Origin: Candidatus Poribacteria bacterium
GTDB taxonomy: Bacteria; Poribacteria; WGA-4E; PCPOR2b
Assembly: GCA_965215015.1 (NCBI GenBank)
Contig: OZ244042.1
Span: 2,944,001-3,008,000, forward strand
Length of the DNA: 64,000 nucleotides
Direction: 5' to 3'
Part shown: positions 1 to 64,000 of the stretch, in pieces
Layout of the letters: every line of letters begins with the position of its first letter
Position numbering within the stretch: position 1 is the first letter of the stretch
The notes under the pieces: generated by a model
Database searches by the model: none
What the model saw: the letters and a program-made list of their open reading frames with translations, nothing else
What the model was told of the DNA's origin: nothing
Program-made: the position numbers and the translations under genes

Positions 1-213
1 AAATGAAGAACTGCGTATCTTCTTACAACGGATTCTATAATTCTCCTTGTGTTTTGTCAACGCTTTCGATATAATAAAGGGACAAAACCTTGGTATATTA
101 TTAACTATTACCATGGATTCCAAATGAGACTCAGATATTCCTCATTTGAAACGCAACAAATAGGGATCTGGGTCAATACCATATTCTTAACGATTATTGG
201 GAGCGAAAATTTT

Positions 214-555
214 ATGGCAACTGAATCGATGACCATCCGTGACAATGCGGAGGCAAAGATTATCGATGTGAATGAAGATTTGGGAAGTTACGCGGCTGCC
301 GATTTACGAACAGCAATTGACACCCTGATTAATGAATCAGCTCAGCAGATTGTTGTGAATCTAAGCCAAGTCCAACATATTAACAGTACAGCCATCGGTG
401 CGATGGTTGGCTCTGCAAAGCGGCTCCGCCAGAATGATGGCGATCTCAAGGTTTACGGTCTGGCGGATAATCTCAAACGGACATTTGATTTAGTGGGCGC
501 CTCTAGCGTTCTAGAAATCTATGACGCGGAACATGGCGCGGTCGCTGCTTTCTAG
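214..555 (+). CDS. STAS-domain anti-sigma factor antagonist (RsbV/SpoIIAA family)
   Basis: 113 aa from ATG 214 (the track's upstream start is unlikely); VVNLSQVQHINSTAIGAMV ... LKRTFDLVG STAS signature with phosphoacceptor Ser. Confidence 0.9.
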   Translation: MATESMTIRDNAEAKIIDVNEDLGSYAAADLRTAIDTLINESAQQIVVNLSQVQHINSTAIGAMVGSAKRLRQNDGDLKVYGLADNLKRTFDLVGASSVLEIYDAEHGAVAAF

Positions 556-690
556 ACAGCCACTCAGATGCCGATGTAAGGCCCTAAGATTGGTTTAAGT
601 TCAAAAGACCTCAAACGTTTCTAGGGATTGGGCGATTTAGTTGTATAATTTCCGCGCCAAGCCCTTAACCTGTCGAGTTGGTGTTCTGGT

Positions 691-1152
691 ATGACTCAAG
701 CGCGAAAGGCCAAACAGGAAATTCTCAAACTCGCCGTACCTAGCTGTCTGAAGTATATTCGCCCAATTCAGGTGTTCATTGGACAACTAGCGCAACAGCT
801 TGGGTTTTGCCGGCCCCGCATTTATGATATTGAGCTTATTATCGATGAAGTTTGTAGTAATGCCATCGAACACGGCTCAAAGACCCCTGATTCAGGAATC
901 GATGTGACCCTGATGTTCGATTCTAGCAAGTTAGAAATTCATGTGCGAGACAAAGGGAAATCCTTACAGGAGAATTGGCTGGCAACGGGGAGACTGGATG
1001 AAGTTTCTCAAAAAATGACTCCCGGCAATGAACGGGGACATGGCATCTTTCTCGCTGAAAAGCTTTCCGATTCCCTCGAAATACTGCCCAACCCGCTTGG
1101 GGGGACTGATGTTCAAGTTGTTTTCCACCTTTCCGCAAGCGATGCTTTATGA
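691..1152 (+). CDS. Anti-sigma factor / Ser kinase, RsbW/SpoIIAB-like HATPase_c
   Basis: ELIIDEVCSNAIEHG N-box, VRDKG G1 box, RGHGIFL G2 box. Confidence 0.88.
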   Translation: MTQARKAKQEILKLAVPSCLKYIRPIQVFIGQLAQQLGFCRPRIYDIELIIDEVCSNAIEHGSKTPDSGIDVTLMFDSSKLEIHVRDKGKSLQENWLATGRLDEVSQKMTPGNERGHGIFLAEKLSDSLEILPNPLGGTDVQVVFHLSASDAL

Positions 1153-1166
1153 CCAACATCTAGGCA

Positions 1167-1190
1167 AGCCCAAGCCTTTATGCTTGGGCT
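1167..1190 (+). terminator. Stem-loop downstream of the anti-sigma gene
   Basis: AGCCCAAGC-ctttat-GCTTGGGCT perfect 9-bp stem; no clear U-tract. Confidence 0.45.
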
Positions 1191-1236
1191 CAATGGGTTA
1201 ATTTTGTTGATTTTTCCCGATAAATATGATAGAAAT

Positions 1237-1389
1237 TGTCCCTACAGTTGGTCAGCTGGCTCTCATCAATTGAGATCGAGGATTAAAACTCTCCATGCTG
1301 CATCGAAATTAGCTGAGGGGTTTGAACAGTTCTTATCTCAAACGCGGAGGAAGTGAGTACTACGTTGGCAACCGGTTGAAGTGGCACAA
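1237..1389 (+). ncRNA. Candidate structured ncRNA (long imperfect hairpin)
   Basis: Nested pairings TTGAGAT(1270)/ATCTCAA(1335), AAACTCTC/GAGGGGTTT, GTCAGC/GTTGGC; preceded by TTGATT-17-(TG)TAGAAA; lies between convergent genes. Confidence 0.3.
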
Positions 1390-1429
1390 AGAGATTAGAT
1401 GGAAGCGTCGTGGGTTGTTTATGATCTGA

Positions 1430-1852
1430 CTACCTCCTTGTAAGCCTCTTAACCATCTTGATGAGTGTACCGGACTTTTCGTAAGTAACGTCATCCATAC
1501 ACGATTCGATCAGAAAAAGCCCTCTGCCACTGCTTTTAAAGAGATTCTCGGGCTGCGTTGGATCTGGAACTAGTTCCCGGTCGAAACCCTGTCCCTGATC
1601 TTGAATAACAACCGTGAATCGATCTGGCTGAATAACGAATTCAAAATAAGCACGTTTCTCCGGATCTTCCTGATTCCCATGTTTTATGGCATTAGTGCCC
1701 GCTTCGACTACTGCCAGATTAATTTGGTCGCTCGATTCTTCGTCCAGCGGCATCTGGCTAAGAATTTCTGCGATGATAGCATGCAAGGTGTGAACCCACT
1801 GTAGTGAGCTGGGGAAATCTAGGCGAATCACTTGTGCAGTTGTTTGTCCCAC
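1430..1852 (-). CDS. Anti-sigma factor / Ser kinase, RsbW-like
   Basis: LAVVEAGTNAIKHGN, IQDQGQGFD, SSGRGLFLI motifs. Confidence 0.92.
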   Translation of the reverse strand: MGQTTAQVIRLDFPSSLQWVHTLHAIIAEILSQMPLDEESSDQINLAVVEAGTNAIKHGNQEDPEKRAYFEFVIQPDRFTVVIQDQGQGFDRELVPDPTQPENLFKSSGRGLFLIESCMDDVTYEKSGTLIKMVKRLTRR

Positions 1853-2027
1853 TTGCTCTCTTCTCCCATATCATTTGGTTAGCCACTGCCGGGGCGCAAA
1901 ATGGAGAGTGTACGATACTAAAGGCGAATGTAGGCAGGTATATCCATTTTTATTGTTATTTAACTTACTGATTTCAAAACACTTTCGCAGGAGCACGGGA
2001 ACATCATTGTGAAGAGGTAACAACCTT

Positions 2028-2369
2028 ATGTCCGAAGAATCATCGCGCATCCGCCAAAGCGCAGATATCAAAATTATTGATGTCAACGACTATTTGGGAA
2101 GTTACGCGGCTACTGAGTTACGCGAAACACTTACAGACCTTGTCAACCAAGATGTTCAGAAAATTGTTGTGAATTTGAGTCAGGTCGAGCATATTAACAG
2201 TGTGGCTATTGGGGCTCTTGTTGGTACTGCGAAGCAGCTTCGCCTCAAAGATGGAGATATCAAGATTTACGGTTTGGCTGAGAATATCAGGCGGACCTTT
2301 GATTTAATCGGTGCCTCTGATATTGTCGAAATTCATGACTCAGAAGATAGTGCCCTTTCCACTTTCTAG
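2028..2369 (+). CDS. STAS-domain anti-sigma factor antagonist (paralog of 214..555)
   Basis: VVNLSQVEHINSVAIGALV; close similarity to the first STAS protein. Confidence 0.92.
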   Translation: MSEESSRIRQSADIKIIDVNDYLGSYAATELRETLTDLVNQDVQKIVVNLSQVEHINSVAIGALVGTAKQLRLKDGDIKIYGLAENIRRTFDLIGASDIVEIHDSEDSALSTF

Positions 2370-2433
2370 GGCATGTTGATGAACTATTCGTCAATTGATT
2401 GAGGATGAGTACCCCAGCTCCATTTGCAGATTT

Positions 2434-3621
2434 CTACCACGTCGGTTCACAACCATCAATAGCAACGATTGTAATATCGTCATTTTTGGGTCTGCCACCA
2501 CTAAATTGATTGGTCGTGTTGAGGACAGCTTCAACAAGGACAGGTGCCGGTTGAGCGATTTGTTGCGTGATAACGTTCTGGATCCCTTGAGGCGTAAATT
2601 CCTCTCCCCGTGAATTTTGGAGCTCACAAGCCCCGTCGGTATAAAGGAATAGCCCATCGGAAGGGGTAAAAGGGTAGCGGTATGTTTGATATGTCGAATC
2701 TGGAAGCAGCCCTAACCCTTTCCCAACTAACCGGTTTTCAATAGGTTTACAAACATTGTGCTGACGTTGGACTAAAAATGGAAAAGGGTGCCCCGCGTTT
2801 GAGTAGTGTAGTGTCTGGTTGGCAAGATCTAGAACAGCACAGAATGCTGTGGCGAACATATATTGTTGTGAACTAATCATCTTGTTGAAGCGAGCGTTCA
2901 ACTCTTGGAGCAAGTGTCCAGGGTCGTCTGTCTGAACGCTCATCTCCTCAACAATCGTTTTAATAAACACAGTGATGAAGGCTGCAGAAACCCCATGGCC
3001 CATCACATCGGAGATGAAAACGCCTAATCGTCCCCGTTCAACCTCCCACAAATCGAAAAAATCTCCTCCTACCACAACTGCAGGTGTATAGTGTGAAACA
3101 ATTCGGAATCCCAATAAATCGGTAATTCCTTGAGGCATCAAGCTATCCTGAATCTCACTCGCCATCTGTAACTCTCTGTCCAAACGGTCGTTATGAATCT
3201 TGAGGTCGCGATTGGCTTGTTCGAGTGCATCATGGTATCTTTTAATACGCACCAGAGAGCTTACCCGTGCAAGTACCTCATGGCTGTCAAATGGCTTGGA
3301 GATAAAATCGTCCGCACCTGCTTCAATTGCCGTGATCCGATCCTCCTTGTCTGAAAGGGCTGTCACCATTACCACCGGGATAAATTGCGTAGACTCCTCC
3401 GCACGAATCCGCCGACAAACCTCAAATCCATTCATCCCTGGCATCATTACATCGAGCAAGATTAAATCGGGTGCCTCAATCTTCACCCGTTCAAGGGCTT
3501 CCTGACCGTTGGTTGCTGTGAGAACCGTGTATCCATCGGCTTGGAGCCGAATTTGAAGTAATCGGACGTTTTGTGGTTCGTCATCAACGACAAGGATTTT
3601 AGCGTTGAGTGGTTTATTCAT
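2434..3621 (-). CDS. Receiver-domain PP2C (SpoIIE/RsbU-type) phosphatase
   Basis: N-terminal REC (ILVVDD, LLDVMMP, KPF); PP2C motifs VGGDFFD, SDVMGHG, SNAGHP, YTDG, DDIT. Confidence 0.95.
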   Translation of the reverse strand: MNKPLNAKILVVDDEPQNVRLLQIRLQADGYTVLTATNGQEALERVKIEAPDLILLDVMMPGMNGFEVCRRIRAEESTQFIPVVMVTALSDKEDRITAIEAGADDFISKPFDSHEVLARVSSLVRIKRYHDALEQANRDLKIHNDRLDRELQMASEIQDSLMPQGITDLLGFRIVSHYTPAVVVGGDFFDLWEVERGRLGVFISDVMGHGVSAAFITVFIKTIVEEMSVQTDDPGHLLQELNARFNKMISSQQYMFATAFCAVLDLANQTLHYSNAGHPFPFLVQRQHNVCKPIENRLVGKGLGLLPDSTYQTYRYPFTPSDGLFLYTDGACELQNSRGEEFTPQGIQNVITQQIAQPAPVLVEAVLNTTNQFSGGRPKNDDITIVAIDGCEPTW

Positions 3622-3690
3622 TACCTTTGTGTCCTTTGAGAGGAGACATGGACGGATTCCAGTTACAGATTGGGAGAGTCTTTAGGAAAA

Positions 3691-4053
3691 TTATACCATA
3701 AATCTATCCCGATCTATACTATCCAGAGCCGCTAACGCTTCATCTTCAGTATCATACAAATCGAAGACATTATTGAGTTTCGTGATAAGCAACAGCGATT
3801 TGACAGATCTGTCGACATTTGAAAGTAAAAGCCGCACCTCGCGTCGCATTAGCGAAGCGCGCAGGGCAACTAGCATGCCTAATCCGACGCTGTCCATCAA
3901 GTCGACAGACTTGAGATTCAGAACGATATTTTTCTTGCCGCTATCAGCCAATTCCTGAATCTTGTCGCTCAATTGGATTCGATCATCGCCGAGAATACTG
4001 CCAGAAACCCTGAGAATGGCATTGTCTTTTTGATATGTGACTAAAAGATCCAT
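3691..4053 (-). CDS. STAS-domain anti-sigma factor antagonist
   Basis: VLNLKSVDLMDSVGLGMLV ... LLITKLNNVF. Confidence 0.92.
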   Translation of the reverse strand: MDLLVTYQKDNAILRVSGSILGDDRIQLSDKIQELADSGKKNIVLNLKSVDLMDSVGLGMLVALRASLMRREVRLLLSNVDRSVKSLLLITKLNNVFDLYDTEDEALAALDSIDRDRFMV

Positions 4054-4317
4054 GAGGTAATCTACTCCTAACTAGAAATATACAATCAAGGGATATGGAT
4101 AACAGTTTATTGGAAAGTGCGACTTGTCGTACAGATTGCCCAATCTGTGACCATCAGAATCATAAGCTAGAAACTTGTGTCACAATTAATCTACTCCATA
4201 ATTAAGCACATTTTTCAGTTTATCACAACCTTGTGTTGAGAGTCAATTATTTTTTTTATGGACCGTCCCGCTCTCCACTTCGCTTGGATCCCTGGAAAGG
4301 TGCAATCTATTTGTATA

Positions 4318-4517
4318 GGTTTATATAAAAAGAAAGTGCAAAACGCAAAACGCGTGAAACGTGAAAACCATTGGTTCATTGGTGCTGTTAGGCTAGGAAG
4401 CCCGACCTACGGGGCTTATAAAAAAATCCAAAACCGAAGAGAAATCGTAGGGGCGGGGTTTCCCACCCGTACTTGGCAAAAAATCGGTTTCTGTTGCACG
4501 ATTTCTTTACATGAGCC
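4318..4517. repeat. MITE-like repeat, family B
   Basis: ~180 bp near-copy of 17240..17435; right end TTGCACGATTTCTTTACATGAGCC; internal REP-like hairpins. Confidence 0.7.
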
Positions 4518-4530
4518 TTTGTATATTTGC

Positions 4531-4899
4531 TCAATTTAAATAATATTCCACCAACTCAACAAGCGCGTGCGTGTTAACCGGCTTGCTGATATAGTCATCA
4601 CAACCCGCGTTGCGAAACTGTTCCTGCTCTCCTTTCATCGCTGCAGCAGTGAAGGCGATGATTGGCACATGAGACCACTCTGCCTTGGCTTTAATCTGCC
4701 GAGTCAAATCCTCGCCACTGATACCGGGAAGCGCAATATCCATCAAAATCAAATCTGGCAACCCAGTTTGTAATATCGCAAGTGCCTCATTGGCATCAAC
4801 TGCCTCAAGCACTTCATAGCCTTTCGCCTTTAACACAATGCGTACAACCTTTCGGTTTATTTCCATGTCTTCAACCACTAGAATCCGTTGGGTGCTCAT
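4531..4899 (-). CDS. Single-domain response regulator (DivK/CheY-like)
   Basis: ILVVED, ILMDIALP, TAAAM, ISKP; overlaps the kinase stop (ATGA). Confidence 0.93.
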   Translation of the reverse strand: MSTQRILVVEDMEINRKVVRIVLKAKGYEVLEAVDANEALAILQTGLPDLILMDIALPGISGEDLTRQIKAKAEWSHVPIIAFTAAAMKGEQEQFRNAGCDDYISKPVNTHALVELVEYYLN

Positions 4900-7559
4900 G
4901 AGCGTGTCTCCGCTTTCTGGCTTGGTATTCGCAAACGTTCGATTCTTTTGATCGCTGTTAATAGTTCTGCCTTGACGTTGCCTGTCTTGGGGATGACTGA
5001 CTGAATCTGACCGTTGAGCCGGTCGCGGTCTTCGTCAGTGAGATCCAATGCTGTGCAGATAATAATTGGGATGTCACGGGTCCGCGGATCATCGGTTAAA
5101 CGCCGAACGACTTGGAATCCATCTACTTGCGGCATCATCATATCAAGAATAATTAGATCTGGCGATTGAGAAATTGCTGTTTCAATCGCTTCGCTGCCTC
5201 CGTAAACCTTCAGGACTTCATACCCATCGCTGGTCAGTACAGTGGACAACAATCGTACTGTCTGTGGGTCATCATCAACAACAAGGACGCGAGTCGAACC
5301 ATCCCGGCTGGGAAGTTTCAGAGATCGGATTGAAGCGATAAGGGCCTCCTTATCAATGGGTTTGACTAGATGGTCCACCGCCCCCAATCCAAATGCCAAT
5401 TGACGTTCTTCCGTTGCCGAGACGATGATGACCGGAATCGATCGCAAATTGGGTTTCATCTTCATCTCTCTCAATACTTGCCAGCCATCTTTCCTCGGCA
5501 GTAGAATGTCAAGCGTAATTGCAAATGGGTGAATTTCCGAGGCTTTGACAATGGCTTCTTCGCCATCTGTAGCATACTCTACTTGGTATCCTGCTTCTGT
5601 TAGGTAAATTCCCAAAAGCTGGGCGGCTTGTTCATTGTCTTCAGCAACTAAGATGGTGCGGTTCTTGCTAGTGCTAGGAGGAATAGCAGTTTCAGGGCTG
5701 GAAGCCTCTGGCGCAGTCACCTCTCCCTGCTGGCGTAACGGGAAGGTGAAGGAAAAGGTGCTCCCTTTTCCTATCTCGCTTTCGACCCAAATCTTTCCCC
5801 CATGCAATGCAACCAGTCGATTGGTCAACGCCAGTCCCAGCCCGGTACCACTATGTGCGCGGGTCCTTGAAGCATCGAGTTGTGTGAAGGGTTGAAATAA
5901 TTTCTCTCTGTCTTGTGGCGAGATGCCCACGCCGGTATCGGTCACCCGAGTTAGTAACGCTGAACCCGAGTGCTCAAACGTCATCGTAACAACCCCACCT
6001 TCATCGGTAAACTTGATCGCGTTGGAAAGCAGATTGTAGAGGATTTGCTTGAATTTGGTTTTATCTGCTTCTATCAAGACATCCTGATCAAATTCGAGAG
6101 AGAGTCGAATCTGTTTCTTATTTGCAAGGGCAGCAATAACCGCCTTGATTTCCTCCATCGCCTCCTGAAGGGAGAAATGCTCCAGTTGCAACTCCATTTT
6201 ACCAGCCTCGATTTTTGACAGGTCGAGGATATCGTTAATCATGGTGAGGAGATGATGTCCACTAGTATGGATGTCGAGGACTAATTCTTTCTGATCATTG
6301 TTAATGGTGCCTAGGATTTCATCCCGCAAAATCTCAGAAAATCCGATAACCGCATTTAACGGTGTGCGGAGTTCGTGACTCATGGTGGCGAGAAATTCAC
6401 TCTTGGCGCGGTTTGCATGCTCAGCGGCTTCTTTGGCTTCCTGCAATGCTATCTCAGCTTGCACCCGATCGGCGATGTCAGTGTTAATACCGACCCAGTT
6501 GATAATGTTGCCCGAAGTGTCCCGAACAGGGGTGCCAATAAAAATAAAAGTTCGATAGGAACCATCTTTGGATCGAAACCGGCACTCACCGCTGTATGTC
6601 TCGCCGTGCTTATATGCGCGTTCCCATTTTGCAAGTACCGCCGGAAGATCTTCCGGGTGCAACGCTTCTGCCCATCGCGTGCCCAATGATTCCTCCTCGG
6701 TGAGTCCAGAGAACTCATGCCAAGCTTTGTTTAGAAGGGCAACCTGACCATCAGCGTCTGCAACCCAAATTACCTGTGGAGCTGCTTCAATGAGTGTACG
6801 ATAGAGTGCTTCTTGGGAAGCGAGTGCCTTTTCCGCCTCCTTCTGTTTGGTTACATCCCGCCACGTTGACCGACTCGCGACAATCTTGCCGGTTTCGTCG
6901 CGCATCGGTGTCGCTTGCAGAAGCACCTCAATCGTGCTGCCATCTACCCGGCGAAGGGTCCGTTCCTGTCTGATAATTTCGCCCGTTTCAATGAAGGTCA
7001 AGGACGTTTGTCGTGCAGCCTCTAGCGAGTCTGGGGTATACAGATTCAAGAAGGAATCGCCCATAATCTCCTCTTTGCTGCGCCCGATAACATCTGCAAG
7101 GGTTTGGTTACATTCTAAAATCCTTCCGCTAACTAAATCAACGACTGCCATCATATCCGGCGCGTTTTCGTACAGGTCACGGTAGTGGGCTTCTGCTTGT
7201 TTACGTTCGGTAATATCTCGTGCAACGGCATAATACAGCTGCTCTTCAAGGTATACCGTTGAACTCCATAAGAGCCATTTATACGAACCATCCTTGCATA
7301 GATATCGATTTTCAAAGGAAACGACGTCTTCGCCGGTTGTCATAATCTTTTGGGCTTCAGCAATTGTCGTCTCTTGGTCTTCAGGGTGAACAAACTCGAT
7401 GAAGGGCTTTGCTTTAAGTTCGTCAACTGTAAAGCCGAGTGTTTTTTCCCACATTGGGTTCAGTTCCTTGAAGTAACCGTCGAAACCGGCGATGCACAGC
7501 ATATCCAGCGATAGGGTAAAAAAACGATCGCGCTCAGTGGTATCGGCAGGAATAGTCAT
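4896..7559 (-). CDS. Hybrid histidine kinase PAS-PAS-PAS-HisKA-HATPase-REC-REC
   Basis: Three PAS/PAC repeats; H-box FLATMSHELRTPLN; NLLSNAIKFT, DTGVG, GTGLGL; two receiver domains; no TM segments. Confidence 0.95.
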   Translation of the reverse strand: MTIPADTTERDRFFTLSLDMLCIAGFDGYFKELNPMWEKTLGFTVDELKAKPFIEFVHPEDQETTIAEAQKIMTTGEDVVSFENRYLCKDGSYKWLLWSSTVYLEEQLYYAVARDITERKQAEAHYRDLYENAPDMMAVVDLVSGRILECNQTLADVIGRSKEEIMGDSFLNLYTPDSLEAARQTSLTFIETGEIIRQERTLRRVDGSTIEVLLQATPMRDETGKIVASRSTWRDVTKQKEAEKALASQEALYRTLIEAAPQVIWVADADGQVALLNKAWHEFSGLTEEESLGTRWAEALHPEDLPAVLAKWERAYKHGETYSGECRFRSKDGSYRTFIFIGTPVRDTSGNIINWVGINTDIADRVQAEIALQEAKEAAEHANRAKSEFLATMSHELRTPLNAVIGFSEILRDEILGTINNDQKELVLDIHTSGHHLLTMINDILDLSKIEAGKMELQLEHFSLQEAMEEIKAVIAALANKKQIRLSLEFDQDVLIEADKTKFKQILYNLLSNAIKFTDEGGVVTMTFEHSGSALLTRVTDTGVGISPQDREKLFQPFTQLDASRTRAHSGTGLGLALTNRLVALHGGKIWVESEIGKGSTFSFTFPLRQQGEVTAPEASSPETAIPPSTSKNRTILVAEDNEQAAQLLGIYLTEAGYQVEYATDGEEAIVKASEIHPFAITLDILLPRKDGWQVLREMKMKPNLRSIPVIIVSATEERQLAFGLGAVDHLVKPIDKEALIASIRSLKLPSRDGSTRVLVVDDDPQTVRLLSTVLTSDGYEVLKVYGGSEAIETAISQSPDLIILDMMMPQVDGFQVVRRLTDDPRTRDIPIIICTALDLTDEDRDRLNGQIQSVIPKTGNVKAELLTAIKRIERLRIPSQKAETRS

Positions 7560-7772
7560 GGTGTTTTATCTCCTTCATTTTTCGGACTCGAATCTTGATA
7601 ATCCGGGAAGCGAAAACTCGAACTTATAAAGTCTCTGTGAAAGGACTAATGAAGCTCTCCAAAGATTGGTTAGGCAAAAATTACCCTATACACTCTCTAA
7701 GATTTTTTGAATGTCGTAGGTTCTCCATTCTTCTTACTAATACTCATCATTGATAATCCCCATAACTATGCT

Positions 7773-9596
7773 TCATTTCTTTTTTAGCACCATTAATGTC
7801 AAATCATCGAAGCGTTGGGCTTCTCCTTGGAACTCTAGTGCTGCGTTATAAATTTCCGCGCAGATTTCGCTAGCGTCTGCGTAGCGTAGTTGGCTCGCAA
7901 GCTCTTCTAACCGTTCTTCATCATACATCTCTTCGTAGATATTTTGGGTTTCGGTGACACCATCAGTATAAAATAATACTATGTCTCCGCTGTAAAGTTG
8001 AATCGTTTCTTCTTCATATTCCGATATCTGACGAAGCATATCGTCAGGATACATACCTATCATTAGGCCGCCTGCCTCTAGCCGTTGTATGCTGCCATCT
8101 TGCCGAATAACGAGGGGGAAGGTGTGTCCCGCATTCAGTGAGGTGAGTTTACCTGTTTCTGGCTGCAATCGTGCGTAACTGAGCGTCGCGTATTTGTCAA
8201 TTGGGCTGCTTTCACGGATAAGGGTATTCAGGGCCATTGCCCTTGCTGGCAGATTTGCTTGCTTAGCAACCTCTGAGAGCACGGCTGCACGAAGTGTTGC
8301 CATCAACAAAGCTGCCTGCATGCCTTTGCCGGCAATATCAGCAATGACCAATCCCCACGAACCATCTGGCTCCTGAATGTAATCATAGTAGTCTCCCCCA
8401 ACGCCGTCATGATGTGGTATACTCATCCCAGTAATTTCATAGCCTGGAATCTCTGGAGACGCTTTTGGCAGAAGATTTTCTTGGATTTTTGCTGCTTCCT
8501 CCATTTCTGCCTGTAATCGCCGTCTCTCAATTGCTTCCTGATAAAGCCTTGCATTTTCGATTGCTACGCCAACTTGTGTAGCAAAGGCTTCAAGTAGAAT
8601 TCCATCTTCATCGGTAAACCCTAATGTGCGGCCGGCTCTACTTTCCTTACTGAAAACAACGAGTATCCCGAGGATTTCGCGTCCAAAAACTGGGACTGCT
8701 ATTAGATTTTTAGCACCAAATAGTGCAGCTGTCTCCTGGTCGTTGTGAATCTGTGTTTTCCCTTCCATTGCGACTTCATGAAGCATAGAAAGTGTGGGGT
8801 GAATTCTCTGGTCAGCTGCTAAAGGAATCGAAAAATATTTCGGGTCAGGGACAAATTTTAAGTCAAGCGCGAAGGGGTTTTTCATTTCAAGCTGCTGTGT
8901 AATTGGGTTAATAAGCATCAGACAACCTGCGCTGGCGTCTAGAAGGTTGACAGCATGATTGACGATTTCCTCCTCCAATTGGTCTGTATCTAATAGTTTG
9001 GCAATTTGGGCAGTTGTGTCGGAAAGCATGAAAAGACGGAATTTAGCGGCGCGCATATCTTCTTGAGAGCGCGAATGTGCAATCGCAACTGAGATATGAT
9101 CAGCAAAGACACTTAATAGTTCTCGAATCCACTCTGCCGCTTTATAATCGCCCAAAAATTCACCAATACTGATGACGCCTAGAAATTCCTCGTGAATCTT
9201 TAACGGAGCCCAGAGGGTTGGATTTAGAGCCTGCAGCTGTGGCTGCATCTCATCCAAAAACGATTTTAAAGAGGAAGGAGGTTGAGAAAAGTCAAGGGGG
9301 GAGCATTGAAGCATGACACCGATTTCATCGGATGTAACCGGAATGGCCAACGCCTCATTCACAGACTCATCTGCGATATTAATTGATGATTCAATACCAA
9401 GCAGACTCTCTGCTGGATTGTAGCGCAATATGGCACCCTTGGCTGCCTGCAATGTCTTAAGAACTATTCGCAGATAGGTCTGGCTTGATGCACCAAAGCT
9501 GCTCTGCCCGGAAACGAGGGCTTTACCAACCTCTCCAATCTCAGATAGACCCAGAATGAGTCGCTGCGTGGTTTGTTCAGCTAAATCAGGCTGCAT
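7773..9596 (-). CDS. GAF-domain PP2C (RsbU-type) phosphatase
   Basis: Two GAF-like segments (..AIENARLY); VGGDYYD, ADIAGKG, NAGH, YTDGVTE, DDLT. Confidence 0.93.
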   Translation of the reverse strand: MQPDLAEQTTQRLILGLSEIGEVGKALVSGQSSFGASSQTYLRIVLKTLQAAKGAILRYNPAESLLGIESSINIADESVNEALAIPVTSDEIGVMLQCSPLDFSQPPSSLKSFLDEMQPQLQALNPTLWAPLKIHEEFLGVISIGEFLGDYKAAEWIRELLSVFADHISVAIAHSRSQEDMRAAKFRLFMLSDTTAQIAKLLDTDQLEEEIVNHAVNLLDASAGCLMLINPITQQLEMKNPFALDLKFVPDPKYFSIPLAADQRIHPTLSMLHEVAMEGKTQIHNDQETAALFGAKNLIAVPVFGREILGILVVFSKESRAGRTLGFTDEDGILLEAFATQVGVAIENARLYQEAIERRRLQAEMEEAAKIQENLLPKASPEIPGYEITGMSIPHHDGVGGDYYDYIQEPDGSWGLVIADIAGKGMQAALLMATLRAAVLSEVAKQANLPARAMALNTLIRESSPIDKYATLSYARLQPETGKLTSLNAGHTFPLVIRQDGSIQRLEAGGLMIGMYPDDMLRQISEYEEETIQLYSGDIVLFYTDGVTETQNIYEEMYDEERLEELASQLRYADASEICAEIYNAALEFQGEAQRFDDLTLMVLKKK

Positions 9597-9911
9597 TTAA
9601 AGACCTTTGTTCTGATGTAGCCGCGCACCTAGGGGAAAGAAACCGAGTTTTTCACACGGGAAAATGCCCATCTGTTCGGCAAACTGCGTCAGTCAACAGG
9701 ATAGTAGGTTGTGCTTGAGTGCCAGCTACGGCTTTAGCGAGGACTGCTATATCTCGATTAGAACCTTGGCAGCCAAGCACCTACTATCGCCCTGAATCGA
9801 TACATTTTCTGCGCTTACTTTGAATTTGGTAGCGTGTCTCCTATATCTTCGGTGGTCTAAGACATTGGGAAACAAGTATGTATACATCTGTCTCGACAGG
9901 GAAGGTAATTG

Positions 9912-10262
9912 TTATCCATCAGCAAGTGCGGCAATTGCTTCATCCTCACTGTCGAAATGTTCAAATGTGGAGATTAATCGGCTTCTGATAATGAGACTCT
10001 TGACGTTCTTCTCGCTGACATTGATGACAGCGACTCGTCCACCCTTCTGTGCAATGGAGACATGTGCTCCCAGCAGGGTTCCGAGCCCGGAACTGTCCAT
10101 CACTGAAACATCAGCAAAATCAAATAAAAATTTCGGCGAATTGGAAATTCTTGCATTTTCCTCATTAATCGCCTCACTGAGATCGCGAACAGCCCTTCCG
10201 ATAATCTTGCCCTTGGGTTTTAAGATGATTACATCATCTCTTTGACGAATATCGACAGCCAT
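9912..10262 (-). CDS. STAS-domain anti-sigma factor antagonist
   Basis: FDFADVSVMDSSGLGTLL canonical motif; GGAGG RBS. Confidence 0.93.
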   Translation of the reverse strand: MAVDIRQRDDVIILKPKGKIIGRAVRDLSEAINEENARISNSPKFLFDFADVSVMDSSGLGTLLGAHVSIAQKGGRVAVINVSEKNVKSLIIRSRLISTFEHFDSEDEAIAALADG

Positions 10263-10517
10263 TGGCTTGCCTCCTATCTCTTGACCTTAATATATGCTGT
10301 CCACCGCCAGAAATTGCGCCTTTCTTCTATCATTTTGGGGCTTCAAACCCATTATTGCACAAAGCGAAACATCTCAGATTAGAGATATTTCACGAAACCA
10401 GCCCTTGAATGAGATTTCAGAACCTGAACGGTACCTGTTGAGGCGATGATCGTTGCCTCCAAAAACGCAATTTTACTTGACGCTGGGTATAATTTTTTGT
10501 TCCACCAAGCATCTTCT

Positions 10518-10546
10518 ATTCTAAAAGAGATATAATTTTTTGTCAA
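10518..10546 (-). promoter_or_regulatory. Sigma70-type promoter upstream of the STAS/phosphatase genes
   Basis: TTGACA-17bp-TAGAAT on the minus strand. Confidence 0.55.
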
Positions 10547-10628
10547 GCCTTTAATTTTTACAGTTAAATGCCACCTTTTTAGGTTAACTTAGGTTTGCAA
10601 GACGATTCATTCCAAATGAGTATTCCGC

Positions 10629-10658
10629 TTGACAAGGGGTTGTGAGGTATAATAGAAT
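10629..10658 (+). promoter_or_regulatory. Sigma70-type promoter for the cNMP-protein gene
   Basis: TTGACA-18bp-TAGAAT (a TATAAT also present), divergent from the previous promoter. Confidence 0.5.
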
Positions 10659-10697
10659 TTATAGAATGGGGAAACAGCTGACAGAAGGGGAGACATT

Positions 10698-11378
10698 ATG
10701 GCGAAAATAAATCAGACGGATGCGACATGGAGTACGATTTTTGATAGAAAGAGTAAAGCGAAGGTTGAGCGGAGCATTATTGATGTTCTCAAGGCGGTCC
10801 CCGTTTTTGAGGAATTGAGCAATCGCGAAATTCAAAATATTGCACGTATTGCCTATCAGCGACATTATAGTGCAGGGGAAATCATTATCCATGAAGGACA
10901 GAATGCGGCAGGGATGTATATTATGGTGGATGGACAAGCAGAGGTCACCAAATCCTTAGAAGATGGTACAACCCTCCACCTAACAACTTTAGAAAATAGC
11001 GGATTATTCGGCGACGTTGGATTGTTGGATAGCTCTCCACGGACGGCCACAGTTACAGCTACCCGTGACTCAAGTATTATCGGCTTTTTTCGTCCGGAGC
11101 TACTTGAGTTAATCAATTCAAATCCAAGGTTAGCGTCCAAGGTGATTTTCAAGTTAGGCCAAATCCTCACAGCACGCTTCCGGTTTATAAACAATGAATT
11201 TGAGAAGGCACAGGCAGAAATTGGTCGTTTGAAGACACAACTTACAGCGGTGTCAGGCACAAATGGGGAGGAGAGAAGCACAATTTTCAATGAAACTGCC
11301 ATCAGTGGATCAGAGGTGAAGGTTAAAGCCCCAGATTCTATTAGTCCTGATGCAGCCGGAGAAAGGGAAAACCAATGA
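10698..11378 (+). CDS. Cyclic nucleotide-binding domain protein
   Basis: IIHEGQNAAGMYIMVDGQAEV ... FGDVGLLDSSPRTATV cNMP pocket; C-terminal helical/low-complexity tail without a clear Crp HTH. Confidence 0.9.
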   Translation: MAKINQTDATWSTIFDRKSKAKVERSIIDVLKAVPVFEELSNREIQNIARIAYQRHYSAGEIIIHEGQNAAGMYIMVDGQAEVTKSLEDGTTLHLTTLENSGLFGDVGLLDSSPRTATVTATRDSSIIGFFRPELLELINSNPRLASKVIFKLGQILTARFRFINNEFEKAQAEIGRLKTQLTAVSGTNGEERSTIFNETAISGSEVKVKAPDSISPDAAGERENQ

Positions 11379-12988
11379 ACGAATCTGGCAGCCAGAATAA
11401 AACGCCGCATCAGTCCATTGGGGAAGCAGCCTCGTCCGGTGCAGTCGAACCTCCTAGTCAAATAGAGACGGAGCACGTACACACACAAACAGCCATACTT
11501 GCAAGAGAGACACTTATTCCGTTGACGCAAAATACTGAGGCAATGACGTCGGATATCCGGTTGATTGCTCGTGAAAGCCGCGAACAGACACGTCAAGCAC
11601 GAGTAGCAAATGCCTCTCTGAAAATCATCGCTTTTGGTACAATACTGATTTCGCTTGCAATTCTGGTCGGCGTTGTCTACCTACTCAAGGACATCCTTGC
11701 GCTAGTAGTGGTCTCGTTCCTAATTGCCTACATTTTTAGTCCAATTGTAGATCTAATTGAGAGAACAGGAATCAACCGGACCCTTGTGGTCATTGTCATA
11801 ACGTTATTAATGCTTAGCGGTTTTGCCGTTCTTTCAACAGTGACTGTTAACAGCATCACCGGACAGATTTGGAAGTTGTTACCACTAACTGTGGAACTGG
11901 ACTTTGAAGATGATTTAGACCGTGGCGAAATCCCGGAGGGTTTGCGACAGAAGTTCGTGGAGGGCGGTGTTACACTCTCTCAGGATGCAATGATTGAGAT
12001 TGAAGAGACGGGTAACAGGTGGAAACTGATCGATACAGGAAATCACCGGACATACGATATTAGAAAAAAAGAAGATCAACTCAAGGTTTACAAAACACTT
12101 GAATATCTCGTAGATCTTGAACATCTTGTCAATTCAGCGACAACAGGATTGAACCGAATCCCAAAATCCCTTCGTACACCCTTGCTCAACTATCTTGAGG
12201 GAACTGAAGATATGAAGGCTTCGACGGACGTTTCTGCGAGAGAGCCCGTTCAAGCCATTGACCGTGAACGAGTGAATGCCCTTATTGAACGGGCACAAGA
12301 CAAAATTTCGGGATTTGTGTTTGGACAATCCCAGTCAATCTTCAATGCAATTAGCACTTCTGCGCGAGGGGCGTTTTCGGTATTTACAACCGGCGTTATC
12401 ATCCTATTTTTAACCTTTTTTCTCCTAAACGGTGGACGACAGATGAAGAAAGCCTTTATTCAGATTGTGCCGAATCGATTCTTCGAGCCCGCTTTGGTGT
12501 TGATTGAGGAACTCGATCGGCAACTAGGAGAATACCTCCGTAGCCGTCTGATTCAGACAATTATACTCTCGATAATTGCCGCAATTGGATACTGGATTTT
12601 GGGACTACGATTTGCACTCCTCATAGGGATTATTGCTGGACTGGCGAATCTGATTCCCTATATTGGTCCATTCATCGGGGCGATTCCTGCAATTATTGTT
12701 GTTTTCCTAGGTGCCCGATTCGGGCTTGGTTGGAGCTTGTTAGCAGTTATCATTTTAACACTTGTGATACAAATCATTGACAACGCCATTATTACGCCAT
12801 TGATAATAGGCAAAAGTGTTGAGTTGGGACCTGTGACAACAATTGTGGTGGTATTACTTGGCGAGCAATTACTTGGCTTAACCGGTCTGCTAATGGCGGT
12901 TCCGATTGCGGCAATGTGTAAGTTAATCATTGAGGAAGTGTGGACCGAATTTAAGGGATATTCACAGTCAATTCTTGTGGGACACTGA
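11375..12988 (+). CDS. AI-2E family (PerM/TqsA) transporter with an inserted soluble domain
   Basis: LIAYIFSPIVD, NLIPYIGP, QIIDNAIITPLIIGKSVELGP, GLLMAVPIAA motifs; translationally coupled to the cNMP gene. Confidence 0.9.
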   Translation: MNESGSQNKTPHQSIGEAASSGAVEPPSQIETEHVHTQTAILARETLIPLTQNTEAMTSDIRLIARESREQTRQARVANASLKIIAFGTILISLAILVGVVYLLKDILALVVVSFLIAYIFSPIVDLIERTGINRTLVVIVITLLMLSGFAVLSTVTVNSITGQIWKLLPLTVELDFEDDLDRGEIPEGLRQKFVEGGVTLSQDAMIEIEETGNRWKLIDTGNHRTYDIRKKEDQLKVYKTLEYLVDLEHLVNSATTGLNRIPKSLRTPLLNYLEGTEDMKASTDVSAREPVQAIDRERVNALIERAQDKISGFVFGQSQSIFNAISTSARGAFSVFTTGVIILFLTFFLLNGGRQMKKAFIQIVPNRFFEPALVLIEELDRQLGEYLRSRLIQTIILSIIAAIGYWILGLRFALLIGIIAGLANLIPYIGPFIGAIPAIIVVFLGARFGLGWSLLAVIILTLVIQIIDNAIITPLIIGKSVELGPVTTIVVVLLGEQLLGLTGLLMAVPIAAMCKLIIEEVWTEFKGYSQSILVGH

Positions 12989-13089
12989 ATTTGGATGACT
13001 CGTCCCCCTTTCCAAAATCGACAATGCCGTGTCGATCGACGGAGCTTGACCTACGCCCATTAATCTATATTTGATGGACAACTATTCTT

Positions 13090-14808
13090 ATGACAAACGA
13101 AGAAGTAAAATCCGCGCTGCATCGCGGAACCGCTTTCTTAATGCAGCAGCAAACCCCATCTGGAAATTTTGAAGGGCAACTCTCTGCAAGTACTTTTCCT
13201 ACTTGTGCCTATGCTTGGGTATCCCTTGCCCAAGATCAGTTGCCGGATGACGCATTAATTGATTGGTTGATTAAACACCAGAATCCGGACGGCACATGGG
13301 GCCTTGATGCCGCCAATCAGCCGAACCGAGAAGCCACCTTATTTGCACAACTCATTTTAGAGCAGGTTTGGCAGCGGAAACCCAGTCCGCAAATTGCCGG
13401 GGCACTTGCACGCCTCCCCGGCTATTCGCTAAAACTTGCCTTGATTAAATTATCCTATGCAGCCTTCGGCGAATTCGATTGGAACAAGCTAACATTACCG
13501 CAACATCTGCTCCCTATGGTAGCACTGATGAAAAAGCTGCTGACAAAATTCCCTTTCCTGCAATCGTTCCTCAAGCCGCCGACCCATCTTCTTCCACCAG
13601 TAGACCTCTTCAACACTCCAACTTTTGAGAAGCTGTTTATCGCAGAGCAGCACACGCTCGTGCCTGTTTTTATCCTAATCGAACTGAACACCACGCGCCG
13701 TCCAGAAATCATTGATTCATTGACCAGTTGGCTAAAAGCACATAAGCTTTCTGATAACAGTTGGTTTCGCGTGAACTACATTACAGCATTGTCAGTGTTA
13801 GCACTCATTGAGCTTCAAAAGGCTAAAGCAAATTCCCAAGCTACTTTGGATTCCGAACCATTGGAGCTTACTCAATCAGAGGAGCTCCAACCGTTGATCG
13901 ATGGCGGAATCGCATGGCTGCAATCAACACGCAATCCAGATGGTGGCTGTCGGGAAGCGTTGAATCTCAACATTTGGGATACGGCATTAAGTGTACTTAC
14001 GCTCATCGATATTGGTAATGCAAACGCGAATCACGCTCTTCAACGCGCTGGCAAATGGTTTATTGATAATCAGAATCCGGATGGCGGTTGGGCGTTTTCG
14101 GCGATGGGAGGAGGGGGTAGCCTGCCGAGTGATGCCGATGACACGGCGTTAGCTACACTTGCCCTGCTGCGGTCTAAGATTCCCGACAGTACTGAAGCGA
14201 TTCAGCGGGGGATCGATTGGCTGAAGGCGCATCAAAGTCTTGATGGGAGCTGTAGCACGTATCTTCCCGGTCAGGGCGATGTCGGGTGTGTGAGTATTAC
14301 TGTTCACGCAATCGAGGCATGGTGTGAAGCGACAGGAATGGAAACGCAGGTCGATCGGGCTTGTCAATGGTTGGAAAGTCAGATTTCCAAAGAGGGGTAT
14401 TGGTCAGATCTTTGGCTTGCCAAGCGGACGTATGGAACAGCTTGTGCTATTACCGGTTTAATCAAAGCGGGGAAGACCACCTCACCAACGATTGCGCGCG
14501 GGGTTCGTTGGCTTGAGTCGGTGCAAAATAGCGATGGCGGTTGGGGCGAGGATATGTTCGGTAATTTAACCGATAGCACGGTTGAGCAAACGGGTTGGTG
14601 TACCTACGCCCTATTGCTCGCTGACCCTGAGAGTGCCATTGCCCGGAAGGGATTGGAGTTTCTGCTCGATCGCCAGAGACCGGAGGGCTCATGGGATGCG
14701 AGTTGTGTCGGCATCTATTGGGAGATTATCGGTGGTTATGCCGATCCGATTTATGCTGCGGTTTTCCCCCTGCTCACGCTGAATCAGTATTTGAAAGGTG
14801 TCAGGTGA
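13090..14808 (+). CDS. Squalene-hopene cyclase-like class II terpene cyclase
   Basis: Multiple QW repeats (QNPDGTWG, QNPDGGWAF, QNSDGGWGE, QRPEGSW), WDTA and the catalytic DADDTA (DXDD) motif. Confidence 0.85.
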   Translation: MTNEEVKSALHRGTAFLMQQQTPSGNFEGQLSASTFPTCAYAWVSLAQDQLPDDALIDWLIKHQNPDGTWGLDAANQPNREATLFAQLILEQVWQRKPSPQIAGALARLPGYSLKLALIKLSYAAFGEFDWNKLTLPQHLLPMVALMKKLLTKFPFLQSFLKPPTHLLPPVDLFNTPTFEKLFIAEQHTLVPVFILIELNTTRRPEIIDSLTSWLKAHKLSDNSWFRVNYITALSVLALIELQKAKANSQATLDSEPLELTQSEELQPLIDGGIAWLQSTRNPDGGCREALNLNIWDTALSVLTLIDIGNANANHALQRAGKWFIDNQNPDGGWAFSAMGGGGSLPSDADDTALATLALLRSKIPDSTEAIQRGIDWLKAHQSLDGSCSTYLPGQGDVGCVSITVHAIEAWCEATGMETQVDRACQWLESQISKEGYWSDLWLAKRTYGTACAITGLIKAGKTTSPTIARGVRWLESVQNSDGGWGEDMFGNLTDSTVEQTGWCTYALLLADPESAIARKGLEFLLDRQRPEGSWDASCVGIYWEIIGGYADPIYAAVFPLLTLNQYLKGVR

Positions 14809-15037
14809 AACAACATCTGAATGGGCTTATGAGTTAGATCCCTTGATTTATTGGGAATTTTATCCGCTTAGGACTGTGGCACATGACAATTACAATCCAA
14901 TCGTGGCATACCTTCGCAGGGGAACCCCGATTTCATCGAGGGTAGTAGGCTCTACGGGACGATTACAGGTTGGGAAACCTATGCCACGGTCGTTTTGCTT
15001 TATATTAACTGCATAATCCTAACGCGGTTCACGTCGC

Positions 15038-15709
15038 ATGATTTCTGTTATTATTCCGGTTCTCAACGAAGCCGAGGTTTTAAACCAATCGCTATCTCGA
15101 CTTACACCTCAGCTAGAAGGACATGAGCTGATTATCGTCGATGGGGGCAGCACTGACGAAACCCCGTTGATTGCGAAAAGGTATGGGCAAGTGATTTCTT
15201 CCGAACGTGGGAGGGCTTGTCAGTCAAACGCGGGTGCTGCTGTGGCAAGGGGAGATATCCTCCTTTTCCTGCACGCGGATGTGTGGCTTGATCCCGGAGC
15301 CATTGAAGGCGTTGAAACCGCAATCTCAGCGGGCTGTGCCGGTGGAGCGTTCAAACAGCGAATTGAAGGAGAACACCCCCTGTATCGGTTGATTGAGCGT
15401 GCTGCCAATTTCAGGGCAAAACGGCTGCGGATTTTCTACGGCGATGGTGGAATCTTCATTCACCGTACCCACTTTAATCGAATTGGCGGCTTCCCTGATA
15501 TTCCGATTATGGAAGAAGTGGGGTTTTCTCGAAAACTCCGTCGGCATGGCGAGGTAACACTTGTTGAGCCGAAGATTTATATTTCTGCGCGTCGCTGGCA
15601 AAAGAACGGCATCCTCCGCACCACCTTAACAAACTGGCTTATCACCCTACTCTATCTGCTACGAGTTTCTCCGAATCACCTCGCAAAGCTGTATCGGCAC
15701 ATTCGGTAA
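15038..15709 (+). CDS. Glycosyltransferase family 2 (TIGR04283-like)
   Basis: ISVIIPVLNEA, VDGGSTD, LLFLHAD, YGDGG, SARRW motifs. Confidence 0.9.
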   Translation: MISVIIPVLNEAEVLNQSLSRLTPQLEGHELIIVDGGSTDETPLIAKRYGQVISSERGRACQSNAGAAVARGDILLFLHADVWLDPGAIEGVETAISAGCAGGAFKQRIEGEHPLYRLIERAANFRAKRLRIFYGDGGIFIHRTHFNRIGGFPDIPIMEEVGFSRKLRRHGEVTLVEPKIYISARRWQKNGILRTTLTNWLITLLYLLRVSPNHLAKLYRHIR

Positions 15710-15953
15710 TTCGTTGTTTAGATTTTATTGACATTTTGGTGTAGAGATATGAATCTCGACCGACAGGCTATCTGCCAGTATTGAACAGATTGGGAGGGGC
15801 AACGGGCAGGGTGTTGTTGAAAAGCGTAGCTTCTATTGTGTTTGATCGGAATTTGCTTTTACCGTTCAACTCAACTCCGTTCCGAGAGTCTTCGATCTAC
15901 GTACCGTCAAATTAACAAACCTAGCCCCTTGATGCGGAGCCTGAGGTCGGAAC

Positions 15954-17213
15954 CTACTCCCGATACCCCTGCTTTGCCCAAACCTCCTTTGCAAATGTGA
16001 CCGCTGCTTCTGAAGGCTTAATATCACCAAGGATGCTACTTGGTGGTTGATCCTCTTTATTACGCTTTGGGTCCGGGGACCAGTCGTCATTTTCATACGG
16101 CTTACGTGCCGATTCTACGCGAAAATCGGGGACTTCAATTGGAACAGAATCGTTGAGAGCGGACCGCCAGGCGAGAATACCAACAATGCTCATGTCAATA
16201 CCTCGGTAAACGTCCAGATAGGGTTGTTGACCCGTCTGAATTGCCTCCGCAAAGTGGTAAGAGGTAAAGAAATCCCCGCCACCATGCCCTGCGCTTATCG
16301 CCTCGTTATGATGGATTGGAAAGTCTGGTTTGTAAACAATCTCGGTTGGCTCCCCTATATCTTTCTCCCACGGCTCGCGCCAAACACGCAGGCGGTGTTT
16401 GTCACCATGACGGCTATTTTCCATCAGTCCTTTATTGCCGTGGATGCGGACATAGTTTCCGTGCCCACGCAGTGCCCCATGAAGCGATTTCATCACTGCT
16501 CCGTTATCCATTCGACAAATAATAACGCCGCAAGTGTCGCTGCGTTTCATGTGCATGATCTGGGTTAGGTCCTCGAAGTCGTAGGGCACCACAAAGCCAT
16601 TTACCTTCACGGGACGGGTGTCCGTGATGTACATCACCGGTGCGATGGAATGGGTACAGTAGTAAGTGGATGGAATCCAATTTCGCCAGTGATTGACTCC
16701 ACAACTTCGAGCGAGTTTGACTTTAGCAGGATCTGGGTGCACATACTCCCCTTCACCGTACTTGAATTCGCCGATTCGCCCCTTTTTGTACAAGCGATGC
16801 ATCTCCTGATTATAGGCCATATACGGATAGTTCTCGGCGAATAGATAAATCTTCCCACTTTTTTCAAACGCACGCGCTAATTCTACCCCTTCCGCCATTG
16901 TGTGACAGGCAGCGCACTCGCTCATCACATGTTTGTCTGCTGCAAACGCCTTGATTGCGAAAGGCGCGTGTTCGTGAAAATAGTTAGCGAGCACGACTGC
17001 GTCCATGTCGTGTTCGAGGAATTTGTCGTAGTCAGTGTAAGTGGTCACATGGAGTTGATCGCCGACCTGTTTCAGCTTCTCCTCCCACGTATCGCAGATT
17101 GCCACCAACTCAAGCCCGACCGCTGTTGCAGATCGCATAAAGCTCTGCCCGCGCCCTGCACCGATAACTCCCACGCGGATAGGTTTACTCTCCAGCTGCC
17201 ATACGGTTTCCAT
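15954..17213 (-). CDS. Gfo/Idh/MocA family oxidoreductase
   Basis: Start METVWQ after a GGAGG RBS; VGVIGAGRG Rossmann motif, KHVMSEC, GHGGGDF. Confidence 0.88.
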   Translation of the reverse strand: METVWQLESKPIRVGVIGAGRGQSFMRSATAVGLELVAICDTWEEKLKQVGDQLHVTTYTDYDKFLEHDMDAVVLANYFHEHAPFAIKAFAADKHVMSECAACHTMAEGVELARAFEKSGKIYLFAENYPYMAYNQEMHRLYKKGRIGEFKYGEGEYVHPDPAKVKLARSCGVNHWRNWIPSTYYCTHSIAPVMYITDTRPVKVNGFVVPYDFEDLTQIMHMKRSDTCGVIICRMDNGAVMKSLHGALRGHGNYVRIHGNKGLMENSRHGDKHRLRVWREPWEKDIGEPTEIVYKPDFPIHHNEAISAGHGGGDFFTSYHFAEAIQTGQQPYLDVYRGIDMSIVGILAWRSALNDSVPIEVPDFRVESARKPYENDDWSPDPKRNKEDQPPSSILGDIKPSEAAVTFAKEVWAKQGYRE

Positions 17214-17239
17214 ATCAAATGCCTCCAATAAAATAAGGT

Positions 17240-17435
17240 AGTTCATGTAAACAGAAAGTGTAAAACGCGTGAAACATGAAAACCATTGGTTCACGGGTTC
17301 ATTGATGTAGTCGGGCTAGAAAGCCCGACCTATGGGGCTAATAAAAAAATCCGAAGAGAAATCGTAGGGCCGGGGTTTCCCCGCCCGTACTTGCCAAAAA
17401 GTCGGATTCTGTTGCACAATTTCTTAACATGAGCC
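17240..17435. repeat. MITE-like repeat, family B
   Basis: Imperfect terminal inverted repeats GTTCATGTAAACAGAAAGTG / GCACAATTTCTTAACATGAGCC; near-copy at 4318..4517. Confidence 0.7.
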
Positions 17436-17608
17436 TCATAGAAAACCGATGGAATTTCAACAACACCGGCTTGTGGATCACTTGTGAGATTTCAACCGGA
17501 ATTGCCCCTCCAACCCCAATCGTGATGTGTGGCATTTTTCATCGGTTGCGTTCAACCCAACCCCGTTCCGAGGGGCTTCGACCCACGAGCTGTCAAATGT
17601 CAATAGAA

Positions 17609-17935
17609 CCTAGCAACTTAAGTTAAAATAAAAAACCTTGCGAAGGTCTGAAACCGTCGCAAGGTTGGGATTTTCAACTCAATTTGGCTATATAAACACA
17701 AGTTGCTAGGGAGCCCGTAGGTCAAGTGTCCATACTCGACAAATGCTAGAAGGGTTGCTGTGCTAGGAGCGTTATTTTTTTCGATGTATCGTGCATCAAC
17801 CCAACGCAACACACATATCGCCTCGCTGGGCTTTGAGGGTCGGGCTAGCAGCCCCGCGCTGCCAACTATTAAGGTCAAATAAATAACTTGATCCACTGGT
17901 ATACAGAGGTTATAGCATACGGAGTATGCCTACTA
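17609..17935. repeat. Stacked intergenic repeats (CCTAGCAACTT-ended element plus family C repeat)
   Basis: CCTAGCAACTT...AAGTTGCTAGG inverted ends around the hairpin AACCTTGCGA/TCGCAAGGTT; 17700..17935 is similar to 23689..24115. Confidence 0.6.
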
Positions 17936-17998
17936 TTTTAAGTAGATAGACTTCTCTACAGCAAAAACGCGAATATCGAAACACTTCAATCTAACGTC

Positions 17999-19939
17999 CT
18001 ATTTCTTATTATCATCAACAACTTCATAATCAGCGTCAATGACTTCGCCATCAGGCGATGAAGCTGTGGACTGTGGTTCATCTGTTGGCGTGCTCTGATA
18101 CTCTGGTCCTGCCGATGGCCCACCACCAGTCTCAGCGGTTTGCTTATAGAGCTCTTCCGAAGCCTGATGCCAGACCTGCATTAGACTTTCGGTTTTTGCT
18201 TTAATATCTTCGGTATTCCGGCTTTCTAGGGCTTTCTTAAGCTCCTCAACCGCATTTTCAACACTACTCTTGGTTGCTGCATCAACCTTATCGCCAAACT
18301 CGTTGAGATTTTTCTCCGTTTCATAGATTAGCGAATCCGCCTGATTATGCACCTCCACCTCTTCGCGCTTCTGCTGGTCTTCGGCGGCGTGGGTTTCGGC
18401 ATCTTTGACCATCTGATCAATTTCCGTTTCGGACAGACCCGATGAGGCAGTAATGGTAATGTGCTGTTCCTTACCTGTCGCCTGATCTTTTGCGGAAACA
18501 TTGAGAATACCGTTTGCATCAATATCAAACGCTACCTCAATCTGCGGCATACTGCGCGGTGCCGGTGGAATACCATCGAGTTGAAAACGACCAATCGTTT
18601 TGTTGTAGACAGCCTGTTCCCGCTCACCCTGCAACACATGTACATCAACAGTAGTCTGATTGTCTTGCGATGTTGTAAAAATTTGTGATTTCTTGGCTGG
18701 AATCGTTGTATTCCGTTCTATGAGTCGAGTGAATATCCCGCCCAACGTTTCGAGGCCCAACGATAAGGGAGTTACATCAAGGAGTAAGATGTCCTTCACC
18801 CCTTCGTCACCAGAAAGGACACCGCCTTGAATTGCGGCACCAATTGCAACAACTTCGTCGGGGTTCACCCCCTTATGTGGTTCCCTGCCAAATAGCCGCT
18901 GTACCGCCTCTTGGACCTTTGGCATTCGTGTTTGTCCACCAACCAATATAACTTCCTCAATGTCACTCGCCGATAACCCTGCATCTGCAAGAGCTTTCCG
19001 ACACGGTTCAAGCGATCGTTCAATGAGGTCATCAGTAATCTGCTCAAGTTTTGCACGGGTCAGGTTGACATTGAGGTGTTTCGGGCCGCTTGCATCTGCG
19101 GTGACAAAAGGCAGATTAATATCAGTTTGCATAGCGGTTGAGAGTTCACATTTCGCTTTCTCTGCAGCCTCTTTCAACCTTTGCAATGCCATATTGTCCT
19201 TACGGAGATCTATTCCCTGCTCGCGCTGAAATTCCTCAGCAAGCCAATCGATGATTTTCTGATCGAAGTCGTCACCACCAAGGTGGGTATCGCCGTTGGT
19301 ACTCTTGACCTCAAATACACCGTCGCCGATTTCAAGGATCGAGATGTCAAAAGTTCCCCCGCCCAAATCGTAGATTGCAATATTTTTATCTTTCTGATTG
19401 TCAAGTCCGTAAGCCAATGATGCAGCGGTTGGCTCGTTGATGATGCGAAGTACTTCCAATCCGGCGATTCTACCCGCGTCTTTTGTCGCTTGACGCTGCG
19501 AATCGTTAAAGTAAGCAGGGACCGTAATGACAGCCTGTGTCACCGTCTCACCGAGGTAAGATTCTGCGGTCTCTTTCATTTTCTGAAGAATCATCGCAGA
19601 AATCTCAGGGGGTGCATGCTGCTTATCCGCAACTTTAATAGAGACATCCCCGCTTTTATCGCTCACAGCCTCGTAGGGAACGCGGTTTATTTCTTGACTA
19701 ACCTCTTGGTACTTGCGTCCCATAAATCGCTTGACGGAGAAGATTGTATTTTTCGGATTGGTAACGGCTTGCCTTTTGGCAACTTGTCCGACCAACCGCT
19801 CCTCCTCTTTGGTAACAGCAACAACAGATGGCGTTGTTCTAGCACCTTCAGCGTTTTCCAGAACTTTCGGCTCACCACCTTCTAAAACGGCGACGCACGA
19901 ATTTGTGGTTCCCAAATCAATTCCAATGACTTTACTCAT
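17999..19939 (-). CDS. dnaK: Molecular chaperone DnaK
   Basis: [50 protein letters not shown] tail. Confidence 0.99.
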
Positions 19940-20003
19940 CCGAAATCCCTCCATAAAAAAATAATGATAATTGTTGATTGATTATAGATATAGGGTCTGC
20001 TTG

Positions 20004-20498
20004 TTACTTATGTCTAATAATCCGAATCCATCGGAAAATACTTAATCTTTTAACCTGAAGTGTCTGGGTGTTCCGATTCGTTGAAGCACCCTGCCGACTG
20101 CCTTGATGACGTACTATCGACTGTTGTTTGAAATCTAAGGCGCGGGAAACAAATCCCAGCAATTGTGGTAAATCTATAGGTTTTGATATGAAGGTGTAGG
20201 CACCCGCTTCAAAAACGTCAAATTTTACGCCCTGTGATGTGTTTGCACTCATAATGATGGCAGGCACACCCGGCTGAAATAGCTTAATCTGTTGAAGCAA
20301 TTCTGCTCCTGTTGTGTCCGGAAGATTAAAATCTAGGAGAGCGAGATCTATCGAAGCTTCTCGAACAATTTCTAAGGCTTCATATCCACTCTCTGCAGAC
20401 ACAGCATCGTAACCAGCACGAGTCAAAACCTCGCACAAGACTTCCAAAGAAGCCATATCATCATCAACTAGAAGAATTCGATAACTGTGTCGGATCAT
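20004..20498 (-). CDS. Response regulator receiver protein with a basic C-terminal tail
   Basis: ILLVDDD, LLDFNLPD, ISKP; ~45-aa tail ending KRLSIFRWIRIIRHK. Confidence 0.88.
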   Translation of the reverse strand: MIRHSYRILLVDDDMASLEVLCEVLTRAGYDAVSAESGYEALEIVREASIDLALLDFNLPDTTGAELLQQIKLFQPGVPAIIMSANTSQGVKFDVFEAGAYTFISKPIDLPQLLGFVSRALDFKQQSIVRHQGSRQGASTNRNTQTLQVKRLSIFRWIRIIRHK

Positions 20499-20576
20499 CT
20501 GTTAGTGTTCCTCCCATTCCCAATGATACATATCTCCTGACGGACGACGAAGTCCTAGTTCACGTAGCAGCTTATT

Positions 20577-20593
20577 AGCAATACACATGCCAA
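20577..20593 (-). promoter_or_regulatory. Sigma54 (-24/-12) promoter
   Basis: TTGGCATGTGTATTGCT versus consensus YTGGCACGRNNNTTGCW with correct GG/GC spacing, ~80 bp upstream of the receiver gene. Confidence 0.7.
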
Positions 20594-20644
20594 CACAACA
20601 AACATAGGCAGCAACGCATGCGACAGCCGGAGGTTTCCTAGAAA

Positions 20645-20690
20645 TGCCAGAATGGCAATATCACATTTTGGATTTCCTGTCAATATGACG
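20645..20690. promoter_or_regulatory. Paired palindromes, candidate bEBP enhancer sites
   Basis: TGCCA-gaa-TGGCA (20645) and TGTCA-ata-TGACG (20678), 33 bp apart, upstream of the sigma54 site. Confidence 0.55.
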
Positions 20691-20959
20691 CACCCTATTC
20701 ACCCAAATACACCAACACTTCGTCTCCTGCCTCACACCAATTGAATACACAATTAAGTCTACTACCGAGCAACAGTTATTTTATGGATTTACCGATAACG
20801 AAAAGTCCCGATCATTGCCTTCCAATATGATAATTTTGCTCTAATTGACCTCCCCCGCAGATAATAGAATGTACTGCAAAAACGAGCAAAAATCAAGTTG
20901 AAAATCCTTGTTTTCGATAGAAGTACAAGGCCCTAACTCAGGAAGCAAATGAACCGTCA

Positions 20960-23662
20960 TTACTTTGCTTCGAGCCAATTTGCTCCTGCATGGATATCAA
21001 CTTTGATTGGCACATCAATCTGACAGGCATTCTCCATCAGGCGTTTGATTTCTGTTAAGACCTCATCCTGCTCGGATTTTGGTGCTTCAAATACTAGCTC
21101 GTCATGGACTTGCAGTAGTAATTTTGTCTGCTTGCTATTTTTAATTAGATAGTCATGAATTCCAAGCATGGCAAGTTTGATGAGCTCCGCAGCAGTGCCC
21201 TGCATCGGTGCATTGATAGCAACACGTTTGCCAAATTCTTGCGTGTTTCGATCCGCAGCTTGGATCTCCGGCACATAGCAGCGGCGTCCGAGGAGCGTCG
21301 TGACATATTCTTGCCTCTGTGCTTCCGCAACGATTCGGTCAAAGTATTCCCTGACACCAACATAGGTCTGAAAGTAGTTGTTGATCAACTGTTGGGCTTC
21401 GTCAAACTCGATTTGCAGCTCGTTGGAAAGACGGAACGCCCCCACGCCGTAGATGATGCCATAGTTCATTGTTTTTGCTTGGCGACGCATGTTAGCATCG
21501 ATGTCCTCCGGCGGTAGCCCAAAGATAAGAGAGGCGGCTTGTGCATGGATATCCAAATCTTGCTCAAAGGCTTCCCGTAGTCGGTCGTCTCCAGAGAGGT
21601 GGGCGAGGATACGCAATTCAATCTGTGAGTAATCAGCAACAATCAGCACACGGTCGTCATCGCTGGCGACGAATGCTCGGCGGATCTCCCGTCCTTCGGT
21701 GGTGCGTACAGGAATATTCTGTAGGTTTGGATCGCTACTGCTAAGGCGTCCCGTCCGGACACCGGCTTGGTGGAACGATGTGTGGATGCGCCCTGTGTCC
21801 GGGTTGATTAGCCCGCCCAGTGCATCGGTGTAGGTGGATTTGAGCTTGGAAAAAGATCGATACTCCAAAATTAACTCCGGCAGCGGGTGGTGTGGTGCTA
21901 ATCTTTGTAAAACCCGGATATCGGTTGAATAACCCGTTTTCGTTCGACGTGTCAGATTCTTTGGCAGATCGAGTTTTTCAAATAAAATCTGCCCAAGCTG
22001 TTTTGGTGAATTGATGTTAAATTCCTGTCCTGCTTCTGCGTAGATCTGATCCATTCTCTGATCGAGACGTTCTTGAAATTCCTGCGATAGTTGTCTGAGG
22101 TAATTGCCATCCACCTGAATCCCTGTCAACTCCATATCAGCAAGCACAGGAATTAATGGCATTTCAATATCGCGGAAAATATCCGTCAATCCTTCTGCTG
22201 CTAGCTCCGATTCAAATTTATCCTTGAGTTGCAGCGTAATGTCCACATCTTCACAAGCATACTCAGTAATCTGTGGGAGCGGCACCAGATCCATCGTAAT
22301 CTGTTTCGAGCCTGTGCCGATAAGGTCCTTAATCGGAATCATTTTGTGGTTCAGATGGGTAAAGGCAAGGTCATCTAGACCGTGGCTGGATGACGCTGGA
22401 TGTAACAGTGCAGAAGCGACCATCGTGTCAAACGAGATGCCCTTCAAATCTGCACCGTGCCGTTTGAATACCTTAAGGTCATATTTAATATTTTGTCCCA
22501 TTTTTTGATAAGACGAATCTTCAAGAACGGGGCGGAGAATTTCCAAAACCTGATGCTGAGAGGGCAAAGAGGGTGTATCAAGGAGGAAACTCAGAGTGGG
22601 AATGTAATATCCCTCATGCGGAGCAGTGGTAATGGCAACACCGACGATGTCGGCCTCAATTGGGTTGGTTGAGGTTGTCTCCAAATCTAAGGAAAATTCC
22701 ACGTCCGCCTTGAGTTTCTCAATGAGATGCTTCAAGCCAGTTTCATCCGTGATCATCTGATAGTTTGTGTCCGGTTTCGGCATTTCCTGATTTGTTATGA
22801 TCTGGTCAAGTAGACTGTGAAACTCAAGTTCACGGAAAAGTGCTAGCAACACTTCGTTGTCTCTATCTCCAACTTTGCACCCTTCGGGTGTAATGGGTAG
22901 CTCAAGGGCGGTTTCGAGGGTTGCCAGTTTTTTGCTCAGTAGCGCGTGCTCCTCCCCTGCTTCCAGCTTGGTGCGGAAACGTTTTGGCACTTCGTCAAGG
23001 TGTTGGAGGAGGGTTTCGATCGTGCCAAATTCAGCGAGCAGTTTCGGGCTGGTCTTTTCTCCAATGCCACTGACGCCGGGTATCTGATCAACACTATCTC
23101 CCGCCAGCGCGAGGTAATCAGGGATTTGATATGGTTCTATCCCGTAACGCCTTTTGCATGCCGCAGCGTCATAGATTTCATATCCACCACGCGGATTGAC
23201 ACGATGCACCTTAATCTTCGGAGAGATCAACTGGAGCATATCTTTGTCATTGGTCATAATCAGCACATCGAACCCCACCGCCTCCGCTTGCTTCGCCAAA
23301 GTTCCAGCGACATCATCCGCTTCGTAATCGTCCATTTCCACGGTTGGAATGCCGAGTGCATCAACAATTTTCCGCACATACGGAAATTGGGAAATGAGGG
23401 CGTCCGGGGTTGGGGGGCGATCTGCTTTATAGGCTGCATACAGTTCGTCTCTTTTGCTTTTACCGCCTTGATCAAAGCAAATCGCTATATACGCATTGCC
23501 TTCTTCCAGAAGTTTTAGCAGCGTTCTCGTGAAGCTAAGAATTGCGGCTGTTGGTTGCCCCTGGGAGTTGGTTAATCGTTGTTGCATTCCAAAAAATGCG
23601 CGATATACAAACGCTGTACCGTCAATGATTATCAATTGCTTTGCGTCGTTTTGTTCTGTCAT
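20960..23662 (-). CDS. polA: DNA polymerase I
   Basis: 5'-3' exonuclease (IIDG..YRAFF, EADD), 3'-5' exo (SLDLETT), TGRLSSSDPNLQNIP, ADYSQIELR, LQVHDELVFE. Confidence 0.99.
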   Translation of the reverse strand: MTEQNDAKQLIIIDGTAFVYRAFFGMQQRLTNSQGQPTAAILSFTRTLLKLLEEGNAYIAICFDQGGKSKRDELYAAYKADRPPTPDALISQFPYVRKIVDALGIPTVEMDDYEADDVAGTLAKQAEAVGFDVLIMTNDKDMLQLISPKIKVHRVNPRGGYEIYDAAACKRRYGIEPYQIPDYLALAGDSVDQIPGVSGIGEKTSPKLLAEFGTIETLLQHLDEVPKRFRTKLEAGEEHALLSKKLATLETALELPITPEGCKVGDRDNEVLLALFRELEFHSLLDQIITNQEMPKPDTNYQMITDETGLKHLIEKLKADVEFSLDLETTSTNPIEADIVGVAITTAPHEGYYIPTLSFLLDTPSLPSQHQVLEILRPVLEDSSYQKMGQNIKYDLKVFKRHGADLKGISFDTMVASALLHPASSSHGLDDLAFTHLNHKMIPIKDLIGTGSKQITMDLVPLPQITEYACEDVDITLQLKDKFESELAAEGLTDIFRDIEMPLIPVLADMELTGIQVDGNYLRQLSQEFQERLDQRMDQIYAEAGQEFNINSPKQLGQILFEKLDLPKNLTRRTKTGYSTDIRVLQRLAPHHPLPELILEYRSFSKLKSTYTDALGGLINPDTGRIHTSFHQAGVRTGRLSSSDPNLQNIPVRTTEGREIRRAFVASDDDRVLIVADYSQIELRILAHLSGDDRLREAFEQDLDIHAQAASLIFGLPPEDIDANMRRQAKTMNYGIIYGVGAFRLSNELQIEFDEAQQLINNYFQTYVGVREYFDRIVAEAQRQEYVTTLLGRRCYVPEIQAADRNTQEFGKRVAINAPMQGTAAELIKLAMLGIHDYLIKNSKQTKLLLQVHDELVFEAPKSEQDEVLTEIKRLMENACQIDVPIKVDIHAGANWLEAK

Positions 23663-23688
23663 TGTCTATTTCCTATGTATTATAACGC

Positions 23689-24115
23689 AAGTTACTAGAT
23701 AGCCCGTAGGTCGAGTTTCCATACTCGAGACTGATTGGAGTTATGCACTTCAGTAGGGAACAACAATCGTCGTGCCCTACGGGATCCTTGATGGGGCTCC
23801 TGTCGTTATCCGATTCATCGGGCGTTGGGAACGGTGTCCAGCGGCGATAAATCGCTGAACTACAAGGCCTTGAACCTTCAACTGCACAAGTCCTAACTTC
23901 CTAAAAATAACCAAATTTAGTCAGATCAGGGGTACTGAACTACGAGCAATGATTTTCTCAATCTATCGTGCATCAATCTAATGCGACACATGTCACCCTG
24001 CTAGGGCTTTGAGGTTTAGGCTAGGAATCCCACGTGTCAACTATCAGGATAAAATAAACAACTTGATCAACTAACAGGCGCAGGTTACGGCATACGGCGT
24101 ATGCTTACGACTAGC
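23689..24115. repeat. Family C repeat interrupted by a family A MITE
   Basis: AGCCCGTAGGTCGAGTTTCCATACTCGA and TATCGTGCATCAA...GCATACGGCGTATGC segments match 17700..17935 on both sides of the insertion. Confidence 0.6.
23735..23895. mobile_element. MITE family A
   Basis: Terminal inverted repeats TTGGAGTTATGCA / TGCACAAGTCCTA; body CCGATTCATCGGGCG shared with the copies at 42453 and 53619. Confidence 0.7.
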
Positions 24116-24270
24116 ATAGGTTACACTAGCAACTTGGGTTATTGTAAATAAACTATGATAACGCTGCTCACTATGGTATTGATCAATCCATCGAAGCTAA
24201 ACCGAACAGCGAACGATCTGCTTCGTCGTTGGCGGATTCGGTTATTTCGGAGGTTGTCGATATAGCATGG

Positions 24271-24903
24271 TCACAATGCTAACTGAAGTACCACTGCTGT
24301 ATTTGCAATAGCGATTGGTGCGGCAACAATAGTTTGAAGGAACGTGTGTCTTTTCCGGTGCACCCTTGCCCACGCAATGAACGGTAACAGGATGAACAGA
24401 TAGACAAATTGGCTGCTGATTAACGTCACAAGCCCTGTCATACATCCCGCTGCAACGCCACTGTGGAAGCTGATTTTCCAAACCTGTGTAATTAAGGTAA
24501 GAACGACTCCGTTAATGACACAGGCAATGCAGAGCCAGATAATTTCTCGCGGTGCATTGAGGATGTGTAAAATGCCGCTGCCAACAAGGGCACTCACAAG
24601 CGAAAACATCAAAGGTTTGGCACGTTGTTCCCTGACTGTTAATCGAAAATCGCTCAGCTGTCCGAAACGAAAAAGCATTAAAATAAAAAGCATCGGCAGC
24701 ATACTAGCAAACAGTATAACAATCACCATCCACAACAATCCCTGCTGCACCGTTGTAACAGACATACGGACTATTAGTAGGATTGACGCAATCGGCAATA
24801 GGAATGGACTGAAGAGCACAGATATAGTAACCGCAATTCGATCGAGCATTTGTGTATTTAGCATGTGACGCATTATTTTAGAGCTAGAGCTGACCTCAGG
24901 CAA
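24271..24903 (-). CDS. Membrane protein, PAP2-superfamily-like
   Basis: Multi-TM; WKISFHSG and WARVHRKRHT motifs typical of PAP2-like phosphoesterases. Confidence 0.65.
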   Translation of the reverse strand: MPEVSSSSKIMRHMLNTQMLDRIAVTISVLFSPFLLPIASILLIVRMSVTTVQQGLLWMVIVILFASMLPMLFILMLFRFGQLSDFRLTVREQRAKPLMFSLVSALVGSGILHILNAPREIIWLCIACVINGVVLTLITQVWKISFHSGVAAGCMTGLVTLISSQFVYLFILLPFIAWARVHRKRHTFLQTIVAAPIAIANTAVVLQLAL

Positions 24904-25281
24904 GATCGACCATTCCTGACAATTTATGCCGGAGCCAAGGAATCTTTCCGCTACTCCATTCCCAACAGATTAGGGAAGCATCTAATACTAACAATCCGTC
25001 ATGGAGTAACCACGTGACCAAGCCATACAGCACCAAGAACCTCCCGATTGTTATGTGCTGAGTCAACCCGTTATTTAGTTCACCAACGGCCCACTGGCCT
25101 ATGTATAGCCTGAAAATATAGCTTGGAATCAAACCTAAGGTCGGAGGAAAAACCAGCACCCCTGTGATAATCATTAACCCTATTGATCATATACGGACAA
25201 TACCAGTAAACCTGTGAACACTAACGTTAGGATCCAATTAATGGTAATGGCTACAAGTGTGTCTTGTACAAAATCAAGCAT
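24896..25281 (-). pseudogene. Frameshifted small membrane protein gene
   Basis: GAGGAGG RBS then MLDFVQDTLVAITINWILTLVFTGLLVLSVYDQ*; hydrophobic reading continues in another frame (24896..25174) and overlaps the next gene's start. Confidence 0.45.
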
Positions 25282-25733
25282 CCGCAAACCCTCCTCGTTT
25301 CGGATATAACGAAAAGATGGTATTTATTGTATCATATCATCCGCATCAGCGCACATCAAATGCACTATTTTCTCTTGACACTCCCCCCCATTTCTGCGAC
25401 AATATTTTGATAGAAGTCTGTACCCTACCCTGAAAGCTCAATAAACTATTAATATCATTATGTTAATATTTGGATGTCGAGATATGAATCTTGACCTACA
25501 GGCTATCCGCCGGTATTAGACTGAGCGGGAGGATTGGGCTTAGGAAGCCCGTCCTACGGTTTTGCGTTGGGTTTCACTCTATTTATAAAAGGGTGTTGTC
25601 GAAAAGCATAGGTACTCTCGTTGTTGATAGGGACTCACCTTTATTATTTAACCCAACCTACGGGCTGAAGGTTCACTAAATTGCTAACTAATATCGTTAG
25701 ACTTCAATCATATCAATCTAGGAAGGGCTTTGT

Positions 25734-27317
25734 ATGATTTGTATGAAACGACCGTATCGATACATCTTTGCAACTTTTTTGTTTTTAATATTTTCTGTTT
25801 ATATTGCTAACGCCAAAGTGATTGGTGGTACGTTGATTTTTGGACGGGGCGGCGATTCCGTTGGCCTTGACCCTGCACAGGAAGAGGATGGCGAATCCTT
25901 TAAGGTGTGCGAGAATATCTACGACAGACTCATACAGTACAAGGACGAGAGTACCGAGGTGGAACCGGCGTTAGCAGAATCGTGGGAGTCATCGGAGGAT
26001 GGGTTGACGTGGCGGTTTAATCTCCGCAAAGGGGTTAAGTTCCACGACGGCACCCCTTTCAACGCGGATGCAGTGCTTTTTTCTCTCGACCGTCAGCACG
26101 ATCCCAACCATCCCTTTCATAACGTTGGTGGTTCCTATACCTATTGGTCGTATACCGGATTAGCCGAGATAGTAGAGGAAATCAGTGCGCTAGATGCGTA
26201 TACAGTCCAAATCATTCTCAAACGTCCCTACGCTCCTTTCATCTATACTATCGCAATGACACCTTTTTCGATCGTCAGTCCAACCGCCCTGCAGAAATGG
26301 AATACGGATTTTAAGAATCACCCGATCGGCACAGGACCGTTCAAGTTTGTACGTTGGGACCGTGAGGATAAGGTGGTCTTGGAGGCGAACGAAGACTATT
26401 GGGAAGGACGCCCACCGCTTGACCGAATAATCTTCCGATCCATCCCCGACAATTCGGTACGCCTTATCGAGTTGCAAAACGGAAGTATTCACGCAATGGA
26501 ATTTCCGAATCCGGATGATCTACCCCAGATCCGTGCAGATGCCCAACTCAGGATTATCGAACAACCCGGCATGAATATTGGTTACCTTGCGATGAATTTA
26601 GATAAAAAGCCTTTCGATAATATCAAGGTTCGTCTCGCGGTCAACCATGCGATTAACAAGCACGAGATTGTTACAGAGCTTTATCAAGGCATGGGCATCC
26701 CCGCCAAAAATCCTATCCCGCCGACGATGTGGAGTTATGACGATTCAATTGAGGAGTACACCTATGATCCGGCAAGAGCGAAAGCGTTGCTCGCAGAGGC
26801 AGGTTACTCAAACGGCTTTGACACGACACTGTGGGCATTGCCGGTGCCACGTCCTTATATCCCCGATGGAAGTGCCCTTGCTGCGGCTATTCAATCAGAT
26901 TTGCGCCATGTTGGAATCAAAGCGAAGATTGTGACCTTTGATTGGGGCACATACCTGGAAAAGACTAAAAACGGTGAGCACGATACAGCAATGCTCGGTT
27001 GGTCGGCTGACCTGGGCGATCCGGATAATTTCTTTTATTACCTTTTAAGCCAGGAAGCGGCGCAAAAGCCGGCAGGGAACATCGCATTTTACCGTAGCGA
27101 TGAGATGCAGGATGTTCTTGTTCAGGCACAGTCAATCACTAACCAAGCCAAGCGGATCGAACTTTATAAAAAAGCCCAAGCCCTTTTTCATCGCGATGTT
27201 CCTTGGGTTCCGCTAGCACACTCCAAACAGATTTTAATCATCAACAAACAGATTAAGAATCTCAAATTACACCCGACGACGTGGAAATATTTTCGGCAGA
27301 TCTGGCTTGAGAAGTGA
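25734..27317 (+). CDS. dppA: Dipeptide/oligopeptide ABC transporter substrate-binding protein
   Basis: Signal peptide; LDPA, PALAESWE, LRKGVKFHDGTPFNADAV, PIGTGPFKF (SBP family 5). Confidence 0.9.
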   Translation: MICMKRPYRYIFATFLFLIFSVYIANAKVIGGTLIFGRGGDSVGLDPAQEEDGESFKVCENIYDRLIQYKDESTEVEPALAESWESSEDGLTWRFNLRKGVKFHDGTPFNADAVLFSLDRQHDPNHPFHNVGGSYTYWSYTGLAEIVEEISALDAYTVQIILKRPYAPFIYTIAMTPFSIVSPTALQKWNTDFKNHPIGTGPFKFVRWDREDKVVLEANEDYWEGRPPLDRIIFRSIPDNSVRLIELQNGSIHAMEFPNPDDLPQIRADAQLRIIEQPGMNIGYLAMNLDKKPFDNIKVRLAVNHAINKHEIVTELYQGMGIPAKNPIPPTMWSYDDSIEEYTYDPARAKALLAEAGYSNGFDTTLWALPVPRPYIPDGSALAAAIQSDLRHVGIKAKIVTFDWGTYLEKTKNGEHDTAMLGWSADLGDPDNFFYYLLSQEAAQKPAGNIAFYRSDEMQDVLVQAQSITNQAKRIELYKKAQALFHRDVPWVPLAHSKQILIINKQIKNLKLHPTTWKYFRQIWLEK

Positions 27318-27325
27318 CGTGACGC

Positions 27326-28348
27326 ATGATTGTCTATATCCTGCATCGACTCCTTTCAATGGGGTTATCGCTCTTTGGTGTTTCGTTGCTCGTTTTTTTT
27401 ATGGTGCATCTGATTCCCGGTGATGCTGCCCTCGCAATTCTCGGTGAACGGGCGACAGAGGAGGCATTGACACAACTCCGTCGCCAGATGGGATTAGATC
27501 AGCCGCTGTATAAGCAGTACGGGCTGTTTCTGTGGGATTTGGTGCATTTAGATTTGGGACGCTCGTTTAAGACAAACCAACCGGTCATTGACGAAATCCT
27601 CCGCAAATTTCCTGCGACAGTAGAATTGACGCTTGCAGCGATGAGTTTCTCAATTTTTTTCGGCATCACCTCAGGGATTATCGCTGCTGTTAATCGTGGG
27701 AAGTTTTGGGACTATACGACGATGTTCGGGTCATTGGCAGGGATCTCAATACCAATCTTCTGGCTTGGTTTGATGCTTATCCTGCTACTGGCTTACACCT
27801 TCCCGATTTTTCCGAGCTCACAACGGCTCGACGCTGTATTAGATCTTGACATTCAGCACCGCACTCACTTTTACCTGATTGACACCCTTCTCGCAGGCAA
27901 CTTTGCTGCGTTTCGAGATGCAATTGCACACCTCATCCTCCCCGCGATAACACTTGGCACAGTGCCGTTAGCTATTATCGCTCGCATGACACGGTCTAGC
28001 CTCTTAGAGGTCCTCAACCAACAGTACATCGTAACCGCCTACGCAAAGGGGCTACCCAAACGGGTCGTAATTCTCAAGCATGCCTTAAAAAATAGTATCA
28101 TCCCTGTGTTGACGGTGATTGGTCTGGAATTTGGGTATCTAATGGGGGGTGCAATCTTAACGGAGCATATTTTCTCTTGGCCCGGATTGGGGTCGTGGCT
28201 GCGGGCTGCTGTCGAAGCGCGTGATATTCGTCCAGTCCAGGGCGGGGTTCTCTTTGTCGCTACGGTTGTCATGACGGTGAACCTGATCGTTGATTTACTT
28301 TACGCATATTTTGATCCGCGTATCCGAATCGGGAGAGGGACAACATGA
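27326..28348 (+). CDS. dppB: Dipeptide ABC transporter permease
   Basis: IPGD, FPATVEL, LILPAITL, ARMTRSS..EV, TAYAKGL EAA loop. Confidence 0.9.
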   Translation: MIVYILHRLLSMGLSLFGVSLLVFFMVHLIPGDAALAILGERATEEALTQLRRQMGLDQPLYKQYGLFLWDLVHLDLGRSFKTNQPVIDEILRKFPATVELTLAAMSFSIFFGITSGIIAAVNRGKFWDYTTMFGSLAGISIPIFWLGLMLILLLAYTFPIFPSSQRLDAVLDLDIQHRTHFYLIDTLLAGNFAAFRDAIAHLILPAITLGTVPLAIIARMTRSSLLEVLNQQYIVTAYAKGLPKRVVILKHALKNSIIPVLTVIGLEFGYLMGGAILTEHIFSWPGLGSWLRAAVEARDIRPVQGGVLFVATVVMTVNLIVDLLYAYFDPRIRIGRGTT

Positions 28349-29187
28349 GGGAGCATCGTCGTCAATTTTATCAAGAGCTGCTGCGTCAGAAATCGGCGGT
28401 AATTGGCGCATCTATCTTGATCATCTTCATTACCGCCGCCATCTTTGCCCCACTAATCGCAACACATGACCCTCGTGATGCAGATGTAACGTCCCGTCTC
28501 AAAGGTTGGTCTCAGGAACATTACTTCGGCACCGATAAGGTCGGGCGGGATATTTTCAGCCGCATTGTCTATGGCTCGCGGATCTCGATTAAAATCGGAT
28601 TGGTTGCGATGACGTTTTCGATATCGATTGGCGCACTATTGGGCATCATCGCCGGCTATTATGGGGGTTGGCTCGATAACACCATCATGCGGATAATGGA
28701 TATGATGCTTGCCATGCCGAGTATCCTCCTGGCAATGGTTATCGTTACCATCTTGGGGCAGAACCTGACGAATGCGATTATTGCTGTCTCGATTGTTTAT
28801 ATCCCACAATATGCGAGGATCCTTCGTGCGTCTGTCCTCACCATCCGCGAGCAGGATTATGTAACCGCTGCACACGCTATCGGGGTGAGTGATTTTCGCA
28901 TTCTGACCCGTGCGATTTTGCCCAACTGTCTTGCTCCCTTGATTGTGCAGGCAACGTTGGGCATGGGTGCAGCTATTTTGGATGCTGCCGGTCTTAGTTT
29001 TCTTGGACTTGGTGCCGAGATTGGCGAACCGGAGTGGGGTGCCATGCTCAATGAGAATCGGGCATTGATTCGTCGTGCGCCGTGGACTGTTATGACGCCG
29101 GGGATTGCAATTTTTCTGATTGTTTTGGGGTTTAATCTCCTAGGTGATGCGCTGCGAGATGTATTGGATCCGCAGGTGAAGACATAG
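28345..29187 (+). CDS. dppC: Dipeptide ABC transporter permease
   Basis: HYFGTDKVGRDIFSR, LSFLGLG, PEWGAML, NLLGDALRDVLDP. Confidence 0.9.
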   Translation: MREHRRQFYQELLRQKSAVIGASILIIFITAAIFAPLIATHDPRDADVTSRLKGWSQEHYFGTDKVGRDIFSRIVYGSRISIKIGLVAMTFSISIGALLGIIAGYYGGWLDNTIMRIMDMMLAMPSILLAMVIVTILGQNLTNAIIAVSIVYIPQYARILRASVLTIREQDYVTAAHAIGVSDFRILTRAILPNCLAPLIVQATLGMGAAILDAAGLSFLGLGAEIGEPEWGAMLNENRALIRRAPWTVMTPGIAIFLIVLGFNLLGDALRDVLDPQVKT

Positions 29188-29424
29188 ACTGAGAGTGAAA
29201 CGTGAAAAGAATTTGTTTATTAGTACATTGGTTGATTACCTACGCATATTGCCCTGTTGGGATTTTGGAGGGCAACTTAGGTGAATATATAGATATGGAG
29301 TGAGGCAATGGGAACTGTACTTGAAAACTGTTAAAAATTAGTCGATGAATGATTAAAACAGAGGTTGCAGCATACGGAGTATGCTTACTACTAGTTCACA
29401 CAAGTTATATAAGAAAGGGCGCAA

Positions 29425-30558
29425 ATGAAAATTACAGATGTAAAACCTTTGCCGGTATGGGGAGGGGCTAGGAATTTCTTTTTTGTTAAGGTCGAAACCG
29501 ATGAAGGTCTCTATGGAATCGGTGAAGGCGGAATCACTTGGCGGGAACTTGCAGCAACGGAATGTGTCAACCATCTTAAATCTGTCCTAATCGGTGAGGA
29601 TCCACGTCGTATTGAACACTTGTGGCAGGTGATGTTTCGGGGTGGCTTTTTTCCTGCAGGGCGGATTGCTTGCTCTGCGATCAGTGCCATCGATATCGCG
29701 CTGTGGGATATTCGTGGGAAAGCATTGGGCGTCCCTGTCTATGACCTGCTTGGTGGACTTGTCCGCCAGAAGGCTGTATGCTATCCCCACGCTGGCGGTG
29801 ATTCTGCGGAACAACTCGCGGAACACGCACGGACACTTGTGGCAGACGGATGGAAATTTGTCCGTTGGGGTGTCCCTCAGCAGGGCGATGTTCTAGATCC
29901 ATCGTGGGCAGTCCGGGAAACTATAAAGCAGTGTGAAGCCGTTCGAGATGCTGTCGGGGAGGAGATTGAGATCTTGATTGACGTCCATACGCGGCTAGAC
30001 CCGCCCCATGTGATTCCGCTCTGCCGTGCTTTGGAGGGTTATCGTCCCTATTTCATCGAAGACCCACTGCGTTCTGAAAATATGTCCACATACCATCAGT
30101 TAGCGCGTCACGTTGCTGTACCGTTGGCGGTGGGCGAGCAGTACGCAACAAAGTGGGAATTCCGCGAATTGGTTGAACAAGAGTTGATGCAGTACGCGCG
30201 GATTGACCTTTGTATTGTTGGGGGGATTACAGAGGCGAAGAAGATTGCCGGTTGGTGTGAAGCGCACTACATTGATCTGGCACCACACAATCCGCTCGGC
30301 CCGGTTTCGACAGCAGCGTGTCTCCACCTTGACCTCGCTTCGACAAACTTTGGTGTCCAAGAGCTCCCAAGCAAGCCGGGGACAACGCTGCCCGATGTCT
30401 TCCCGGTGCAGTTAGCGTGGGAAGACGGTTATCTGCTGCCCCCGACGAGTCCGGGGTTAGGTATCGAATTTGATGAGGCAGCGGCGTTGGCTAACCCGTA
30501 CCGTGAGGTTGATGCGCCCCAGTTGCGTCGGCCCGATGGGGCGTTTACGAATTGGTAG
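29425..30558 (+). CDS. Enolase-superfamily acid-sugar dehydratase (galactonate dehydratase-like)
   Basis: SAIDIALWDIRGK, IDVH, FIEDP, VGE, APHNPLGP, P..PGLGIE. Confidence 0.88.
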   Translation: MKITDVKPLPVWGGARNFFFVKVETDEGLYGIGEGGITWRELAATECVNHLKSVLIGEDPRRIEHLWQVMFRGGFFPAGRIACSAISAIDIALWDIRGKALGVPVYDLLGGLVRQKAVCYPHAGGDSAEQLAEHARTLVADGWKFVRWGVPQQGDVLDPSWAVRETIKQCEAVRDAVGEEIEILIDVHTRLDPPHVIPLCRALEGYRPYFIEDPLRSENMSTYHQLARHVAVPLAVGEQYATKWEFRELVEQELMQYARIDLCIVGGITEAKKIAGWCEAHYIDLAPHNPLGPVSTAACLHLDLASTNFGVQELPSKPGTTLPDVFPVQLAWEDGYLLPPTSPGLGIEFDEAAALANPYREVDAPQLRRPDGAFTNW

Positions 30559-30690
30559 GCGTGAAAATAGGGGCAAAGCAACCACAAGGGGTATCCCCAC
30601 AAAAACCCGGTTTTTGAGAGCAGGGTGGATTGAGCCTAGAATCCTAGCACAATGTTGTTGGTATCTTAGGGATTCAAAAGCAATCTGAAT

Positions 30691-31406
30691 CAGGATTTTC
30701 AGAATTCAAGGATTTACAGGATAGAGACCGTGAAGTCCCGTATTGCCCTGCTGAGACTTTTATGCGTTTGCACGATTTCTGAACATGCGTACACATTGAT
30801 TAGGAAAGCTCCTTAGGAGCACAAAAAAGCGGTACCATACCCGTGAAAAAGGGCGTGATACCGCTTTTTATATTGATTTAAGATACACTCCTACCGTGTC
30901 GGGGACACCGCTTCATCTGACGCGGGACGGACAGACAGCTTGCGTCGCTTCTGCTCAACTTGTGCTGCAGCTTCAGGGTCAAATTCCCTCCACCGGCGGA
31001 GTCGCTCCTCTGTGCCGTATTGGTCAAAGGACTGTTTTGCCTCCCCTCCAGGATTTTCAGAATTCAAGGATTTACAGGATAGAGACCGTGAAGTCCCGTA
31101 TTGCCCTGCTGAGACTTTTATGCGTTTGCACGATTTCTGAACATGCGTACACATTGATTAGGAAAGCTCCTTAGGAGCACAAAAAAGTGGTACCATACCC
31201 GTGAAAAAGGGCGTGATACCGCTTTTCATATTGATCTAAGATACACTCCTACCGTGTCGGGGACACCCCCTCATCTGACGCGGAACGGACAGACAGCTTG
31301 CGTCGCTTCTGCTCAACTTGTGCTGCAGCTTCAGGGTCAAATTCCCTCCACCGGCGGAGTCGCTCCGCTGTGCCGTATTGGTCAAAGGGCTGTTTTGCCT
31401 CCCCTC
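30691..31406. repeat. Direct tandem duplication, 2 x 358 bp
   Basis: 30691..31048 is repeated at 31049..31406 with about 8 substitutions by eye. Confidence 0.95.
30824..30869. terminator. Bidirectional terminator-like hairpin (repeated at ~31182)
   Basis: AAAAAGCGGTA...TACCGCTTTTT stem with A/T tracts. Confidence 0.55.
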
Positions 31407-31515
31407 GTTGTTCCGACAGCAACCCTGCCCAACCTTGTGCTGCCGGGGTTACCGCAGTTTCCAACCGGCTGTTCTGGTCCTCTTCCCGCTCTTGTTCAAT
31501 ATCTCTCCTGAACTA
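31249..31515 (-). pseudogene. 5'-truncated gene tail (…FDQYGTAERLRRWREFDPEAAAQVEQKRR…VSPTR*)
   Basis: Open frame without a good start; the same tail occurs at 30891..31048 and ~39095..39210. Confidence 0.5.
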
Positions 31516-31522
31516 ATGTTTC

Positions 31523-32314
31523 TCACGTTTCACGCTTAACCTCGCCAGCATTGACCCCCAACCCTCGGCGATATGCCTCCAATGACATTAGGTCGGCGGG
31601 CACGACATTGCCTAGGTTGACCTCTGAACCGTATCGATCGATAAGCTGACGACGAAGGTGATGGATGCCATGTGCGGTTACCCCGGCAATCCACGGACCG
31701 GGCAACTCAAACATGAGTTTCTCTAATCCAACGAGTTCCACAACCTCCTCAACTGCTTTCGCTGTGTCAACATCTTCGCTGACCAACTCAGCAGCCTCTA
31801 AGAGTACGAGTGCTGCGCCGGCATCGAGACACCCCTGTGCATCGTCAGCGAAAGGAATTTCGCTTGCAAGCCCTTCCTTCTTGCCGACCTCACCCATAAC
31901 TTGTAAACCGTGTACTTCGGTCGCTTGACGAATCATCTTTCGCTTCCACGCAACCGAAACGGCTCCTAAATTATCCGATACCTCAGCCCAACGATAGCCG
32001 GCCCGAACAATCGCAGGGAAATAGAGATTTGCCTTCCCGGATACTTCTGCGTATTCGAGAAACATGCCTCCTGCAAATGGCTCAATCTGATGCTCCCGAT
32101 ACTTTTTCAACTTCGCTTCCAGTATATCATTTGACAACAAGCGGGAGATGCCGACAGCAATTTTTGCAAAGTCGAAGTGCGCTGCCGCCGTCTCGATGAG
32201 GTCTGCCTGTTCATGTAGCCCAATGCCCCAATCAATAACCATCGTCAGACCACGATCTCTCGGTTTCCCTTGGCGTCCAATGCCATCAATTCCTTCAAAG
32301 AAATGTGGGATCAT
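31523..32314 (-). CDS. Phosphosulfolactate synthase (ComA) family protein
   Basis: RQGKPRDRGLTMVIDWG, EVSD, EVGKK, FELP, VNLGNV, LEAYRRGL. Confidence 0.85.
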   Translation of the reverse strand: MIPHFFEGIDGIGRQGKPRDRGLTMVIDWGIGLHEQADLIETAAAHFDFAKIAVGISRLLSNDILEAKLKKYREHQIEPFAGGMFLEYAEVSGKANLYFPAIVRAGYRWAEVSDNLGAVSVAWKRKMIRQATEVHGLQVMGEVGKKEGLASEIPFADDAQGCLDAGAALVLLEAAELVSEDVDTAKAVEEVVELVGLEKLMFELPGPWIAGVTAHGIHHLRRQLIDRYGSEVNLGNVVPADLMSLEAYRRGLGVNAGEVKRET

Positions 32315-32386
32315 TTGCCATATACCTCCACTACACCTAAAAACTCGGAACTAAGACTTACAGCTAAATGGCACGGTTCCAGGTAC

Positions 32387-33808
32387 TTATCTCCCCTCTG
32401 CAAACTCAGGTCTGCCCAGCGCATCGGTCTTTTCCTGCCGCTCATAGTGCTGCAGTTCACCACCTGCATCCGCCAAGATTCGTTCCCGTGCAAAAGCGAC
32501 CCGATCCGCTGCATCTGACGCAATATTATGCTGACACGTCGGATCTGCCTCTAGGTCAAAGAGACGGAGATTGGGGGAATCCACACCGCTGAAGAACCAA
32601 TTTTTTGAATCCTTGTACCAAACAGAGTTACCATAACGGCAGGTCAGATATTCCCGACTCTGAAATCCATTCCCTCCCGCTGCCAGTGGAAGCAGATTCT
32701 GTCCCTCTATTTCGCCGATTGGTTCGACGCTAGCAGCGGCAACGACTGTCGCCGGTACATCCAAAGTATAGACAAGTTCTTCGCGCGTACTGCCGGCACC
32801 AGTCCCTTCCGGATGGCGTAGCAGCATCGGGATGTCCATTGTCCCCGGATACATAAAATCCGCCGGTTTTCCTGTGACACGATCTGGGTTTTCACCGAAG
32901 TTAGTCCCGTGATCGCTCAGAAAAATCACGAGCGTGTTCTTTTTCAACCCCAACCTGTCGATGGTATTAATCAGTTTTCCAAACCACGTATCGACCATCG
33001 TCACCAAACCGGCATAATTCGCCCGGATGCTGGGCAGACGTGCTTCGACTTCGGGGTTGCGGTCAATGGGCCCATAAGGTGCGGAGAGATAAATCGGTTC
33101 CCGATCTTCCCGCATCCCGTAGAGGTCGTAGTAGTGGAGTGGTGCTTCCCAAGTTTCATGCGGTGTAAAGCTATCGACGTACAAATAAAATGGACGGTTG
33201 TTATAATTCTGCTCGACAAACTTTATCGCAGCGCGAAATGTGCGTGCAGTGGGCCACATCTCTTCTGCCTGCTCCGGCTGCACGTTGACTAGATGCGCCC
33301 GAATCCGATCCGCGCTCCCACGATAGCGTGACAGCAGCGTCTCATCCGCATGTGCGATAGCATTGTACCGGTCTTCCGCCTGACCGCGGATATACTCCCA
33401 TTGCAGAAATCCACGCGTAAAATTCATACCCGGCACGAAATAGTGTGGCACATCTGCAAAGAAACCTGTGTGATAATCCTGACGGACAAGTGCCTCCGCT
33501 ATCGTGCTTTCCTCCGACGATAACGGCTGCCAGCCTGGAATATAGACATTATCCCAAGGCACAGGGCGATAGTTCCGAAATGGGAATGCCCGCCGACCGC
33601 TGTGCAAGGTGCGACGCGTCGGAATCGTTGGCAGACATTCTGGATGTGCATTTGTAAATCGCACGCTATCTTGAGCAAACCGGTCCAGATTGGGTGTATG
33701 AATCCATCTATTCCCATAAGCCCCCAGATATGCTGCCCTAAACGTGTCCGAAACCACAACCACGATATTCCACGGATGATTTACGCTCGATGTCACTTTT
33801 TCAGCCAT
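32387..33808 (-). CDS. Sulfatase-like hydrolase (alkaline phosphatase superfamily)
   Basis: NIVVVVSDTFR, TPNLDRFA, TIPTRRTLHSGR, PHETW, IFLSDHG. Confidence 0.88.
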   Translation of the reverse strand: MAEKVTSSVNHPWNIVVVVSDTFRAAYLGAYGNRWIHTPNLDRFAQDSVRFTNAHPECLPTIPTRRTLHSGRRAFPFRNYRPVPWDNVYIPGWQPLSSEESTIAEALVRQDYHTGFFADVPHYFVPGMNFTRGFLQWEYIRGQAEDRYNAIAHADETLLSRYRGSADRIRAHLVNVQPEQAEEMWPTARTFRAAIKFVEQNYNNRPFYLYVDSFTPHETWEAPLHYYDLYGMREDREPIYLSAPYGPIDRNPEVEARLPSIRANYAGLVTMVDTWFGKLINTIDRLGLKKNTLVIFLSDHGTNFGENPDRVTGKPADFMYPGTMDIPMLLRHPEGTGAGSTREELVYTLDVPATVVAAASVEPIGEIEGQNLLPLAAGGNGFQSREYLTCRYGNSVWYKDSKNWFFSGVDSPNLRLFDLEADPTCQHNIASDAADRVAFARERILADAGGELQHYERQEKTDALGRPEFAEGR

Positions 33809-34190
33809 AACCTCTCCTTGTTTATTTGCTGGGTTCTGTTGACATCTGACAGACTCGGTTCGGCTTGAATCTCACAAATCTGTAGGGGCAGGTCTGGTGT
33901 CTGTCCAACTCTTGATAATCGGGAGGTGGGTTGGGTGTTGGGTTTCACTATATCTACTTATAAAACAGTGGTGTTGAAAAACTGAGTCGCTATCGTCGTG
34001 GATATGCATTCGCTTTGAACCATTCAACCTAACCTACAACCCATACCTGTAGATTGGGAATCTTGCCCGATCCGCAAAGCCCCAGCGGGGCGACATGTAT
34101 ATTAAGTTCAGTTTTTGACCGATTGCCCGATGAGGACAGCACTTGTCGAATCGACAACACCAAAATGTCAACATGCCCGAGCAACTTGCG

Positions 34191-35075
34191 TTAACCAATA
34201 GTTACCCCAATTTCCCGTCCAACATGCCGGATATACTGCTGCCCCGCAATTGTCTCTAGCTCCGGGAAGTGCTCTACATGCACAGGAACATCATTGTCCA
34301 ATGCATCCAACCGCCGGAGTATCGTCGCGTAATCCATCATACCTGTCCCCGGTACGGCTTCATCAACGCGGCTAATAATGCTAATTGGCTGCGCTGACCA
34401 CATTGTAACATCTTTTGCGTGCATCGTGACAATTTTATCCCCAATTCCATCGAAAATTTCATTGATAAAGTCTGTCATTCTGAGGAACATGTGGGGCCAT
34501 GTCATATTCACAGGGTCGAACAGTGCCTTTAAGCGCGGAGAGGGAACGGCATCAAAGAGTTCCTGATATCGCTCGACAGAGTAGATAGGTGTAATGATGT
34601 GGGGATGTATCGCCACGTCCATCTCAAATTCCTCCGCATAAGGCATGAGTTCCTCGACCGCACCGATACACCGTTTCCACGTCTCCTCAGACCACATTGG
34701 AGGGACGGTCCCATCCCGCTCCGCGAAAGTTTTTGGCATCTCGTCAATCCAAACTCTACCGATGAGTATTGCACAGGCGATGCAGTGTGCTCCTATGATG
34801 TGCGCGTGACGCAACTGACGACGATGTCCCTCAATGGCAGCTCGGTACTCCTCCGGATTTGCCGAGCCAAATCCCCCTTGATGGCCACTAAATTCGCCCA
34901 CTCGGATGCCGTGGTCATCAAGGAACCGTTTGGCTCTCTCAACATCTGCATCGCTCCAATCGGTAGGTGTGTTTGTTGTAACAGTTTTAACTTCCATTAA
35001 CTTGACCTTTTGGAGGAAGGTAGCCTGTTCCTCCGAGGTCTTGCCCAAGCGCACAGACGGACTCATTAAAATCAT
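34191..35075 (-). CDS. Sugar phosphate isomerase/epimerase (xylose isomerase-like TIM barrel)
   Basis: LFDPVN, MHAKD, PGTGMMDY, VEH motifs. Confidence 0.8.
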   Translation of the reverse strand: MILMSPSVRLGKTSEEQATFLQKVKLMEVKTVTTNTPTDWSDADVERAKRFLDDHGIRVGEFSGHQGGFGSANPEEYRAAIEGHRRQLRHAHIIGAHCIACAILIGRVWIDEMPKTFAERDGTVPPMWSEETWKRCIGAVEELMPYAEEFEMDVAIHPHIITPIYSVERYQELFDAVPSPRLKALFDPVNMTWPHMFLRMTDFINEIFDGIGDKIVTMHAKDVTMWSAQPISIISRVDEAVPGTGMMDYATILRRLDALDNDVPVHVEHFPELETIAGQQYIRHVGREIGVTIG

Positions 35076-35144
35076 TTGACACCTCTAGATATTTGAATTG
35101 ACGATGCAATTGGCTGTGCCCCCTACTTAATCCCCAAAAGAAAA

Positions 35145-35196
35145 GCCTCCTGATACCGATAGAAAATATATCGATTCGATCGAATATCAGGAGGCA
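35145..35196. terminator. Terminator-like hairpin downstream of the LamG gene
   Basis: GCCTCCTGATA...TATCAGGAGGC stem followed by a T-tract on the minus strand. Confidence 0.55.
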
Positions 35197-35245
35197 AATA
35201 ATCAGAAGATTCCGAGCCGCAAAGTTGACTCAACCCAGTTAAGGT

Positions 35246-36049
35246 CTAGTAATTACGTTTGAGTTTACCCCATGTTGTTGATAGCTTGCCTACGCCCGGC
35301 TCAACCGCTAACGGTTTGAAGGGTGCATCATCCACCTCTTCCCATGTCGCCTCATCGACTAAGCCGTGATGCTCAAAAGCAGAAGAATCCTTGGCTTCGC
35401 CCCCTTGTCCCTCATTAAAGTGCATGAGGAGAACGGTATTGCGATCCCGTTCTTCAAATTCGGTCGTCGGTCTCGGAAAGTTGGCGGCTGGGTATCTGGG
35501 AATGTTAGAAATCCGGACTTCGTCAATTAATCCAGTAAACGCTTCATTCCACTGGGGGAGCCAACCGATATAAACATCTGACAGAGATGTGTTGATATCC
35601 CCTGGATCTTCGACTTCATCTTTCAACTTGCCATCAACGTGGAGCAGGTAGGCACGACCATCGAAGGAAGTCGCAACATGAGTCCACCTGTCCAAGCTGA
35701 TTTTGCCCGTACCTTCCCAACCCCACTGTGCAGCGTTGACTGCTGCCTGGTAGGTTGATTGTTTGTTAAAGAGGGCGTGCATCCAGGTATCTGTCTTCCC
35801 GGTAATCATCATTCGTCCTCCGCCCGAATCAAGGGCAGTAGGGTAAATCCATGCTTCGAGTGTTAGCTTATCTGCGAGGTTCAATTCCTCGCTATGGTCA
35901 ATAATAATTCGTGTCCCTTTTTCTCCATTATCCTTTTTTGCATCAAACTTGAGCGCAAAGTTCTTTGGCGCAGCAAAACCGCCTTGCGTCAATGAGAGCG
36001 CAAATGCAAAAACCAAGGCTATAGAGATTAATCGACCTTTTTTCATCAT
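35246..36049 (-). CDS. Secreted LamG/concanavalin A-like protein
   Basis: Signal peptide; LTLEAWIYP, WTHVA, LHVDG, FTGLIDEVRIS; C-terminus LAVEPGVGKLSTTWGKLK. Confidence 0.85.
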   Translation of the reverse strand: MMKKGRLISIALVFAFALSLTQGGFAAPKNFALKFDAKKDNGEKGTRIIIDHSEELNLADKLTLEAWIYPTALDSGGGRMMITGKTDTWMHALFNKQSTYQAAVNAAQWGWEGTGKISLDRWTHVATSFDGRAYLLHVDGKLKDEVEDPGDINTSLSDVYIGWLPQWNEAFTGLIDEVRISNIPRYPAANFPRPTTEFEERDRNTVLLMHFNEGQGGEAKDSSAFEHHGLVDEATWEEVDDAPFKPLAVEPGVGKLSTTWGKLKRNY

Positions 36050-36309
36050 AATATCCTTCCTTTAATAGGGGTTTTGAATTCTGACGGAGTACTACAATAA
36101 ATTCCACGACTGTAGACCAAGATCCTATCTTGTTTTGCTTCAATCGCCGCAGGTTGTTGTAGTCAGTTTAGAAAACCGATATAGAACAGGATTCAATTTT
36201 GACGTAACGTTATAGGATTAGGGGAGCCTGTGGAAAAACAGCTTTAGTCACATAGACATATTAACATTTTTCTGCTGAACAAGTCAAGTGCAAACAAGGC
36301 ACTTTTACA

Positions 36310-36338
36310 TTGACATTCCATGCTTTTACCGATAAACT
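36310..36338 (+). promoter_or_regulatory. Sigma70-type promoter for the LamG gene trio
   Basis: TTGACA-17bp-TAAACT. Confidence 0.5.
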
Positions 36339-36404
36339 GTAAAGGTTATCGGGGGTGGACAGATATATCGGTACATACTTTGGAGAATAATAGACAAGGA
36401 GGCG

Positions 36405-37265
36405 GTGGAAATGAATGGTTTCATCAATAGGCTAAGCAAAATTGGACTCGGCTTAATCACCATGAGTTTAATATTGACAACCGTGAGCGATGCCAAATTG
36501 TCAGGGCCGGAGCTTCTAGAAGCGGCTGTTGCAATATGGACCTTTGAGGAGACGGAAAGGAATAAGGATAACGACCCTTTTGTCAAGGACGTTTCCGGCA
36601 ACGGCCATGATGCGGTGATGATAAATCGACCACGACTAGTAGAGGGGAAGTTTGGCAAGGCAGTGGAGTTCAGGGATGATGCAAAAAACTACTTGGAAGT
36701 GCCACACCATGAGGATTTCGACCTTGATGAAGCCATCTCGATTTCGGTATGGGTGAAACGACCGCCACGGCCACAAGCAACTGATATCGCACCCTATTTT
36801 ATTCTCGAAAAAGGGGGAGAATGGCAGCATGGTCGACCCACTTTTGGAATAGCCCTGCATAAGGTTTTTAACAACATGTTCTATTTCTGGTATAAAGATG
36901 GATTTCAAGGAGTAAACGGGATAAAGGATGATCAGTGGCACCACTACGTTGTGGTTGCCAAAGATAGGGAAAGGGACCCTGCCATGTATATTGATGGCGA
37001 GTTAAAGGCGGTCGAACATCGGGACGGTCAGCGGGTAATCACGTTGGAACCTTCACCGGGGCGCGCACTACACATCGGAGCAATGTTCCCAGAACGATTC
37101 GATTCGTGGACCAATAACACTATAGACGATCTTGCCATTTTCAACGTTGCGTTGAGCCACGCTGATGTTGAACGGCTTGGGAAAGGAGTTGATAACTCAA
37201 TCTTCGCGGTTTCTCCATCGGGCAAGCTTGCCACAACGTGGGCAGTACTTAAACAAAGCCGCTGA
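36405..37265 (+). CDS. Secreted LamG-like protein
   Basis: Signal peptide; DVSGNGHD, GKFGKAVEF, QWHHYVV, MYIDG, IDDLAIFN; C-terminus FAVSPSGKLATTWAVLK. Confidence 0.88.
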   Translation: MEMNGFINRLSKIGLGLITMSLILTTVSDAKLSGPELLEAAVAIWTFEETERNKDNDPFVKDVSGNGHDAVMINRPRLVEGKFGKAVEFRDDAKNYLEVPHHEDFDLDEAISISVWVKRPPRPQATDIAPYFILEKGGEWQHGRPTFGIALHKVFNNMFYFWYKDGFQGVNGIKDDQWHHYVVVAKDRERDPAMYIDGELKAVEHRDGQRVITLEPSPGRALHIGAMFPERFDSWTNNTIDDLAIFNVALSHADVERLGKGVDNSIFAVSPSGKLATTWAVLKQSR

Positions 37266-37291
37266 ATCAGCGAAAAGGGAGCCACACAACT

Positions 37292-38131
37292 ATGAAAACT
37301 TTTACGACAAAGTTAAGTACAGTCGGTATCGGCTTAATTATCTTGAATATAGTGTTCACGGCGGTGAGCGATGCCCAGTTGAGAGGACGTAAATTTCTAG
37401 AAGCGGCTGTTGCAATATGGACCTTTGAAGAAGTCGGTAGAGTTGGCGTCCCGGATGTTACCGGCAACGGTCATGACGCGAAGTTGGTAAATAAGCCCGC
37501 CTTAGTTGATGGGAAATTTGGCAGGGCAATAGAGTTTAGTGACAGCAGAAAAAACTATTTGGAGGTGCCGGATGATGTAGACTTAAACCTTGAAAAGGTC
37601 ATCTCGATTTCGGTATGGGCGAAACGACCACCACGGCTACAAGCGACCGATGTGGCACCTTATTTCATTCTACATAGGGGATCGGAATGGCAGCGTCAGG
37701 GACCAGGTTACGGCATCGCACTCCACAAGGTTTTTAACAACATGTTTTATTTCTGGTATCAAGATGGATTTCAGGGTGCCAGCGGTATCAAGGACGATCA
37801 GTGGCACCACTATGTCGCTGTTGCCAAAGATGGAGAGAGGGCACCAACGCTTTATATTGATGGCGAATCGAAGCCTGTCGAACACGGCGATGGTAAGAAA
37901 AAGATGGTATTGGCACCAGCACAGGGACGACCGATGTACATTGGCGCGTTATTGCCAGAGCGGTTTGACTCATTCAGTAAGAGTACCATTGATGAGCTTG
38001 CTATCTTCAAGGTTGCATTGAGCGCGGCAGATGTAAGGCAGCTCGGAAAGGGAATCGATACAGCAATCTTCGCGGTTTCTCCATCGGGGAAGCTCGCCAC
38101 AACGTGGGCATCAATCAAAAATAGCCATTGA
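37292..38131 (+). CDS. Secreted LamG-like protein (tandem paralog of 36405..37265)
   Basis: Shared blocks GIALHKVFNNMFYFWY and GIKDDQWHHYV; C-terminus FAVSPSGKLATTWASIK. Confidence 0.88.
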   Translation: MKTFTTKLSTVGIGLIILNIVFTAVSDAQLRGRKFLEAAVAIWTFEEVGRVGVPDVTGNGHDAKLVNKPALVDGKFGRAIEFSDSRKNYLEVPDDVDLNLEKVISISVWAKRPPRLQATDVAPYFILHRGSEWQRQGPGYGIALHKVFNNMFYFWYQDGFQGASGIKDDQWHHYVAVAKDGERAPTLYIDGESKPVEHGDGKKKMVLAPAQGRPMYIGALLPERFDSFSKSTIDELAIFKVALSAADVRQLGKGIDTAIFAVSPSGKLATTWASIKNSH

Positions 38132-38164
38132 CCCCCCAGGTTCCACCCCAAGGGATATTTTCAA

Positions 38165-39013
38165 ATGAAATATATGAACAAAATTGCGGTTTACAGTGTA
38201 GTTTTTGTGCTGGGACTCACTAGTTTTGCAGTAGCAGCGCAAAAGGTGGTTCCGGGTGCGGTGATCCACCTCGATGCCAGAGAGCAGAATAAGCGGGAAA
38301 TCGCTTGGAAGAACCTCGGTTTAGCCGGTGGAAAAATGCCAGCCGACAATGAGGTGCCTGAATTTGAAGCGGGGAAAATCAGAATACCCGTACTCGGTAT
38401 CAATGAGGACGCAAAGTGGTATACCGCCACACGAAAGTCCGAGACTTTTGGCGGTCCCCCGGATGTACTCCCCAAATTGCAACTTGAGGATTGGACAATG
38501 GAGGTTCTCATCAAACGCAACGGTCCCAAGTGGCCAGATCTCGTTGTGGCTTCCCAAGTCCTCGGATTTAAATCACGTGATAGGGAATTGCAACATTTTC
38601 AGGTTTCTCTCAACGGACCGGATACCGGCGAACTCATCGCACGGTTTAAGGGTCGAGCAAATAATAAAGGGAAGTGGTTAATCCCGGAAGATCTCGGCAT
38701 CGATATTAAGGAAAAGGAGTGGCACTGGATTGCGTTTGTCTTCACCGATCAGAAAACAGTTGAAACCTACCAAGATGGTGAAGAGGTTGGGAGGGTTGAG
38801 ATTAATCAGGATTTTGATCCTGAAGAGCCGGTATGGCTATCAATATTTTGTTCCAATGACAGGGATCGAAACTTCAACGGCTCAATCGCTATCCTTCGTA
38901 TTTACGACAGACCGTTGAGTAGAGACGAGATTCTCCAAAACATCACAGGTAAGTTGGCGGTTGAACCAACCGACAAACTGACAACAGCCTGGGCACAGAT
39001 AAAGGCACACTGA
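38165..39013 (+). CDS. Secreted LamG-like protein
   Basis: Signal peptide; WHWIAFV, YQDG, FNGSIAILRIYDRPLS; C-terminus LAVEPTDKLTTAWAQIK. Confidence 0.85.
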   Translation: MKYMNKIAVYSVVFVLGLTSFAVAAQKVVPGAVIHLDAREQNKREIAWKNLGLAGGKMPADNEVPEFEAGKIRIPVLGINEDAKWYTATRKSETFGGPPDVLPKLQLEDWTMEVLIKRNGPKWPDLVVASQVLGFKSRDRELQHFQVSLNGPDTGELIARFKGRANNKGKWLIPEDLGIDIKEKEWHWIAFVFTDQKTVETYQDGEEVGRVEINQDFDPEEPVWLSIFCSNDRDRNFNGSIAILRIYDRPLSRDEILQNITGKLAVEPTDKLTTAWAQIKAH

Positions 39014-39033
39014 AAATAATCCTCGATAAAGAC

Positions 39034-39203
39034 AGCTCCTTGCGAGAACAAAAAAGCGGTACCATACCCTGTAAAGAAAAGGGCGTGATACCGTCCTACC
39101 GTGTTGGGGACACCGCCTTATCTGACGCGGAACGGACAGACGGCTCGCGCCCCTTCTGCTCAAATTGTGCTGCAGCTTCAGGGTCAAATTCCTTCAACCG
39201 GTG
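39034..39203. repeat. Third, diverged partial copy of the 358-bp repeat unit
   Basis: AAAAAAGCGGTACCATACCC...CCTACCGTGTTGGGGACACC...TGTGCTGCAGCTTCAGGGTCAAATTCC, with an internal deletion. Confidence 0.85.
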
Positions 39204-39329
39204 GAATCTCTCAGGAATCGAAAAAGGCCGTGCGAAACCCAAAGAGAATCGAGTTTTCAAGAAAAAACTCGGTGTCTGTTACACGATTTCTTAACATGCG
39301 TCAAAACCAAATGAGGAGGAATAATCAGT

Positions 39330-40175
39330 ATGGTTTATGGAAGTGGTGATTATCGATACGAAGTTGTAGAAGGTTGGGGGCAGATACCACAGTTGGGGCT
39401 TGCTTCTGGTGTGGCTTGCGACTCCCAGGACCGGGTCTATGTGTTCAATCGGAGTCCTAACCCCGCCATGCTCGTTTTTGAGCGCGATGGGAGGTTCATC
39501 GGTTCGTGGGGGGAGGCTCTCTTCAAAACACCACACGGGATTTGGATCAGTCCCGACGATGAAATTTACACCACAGACACCGAGGACCACACCGTTCGGA
39601 AATTCTCGCTCTCTGGAGAACTTTTACAGACGTTGGGAACTGTGGATGCACCGGGGTCGCCGGGGCAGCCATTTAATCAACCGACCCGCGCTGTCTTATC
39701 CCAATCGGGTGAAATCTACGTCTCGGACGGCTACGGGCAGTCGCGGGTTCACCGCCTGACATCTGATGGCGAAGTCATCGTTTCGTGGGGCGCACCGGGC
39801 TCAGGGCCCGGCGAGTTTAACCTGCCGCATGATGTCACGGTGGACAAAAATGACCGAGTCTACATCTTAGACCGAGGAAACCTACGGTGTCAGATTTTCG
39901 ATTCAAATGGGGAATACATCACAGAGTGGGGAGATCTGCGTTCTCCCAATGATCTGTTCATAGATTCGGATGATGTCATCCATATCGCAGAGGGTGGGCA
40001 GCGCATCACTGTTATGACGCTTGACGGTGAGATTATCACCCAATGGGGCGGGCAGGGCGAGGGGCCGGGTCAGTTCAGCAATTCGCCACACGGTATATGG
40101 ATTGACTCTCATGGCGATGTCTATATCAGTGAGGTCATCGCGGAAAAACGGTTCCAGAAGTTTGTACGGGTCTAA
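39330..40175 (+). CDS. NHL-repeat protein, peptidyl-alpha-hydroxyglycine alpha-amidating lyase-like
   Basis: FKTPHG, FNQPT, VSDGYG, FNLPHD, DRGNLRCQIFD; GAGGAGG RBS. Confidence 0.85.
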   Translation: MVYGSGDYRYEVVEGWGQIPQLGLASGVACDSQDRVYVFNRSPNPAMLVFERDGRFIGSWGEALFKTPHGIWISPDDEIYTTDTEDHTVRKFSLSGELLQTLGTVDAPGSPGQPFNQPTRAVLSQSGEIYVSDGYGQSRVHRLTSDGEVIVSWGAPGSGPGEFNLPHDVTVDKNDRVYILDRGNLRCQIFDSNGEYITEWGDLRSPNDLFIDSDDVIHIAEGGQRITVMTLDGEIITQWGGQGEGPGQFSNSPHGIWIDSHGDVYISEVIAEKRFQKFVRV

Positions 40176-40196
40176 TTGAAGAGTTAAAGCGACGCC

Positions 40197-42377
40197 TTAT
40201 TGCGTCGCTTTGACCTCTCTCCGACGAGCGTGCAGCACAGGCTCAGTATAGCCGTTGGGCACCGTTCCTCCCTTAAAAACCAGATCTAGTGCTGCCTGAA
40301 AGGCGATGCTCTTGTCAAATTCGGGTGCCATGTTTCGATAGTTCGCATCCCCTGCATTCTGTCTGTCGACAACCGCAGCCATCCGCTCGAAGGTTTCTAT
40401 AATCTGTTTTCTCGTCACAACACCGTGATGTAGCCAGTTGGCAATATGCTGACTCGATATACGTAGCGTTGCCCGGTCCTCCATCAACCCGACGTCATGG
40501 ATGTCCGGCACCTTTGAGCAGCCAATTCCTTGATCAACCCAGCGCACCACATAGCCTAGTATTCCTTGGGCATTATTATCCAGTTCCTGCTGGATGTCCG
40601 CCTCTCCGAATTCACCATCCGATAATGGTGGTGTCAGAATATCCGACAGACTAGCACGCCCTCTGCTCGCCAGTTTTGTCTGCCTGCTTGCAACGCTCAC
40701 CTGATGATAATGTATGGCGTGGAGTGTAGCAGCCGTTGGCGAAGGTACCCAAGCAGTTGTCGCTCCGGCCTGGGGATGACCTATCTTTGTCTCGACCATG
40801 TCAGCCATTTCATCCGGCATCGCCCACATCCCTTTACCAATCTGTGCCTTACCGGGAAGCCCTGTCTCAATACCGATATCCACGTTCCAGTCCTCATAGG
40901 CGAGCATCCATGGCTGGCCTTTGATATCAGGCTTAGGTATCATCGGTCCCGCTTCCATACTTGTGTGGATTTCATCGCCAGTCCGATCCAGAAATCCGGT
41001 GTTGATAAACACAACCCGTTCTTTCGCTGCGCGGATGGCTTCTTTCAAGTTAATAGTGGTTCGACGCTCCTCATCCATAATCCCAATCTTCAACGTGTTT
41101 GGTTCAAGCCCAAGGGCGCGCTCGACCCGTTCAAACAGTTCAATCGTTGCTGCAGCTTCCTCAGGACCGTGCAGTTTTGGTTTGACGATGTAGATGCTGC
41201 CTGCCCGGCTGTTGACATATTTCCCATTTCTTTTAAGGTCGTGTATGGCTGCCAGCGATGTAACCATCGCATCAAGGAAACCTTCGGGAATATCCTGATC
41301 GTCTGCTGTGGTGACTGCATCGGTGTACATGTGAATCCCGACATTCCGAATCAGCAGAAGACTTCGCCCCGGGAGTGTTAGCGTTGCCCCGTCCGGCGTC
41401 TTAAAGGTCTTATCTGCATTTAGGCTTCGGGTCATTTGCTCCCCACTCTTCTCAAAGGTTGCTTCTAGCGTACCCTGCATGATGCCATTCCAGTTGCTGT
41501 AGACTTTTGTTTTGTCCTCCGCATCAACAGCGGAGACAGAATCTTCACAGTCCTGAATTGTCGTGATAGCAGATTCCAGCACCACATCTTTTACGCCTGC
41601 GGGATGGGCTTTGCCAACGGGATGATTGCGGTCAATTTGGATTTCAATGTGTAATCCATTATTTCTGAGCAAGACACCCGACAGTTCACCATCTTTTTCA
41701 TTAAATCCGGCAAATGTACTGGTGGCGGCTAAACCTACTTCGCTGCCATCCTTAAGTTTTGCGACCAATTGCCTAGTTCCATTAACATCTTTGAGTGAGA
41801 ATCGCGTGACTTCTGAGAACTTCCCTTGTTCAAGCCCCACCGCCTCATCTAAGAATGCCTCCGCTTGGGCGATGACCGCTGCGCCGCGCACAGGATTGTA
41901 CCCTTCACTCCTCTCCTTCCCGTCTTCATCGGAAATCACATTTGTGCCGTACAACGCATCATACAGACTCCCCCAGCGAGCATTGGCGGCATTCAGCGCG
42001 TAACGGGCGTTATCCACCGGCACCACCAGTTGTGGGCCGGAAACCTCTGCGATTTCGGGGTCTACATTCGCCGTGGTCGCTTGGAAATGTCCGCCTTCGG
42101 GGAGGAGATAACCAATCTCTGCAAGAAATTCCTCATATTCATTTGGATCGACCGGCTCGCCCTTTGTAGATAAATGCCATTCGTCAATCCGTTGCTGCAA
42201 TGCATCCCGTTTATCCAGAAGTGTCCGGTTTTTGGGCGCAAGATCTGTAACAATCTCACCTAGCGATGTCCAAAATGCATCCGCTTCCACACCTGTGCCG
42301 GGCACAATCTCGTCTTGTACCAGACGATACAATCCCTCGTCAATTTTGAGCTGACCAACTTCAATTCTATCTGCCAT
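40197..42377 (-). CDS. glcB: Malate synthase G
   Basis: [64 protein letters not shown]. Confidence 0.97.
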
Positions 42378-42452
42378 TCTTTCATATGCCTCCACGTTTT
42401 AGGACTTCCGAAAAAAGTCAATTTTTGAACAGTTTTGCGTCTGATTCCTATT

Positions 42453-42714
42453 TAGGAGTTACACACTTGAGTTTGTAGGCGCGCCATTCAACCCACGTTT
42501 TTAAGGTAGTAGGCATACGGCACGGCGGAGCGTACCTAGCTACTGTAGAATTAACTGTAGTTGCCCGATTCATCGGGCGTCGTGAGTCGTATGGTCCGGT
42601 GACTCATCACCGAGGATACCATGACTATTGCGCCATAATCCTGGCTCAACCAACCGTAACCATTGCGCGACCTTTTTTGGTGTTGGCTTTGAACGTTCAA
42701 CTGCGTAAGTCCTA
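42453..42714. mobile_element. MITE family A
   Basis: TAGGAGTTACACA / TGCGTAAGTCCTA terminal inverted repeats; GTAGTTGCCCGATTCATCGGGCG body. Confidence 0.7.
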
Positions 42715-42990
42715 CCTATTTTAACCCGATCTGTCTCATCCTGTCAAGATGCTTAGGTTTCAACTAGGGCTATTTAGTTTTTGGTGTTCTTCCTATCTGA
42801 ATAGGAAGTCGCAATTCGGAGATCCCTCCTGCGAGAGAACTAAATGACTCTAATCACCGTTTGCAGTGAATTGACAAATCCACTGCAAAGGTGCACAGAT
42901 GGCTTGGATATGTTTATCCAAGCCGAAACAGAACAGGATGCAAAACACGATACTGGAGAACTAAACGTCCCTAACCCTTTTCTTTCGCTT

Positions 42991-43019
42991 TTGACAATAT
43001 AGATCGAGTATGGTATTAT
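42991..43019 (+). promoter_or_regulatory. Sigma70-type promoter upstream of hisG
   Basis: TTGACA-17bp-TATTAT with an extended TG. Confidence 0.6.
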
Positions 43020-43227
43020 AGAGTATCATATATTATTTCTCGAATCACCGTGTTACAGACCACAGCAAAAGAACAACTGAAAGCCTGCTCGTAGCTTGTC
43101 CTCAAATGAAGTGAAGCAAGTACAGCAAAAGGGATTCCATTACGAAGCAATCTCTGTAACAGTGAAAGTTGGATTTAATCTCAGAACGAAGCAATCAAAA
43201 AAAATTGGAGGCAGAACACAAAAACTG

Positions 43228-44100
43228 ATGAACAAACTCAAATTAGGCATTCCCAAAGGATCGCTACAGGCATTCACTATTGATCTTTTCAGACAAGCAG
43301 GTTATACAATTACAATCAACGGTCGGTCGTACTATCCACATATCGACGACAACGAGATCGAGGTGATGCTGCTGCGCCCACAGGAGATGGCACTCTACGT
43401 AGAACGCGGTGTCCTCGATGTGGGGTTAGCAGGACGAGATTGGGTCCGCGAATGCAACGTTGACGTACTAGAAGTCGCTTCGCTAACCTACGGCAAGCAA
43501 ACCAGGCAGCCAGCGCAATGGGTGCTAGCAGTCGCGGAAGATTCTCCCATCCAGTCTGTCGCCGATCTGGAAGGGACAGTCATTTTCACCGAATTGGTTG
43601 AAGCGACCAAATCATACCTCAAGGATAATGGCATCAATGCGACCGTCAAATTTTCACACGGCGCAACAGAGGTGAAGATTCCTCATCTCTGCGATGCAAT
43701 TGTAGAGCTTACGGAGACTGGTAGCACCTTGCGTGCTAACCAATTAAGAATTGTCGATGTCGTCATTGAATCGGTAACGATGTTGATCGCCAATAAGGAG
43801 AGTTGGGAGGCTGAATGGACGCGCAACAAGACGGAAAGTTTGTACATACTCCTTGCCGGGGCGTTGGCGGCACAAAACAAAGTCGGCCTCAAAATGAACA
43901 TTGCCCAAGAAAACCTTCAATCTTTGCTTGCCATTTTGCCGGCGATGAGAAAGCCCACGATTTCCCAACTTAGCCAAGATGAATGGTATGCTGTCGAAAC
44001 GATTGTTGATGAGCACATTGTCCGGGACTTTATCCCAGAGCTTAGGAATGTGGGAGCAGAGGGCATTATTGAATATCCGTTGAGCAAGGTAATTCCGTGA
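43228..44100 (+). CDS. hisG: ATP phosphoribosyltransferase (long form)
   Basis: LKLGIPKGSL, LRPQEM, GATEVK, DAIVELTETGSTLRAN, PTIS regulatory domain. Confidence 0.96.
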   Translation: MNKLKLGIPKGSLQAFTIDLFRQAGYTITINGRSYYPHIDDNEIEVMLLRPQEMALYVERGVLDVGLAGRDWVRECNVDVLEVASLTYGKQTRQPAQWVLAVAEDSPIQSVADLEGTVIFTELVEATKSYLKDNGINATVKFSHGATEVKIPHLCDAIVELTETGSTLRANQLRIVDVVIESVTMLIANKESWEAEWTRNKTESLYILLAGALAAQNKVGLKMNIAQENLQSLLAILPAMRKPTISQLSQDEWYAVETIVDEHIVRDFIPELRNVGAEGIIEYPLSKVIP

Positions 44101-44171
44101 TGGGAGAATCGTAAAGCGCGAGTCAATGCTTCCATACTATCTCGGTATGATTTCTATAGGAGATCAATCGA

Positions 44172-44560
44172 GTCAGCTACCCCACCCTAAAAAGTGAGGC
44201 GTGTTGCCTGCCCCTTTGGGATTTCGGGTTATTCGGTCTTGGCTCGTCGCTTTACACGCACGCTACCGAAGGGAAGCAGCTCCCCTTTGGAAGTCAGTTT
44301 TGTAGAGTCGGTGATTCTACTCACTCAACTTTCGTGCGATACCTTGGACAACTTCTTCCCGATTGGGAGAAGCGAAAACGAGCGTTTTCCTGAGGCGTCG
44401 AGCTACACAATATGACTTTAATACATTAACCGTGTTGTGTCAACAAAAAAGGAGTCGCAGTCTCCCCCGCAGATACCTGATACTGTTGCGTAACATGCCA
44501 GGCTGATTGAGCCAGAACTATAGCGCAACACGCTGGTATTTACGGGGGCTCCACTGCAAA
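44172..44560 (-). mobile_element. Non-autonomous IS200/IS605-like element with a candidate omegaRNA-like transcript
   Basis: Minus-strand 3' end GCCTCACTTTTTAGGGTGGGGTAGCTGAC (right-end-like hairpin); 5' long hairpin CCCCCGTAAATACC...GGTATCTGCGGGGG; no tnpA/tnpB ORF. Confidence 0.55.
44415..44443 (-). promoter_or_regulatory. Sigma70-type promoter inside the IS200/IS605-like element
   Basis: TTGACA-17bp-TAAAGT on the minus strand, pointing to the right-end hairpin. Confidence 0.5.
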
Positions 44561-44567
44561 GATTTTG

Positions 44568-45626
44568 ATGAAATTTCAGATCAATTTATGTTTTTTTCTT
44601 ATCCTGATTTGGGCGATTATCGGCCTCGGGTGCGGCGCAGATTCGCCTTCTCCTTCGGTTGATTCCGGAGAAGTATCTGAACAGACACCAAACATGGAAA
44701 GGGAGAACGCTTCACAGTCTGGAACGGTATCAGGAATTATCACTGACGCCACGACGGGAACCCCGATTCCGGGGGTAACTGTCAGTTTGCTAAATCAGAT
44801 GGTGAAAACTGGAGTAGAGGGCAAATATGTTTTCACAGGGATTCGTTATTCGGAGACCCACAGTTTAGCTGTCATGGGCATCAATTATCAACCTAAAATG
44901 AAGCAATTTGAACTTAGGACTGAACAAGTAGAATTAAATATTTCTCTCGCTCCGAAGCTTGGGGCGGTGTCAGGCGTTATTACTGATGGCACAACAGGGA
45001 ACCCGATTGCGGGCGCAACTGTCAACCTATTAGGGCGGACTATGATAACCGAAGTAGATGGTAGATACAATTTCACACAGGTTCCCTATTCAGGGGCTCT
45101 CAGTTTAATGATTACAGCTATTGATTATCAAACCAAAACAGAAAGCTTTGAACTGAGGGCTGGCCGTGTTGGATTGAACATCCGCCTTATGCCCTCGACG
45201 AATCCTGAGACGGAGATTAATCAATTCTTGGAACGTTTCTCAGCACTAATTGAATCATTGGATGTGGGTAAATTGGGAACAATCCAAGAACTCTTTTCGG
45301 AAACTTACCTTGCAGGAGATGATCCTATTACGCTCCTTGGTTTAGCCACAGGCGTTATTCCCGCAACATTCGATGAAGTTACTCCAACAATTATTAAAGT
45401 GTTTGAAAAGTATGATGCCCTCCAATTTCAGTTTAATAAAATTCGAGTGGAGGTGACTAATTCACGTCAGGCTTCCGCGCGGCTTACCTTACACATCATC
45501 AGCGAAGAGGGGCCACAACCCAACAAAAGAGAGATTATCGTTGATTGTCAAATAGATTTCCGCAAAGAGGGCTTGGTGTGGAAAATAGTATTCTGGCAAC
45601 TTTTCAACGTCGAAATTCTTCTATGA
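44568..45626 (+). CDS. Lipoprotein with two carboxypeptidase-regulatory-like (Ig/CNA-B) repeats
   Basis: Lipobox GLGC; repeats GTVSGIITDATTGTPIPGVTV / GAVSGVITDGTTGNPIAGATV; NTF2-like C-terminus. Confidence 0.75.
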   Translation: MKFQINLCFFLILIWAIIGLGCGADSPSPSVDSGEVSEQTPNMERENASQSGTVSGIITDATTGTPIPGVTVSLLNQMVKTGVEGKYVFTGIRYSETHSLAVMGINYQPKMKQFELRTEQVELNISLAPKLGAVSGVITDGTTGNPIAGATVNLLGRTMITEVDGRYNFTQVPYSGALSLMITAIDYQTKTESFELRAGRVGLNIRLMPSTNPETEINQFLERFSALIESLDVGKLGTIQELFSETYLAGDDPITLLGLATGVIPATFDEVTPTIIKVFEKYDALQFQFNKIRVEVTNSRQASARLTLHIISEEGPQPNKREIIVDCQIDFRKEGLVWKIVFWQLFNVEILL

Positions 45627-45712
45627 CTTAGGCCTGACATCAGGCGAGATGTGAGTTCTCCGCTCGGACAGGGATACAAGGGTATCCCATCTAATAAAAT
45701 TGGCAATCGTAA

Positions 45713-47924
<2,212 letters not shown>

Positions 47925-48290
47925 TTAAATTGCAAAGGTATCATAGCATGTTGCCGAGTCAGCGTCAGGGCGACATTTTTCCGTGGAAGCTTTCTCAAGA
48001 ATTTTCACTTTCAATCTATCCGCTTTTATGCTATACTCCCGGTAGTTTTTTGCAAGAGGATTGAAGTTTTTTATTACAAAGTGAATTTTACGGAATTACC
48101 GTACACATTACAGACATACCAGTTCACTTAGAGGGTTGAGTCCGAAAACGAAATTATAGCTGGATTCAAGTTGTGTTTGTCCCTATTATGTTCAGGTATC
48201 TGTAGAATTTCAGAAATAGTTTTTCCTGAACAGGCTTGTAAGGCGAGGACCGGTCGGCTTGCATTCTAATTTGTCGACTAATAACAGAAA

Positions 48291-48394
48291 GGGTCATATT
48301 AAAAGAAAGTGCAGAGCAGCTCAGAGCCTCCGAGTTTTTTTAGAAAAACTTTTTGGAAAAACTCGGAGGTTTTGCACTACTTCTTAACATGAGC
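48291..48394. repeat. MITE-like repeat, family B
   Basis: GGGTCATATTAAAAGAAAGTGCA / TGCACTACTTCTTAACATGAGC ends around the hairpin CCTCCGAGTTTTT/AAAAACTCGGAGG. Confidence 0.6.
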
Positions 48395-48416
48395 GAACTG
48401 AATAGGAGAATGAAAA

Positions 48417-48554
48417 ATGAGAGGTAATAAAGGAAAAGGTGCTAAATCACTAGACAGTTCAAATAAAGGTGTCGTCAAAAAGACAGCAACCAAAAAAGGA
48501 CGTAAAGAGAAAAAACTCGCTAAACTAGAAAAACGAGCGAAAAAAACGTATTAA
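48417..48554 (+). CDS. Small lysine-rich basic protein (45 aa)
   Basis: AGGAG RBS 8 nt before ATG; MRGNKGKGAKSLDSSNKGVVKKTATKKGRKEKKLAKLEKRAKKTY; below the ORF-track cutoff. Confidence 0.5.
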   Translation: MRGNKGKGAKSLDSSNKGVVKKTATKKGRKEKKLAKLEKRAKKTY

Positions 48555-48614
48555 ACGAGCCGGGCGATAGTTCACAAACAAGCAGACCCACGGTCAGTAG
48601 GGGCTAATCATAGT

Positions 48615-48761
48615 CACTCATGTAAGGAATTAGTGCAACAGCAGCTACAGGGACTTGCCTCCCAATTTATCAGGGAGTAACTTTCCCCTGTTTGCGGGGG
48701 GATTAAGGGGGTATAAAAGGTTCCCTCGCTTGCTGATTTGCACTTTCTTTTGACATGAGCC
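48615..48761. repeat. MITE-like repeat, family B
   Basis: CTCATGTAAGGAATTAGTGCAA / TTGCACTTTCTTTTGACATGAG inverted ends. Confidence 0.6.
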
Positions 48762-48859
48762 ATCATAATTACTCCGATAACCTCAATAAGGCGAGATTGA
48801 AATCTGCATCATGGCCTTCTGTTTGTGCTATCGCCCTTTTTTTAGGGGGTTGCTGCATC

Positions 48860-51800
48860 GTGGAATTTACTCGAAACCAGAAGAAAGCGCATGACCTTAA
48901 TCGCCATATCAGTGTGACTGCTGGGGCCGGATCTGGGAAAACCGCCGTATTGATTCATCGATACATCAAGATTTTGCTTGAAACGGATTTGCATCCCAGC
49001 CAGATTATTGCAATCACGTTTACAAGGAAAGCAGCAGCAGAACTCAAACAGCGCATCGTTAAAGAACTCGACGTAAGGCTAAGGGAAGAACCTGACAACA
49101 CAAAATTAGAAAGCGTCAAAACAGGAATGCTCTCCGCACAGATTTCGACAATTCACTCCTTTTGTGCGCGGATTCTACGGGAGTATCCGGTCGAAGCGGG
49201 GGTTGACGCAGGCTTCAACGAGTTACAAGGGATAATACAGCGGTTGACTCTCCATGAAATCATCAAGTCAACGCTTAGAGAAATCGCCGTCCGTCCCGAT
49301 GAGGACGAAACCCGTGTGAAATTAGTAGAATTGCTGCGAATCTTCGGTAAAAATCGGCTTGAGGAGCATTTATATGAACTGATTAATCAACGTGAGATCG
49401 TGGGACGCCTAGAGCGCAACTTATACTGCCGCACAGATTCAGAGGTATTAGAGATTTGGGCTGAGTTTGTACAGTTGCAATTGGCGCAGAGTTTAGTCAA
49501 TCAGTTTTCCATTGAGGATTGGCGACGTTGTTTGAAGGCAGTTTTAGCAGTTGCGAAAGGAAAAAATAAGAGTAAGGTACAGGAATTGACAGATCAGATT
49601 GAACCGGATATGGAGGTACAGGAGGCGGTTCCGTTCTTGACAGAGATTGCACCCCTCCTCCTCACCCAAAAAGGAACAATTAGCAAACAAGATTTATTGG
49701 GGCGGAGGGTTAAGATGGAGGCAGTTGAAACGGAGATTGATTTTCTGGTTCGTGCAGCAAATTACTTCCAATCCTTTCCGGTTTTTACCGATGATGATAA
49801 GTTACTCATTTGCGTGACTCGCTTGTTGTTGGCTGTTTATGATGAGGTCCAATGCGCCTACGAACACTATAAACTCCAAACGAGACGACTCGATTTTGAT
49901 GACCTTCAGATTAAGGTAAGGGACCTATTAGAGCAGGAATCAATCCATGAGCAGCTCGCCCAAAGATACCCTTATATCATGGTTGATGAGTACCAAGATA
50001 CGGACCGGTTACAATATGAAATTCTCGGCTTGCTCGCTGTCATCAACGAGAAGACTCGTGAGCAGAAGCCTTCAGATTTTAAATTGGACAACCTGTTCAT
50101 TGTCGGTGATCAGAAACAGAGCATCTATGGGTTTCGCGGGGCGGATGTGCGGGTATTCGATCGAACACGGCAGGATATAGCCGATTACCAGTCAGGATTG
50201 ATTCAAGACTTTGCTTGGCAGGACGAAACACTTGAGGCAACTGATTCGGAGAGACATGGTGAACTCCATCTTCCTGAAAATTTCCGTCTTTTGCGCAATC
50301 TCGTTGGCTTTGTCAATTTGGTTTTTGAGTCGCTCATGAAAGGACGAAATGAGTTTGAAGTTAAGTATGAGCCGCTAATACAAGGAAGAATCATCGATTA
50401 TCCCGGCCATGTAGAGCTGCTCATCGGTTCAAAGGAAAAGACAGAGGATGACTCGCAACCATCTGCGGACGAAAATCAGTTGATTGCGGCGCGCCTCCGT
50501 CACTTAGTCGGAACAGGTGAAACGATTTGGAAGGACGAAGGAGACGGCGAAAAACCCCGGCCGGTACGATACGATGATATCGCTATTCTCATTCGCAGCC
50601 GGACGCGCTTACCAGAGATTGAATCTGCCTTGCTTAAAGAGGGAATTCCGTACAAAATCACAGGAGGCATCGGATTTTATCAACGTCAAGAAATTTACGA
50701 CATCGGTAACTACCTACAATTCCTCACCAAACCTACCGACGATGTGGCACTCGCCGGGGTTCTTCGCGCCCCATTCTTCGGTGTGTCAGATGTAGACTTG
50801 TATGAAATAGCAGAACAATCTATCAGTGGATCATTTTGGCAGAAAGTCCAAGCTTACGTCGCTCAACCCGCCCGATCTTCAAGTTCTCGAATAGATTATG
50901 CAGTCCAAATGCTAAAAAGTCATCTTGAAATCCGCCACCATATCCCGCCGAGCGAGCTTATCCGAAAAATCGTCAACGACACTGGGATGGTTGGGGTACT
51001 TCCTGTTGGGCAGAGTGGTGAGCAGCGGTGGGCAAATTACGAAAAATTGTTAGGGATTGCAAGGAATTTTGAAAGATCGGAGATTACGAATCCCTTCGAT
51101 TTTTTGGAACAGCTGAACCTGCTGATTGAGGAGGAAGACCGCGAAGGACAGGCAACGGCACAATTGACAACGGACGCTGTCGAGATAATGACGGTTCATG
51201 CGGCGAAAGGGCTTGAGTTTCCAGTTGTCATTCTTCCTAACCTGGATCGGGAGTTTAGACCAGATCGAGAACCGTTTATTGATGATCAGCTAGGTATCGG
51301 TTTTAGACCCGCGGATCCGAAAAGGAATTACCAACAGAGCGATCCAGGGGCGACACAGTTGATGAGGAACCGTGCAAGAGACCGGACAGAGGCAGAGGAG
51401 CAGCGTCTTTTTTACGTGGCCACAACCCGTGCTCGCGATCGTCTGATTCTATCAGGAACAGCTGATAAAAAGGGAAATGCGTCGTGTTGGTTGAATTGGC
51501 TGCTTGATGCTCTAGAGATGTCGAAGATACCGTCGGAGGGCGAACTTCTATATCCGACAACGATTCACTTTTTACCGGAGGAGCCCACGCCAATCTCCTT
51601 TAATCTGCCGATTCGGATTATTAAATCTCTCGATGCGCTCGATCATATCGAAGAGGAAACGCCCACCCTGTCACCGTCAACCGAATTCCCGGCGTCCCAT
51701 ATCGAGCCGTTGACCGCTTCCGCTGTCAACAAAACCTTCTCGGTGCCGGAACTTACAACGTATGTCCACTGTCCAACGCGATTCTATTTGCAATATCAGA

Positions 51801-52354
51801 TTCAGATGCCGATATCGGAGCCCGAGTCTGAAGAGACTGTTGAGACAGTTCGCAAGGCTATCAATCGGTTCCTAGACTCGAAAGTTGCAGAGAGGGCGTT
51901 AAACGCAGATGAGGTTCACCGTGAACGACACATCCACGCGGAGATCGGTTCTCATATAGTCAATGGAATTGCAGACCGACTTTTCAAGGATACAAGGGGA
52001 TTGTGGCAGGTTATCAGCTACGAAACAGATAAAATTGATTGGGCAGGTATTGGTGACCCAGCGGATTACTACCGGGCACACATCGAACTATACACTCTGC
52101 TCCTTCACCGGCTCTATCCTGAACAGCAGGTCATACCGGTAACGATTTACTTCACAGATTTAGCCACCCCGTATTCGGTGGAGTTGTCGAGAAAAGAATT
52201 AATAGATATTGAGAGGGCATGGCTGGAACGGCTGAAGGCATTAGAGGTTGCTTTGAATTCCGCTGCAATCGGGGTAGGCAGGTTTGAAAAGAATAGAGAA
52301 CATTGTTCATCATGCCCCTATTTTGTTGACGGGGAGTGTATGGTTTCAGATTAA
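48860..52354 (+). CDS. UvrD/AddA-like SF1 helicase with a C-terminal PD-(D/E)XK-like domain
   Basis: AGAGSGKT, ITFTRKAA, TIHSFC, VDEYQDT, VGDQKQSIYGFRGAD, MTVHAAKGLEFP, YVATTRARD; likely GTG start at 48860. Confidence 0.9.
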   Translation: MEFTRNQKKAHDLNRHISVTAGAGSGKTAVLIHRYIKILLETDLHPSQIIAITFTRKAAAELKQRIVKELDVRLREEPDNTKLESVKTGMLSAQISTIHSFCARILREYPVEAGVDAGFNELQGIIQRLTLHEIIKSTLREIAVRPDEDETRVKLVELLRIFGKNRLEEHLYELINQREIVGRLERNLYCRTDSEVLEIWAEFVQLQLAQSLVNQFSIEDWRRCLKAVLAVAKGKNKSKVQELTDQIEPDMEVQEAVPFLTEIAPLLLTQKGTISKQDLLGRRVKMEAVETEIDFLVRAANYFQSFPVFTDDDKLLICVTRLLLAVYDEVQCAYEHYKLQTRRLDFDDLQIKVRDLLEQESIHEQLAQRYPYIMVDEYQDTDRLQYEILGLLAVINEKTREQKPSDFKLDNLFIVGDQKQSIYGFRGADVRVFDRTRQDIADYQSGLIQDFAWQDETLEATDSERHGELHLPENFRLLRNLVGFVNLVFESLMKGRNEFEVKYEPLIQGRIIDYPGHVELLIGSKEKTEDDSQPSADENQLIAARLRHLVGTGETIWKDEGDGEKPRPVRYDDIAILIRSRTRLPEIESALLKEGIPYKITGGIGFYQRQEIYDIGNYLQFLTKPTDDVALAGVLRAPFFGVSDVDLYEIAEQSISGSFWQKVQAYVAQPARSSSSRIDYAVQMLKSHLEIRHHIPPSELIRKIVNDTGMVGVLPVGQSGEQRWANYEKLLGIARNFERSEITNPFDFLEQLNLLIEEEDREGQATAQLTTDAVEIMTVHAAKGLEFPVVILPNLDREFRPDREPFIDDQLGIGFRPADPKRNYQQSDPGATQLMRNRARDRTEAEEQRLFYVATTRARDRLILSGTADKKGNASCWLNWLLDALEMSKIPSEGELLYPTTIHFLPEEPTPISFNLPIRIIKSLDALDHIEEETPTLSPSTEFPASHIEPLTASAVNKTFSVPELTTYVHCPTRFYLQYQIQMPISEPESEETVETVRKAINRFLDSKVAERALNADEVHRERHIHAEIGSHIVNGIADRLFKDTRGLWQVISYETDKIDWAGIGDPADYYRAHIELYTLLLHRLYPEQQVIPVTIYFTDLATPYSVELSRKELIDIERAWLERLKALEVALNSAAIGVGRFEKNREHCSSCPYFVDGECMVSD

Positions 52355-52417
52355 TAGCAGTTAATTGCCTGAATCCTTACTCGTTCTCCCCGTGCTGTAC
52401 TTAACTGAATTATCTTC

Positions 52418-52657
52418 TTACTGCACTACATCTCCCTCAATCGGTTCAACTGCCACTTTCACGTTCTTGAGATGTTCAACAACTCGTTCCAGTTCGTCAG
52501 GCTCACCCCTAATTTCCAAAACAACCCACCCTCGGTCGACTGTGACGTCGGCGCGCCGAATGCTCGTGATCACATTGTACTGCTGACCGATGTTGTGGAT
52601 AATGGGCTCAGTGATCAGATCTGGCGGAAAGGTCAAACGAAGTCTTAAAGATGCCAT
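52418..52657 (-). CDS. Stand-alone NIL domain protein
   Basis: LTFP..LITEPII, SIRRADVT..RGWVVLE, EPIEGDVV. Confidence 0.85.
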   Translation of the reverse strand: MASLRLRLTFPPDLITEPIIHNIGQQYNVITSIRRADVTVDRGWVVLEIRGEPDELERVVEHLKNVKVAVEPIEGDVVQ

Positions 52658-52690
52658 ATCTGCCGCTCCTTTCTGAATTAACGAATCCTA

Positions 52691-53218
52691 TTACGCATCA
52701 AGTTTCGCGCCTATCGGCACTTCCACAAAGTCCGTATCAGCTTCGTTCCAAGCGAAGGTTTTTGTAGTTTTAACTTCAATATAAGCTGCATCACGCTGTT
52801 TTCGGATTGCCCATTCTTCTAAAGTGCCGTAGACGGAGACCACAATATAAGCTGCGCCGGGATACACCGGCTCGTCCCAAGCCATTGCATCCGCTCTATC
52901 CTTCGCCGAAAAATAGGCATCGTGATTTGGGTGTGAATGATAAAATGCCTTGATCGGTCGATTTTTGGTTTCAGCTTCTTTATGCACACGGATTAAGTCG
53001 TTAGGGTCTATCAGGTAAGCGGTGCGTGCATCGCGGGGATACGTATCCGGATCTTCGGCATGCCATTCATTTTGTATATTCCGGCACTCCCGGACGAATT
53101 CCCGGATCCCGTCGCTCAAAATGATACCACAGCACTCATCGGGAAATTCGACCTTTGCGTGCGCGTAGATTTGATCCAGAGTCTCGCTTTGTAATTCCAA
53201 GACTTCAGTTTCTTTCAT
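52691..53218 (-). CDS. JAB/MPN+ (M67, Mec-like) metallopeptidase
   Basis: PDECCG and intact JAMM motif YHSHPNHDAYFSAKD; start MKETEV overlaps the upstream gene end. Confidence 0.9.
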   Translation of the reverse strand: MKETEVLELQSETLDQIYAHAKVEFPDECCGIILSDGIREFVRECRNIQNEWHAEDPDTYPRDARTAYLIDPNDLIRVHKEAETKNRPIKAFYHSHPNHDAYFSAKDRADAMAWDEPVYPGAAYIVVSVYGTLEEWAIRKQRDAAYIEVKTTKTFAWNEADTDFVEVPIGAKLDA

Positions 53219-53501
53219 GATCTGACGAACCGCCTGCGATTGCAGGGATAACTGAGATTTCGTCGCCATCCTTAACTGCGGTTGCATTGCCATCTAAGAA
53301 GCGAATATCTTCGTCGTTGAGGTAAATATTAACAAAACGGCGAATATTACCGGATTCATCACAGATGCGTTCTTTGATCCCCGGATAATTTGCCTCAAGG
53401 TTTTCAATGAGGCTTTCAATAGTATCTCCCTCCGCTTCAACTTCCGGCTGATTTTGCGTGAGTCTTCTGAGAGGGGTTGGAATACGTACGGTAATAGCCA
53501 T
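53205..53501 (-). CDS. ThiS/MoaD/CysO-like ubiquitin-fold sulfur carrier
   Basis: VRIPTPLR, RRFVNIYLNDEDIR, IPAIAGG followed by the extension SSDHERN. Confidence 0.92.
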   Translation of the reverse strand: MAITVRIPTPLRRLTQNQPEVEAEGDTIESLIENLEANYPGIKERICDESGNIRRFVNIYLNDEDIRFLDGNATAVKDGDEISVIPAIAGGSSDHERN

Positions 53502-53618
53502 TGCAAAACTCCCTTCTTTTGGGGTTAAATAAAACGAAACCAAAATTTTTCGATCGTAATTGTGATAGTTTCTATATTTATGAGGTAAAACTTAGATGTT
53601 TTGTATTTTAGGTTCTAT

Positions 53619-53781
53619 TAGGATTTACGCATTTCAGTAAGGAACAACAATTGTTGTTTCCTACTGAGCCCTTATGGGGCCTGTACTGTAGTTGCCCGAT
53701 TCATCGGGCGTTGGCAACGGTATCCAGCGGCGACAAATCACCGAACTACAAGGCGTTGAGCGTTCAACTGCGTAACTCCTA
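53619..53781. mobile_element. MITE family A
   Basis: TAGGATTTACGCA / TGCGTAACTCCTA inverted ends; near-copy of 23735..23895. Confidence 0.75.
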
Positions 53782-53783
53782 TT

Positions 53784-54548
53784 CTATATTGCGTAGTGAA
53801 TCCCGCATTCTTTGTTATTATCCTTGTCCGACGATGGTGCGTTTTGCCATCGCCATCGGCCTGCCCTTTTCGGTTCACCGGGTAGGATTGGCGTCGTACA
53901 GATGACGCATCCGAGTGATTCATAGTATTGTCCGTACTTCTGGGATTCCATCAGCGGATTCACAGGCACCTTGTGTTCGTGAATGAATTTCCCAATTCGT
54001 GCTTCGGGCCAATCTGCCAACGGATTGACTTTCAGTATAGGACGGCCGTTGTGCTCGATGATTTCCGATTTGGGGGTGCTTTGCCGATTATTGGATTGGT
54101 CTTGTCGCAGTCCGGAAAACCAGACATCGAGTGTATCCAACAATCGTTGCATCGGCTGCACTTTCCTGATGTTGCAGCAATATTCCTGTTTCTGTTTACT
54201 GTCGAAGAACAGGAACTCGCCGTGATTGGCTACCATTCGATCGACTGCTTCCGACTCTGGCTTAATTCTTTCAATGTGAATGTTGTAATGTGCCTCGACG
54301 CGCTCAAAGAATTGATAAGTTTCGGGAAACAGACGTAGGGTGTCAATCGTACAGGCTCTAAATGGCAGCTTATTTTCGTAAGCCATCTGGAGCAGAATCA
54401 TTCCGGACAATTGTCCACTTGTAACAATCGCGGCTCGTTCCTTAAAACGTTTAATAAGGTTGAATAAGATTTCCTGCGGTTCTTCTAGTAAGCGAACCTC
54501 GTAGCAAAGCTCTTCATTTATCAGATTCTGATTTGTCAATTCATTCAA
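53784..54548 (-). CDS. cysH: APS/PAPS reductase (Fe-S type)
   Basis: IDTLRLFPETY, CCNIRKV, SGLRQDQ, SLGCVICT, RAGRWRW, KECGIH. Confidence 0.93.
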   Translation of the reverse strand: MNELTNQNLINEELCYEVRLLEEPQEILFNLIKRFKERAAIVTSGQLSGMILLQMAYENKLPFRACTIDTLRLFPETYQFFERVEAHYNIHIERIKPESEAVDRMVANHGEFLFFDSKQKQEYCCNIRKVQPMQRLLDTLDVWFSGLRQDQSNNRQSTPKSEIIEHNGRPILKVNPLADWPEARIGKFIHEHKVPVNPLMESQKYGQYYESLGCVICTTPILPGEPKRAGRWRWQNAPSSDKDNNKECGIHYAI

Positions 54549-54701
54549 GGGATACTCAATCCTTCCTGAGATCGAAAAATTTTCACCTAATGGTTCTTTA
54601 ATGGAGTAAAATTTTTTGGTCTTGCGTGAAACGTCATAAATGAGGAATAAGTGAACTGGTGAATTGAAGAACTCTTGAGCTTCCGAACTTATTTCCCCAT
54701 T

Positions 54702-55652
54702 TCACTCAAAACCGGCTTCCGAACCGATTTCTGATTCAAAATACTGGTCAAGACTAAAATAACGGTCCCCTGTATCCGGCAAAATGGTGACGACAGTTTT
54801 ATCTACCCCAAGCCCTCGAGCCACTTCCAATGCGGCATGGACATTCGCCCCTGAAGACATCCCAACGAGTAACCCCTCAGCTTTTGAAATTTGCCTCATC
54901 ATCCGATAAGCCTCTCCGTCGGACACAGTAACCACCTGATCGATAACATTAACATTCAACACCTCTGGAATTCTACCGGCTCCAATGCCATCAATACGGG
55001 TGGGCCCCGGCTGCCCACCGGACAAAACTGGAGAGATACTCGGCTCCACGGCGACCACTTGAGTTTTCAAACGATGGGTTTTGAGAACTTCTCCAACGCC
55101 TGTTAGGGTTCCTCCTGTCCCTACACCGGCGACAAAAAAATCAATCTCACGGTCTATGTCGTCGAGAATCTCACGCGCTGTCGTTTGCCGGTGAATTTCA
55201 GGATTCACAGGATTTTCAAACTGATTGGGCATAAAGCTGTGTGGATTCCGGGCGGTGATCTCCTCGGCTTCCCAGATTGCCCCACCCATTCCGGCATCTT
55301 CAGGTGTTAGTATAATTTCTGCACCAAAAGAGGCAAGTAGGGTATATTTTTCCCGGCTGACGTTCTCTGGCATGGTCAAAGTCACGCGGTATCCTTTTGC
55401 AATCGCGACAATCGAAAGCCCGATTCCTGTATTGCCAGCGGTTGGTTCAACAATTGTGCAGCCCGGCTTGAGCAATCCCCGTTCTTCGGCCTCAGCTATC
55501 ATGGCATAGCCGATCCGATCCTTGATGCTGCCGCCTGGGTTATATGACTCCAGTTTTGCAAAGACTGTTGCGTCATCTGGACCGGGTAGGTAGTTCAGGT
55601 GAACCAATGGGGTATTGCCAATGAGGCCGATGAGGTTTTCAGCAATCTTCAT
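54702..55652 (-). CDS. cysK: Cysteine synthase (PLP-dependent)
   Basis: IGNTPLV, KLESYNPGGSIKDR, GNTGIG, GVGTGGT, PDTGDRY. Confidence 0.9.
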   Translation of the reverse strand: MKIAENLIGLIGNTPLVHLNYLPGPDDATVFAKLESYNPGGSIKDRIGYAMIAEAEERGLLKPGCTIVEPTAGNTGIGLSIVAIAKGYRVTLTMPENVSREKYTLLASFGAEIILTPEDAGMGGAIWEAEEITARNPHSFMPNQFENPVNPEIHRQTTAREILDDIDREIDFFVAGVGTGGTLTGVGEVLKTHRLKTQVVAVEPSISPVLSGGQPGPTRIDGIGAGRIPEVLNVNVIDQVVTVSDGEAYRMMRQISKAEGLLVGMSSGANVHAALEVARGLGVDKTVVTILPDTGDRYFSLDQYFESEIGSEAGFE

Positions 55653-55986
55653 GTTTTTCTTCTTTTAGCGTTCAAAGAGAACAAGACGGAAAATTTGCCT
55701 CCATAACGTTAGGAGTTGGTAGTATTAGCTAATTTTAGACAACCCATAACTTTAGCACATTTTATCTTAGTGCGTCAAGTTTATTTCCATCTTCTTAGTG
55801 CTATTTAGTTTTCGGTTTTGGCTCATGCCCCGCTGTTCATCGTCGCACCTGCTATCCCTACCCGGTACACGAGGCATCTTACTCCGCTGTTTGTAAACGT
55901 GCGTTCATGGCGTCTGCTTATGCCAGTTGTCCAGGCCGTCTTTTATCCATGTCATCTGTCAAATGACCCTACCATCTTCTGCAATC

Positions 55987-57594
55987 TCAAAGATCCCTTT
56001 CGGATAATTTTCCTTCCTCTTTCGATTTTGCGGCGTAGGATTTGCGGATCCAACGCTCAAGTACCGCATCTGGATTATCCATCACCGCTTTAGTAAAGGT
56101 GAACACAGACCGTCCGGTATTTTGCTTAATAAGGTTAAGACCGTGTTGGTAGCTCTGCAGCAGTTCCTCACAGATCTCCTGTGGCATTCGTCCTTGGTTA
56201 ATTGCCATTTGGCCTAAGAGTTCTGTCGCTTCATCATCAAACTGGATTTGCATCTGATGTTCGCGCTGAAAGTCCTCTTCGTACCGGCGAACCCGCTCCC
56301 GCATCACAACTTGGCGGTTGTAGTCCGCATCTTGAAGAATCCGCTGCAGCTCACCCGCCGAATCCTCAACGACTTTCTCTGTCACAACGAATTCTTGGAT
56401 ACTAGAGGATGGCAGCTCGAACTTATACTCCCGCAGTGTTTTTTCACAGACCGTCATCAGCGCGCGCGCGCCTGTCTCTTGGACGTATGCCTGTTCAGCA
56501 ATTCGATGAAGCCCTGCATCCGAAAACAGCACCTCAATCCCATATGCTCCGAAAGCCCGTTCATACTGACGGACGATCGATCCCTCGGAGTGTTTCAGAA
56601 TATGATAGAGATCATCGGCGGAAAGATTTTGGCACACAACATGGACAGGTAGACGGCCGATTAATTCGGGTTCAAATCCGAACTCGATGAAATCCTGCGG
56701 CGTAACAAACTGAAAGGGAGCTTCCAACTCTGTTTGACTTTTTACCGTTGCATTAAAGCCAATGCTGCTCTGATTCATGCGTTTGTTGATAATCTCTTTC
56801 AAACCGTTGAATGCTCCACTGATAATAAATAGGATATGGCGCGTATTGATGATACGCTTTTCGACCATCCCTTTCTGCTGGAACTCCATCATAGCTTGCA
56901 TCTGAGAAGCCGCATCGTAACCGGCGCGGAGATCGACTTCTGTCTCCTCCATCAGTTTGAGGAGCCCAATCTGCACTCCCCGTCCACTGACATCGCGCCC
57001 AATGATGTTCGGTGGTGTCGCAATCTTGTCCACTTCGTCCAGATAAATAATACCGTATTGTGCAAGCTCAATGTCGTCGTCTGCTTGTGTCACTAGGTCT
57101 CGAATCATGTCATCAACGTTTGCACCAACGTAGCCGGTTTCGCTAAACCGGGTTGCATCCGCTTTGACAAATGGCACGCCGATCAACTTGGCGATGTGGC
57201 GAATCAGATAAGTTTTACCAACGCCTGTCGGTCCGAGCATGACGACATTTTGCTTTGAGTAATCGGTGTCAGCGACCTTTGAATTTTCGTGGACTTCGCG
57301 CACATGATTGTAGTGATCGCACACGGCAATTGCTAAGGCTTTCTTTGCGTTGTCCTGTTTGATGACATAACGGTCGAGATACTGCTTAACCTCCTTTGGT
57401 TTGAGGTCAAATTTCAGATCGAACGATTTTTGTTCAGGTGTGGCGTCTGTATCATCAGTTGTTGTTGTGTTTGGCTTCGCCTGCGACATTGTAAAGTTGA
57501 CAGTACCGCCGTATTTCTGTTTAACGAAATCCTCAAACTCTTTTTGAATTTCGTCAATGGTCGGTATTTTTTTATTCATTGTTTGGTTAGACAT
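55987..57594 (-). CDS. ClpX-like AAA+ ATPase lacking the N-terminal zinc-binding domain
   Basis: GPTGVGKT, ADATRFSETGYVG, YLDEVDKI, RDVSGRGVQ, IGF loop, PELIGRLP, TGARAL. Confidence 0.85.
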   Translation of the reverse strand: MSNQTMNKKIPTIDEIQKEFEDFVKQKYGGTVNFTMSQAKPNTTTTDDTDATPEQKSFDLKFDLKPKEVKQYLDRYVIKQDNAKKALAIAVCDHYNHVREVHENSKVADTDYSKQNVVMLGPTGVGKTYLIRHIAKLIGVPFVKADATRFSETGYVGANVDDMIRDLVTQADDDIELAQYGIIYLDEVDKIATPPNIIGRDVSGRGVQIGLLKLMEETEVDLRAGYDAASQMQAMMEFQQKGMVEKRIINTRHILFIISGAFNGLKEIINKRMNQSSIGFNATVKSQTELEAPFQFVTPQDFIEFGFEPELIGRLPVHVVCQNLSADDLYHILKHSEGSIVRQYERAFGAYGIEVLFSDAGLHRIAEQAYVQETGARALMTVCEKTLREYKFELPSSSIQEFVVTEKVVEDSAGELQRILQDADYNRQVVMRERVRRYEEDFQREHQMQIQFDDEATELLGQMAINQGRMPQEICEELLQSYQHGLNLIKQNTGRSVFTFTKAVMDNPDAVLERWIRKSYAAKSKEEGKLSERDL

Positions 57595-57711
57595 ATTTCG
57601 CCTCTATATCTGATTTTATTGTACGGACGTGACCGATTCACACTCGGGTGATGAATTCATCAAGTGAAATAACCTGTGGTGCTCCGATGCCACGCAGCCA
57701 ATTCGTCGACT

Positions 57712-59265
57712 TCATTGAACGTTGACGTAGAGAAATGGCGGCATCGTCAAAGCAACAACATCATCTTCGCCGGAAATCTCCTTCGCTACTCCTAGTGCGT
57801 CCTCTAAATTTTTCGCCCAATCTACGTCTAATCTCTTGGCGACGCGGGCATCTTTGGGACCGACCAAGATGACTTTGGACAGATATTTCAGCGCATAGGT
57901 CGCCCAATACCAGACGGTAAATGGATGAAATCCGTGATACGCAAACTTGTTGCGATAGCAGTCTATGAGATAAGGGTCGCAGGCGTATTGTTCTTGAAAT
58001 CGATTTTGCATTTCAAAGGGCTCGGTGGTTTCGGTGAGGACTTCATCGAAGAACCGCTTGTAGGGGACGTGATATTCTTCGTGAAAGATTTCAAAGGTTG
58101 GATTTAAGATAATTACGACACCACCCTCCTTAATCAACGGTTTGTTATAAAACCAGTTAAAAATGTACCCTAATATGTCGCTGACAACCAAAACAGGGTT
58201 AATCCGGGCACCGATAGCATAGGGGCTCATATCGGGCAATCCAAAGACCAAAGTGCTGAACTGTTTCGGAACGTTTATCATTAACTGATTTTTCATCGCT
58301 TTGAGGGTTTTGGAATGAACGGCATCAATGGCACCGGCGTTGATTTCAGTCGGTTCGTAATCAGCCCGGATACTTTTGAAGATTTTGTAACGTAAAATCT
58401 CCGGCAACAGGGACAATGCAGGTGGCGTCAACGTTTTTAACATTTTTTCAAAGCCGTTGCATTGAGCGTTTGGCTTACCCAGCTGTCGGAAACCTGTGGG
58501 GTAGATTTGGTTATTCATTGCGGCTTCGATGACCATGATTTGGCTATGCTTTTGAACAACTCGACTCATCCGCTCGATGCAATCGTGCATGTTTGACCCC
58601 CCAGGTTGCATGACATGTGGGCTCTCCGCAGTCATGTGCGGAGAGTGGTGTGGAGAAATTGAGTTATACGTCCCCATCCCGACAGCGACCGACTTGTGTC
58701 CACCGTTAAGGGGGATCTGGATGGTATCAACATAGATTACTATGTCGCTTTCCACAACCGCACGTTCAACCTCAACGATTTCGTCTTGCTCTGTCTTGCC
58801 TAAGTTGACGATATTATCACAATCTTCCGCATCAAAGTTTCTCAGTTGACCCGGATAAAACTCGCTCATAATCTTGCTGCCTAACATGTATGCCAACTCG
58901 TGTGTCTTCATTTTACGGTGTAGTCCGCCTGCACAGATTAGTTGTATGTTCTGCTTCTCGACCCCATAGGCGTAGAGCATCGGCAACAATGTTTCGAGAA
59001 TAATCTGGCGCATGTCAGGCTTCTTTGTCATCGGAAAAGGCTGACAGTTATTATCGAAAGCAATCACGACCTTACTATTTCCGTTGACTAGTTCCTTCAG
59101 TGGAGGCATCCCTAGCGGATTTTCCACAGTCTTTTTGAGGTGCTCTGGAATTTCGGCGCGTCTCACCCCAAGTTTTGCCGGTTGTGGATAGTAGATTTCC
59201 GAGTTATCGGGCAATTTTGCGTTAATCAGGTGATTGCCAGAATAGGTCAAATATTTCATGGGCAA
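57712..59265 (-). CDS. Lactate racemase (LarA/DUF2088)-like domain protein
   Basis: ENPLGMPPLKEL, GGLHRKM, NGGHKSV motifs. Confidence 0.7.
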   Translation of the reverse strand: MPMKYLTYSGNHLINAKLPDNSEIYYPQPAKLGVRRAEIPEHLKKTVENPLGMPPLKELVNGNSKVVIAFDNNCQPFPMTKKPDMRQIILETLLPMLYAYGVEKQNIQLICAGGLHRKMKTHELAYMLGSKIMSEFYPGQLRNFDAEDCDNIVNLGKTEQDEIVEVERAVVESDIVIYVDTIQIPLNGGHKSVAVGMGTYNSISPHHSPHMTAESPHVMQPGGSNMHDCIERMSRVVQKHSQIMVIEAAMNNQIYPTGFRQLGKPNAQCNGFEKMLKTLTPPALSLLPEILRYKIFKSIRADYEPTEINAGAIDAVHSKTLKAMKNQLMINVPKQFSTLVFGLPDMSPYAIGARINPVLVVSDILGYIFNWFYNKPLIKEGGVVIILNPTFEIFHEEYHVPYKRFFDEVLTETTEPFEMQNRFQEQYACDPYLIDCYRNKFAYHGFHPFTVWYWATYALKYLSKVILVGPKDARVAKRLDVDWAKNLEDALGVAKEISGEDDVVALTMPPFLYVNVQ

Positions 59266-59328
59266 TTTTCCTTTGTGTGCTGTGGTTATTTAATTTTTGA
59301 CGGATGTATATTTTTAATTAGTTTAGGG

Positions 59329-59396
59329 TTGACTTTAACAAAATTATATTGTATTATATCGTATGCAATAGAATTGTATCCGTTATACGACGTAAT
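59329..59396 (+). promoter_or_regulatory. Sigma70 promoter with an overlapping inverted repeat (candidate MarR operator)
   Basis: TTGACT-17bp-TATTAT; ATTATATCGTAT...ATACGACGTAAT imperfect palindrome. Confidence 0.55.
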
Positions 59397-59425
59397 TCTA
59401 ACAATCCGAAAGAGATCCAGAGAAA

Positions 59426-60292
59426 ATGTCCAAATACGCTGAAAATGCGATGCTGATTATGCGCGTGATGCGACACGCACAGGCTGCCGTGAAGTCGCGC
59501 TTTGTGCAGCAGGTTGTACCGAAGAAACTCACGATCGTGCAGTTTAACGCTTTACTGCACCTCCATTGGTATGGGGGTGAATCCGGTATGACCATCAGCG
59601 AACTTGGAGAACATCTCGGACTCGCTCATAGCACGGTCTCGGGCCTTGTAGACCGCCTTGAGCGCGATGAGTGGACGATTCGTCGTAAATGCGATACAGA
59701 TCGTCGGCAGAACCGTATACAGCTGACGGAAAAATCAGAGCAGCTTTTTCAGGACAGGGCAGAGAGCGCGACTGATTTCTGGCATCAGACGATTGGACAG
59801 TTGACTTCCGAAGAACAGGCGGAACTGATTACAAGTTTGACGCGCTTGAAACAGGTAATGGACAAACCGGTTTGGCCGAGCTATGCTCAGCTTCATCCTC
59901 GCGATCCTGGGCATGTGAAAAAACGTCTGGAAGCCGAATTGGACGAGTTAGCACATGCAAAGTTGACTTCAATTGGTACACGATTTATTTTGGCACAGAT
60001 AGCGGAACAACAAAATCAACACGAACTCGCTGCCTACCTTAAGCAGGTAGCTTCGGAGGAGATTCGCCATGCCAATCAAATCTTTGAGCTGCTTGGCCAT
60101 GAACAAAGCCTGAAAACAGCACTGTCCGATCTAATTCGTCAAGATCGGGTCGTGCTTGAAGAGGTACTAGATCTCATGGATACTGCACAGATTGCGGATC
60201 ACAAACAAAGTTTAGAACTGTTACAGCAAATCGTTCAAGATAATAAGAGATATAAACGTTGGTTTTCCAATATGTTCAAACAGATGGATTAA
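59426..60292 (+). CDS. MarR-family regulator fused to a ferritin/rubrerythrin-like helical domain
   Basis: LTIVQFNAL, TISELGEHLGLAHSTVSGLVDRLE, DRR..IQLT; C-terminal YLKQVASEEIRHANQIF. Confidence 0.85.
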   Translation: MSKYAENAMLIMRVMRHAQAAVKSRFVQQVVPKKLTIVQFNALLHLHWYGGESGMTISELGEHLGLAHSTVSGLVDRLERDEWTIRRKCDTDRRQNRIQLTEKSEQLFQDRAESATDFWHQTIGQLTSEEQAELITSLTRLKQVMDKPVWPSYAQLHPRDPGHVKKRLEAELDELAHAKLTSIGTRFILAQIAEQQNQHELAAYLKQVASEEIRHANQIFELLGHEQSLKTALSDLIRQDRVVLEEVLDLMDTAQIADHKQSLELLQQIVQDNKRYKRWFSNMFKQMD

Positions 60293-60437
60293 TCCGGCAC
60301 TTTATTATTTCTTTGGTCTATTAGCGGTAAAAACTTAGTTATCAATCAGGCGTTCATAATTGAGGGCTAAACACGCCGAATTTGTTACAATTCCTAAAGG
60401 GAAATGTGTGACTGCGGCGTTTTTTGTGAAAGGCAAA

Positions 60438-61052
60438 ATGCAAGAAGAAGATTGTCAAAAAACATTACCACAATATGCACAAGCGTTTCCCGATGACGCG
60501 CAGCTGATTGAGCAGTTTCAGCAGGGAGATAAATCGGCTTTCGATCAATTGGTGGTGCGCTATCATGACCGCACCCACCGACTCGCTCAACGTTTTGTCC
60601 CGAATTCCGAAGATGCTCTCGATATTACTCAGGATGCTTTTATCAGAGCCTATCAGGGACTCCCAGATTTCAAGAGAAAGTCCCAATTTTATAGCTGGCT
60701 TTACCGCATTACTGTCAATCTTTGCATCGATTTCTTGCGTAAGAACGCGCGACGCGAAACGATGAATTACCCACTGGAATCTGATAATCTGCCAATGATG
60801 AACATCGCAGACCACAACCTGAAACCACCAACACAAGCAGTTGAGGATAAAGAACTGTTAATCTATCTCCGGAGAGCTATCAGGCAACTGGCTCCCAAAC
60901 AACGTGAGATTTTCATCCTTCGCCACTGGGAGGGGCTTTCGCTCAAGGAGATTGCGAATACTTTGGGACGTTCAAGCGGCACTGTGAAAGCACATCTCTT
61001 CCATGCACACCGGAATTTAAGAAAGCTGCTTCGCCACTATCTTCAGGCGTGA
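60438..61052 (+). CDS. ECF RNA polymerase sigma factor
   Basis: AFDQLV, DITQDAF, FYSWLYRITVNLCID, EGLSLKEIA, GTVKAHL. Confidence 0.93.
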   Translation: MQEEDCQKTLPQYAQAFPDDAQLIEQFQQGDKSAFDQLVVRYHDRTHRLAQRFVPNSEDALDITQDAFIRAYQGLPDFKRKSQFYSWLYRITVNLCIDFLRKNARRETMNYPLESDNLPMMNIADHNLKPPTQAVEDKELLIYLRRAIRQLAPKQREIFILRHWEGLSLKEIANTLGRSSGTVKAHLFHAHRNLRKLLRHYLQA

Positions 61053-61201
61053 CTATTCAGTGGTGGATGAAACATCAAAATTAATCGGTAGGAGTCGCTT
61101 GTCACTCGCTGTCTACCAAATGCCAGTCGCGCTCTGACTTAATCCGTGCTCTGCATCAGACTCAAGCACTTTTCTGTCCGCTAGATTGCCTTACTTACCT
61201 C

Positions 61202-61320
61202 AGGGGTGCTCGTAAATAGGTCTTGATGCGTGTACGTCTCGACACCTCTCCATGCGTAGGAGGTGGGGGCCAACCTGTCGGGCTTCGTTTCCAAGCCCCT
61301 ACGATCGACCGAGGCACCCT
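61202..61320. ncRNA. Candidate structured ncRNA
   Basis: Closing stem AGGGGTGCTCG/CGAGGCACCCT enclosing the hairpins CACCTC/GAGGTG and GGGCTT/AAGCCC. Confidence 0.3.
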
Positions 61321-61832
61321 CGCTTGAATTCCGCTATAATGTGTCTCGAATTATGACCACCCCTCAATTACCTGCCTCCTCTTTAGCTATCCTGCCTCTG
61401 GGTGATAAATATCACTCTGTAAACATTTTCATTCCATTTTAAAAGCTTCTCAGCACTTTTAATACAGCCCTAACATAGCCAAAGTGTGTCTATGGATTGT
61501 ATTGGTTACGTTTGTATCCAGCAACCGTAATCACTTTATTTGCCAAATGTCAACAGAACCTAGCAACTTGTGTTAATAGCACTCCCCAAACACCCTCATT
61601 GCGTTGATTTATCGGGTGCCAGTTGAGCAATTTGAGGGCTGCTCAGAATGTATTAGATTTGGAATTTGTAGGGTTGAGGCAAGCATATCAGAAAGGCAAG
61701 CATGTGTCAAGGTGAAAGATCCGTTTTATCCTGTGAATCACTCGCATAGTTTTTTTTCAGTTGACCGCATTTTCAGAGTGATGTATCATATCCAAATCAC
61801 TTGATGTTGTTCATTTACAGGAGGCACCGAAA

Positions 61833-63299
61833 ATGGCAAAAGCTGACATTGGACTCATTGGATTAGCCGTGATGGGCGAAAACTTGACTCTCAATATTGA
61901 GAGTCGAGGATTTCGAGTCTCGGTATTCAATCGTACTGTCTCAAAGGTGGATCATTTTATCGCAGGACGGGCAAAGGGTAAGAATGTCGTTGGAACACAC
62001 TCAATCAAGGAGTTCATTGGTTCACTGAGTACGCCGAGGAAAATAATCCTAATGGTGCAAGCTGGGGCTGCGGTCGACGCATGTATCAACGAATTGGCGC
62101 CACATCTGTCAGAAGGCGATCTAATCATTGATGGCGGGAACTCGAATTTCCAAGACACCATCCGCCGTAATAATGACCTCGCAGCGAGGGGAATACGGTT
62201 TATGGGAACCGGCATATCGGGTGGTGAGGAAGGGGCTCGATATGGCCCCGCGATGATGCCCGGCGGCGATCCCGAGGCTTACGCGCTTGTCGAACCTATC
62301 TTCACAAAAATTGCAGCCCAAGTTGATGCGACTCCGTGTGTATCTCACATCGGTCCCGATGGTGCCGGACACTATGTGAAAATGGTGCATAACGGCATCG
62401 AATACGGAGACATGCAAATCATCTGTGAGACGTACGCCCTGATGAAACACGCCCTCGGCCTGAGTGCTGAGGAGATGTACCGGACTTTCAAAGAATGGAA
62501 TGAAGGTGAGTTAGATTCGTACCTGATTGAGATTACAGCTGACATCTTCACGCAGATGGACAAATCGGGTGTGCCCCTCGTGGAGGTCATCCTTGATGCT
62601 GCGGGTCAAAAGGGGACGGGAAAATGGACCAGCATCTCTGCGCTTAATACTGGCATTGCTGCTCCGACAATCGCTGAGGCGGTCTTCGCGCGGTGTATCT
62701 CGGCGGTTAAGGAGGAACGGGTCAAAGCCTCAAAAATTATCCGCGGTCCTCGTGGAAAATATGAAGGCAACAAATCGGAGTTGCTGGCGGCTATCCACGA
62801 CGCCATGTATGCTTCTAAAATCTGCTCCTACGCCCAGGGGTTTGCGTTGATGCGCGAAGCAAGCGGTGAATATAATTGGGATCTCGATCTGGGGACAATC
62901 GCTCTCGGCTGGCGCGGGGGGTGCATTATTCGCGCCCGCTTCCTGCATCGCATTGCTGATGCTTACGAGAAAGACGCTAACTTGCCAAATCTGTTACTCG
63001 ATCCCTACTTCCTCGAAGTCATTGAACGGACTCAGGACAATTGGCGTCATGTGGTTACAACTGCTATACAATTCGGTATTCCGACACCTGCCTGTAGTTC
63101 GGCTTTGGCGTACTTTGATAGCTACCGCAGTGCTCGTGTATCCGCCAACCTCATCCAAGCCCAACGGGATTACTTTGGTGCACACACTTACAACCGGATT
63201 GATGCTGATGGAAAGACAGTTGTCGGATCGGATGGGCAGCCGACAGTATTCCACACGGAGTGGATGGTGGAGGGTAGGCCAGAAGTCGTCGTCGGGTAA
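61833..63299 (+). CDS. gnd: 6-phosphogluconate dehydrogenase, NADP-dependent, decarboxylating
   Basis: [53 protein letters not shown]. Confidence 0.98.
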
Positions 63300-63397
63300 G
63301 ATACTGTTTATGGATTCATGAGTTCAGTGAAGCGATAAATCTATGAATACTTGAACTTATGTCAATCCGATGGGCCGGATTGAAGGGGGAGAATTGA

Positions 63398-64000
63398 ATG
63401 GATCAAGATCCAGCAGCAGCACTAAAAAACTTCCGACCGAAACATAGCTATTTCGTCGGAATTGATTCGGATGGTTGTGCGTTCAACTCGATGGAAGTCA
63501 AGCACAACGACTGCTTCAGCGTTAACCTGATTAAGCACTTTGGGCTTCCCGCCGTTTCGCGACAAGTCCATCAAGCGTGGGATTTTGTGAATCTTTACTC
63601 AAAAACACGCGGCTGTAATCGTTTCAAAGCAATCCTTCTTGTCTGTGATTTTCTTCGGGAAATGCCGAAAGTTCAGAAAGCTGGTGTTTCAGTTCCAGAT
63701 TTTCCGTATCTTCGGGAATGGGCAGAATCGGAAACCAAGCTCGGCAATCCCACACTCAAGGCAGTGATTGAAAACACAACGGGAGCACAGCAGGAGGAGT
63801 TGAGCCAAGTGCTTGAGTGGAGTCTTGCTGTCAATGAGAGCATCGCTGAGATTGTCCACAATCTGCCTCCCTTCCCCGGTGTCCGTGAGACCCTGCAAAG
63901 TCTACAGGGGCGCGCTGATGCAATTGTGGTTTCAGCGACCCCCAACGAGGCTCTCAGACGGGAATGGGCTGAGCACAATATCGATCAATATGTCGCGGTG
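63398..64000 (+). CDS. HAD-superfamily hydrolase (runs off the window end)
   Basis: MDQDPAAALKNFRPKHSYFVGIDSDGCAF (DxDG motif I), VVSATP motif II; frame open to the window end. Confidence 0.8.
   Translation, partial: MDQDPAAALKNFRPKHSYFVGIDSDGCAFNSMEVKHNDCFSVNLIKHFGLPAVSRQVHQAWDFVNLYSKTRGCNRFKAILLVCDFLREMPKVQKAGVSVPDFPYLREWAESETKLGNPTLKAVIENTTGAQQEELSQVLEWSLAVNESIAEIVHNLPPFPGVRETLQSLQGRADAIVVSATPNEALRREWAEHNIDQYVAV

Follow-up and report, generated by a model that had tools for sequence, protein, structure and literature searches.

A protein-less IS200/IS605 element of Poribacteria encoding an omegaRNA-type RNA with an additional 5′ domain

A window of 64,000 nt from the genome of a Candidatus Poribacteria bacterium (assembly GCA_965215015.1, contig OZ244042.1, positions 2,944,001 to 3,008,000; genome G000 below) contains a hairpin-rich insert between hisG and the gene of a 352-aa protein. 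The initial annotation had read this insert as an ORF-less, non-autonomous IS200/IS605 element with its own promoter, an omegaRNA-type scaffold, and a guide taken from the flanking DNA. The questions raised by the locus are which element it is, what RNA it encodes, and whether this RNA would serve a TnpB protein. Comparison with empty alleles and with related copies identified the element and established the fold of its RNA.

Borders and insertion site of the element

The element comprises 396 bp (Table 1). Read along the minus strand, the target motif is followed by the element from 44567 to its last base, 44172, which closes the terminal TGAC. No credible protein-coding frame was found inside it, the only one listed being a 73-aa GTG frame on the plus strand, so the ORF-less character assigned initially was borne out. 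The assignment to non-autonomous IS200/IS605 elements also held, since the ends are common to tnpB-bearing elements and empty sites were found. The promoter hexamers, the hairpins, and the end reading ...GGGGTAGCTGAC with the last base 44172 lie where they had been placed; of the annotated span 44172..44560, the right end was retained, and the left end was extended to 44567.

Table 1. Features of the element and its surroundings in the window.
Feature	Position	Strand	Basis
hisG (ATP phosphoribosyltransferase), host gene upstream of the element	43225..44100	+	PF01634 (E 1.6e-39), PF08029
Predicted 16-nt guide in the right flank, antisense to the native RBS region	44156..44171	−	Length by analogy with ISDra2 (text of PMC10097598)
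Native Shine-Dalgarno AGGAG of the 352-aa gene, 9 nt from the insertion point	44158..44162	+	Sequence
Whole non-autonomous IS200/IS605 element, 396 bp	44172..44567	−	Empty sites, ends common with tnpB elements
Structured RNA core, 235 nt, first paired base to element end	44172..44406	−	Alignment of 27 copies
Right end: guide word CACG (44203-44200), hairpin (44199-44180), terminal TGAC (44175-44172)	44172..44203	−	
OmegaRNA-homologous part	44233..44285	−	
Stem 1; pseudoknot loop GCTGC (44280-44276)	44285-44271	−	
Stem 2	44269-44265 paired with 44237-44233	−	
Canonical stem-3 segment, pairing with the 5′ domain instead	44261-44257, 44249-44246, 44245-44242	−	
Extra 5′ domain: P1/P2/P3 three-way junction, pseudoknot hairpin, variable peripheral stems	44286..44406	−	Covariation
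Sigma-70-like promoter: TTGACA (44443-44438), 17-nt spacer, TAAAGT (44420-44415); predicted start near 44408-44406	44415..44443	−	
Left end: guide word GAGC (44551-44548), long stem, T-run scoring as terminator on the element strand	44444..44567	−	
Candidate split RBS: element-borne Shine-Dalgarno-like AAGGAG	44449..44454	+	Predicted from the fold of 44439-44585
68-nt repeat in the loop of the left-end hairpin	44474..44541	−	
Dispersed repeat, places	44474-44541; in G000 at 2399547, 1561962, 2724609, 3447433, 4081677, 4633457		
Target motif TTCAT, reverse complement of ATGAA (host-gene start codon)	44568..44572	−	Sequence, empty alleles
Host gene downstream, intact, 352 aa, carboxypeptidase-regulatory-like domains	44568..45626	+	PF13620 (E 1.9e-24)

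The insertion lies exactly between the native ribosome-binding site (RBS) and the ATG of the 352-aa gene and parts the two. Orthologs of this gene, whose product is a probable lipoprotein judging from its N-terminal signal, are present in all 20 genomes of the genus. The empty-site allele, proposed earlier as a check, was found in 17 of them, and the insertion is precise and without target duplication. The 17 empty alleles have a short intergenic region with a Shine-Dalgarno-like purine-rich run at a similar distance before the ATG; ATGAA is kept in 16 and reads ATGCA in one. The same base is occupied in three genomes: G000 and G004 have RNA elements there, and G002 has a tnpB element that contains a secondary IS. 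A single inherited insertion was rejected because the three genomes do not form a clade and the RNA cores of G000 and G004 (67.5% identical) have diverged beyond the host gene (80.5% over its first 600 nt); therefore, the site was hit repeatedly or its cargo was exchanged. No joint skipping the element was detected in contigs from four runs of one study, a negative that carries no weight.

The long hairpin of the initial annotation corresponds to the left-end stem, and its loop turned out to hold a 68-nt repeat (44541-44474) in place of the usual short loop. The DNA hairpin of the left end is more stable than expected (z −2.48; 2 of 200 shuffles equally stable), largely because the repeat fills the loop. 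This repeat occurs in four other left ends of G000 at 87-94% identity, with weaker matches at 15 further places. The repeat, marked by the word GCGCTATAG, is dispersed and present both in left-end hairpin loops and elsewhere, at no fewer than 20 places in G000.

The promoter-like site of the window copy is by itself not above chance (1 found against 0.8 ± 0.9 expected in shuffles), and neither is the fold of its RNA (z −1.41; 17 of 200 shuffles equally stable). The support for both therefore comes from the family, through covariation and promoter position: in 23 of 36 non-redundant copies, a distance of 6-8 nt separates the end of the best −10-like hexamer from the first paired base, which supports the promoter-like site suggested initially. 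Several copies of a second family have an extra leader between the −10-like hexamer and the core. In loci L266 and L271 of that family, a tnpB-type leader is followed by a second short leader duplicating part of the core and then by the core, giving a longer RNA.

Structure of the RNA core and its 5′ domain

The structure model was scored on a sequence-only alignment of 27 copies chosen for length from the 36 non-redundant cores. Its 45 pairs are formed in 95.0% of alignment cells, compared with 86.2 ± 0.5% in shuffled and 30-50% in slid controls. Two-sided changes affect 22 of the 45 pairs in this alignment of related sequences, so that the counts overstate independence. One-sided changes of the G-U type fit the minus strand only, as at pair 8-121 (GU in 24 copies, GC in 3).

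Four features of ISDra2-type omegaRNAs are retained in the 235-nt RNA, namely the pseudoknot, stem 1, stem 2, and the hairpin of the right end (stem 4). In the ISDra2 omegaRNA, the stem-1 loop pairs with bases −2 to −6 (PMC10097598), which are 44173-44177 here. Among 72 unique cores, positions −3 and −6 are paired throughout, the latter by four pair types (C-G, U-G, G-C, and U-A); position −5 is paired in 49 and U.U in 23, and position −4 is U.U in 71, as in the tnpB parents. The same pattern, including the U.U, was found in 27 of 27 tnpB ends. The register TGCT/GGTA considered for this pseudoknot was dropped in favour of the ISDra2 geometry. Stem 1, the pseudoknot, and stem 2 together are 93.4% paired (76.3% in shuffles). 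An HMM of the 5′ part of tnpB omegaRNAs scored 11 of the 36 cores above all 1080 shuffles, each at the position of stem 1; the window copy is not one of these 11. When translated, the cores show weak similarity to TnpB (best E 1e-5), probably owing to the common 3′ module.

The scaffold described initially, ending at the right end and taking its guide from the flank, is one that covaries; the suggested comparison with omegaRNA and HEARO models gave no Rfam match. The serial hairpins listed with it are present, except that GAAAACG/CGTTTTC is in fact GAAAAC/GTTTTC closing a pseudoknot-forming GCTC loop.

About half of the RNA (~120 nt) is a 5′ domain not found in the omegaRNAs of the parents. 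In its helix P1, the first four bases are joined to a strand ~155 nt downstream, with G-C/A-U covariation. P2 and P3 make up the rest of a three-way junction whose linkers are near-invariant: their unpaired words read GTCTGAGGTT in 66 of 72 cores and GTAAAGTTACGAGCC in 62 of 72. A second pseudoknot joins the hairpin loop GCTC (44383-44380) to GAGC (44245-44242) just after P1; it is 100% paired, with two-sided changes in three sequences of the 27-copy alignment. The partners of P1 and of the GCTC loop lie in what is the stem-3 segment of the parents; this segment is engaged with the 5′ domain, and no local stem-3 hairpin was found inside stem 2. Copies differ in the purine bulge that precedes stem 2. 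Since the stem 3 contacted by RuvC is replaced and the bulge is variable, binding by TnpB is not assured.

The origin of the 5′ domain was sought in databases and in related loci. Around the window, Rfam had no relevant match up to E 10, and in five related loci there was none up to E 0.5. The core profile (nhmmer, based on sequence and not structure-aware) had no match in 89 tnpB, IsrB, and tnpA loci other than an RNA copy inside one of them; the 5′ domain is therefore not the leader that precedes tnpB genes. No parent with both tnpB and the 5′ domain was found among the regions examined. Rfam and a literature search limited to sources outside subscription journals and supplements contained no account of the domain, and no report joining Poribacteria and TnpB was found in the literature so covered. 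The element type is already known; it is the 5′ domain that is uncatalogued in Rfam and in the literature searched.

PATE-like protein-less IS200/IS605 elements encoding omegaRNAs are known from Geobacillus stearothermophilus (Meers et al., bioRxiv 10.1101/2023.03.14.532601), and stand-alone omegaRNAs have been summarised in PMC10691335. As described in these sources, PATEs likewise have no ORF, share TnpA-type ends with tnpB elements, and provide a right-end omegaRNA used in trans. The present RNA differs in being no simple deletion of a parent: in place of tnpB it has ~120 nt of unrelated covarying structure interlocked with the scaffold. A derivative formed by simple deletion is also present in this genome, at G000:C1:1142124-1142740; it consists of a left end, a fragment of the tnpB leader, a repeat, and a right end and lacks the RNA core. 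It adjoins the end of what we take to be an ftsH-like gene and the start of a presumed folP-like gene, and the sequence of its ends suggests that the insertion split an overlapping stop/start. In comparison with the ISDra2 omegaRNA/reRNA as given in the text of PMC10097598, the RNA shares stem 1 with its pseudoknot, stem 2, a terminal hairpin (stem 4), and a guide from the flank; in contrast to ISDra2, stem 3 pairs with the upstream domain, there is a second pseudoknot, and the element has its own promoter instead of an overlap with tnpB. Protein-less IS200/IS605 elements with trans-used omegaRNAs are already described in the sources cited, as are N|ATGA targets in PMC4810608, and the extra 5′ domain appears to be what is new here.

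Two other identities of the RNA were rejected. The IscB/IsrB omegaRNA (HEARO), which would read inward from the right end with its guide at the 5′ end, gave no Rfam match on either strand, the wobble pattern fits the opposite strand, and the core profile had no match in 12 IsrB/IscB loci. An IStron or group I intron, for which a group I core, a terminal G, and an orientation sense to the interrupted gene would be expected, was rejected in view of the lack of an Rfam intron match (general, not subtype-specific, models), the ends TGAC/TGAA, and the antisense orientation to the host gene at start-codon sites. IStrons are IS605-type elements (bioRxiv 10.1101/2023.11.20.567912) and likewise combine a large structured RNA with a means of sparing the host gene; by comparison with that account, the present elements have no group I intron features, lie antisense to the host gene, and would spare it by RBS replacement, not splicing.

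Family, start codons, and a candidate ribosome-binding site

The search of the genome and its relatives proposed in the initial annotation yielded a family of 66 distinct sites and tnpB elements with the same ends. In G000, five full cores were detected by BLAST and by a profile from which the window copy had been left out; a sixth core is truncated. A 27-nt pattern had 94 matches in a species-genome collection; among the 80 listed, 79 belong to Poribacteria, and the other is a chance match. L111 (Pirellulaceae) was judged to be a chance match. With two mismatches allowed, the pattern occurred in 35 of 151 genomes of the phylum, from three genera and two families, with almost no control matches; the largest copy numbers were 50 in G002 and 21 in G004, and one of the matches, L269, was judged to be chance. 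Outside Poribacteria, viral sequences gave 0 and then 6 matches judged to be chance (at least five inside long ORFs), and a metagenome scan gave one, also judged to be chance. Plasmids yielded only a 35-nt right-end match and phages none.

The 66 sites were obtained from 109 loci (L013-L042 and L048-L127, L111 excluded). The target motifs are TTCAT (42), CTCAT (9), ATCAT (4), and NTCAC (11); NTCAT or NTCAC is thus present at all 66, partly by construction of the search. Both ends were recognised in 61 elements, of which 57 have a length of 331-520 bp and the others of 604, 816, 1347, and 1375 bp. The longest closed ATG frame is ≤79 aa in 59 of the 61; the two longest elements hold a larger ORF, a secondarily inserted transposase-like gene. 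A further 29 regions (some truncated, one a duplicate, one a chance match) contained no native ORF. An IS with a 267-aa transposase-like frame has been inserted repeatedly in the left-end region (L202, at G002:C1:3192900-3196000, and L076, L080, L106, and L123). In addition, small repeats nest in the element and leave the core untouched: a palindromic unit (ATCCCGAT..ATCGGG) lies between the right guide word and its hairpin in L033, L113, L108, L114, L054, and L052, and a TTCACTAGTGAA palindrome is inserted in peripheral stems. For 15 of 57 elements, a copy with 98% identity or more is present at another site, and such near-identical copies at different sites indicate mobility; the nearest relative of the window copy is 77.5% identical.

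Subterminal hairpins are present at both element ends. In Y1 transposons, guide words at the hairpin feet are complementary to the cleavage motifs, as established in work on IS608 and ISDra2. Among the left ends, 51 of 61 obey this rule, and among the right ends, 56 of 60; its variants TCAC/GAAG and TGAA/CAAT covary between subfamilies. The right guide word of the window copy conforms (CACG/TGAC), and the left one, GAGC, is one base off the GAXA rule of the family. Intact elements with tnpB only, such as L042 (404 aa; PF01385, PF07282, and PF12323), agree with the family in their left end, in the position of the promoter, and over the last 55-75 nt. The core was found with different left and right ends in two families, and the pseudoknot covaries with each new right end. 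IsrB-type elements have ends in common with the family and their RNA on the opposite strand. At L047 (G000:C1:61250-61620), an IsrB/IscB relic with the same left end precedes the start codon of a gene resembling that of a metal-dependent repressor; the RNA of this relic runs inward from the right end and is not related to the core.

As the target corresponds to ATGA on the opposite strand, many insertions fall on start codons. At 36 of 55 distinct TCAT sites, a frame of 150 or more codons starts on the opposite strand, and all five full copies of G000 lie at such starts; in a crude G000 background, the same is true of 11.9% of non-coding or start ATGA sites (1504 of 12,607; short genes were counted as intergenic, and kin are not independent). 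Because the tnpB elements are likewise found at start codons (7 of 13 recognised left ends), the bias is a property of the ends and not of the RNA. One copy (L017:1270-1604) lies directly before an rpsD-like start in what we take to be a ribosomal-protein/rpoA-like operon, and another (L034:1500-1600) before a presumed pyrG-like start, which indicates that insertion at the starts of housekeeping genes is tolerated.

N|ATGA targets are known for IS605B/ISC transposons, e.g., IS605B-1_MA of Microcystis (PMC4810608). According to that paper, these have the same 4-bp target and cut position, no duplication, and tnpB and iscB/isrB cargo on opposite strands between common ends. The terms 'start codon' and 'translation' are absent from its main text; here, by contrast, start codons account for about two thirds of the sites, and a candidate RBS is present in the left end.

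In the direction of the host gene, the AAGGAG of the left end is followed by a stem-loop, ~10 nt, and the ATG; with the stem looped out, AAGGAG lies at 2 nt plus the stem plus 10 nt from the ATG. An unpaired Shine-Dalgarno-like word at an effective spacing of 5-14 nt was found at 37 of 55 sites. The window copy was not scored as a split RBS by the script, and in the longer fold (44439-44585) its AAGGAG is unpaired. Two left ends without the distal word have AAGGAG 7-8 nt before the ATG. According to these folds, the left end may supply a split RBS to the host gene. On the element strand, a terminator is predicted from these bases, so that the Shine-Dalgarno-like word may be a by-product. Split sites are known from genes 25 and 38 of phage T4, where a stem-loop between the Shine-Dalgarno sequence and AUG shortens the spacing, in gene 25 from 27 to 11 nt (PMC3014915). 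Compared with the T4 sites as described there, the putative site differs in that its stem would be a transposon end and its linear distance ~50 nt (113 nt in the window copy). No report of an RBS in IS605 left ends was found in the literature outside subscription journals and supplements. If true, the start-codon bias and the built-in split RBS would give IS200/IS605 elements a second means of sparing host genes, one that needs no splicing. Three solitary left ends occur on the minus strand of G000:C1 (2778280, 4784271, and 4626445) with no cargo or right end nearby; two of them have the proximal Shine-Dalgarno form, before ORFs of 266 and 325 codons. Solitary left ends are possibly retained as ribosome-binding sites.

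Proposed role of the RNA and alternative explanations

It appears rather probable that these elements are PATE-type parasites of tnpB elements, moved by TnpA, whose free guide is used by TnpB and stabilised by the 5′ domain. In favour of this are the precise empty sites, the guide words, the ends common with intact tnpB elements, the ISDra2-type pseudoknot, the HMM matches at stem 1, the near-identical copies at different sites, and the PATEs already described; against it stand the failure to find a parent with both tnpB and the 5′ domain, the replaced stem 3 and variable bulge, the U.U at positions −4 and −5, and the left guide word of the window copy. The TnpA of another element would move the protein-less element in trans, and the internal promoter would give a ~250-nt transcript running through the right end into the flank. 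TnpB made in trans would load this RNA and cut empty alleles (TTCAT plus flank), into which the element would be copied back. A free RNA cannot load in cis from tnpB mRNA; hence the 5′ domain, modelled as pairing the very first nucleotides and locking onto the stem-3 segment, is most likely a stabiliser that would let the RNA fold and survive until TnpB binds. The left end would re-supply an RBS, and the host gene would survive. A bolder reading, possible if doubtful, is a protein-less lineage with a dedicated RNA gene, in which a TnpB/Cas12-type guide core is joined to a new invariant double-pseudoknotted domain and swapped between IS ends. That domain would add RNA catalysis, recruitment of an effector or host factor, or a change from cis to trans TnpB loading, and the RBS-rebuilding left end would make a near-silent, start-codon-targeted selfish element. 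Loading of TnpB in trans would make the RNA a naturally occurring guide scaffold with its own promoter and a protected 5′ end, relevant to guide engineering for compact editors and to the way in which omegaRNAs became free-standing tracr-like RNAs towards Cas12.

The distribution of TnpB bears on these readings. Cognate-type TnpB was detected at 1e-30 in 18 of the 19 other genomes of the genus, not all intact, with 88 TnpB-protein matches in G002 and 63 in G004. G007 and G017 have 22 such matches each and no RNA copy, and G000 and G001 have RNA copies and no such TnpB, which speaks against the PATE-type reading. Open tnpA frames of 141-175 aa are present in G002, G038, and G128. The PF07282 proteins of 528-568 aa in G038, G128, and G141 were rejected as an orphan cognate effector; they lie behind recombinase-like genes, presumably of IS607 type. 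In G134, a tnpB gene lies 1.7 kb away from an RNA copy; it was rejected as a partner because it has its own end and an unrelated gene separates it from the copy.

The G000 genome is a single contig and 98% complete. All of its 19 PF07282 and 4 PF01385 matches lie in frames of ≤109 aa, no cognate-type TnpB was found at 1e-30, tblastn with five TnpBs returned fragments only, and both tnpA matches are broken. Empty alleles of relatives match 5-9 of the first 12 bases of the predicted guide, and no second TAM-adjacent exact 8-nt guide target exists in G000. With no intact TnpB or TnpA and no second target, the window copy is probably an orphan, and probably immobile, that keeps the fold with few mismatches. 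For this copy, the loading of a TnpB encoded elsewhere, as envisaged initially, thus finds no support, given the short frames and the lack of a cognate-type match in G000, and neither does the regulatory role proposed alongside it, given the lack of a second target.

A TnpB-independent job is unlikely. In such a case, the three-way junction would be a catalytic core, e.g., self-cleaving near the 5′ end, or would bind a different protein, the omegaRNA parts being inherited scaffolding, and the RNA would represent a new conserved ncRNA fold with another partner or activity. It would explain the near-invariant junction words, the occurrence of the core with different left and right ends in two families, and the persistence of the RNA in genomes without cognate TnpB; moreover, in the 10 of 22 PF07282 matches of G038 that were read, there was no orphan TnpB without its own element. 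Against it, the pseudoknot covaries with each right end, as use by the WED-RuvC clamp of a TnpB/Cas12-type protein predicts, no Rfam ribozyme matched, and the hammerhead-like reading fails. Type III hammerheads have a CUGANGA and GAAA core with stem I; here, the core is CUGAGGU / GUAAA, with U at the equivalents of A9 and G12, and stem I would have one pair. The window copy changes two core bases, and the alternative register is 97.9% paired.

The retained pseudoknot together with the replaced stem 3 would also suit a decoy that binds TnpB and blocks cutting, dampening TnpB toxicity or competing for sites, of which the common site, with an RNA element in G000 and in G004 and a tnpB element in G002, could be an instance. 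We regard this as distinctly improbable, because a decoy has no need for a 3′ end running into the flank, and the biggest expansions (G002 and G004) occurred in the genomes with the most TnpB matches, which would be expected if TnpB aids the element and is not hindered by it. That the element is a passenger spread by TnpA alone, its structure kept for handling of single-stranded DNA or for harmlessness in host mRNA, is highly improbable: the decay of several G000 copies by insertion or truncation would agree with it, but not the strand-specific G-U-type changes, the conserved promoter position, or the covariation of two long-range pseudoknots. Finally, guidance of a nuclease-dead (TldR-like) TnpB regulator repressing the gene whose RBS the guide covers is hardly credible, since the Shine-Dalgarno-like words in the flank at 25 of 31 start-codon sites, to which the guides are antisense, follow automatically from insertion at ATGA and pass the same loose test at 10 of 19 other sites, the TAM is separated from the target on the occupied allele, G000 has no intact TnpB-family frame, and the guides differ at every site.

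Elsewhere in the window, positions 37292-39013 encode two secreted-type proteins with a KL(A/T)T(T/A)WA.IK tail, which we take to be typical of Poribacteria proteins.
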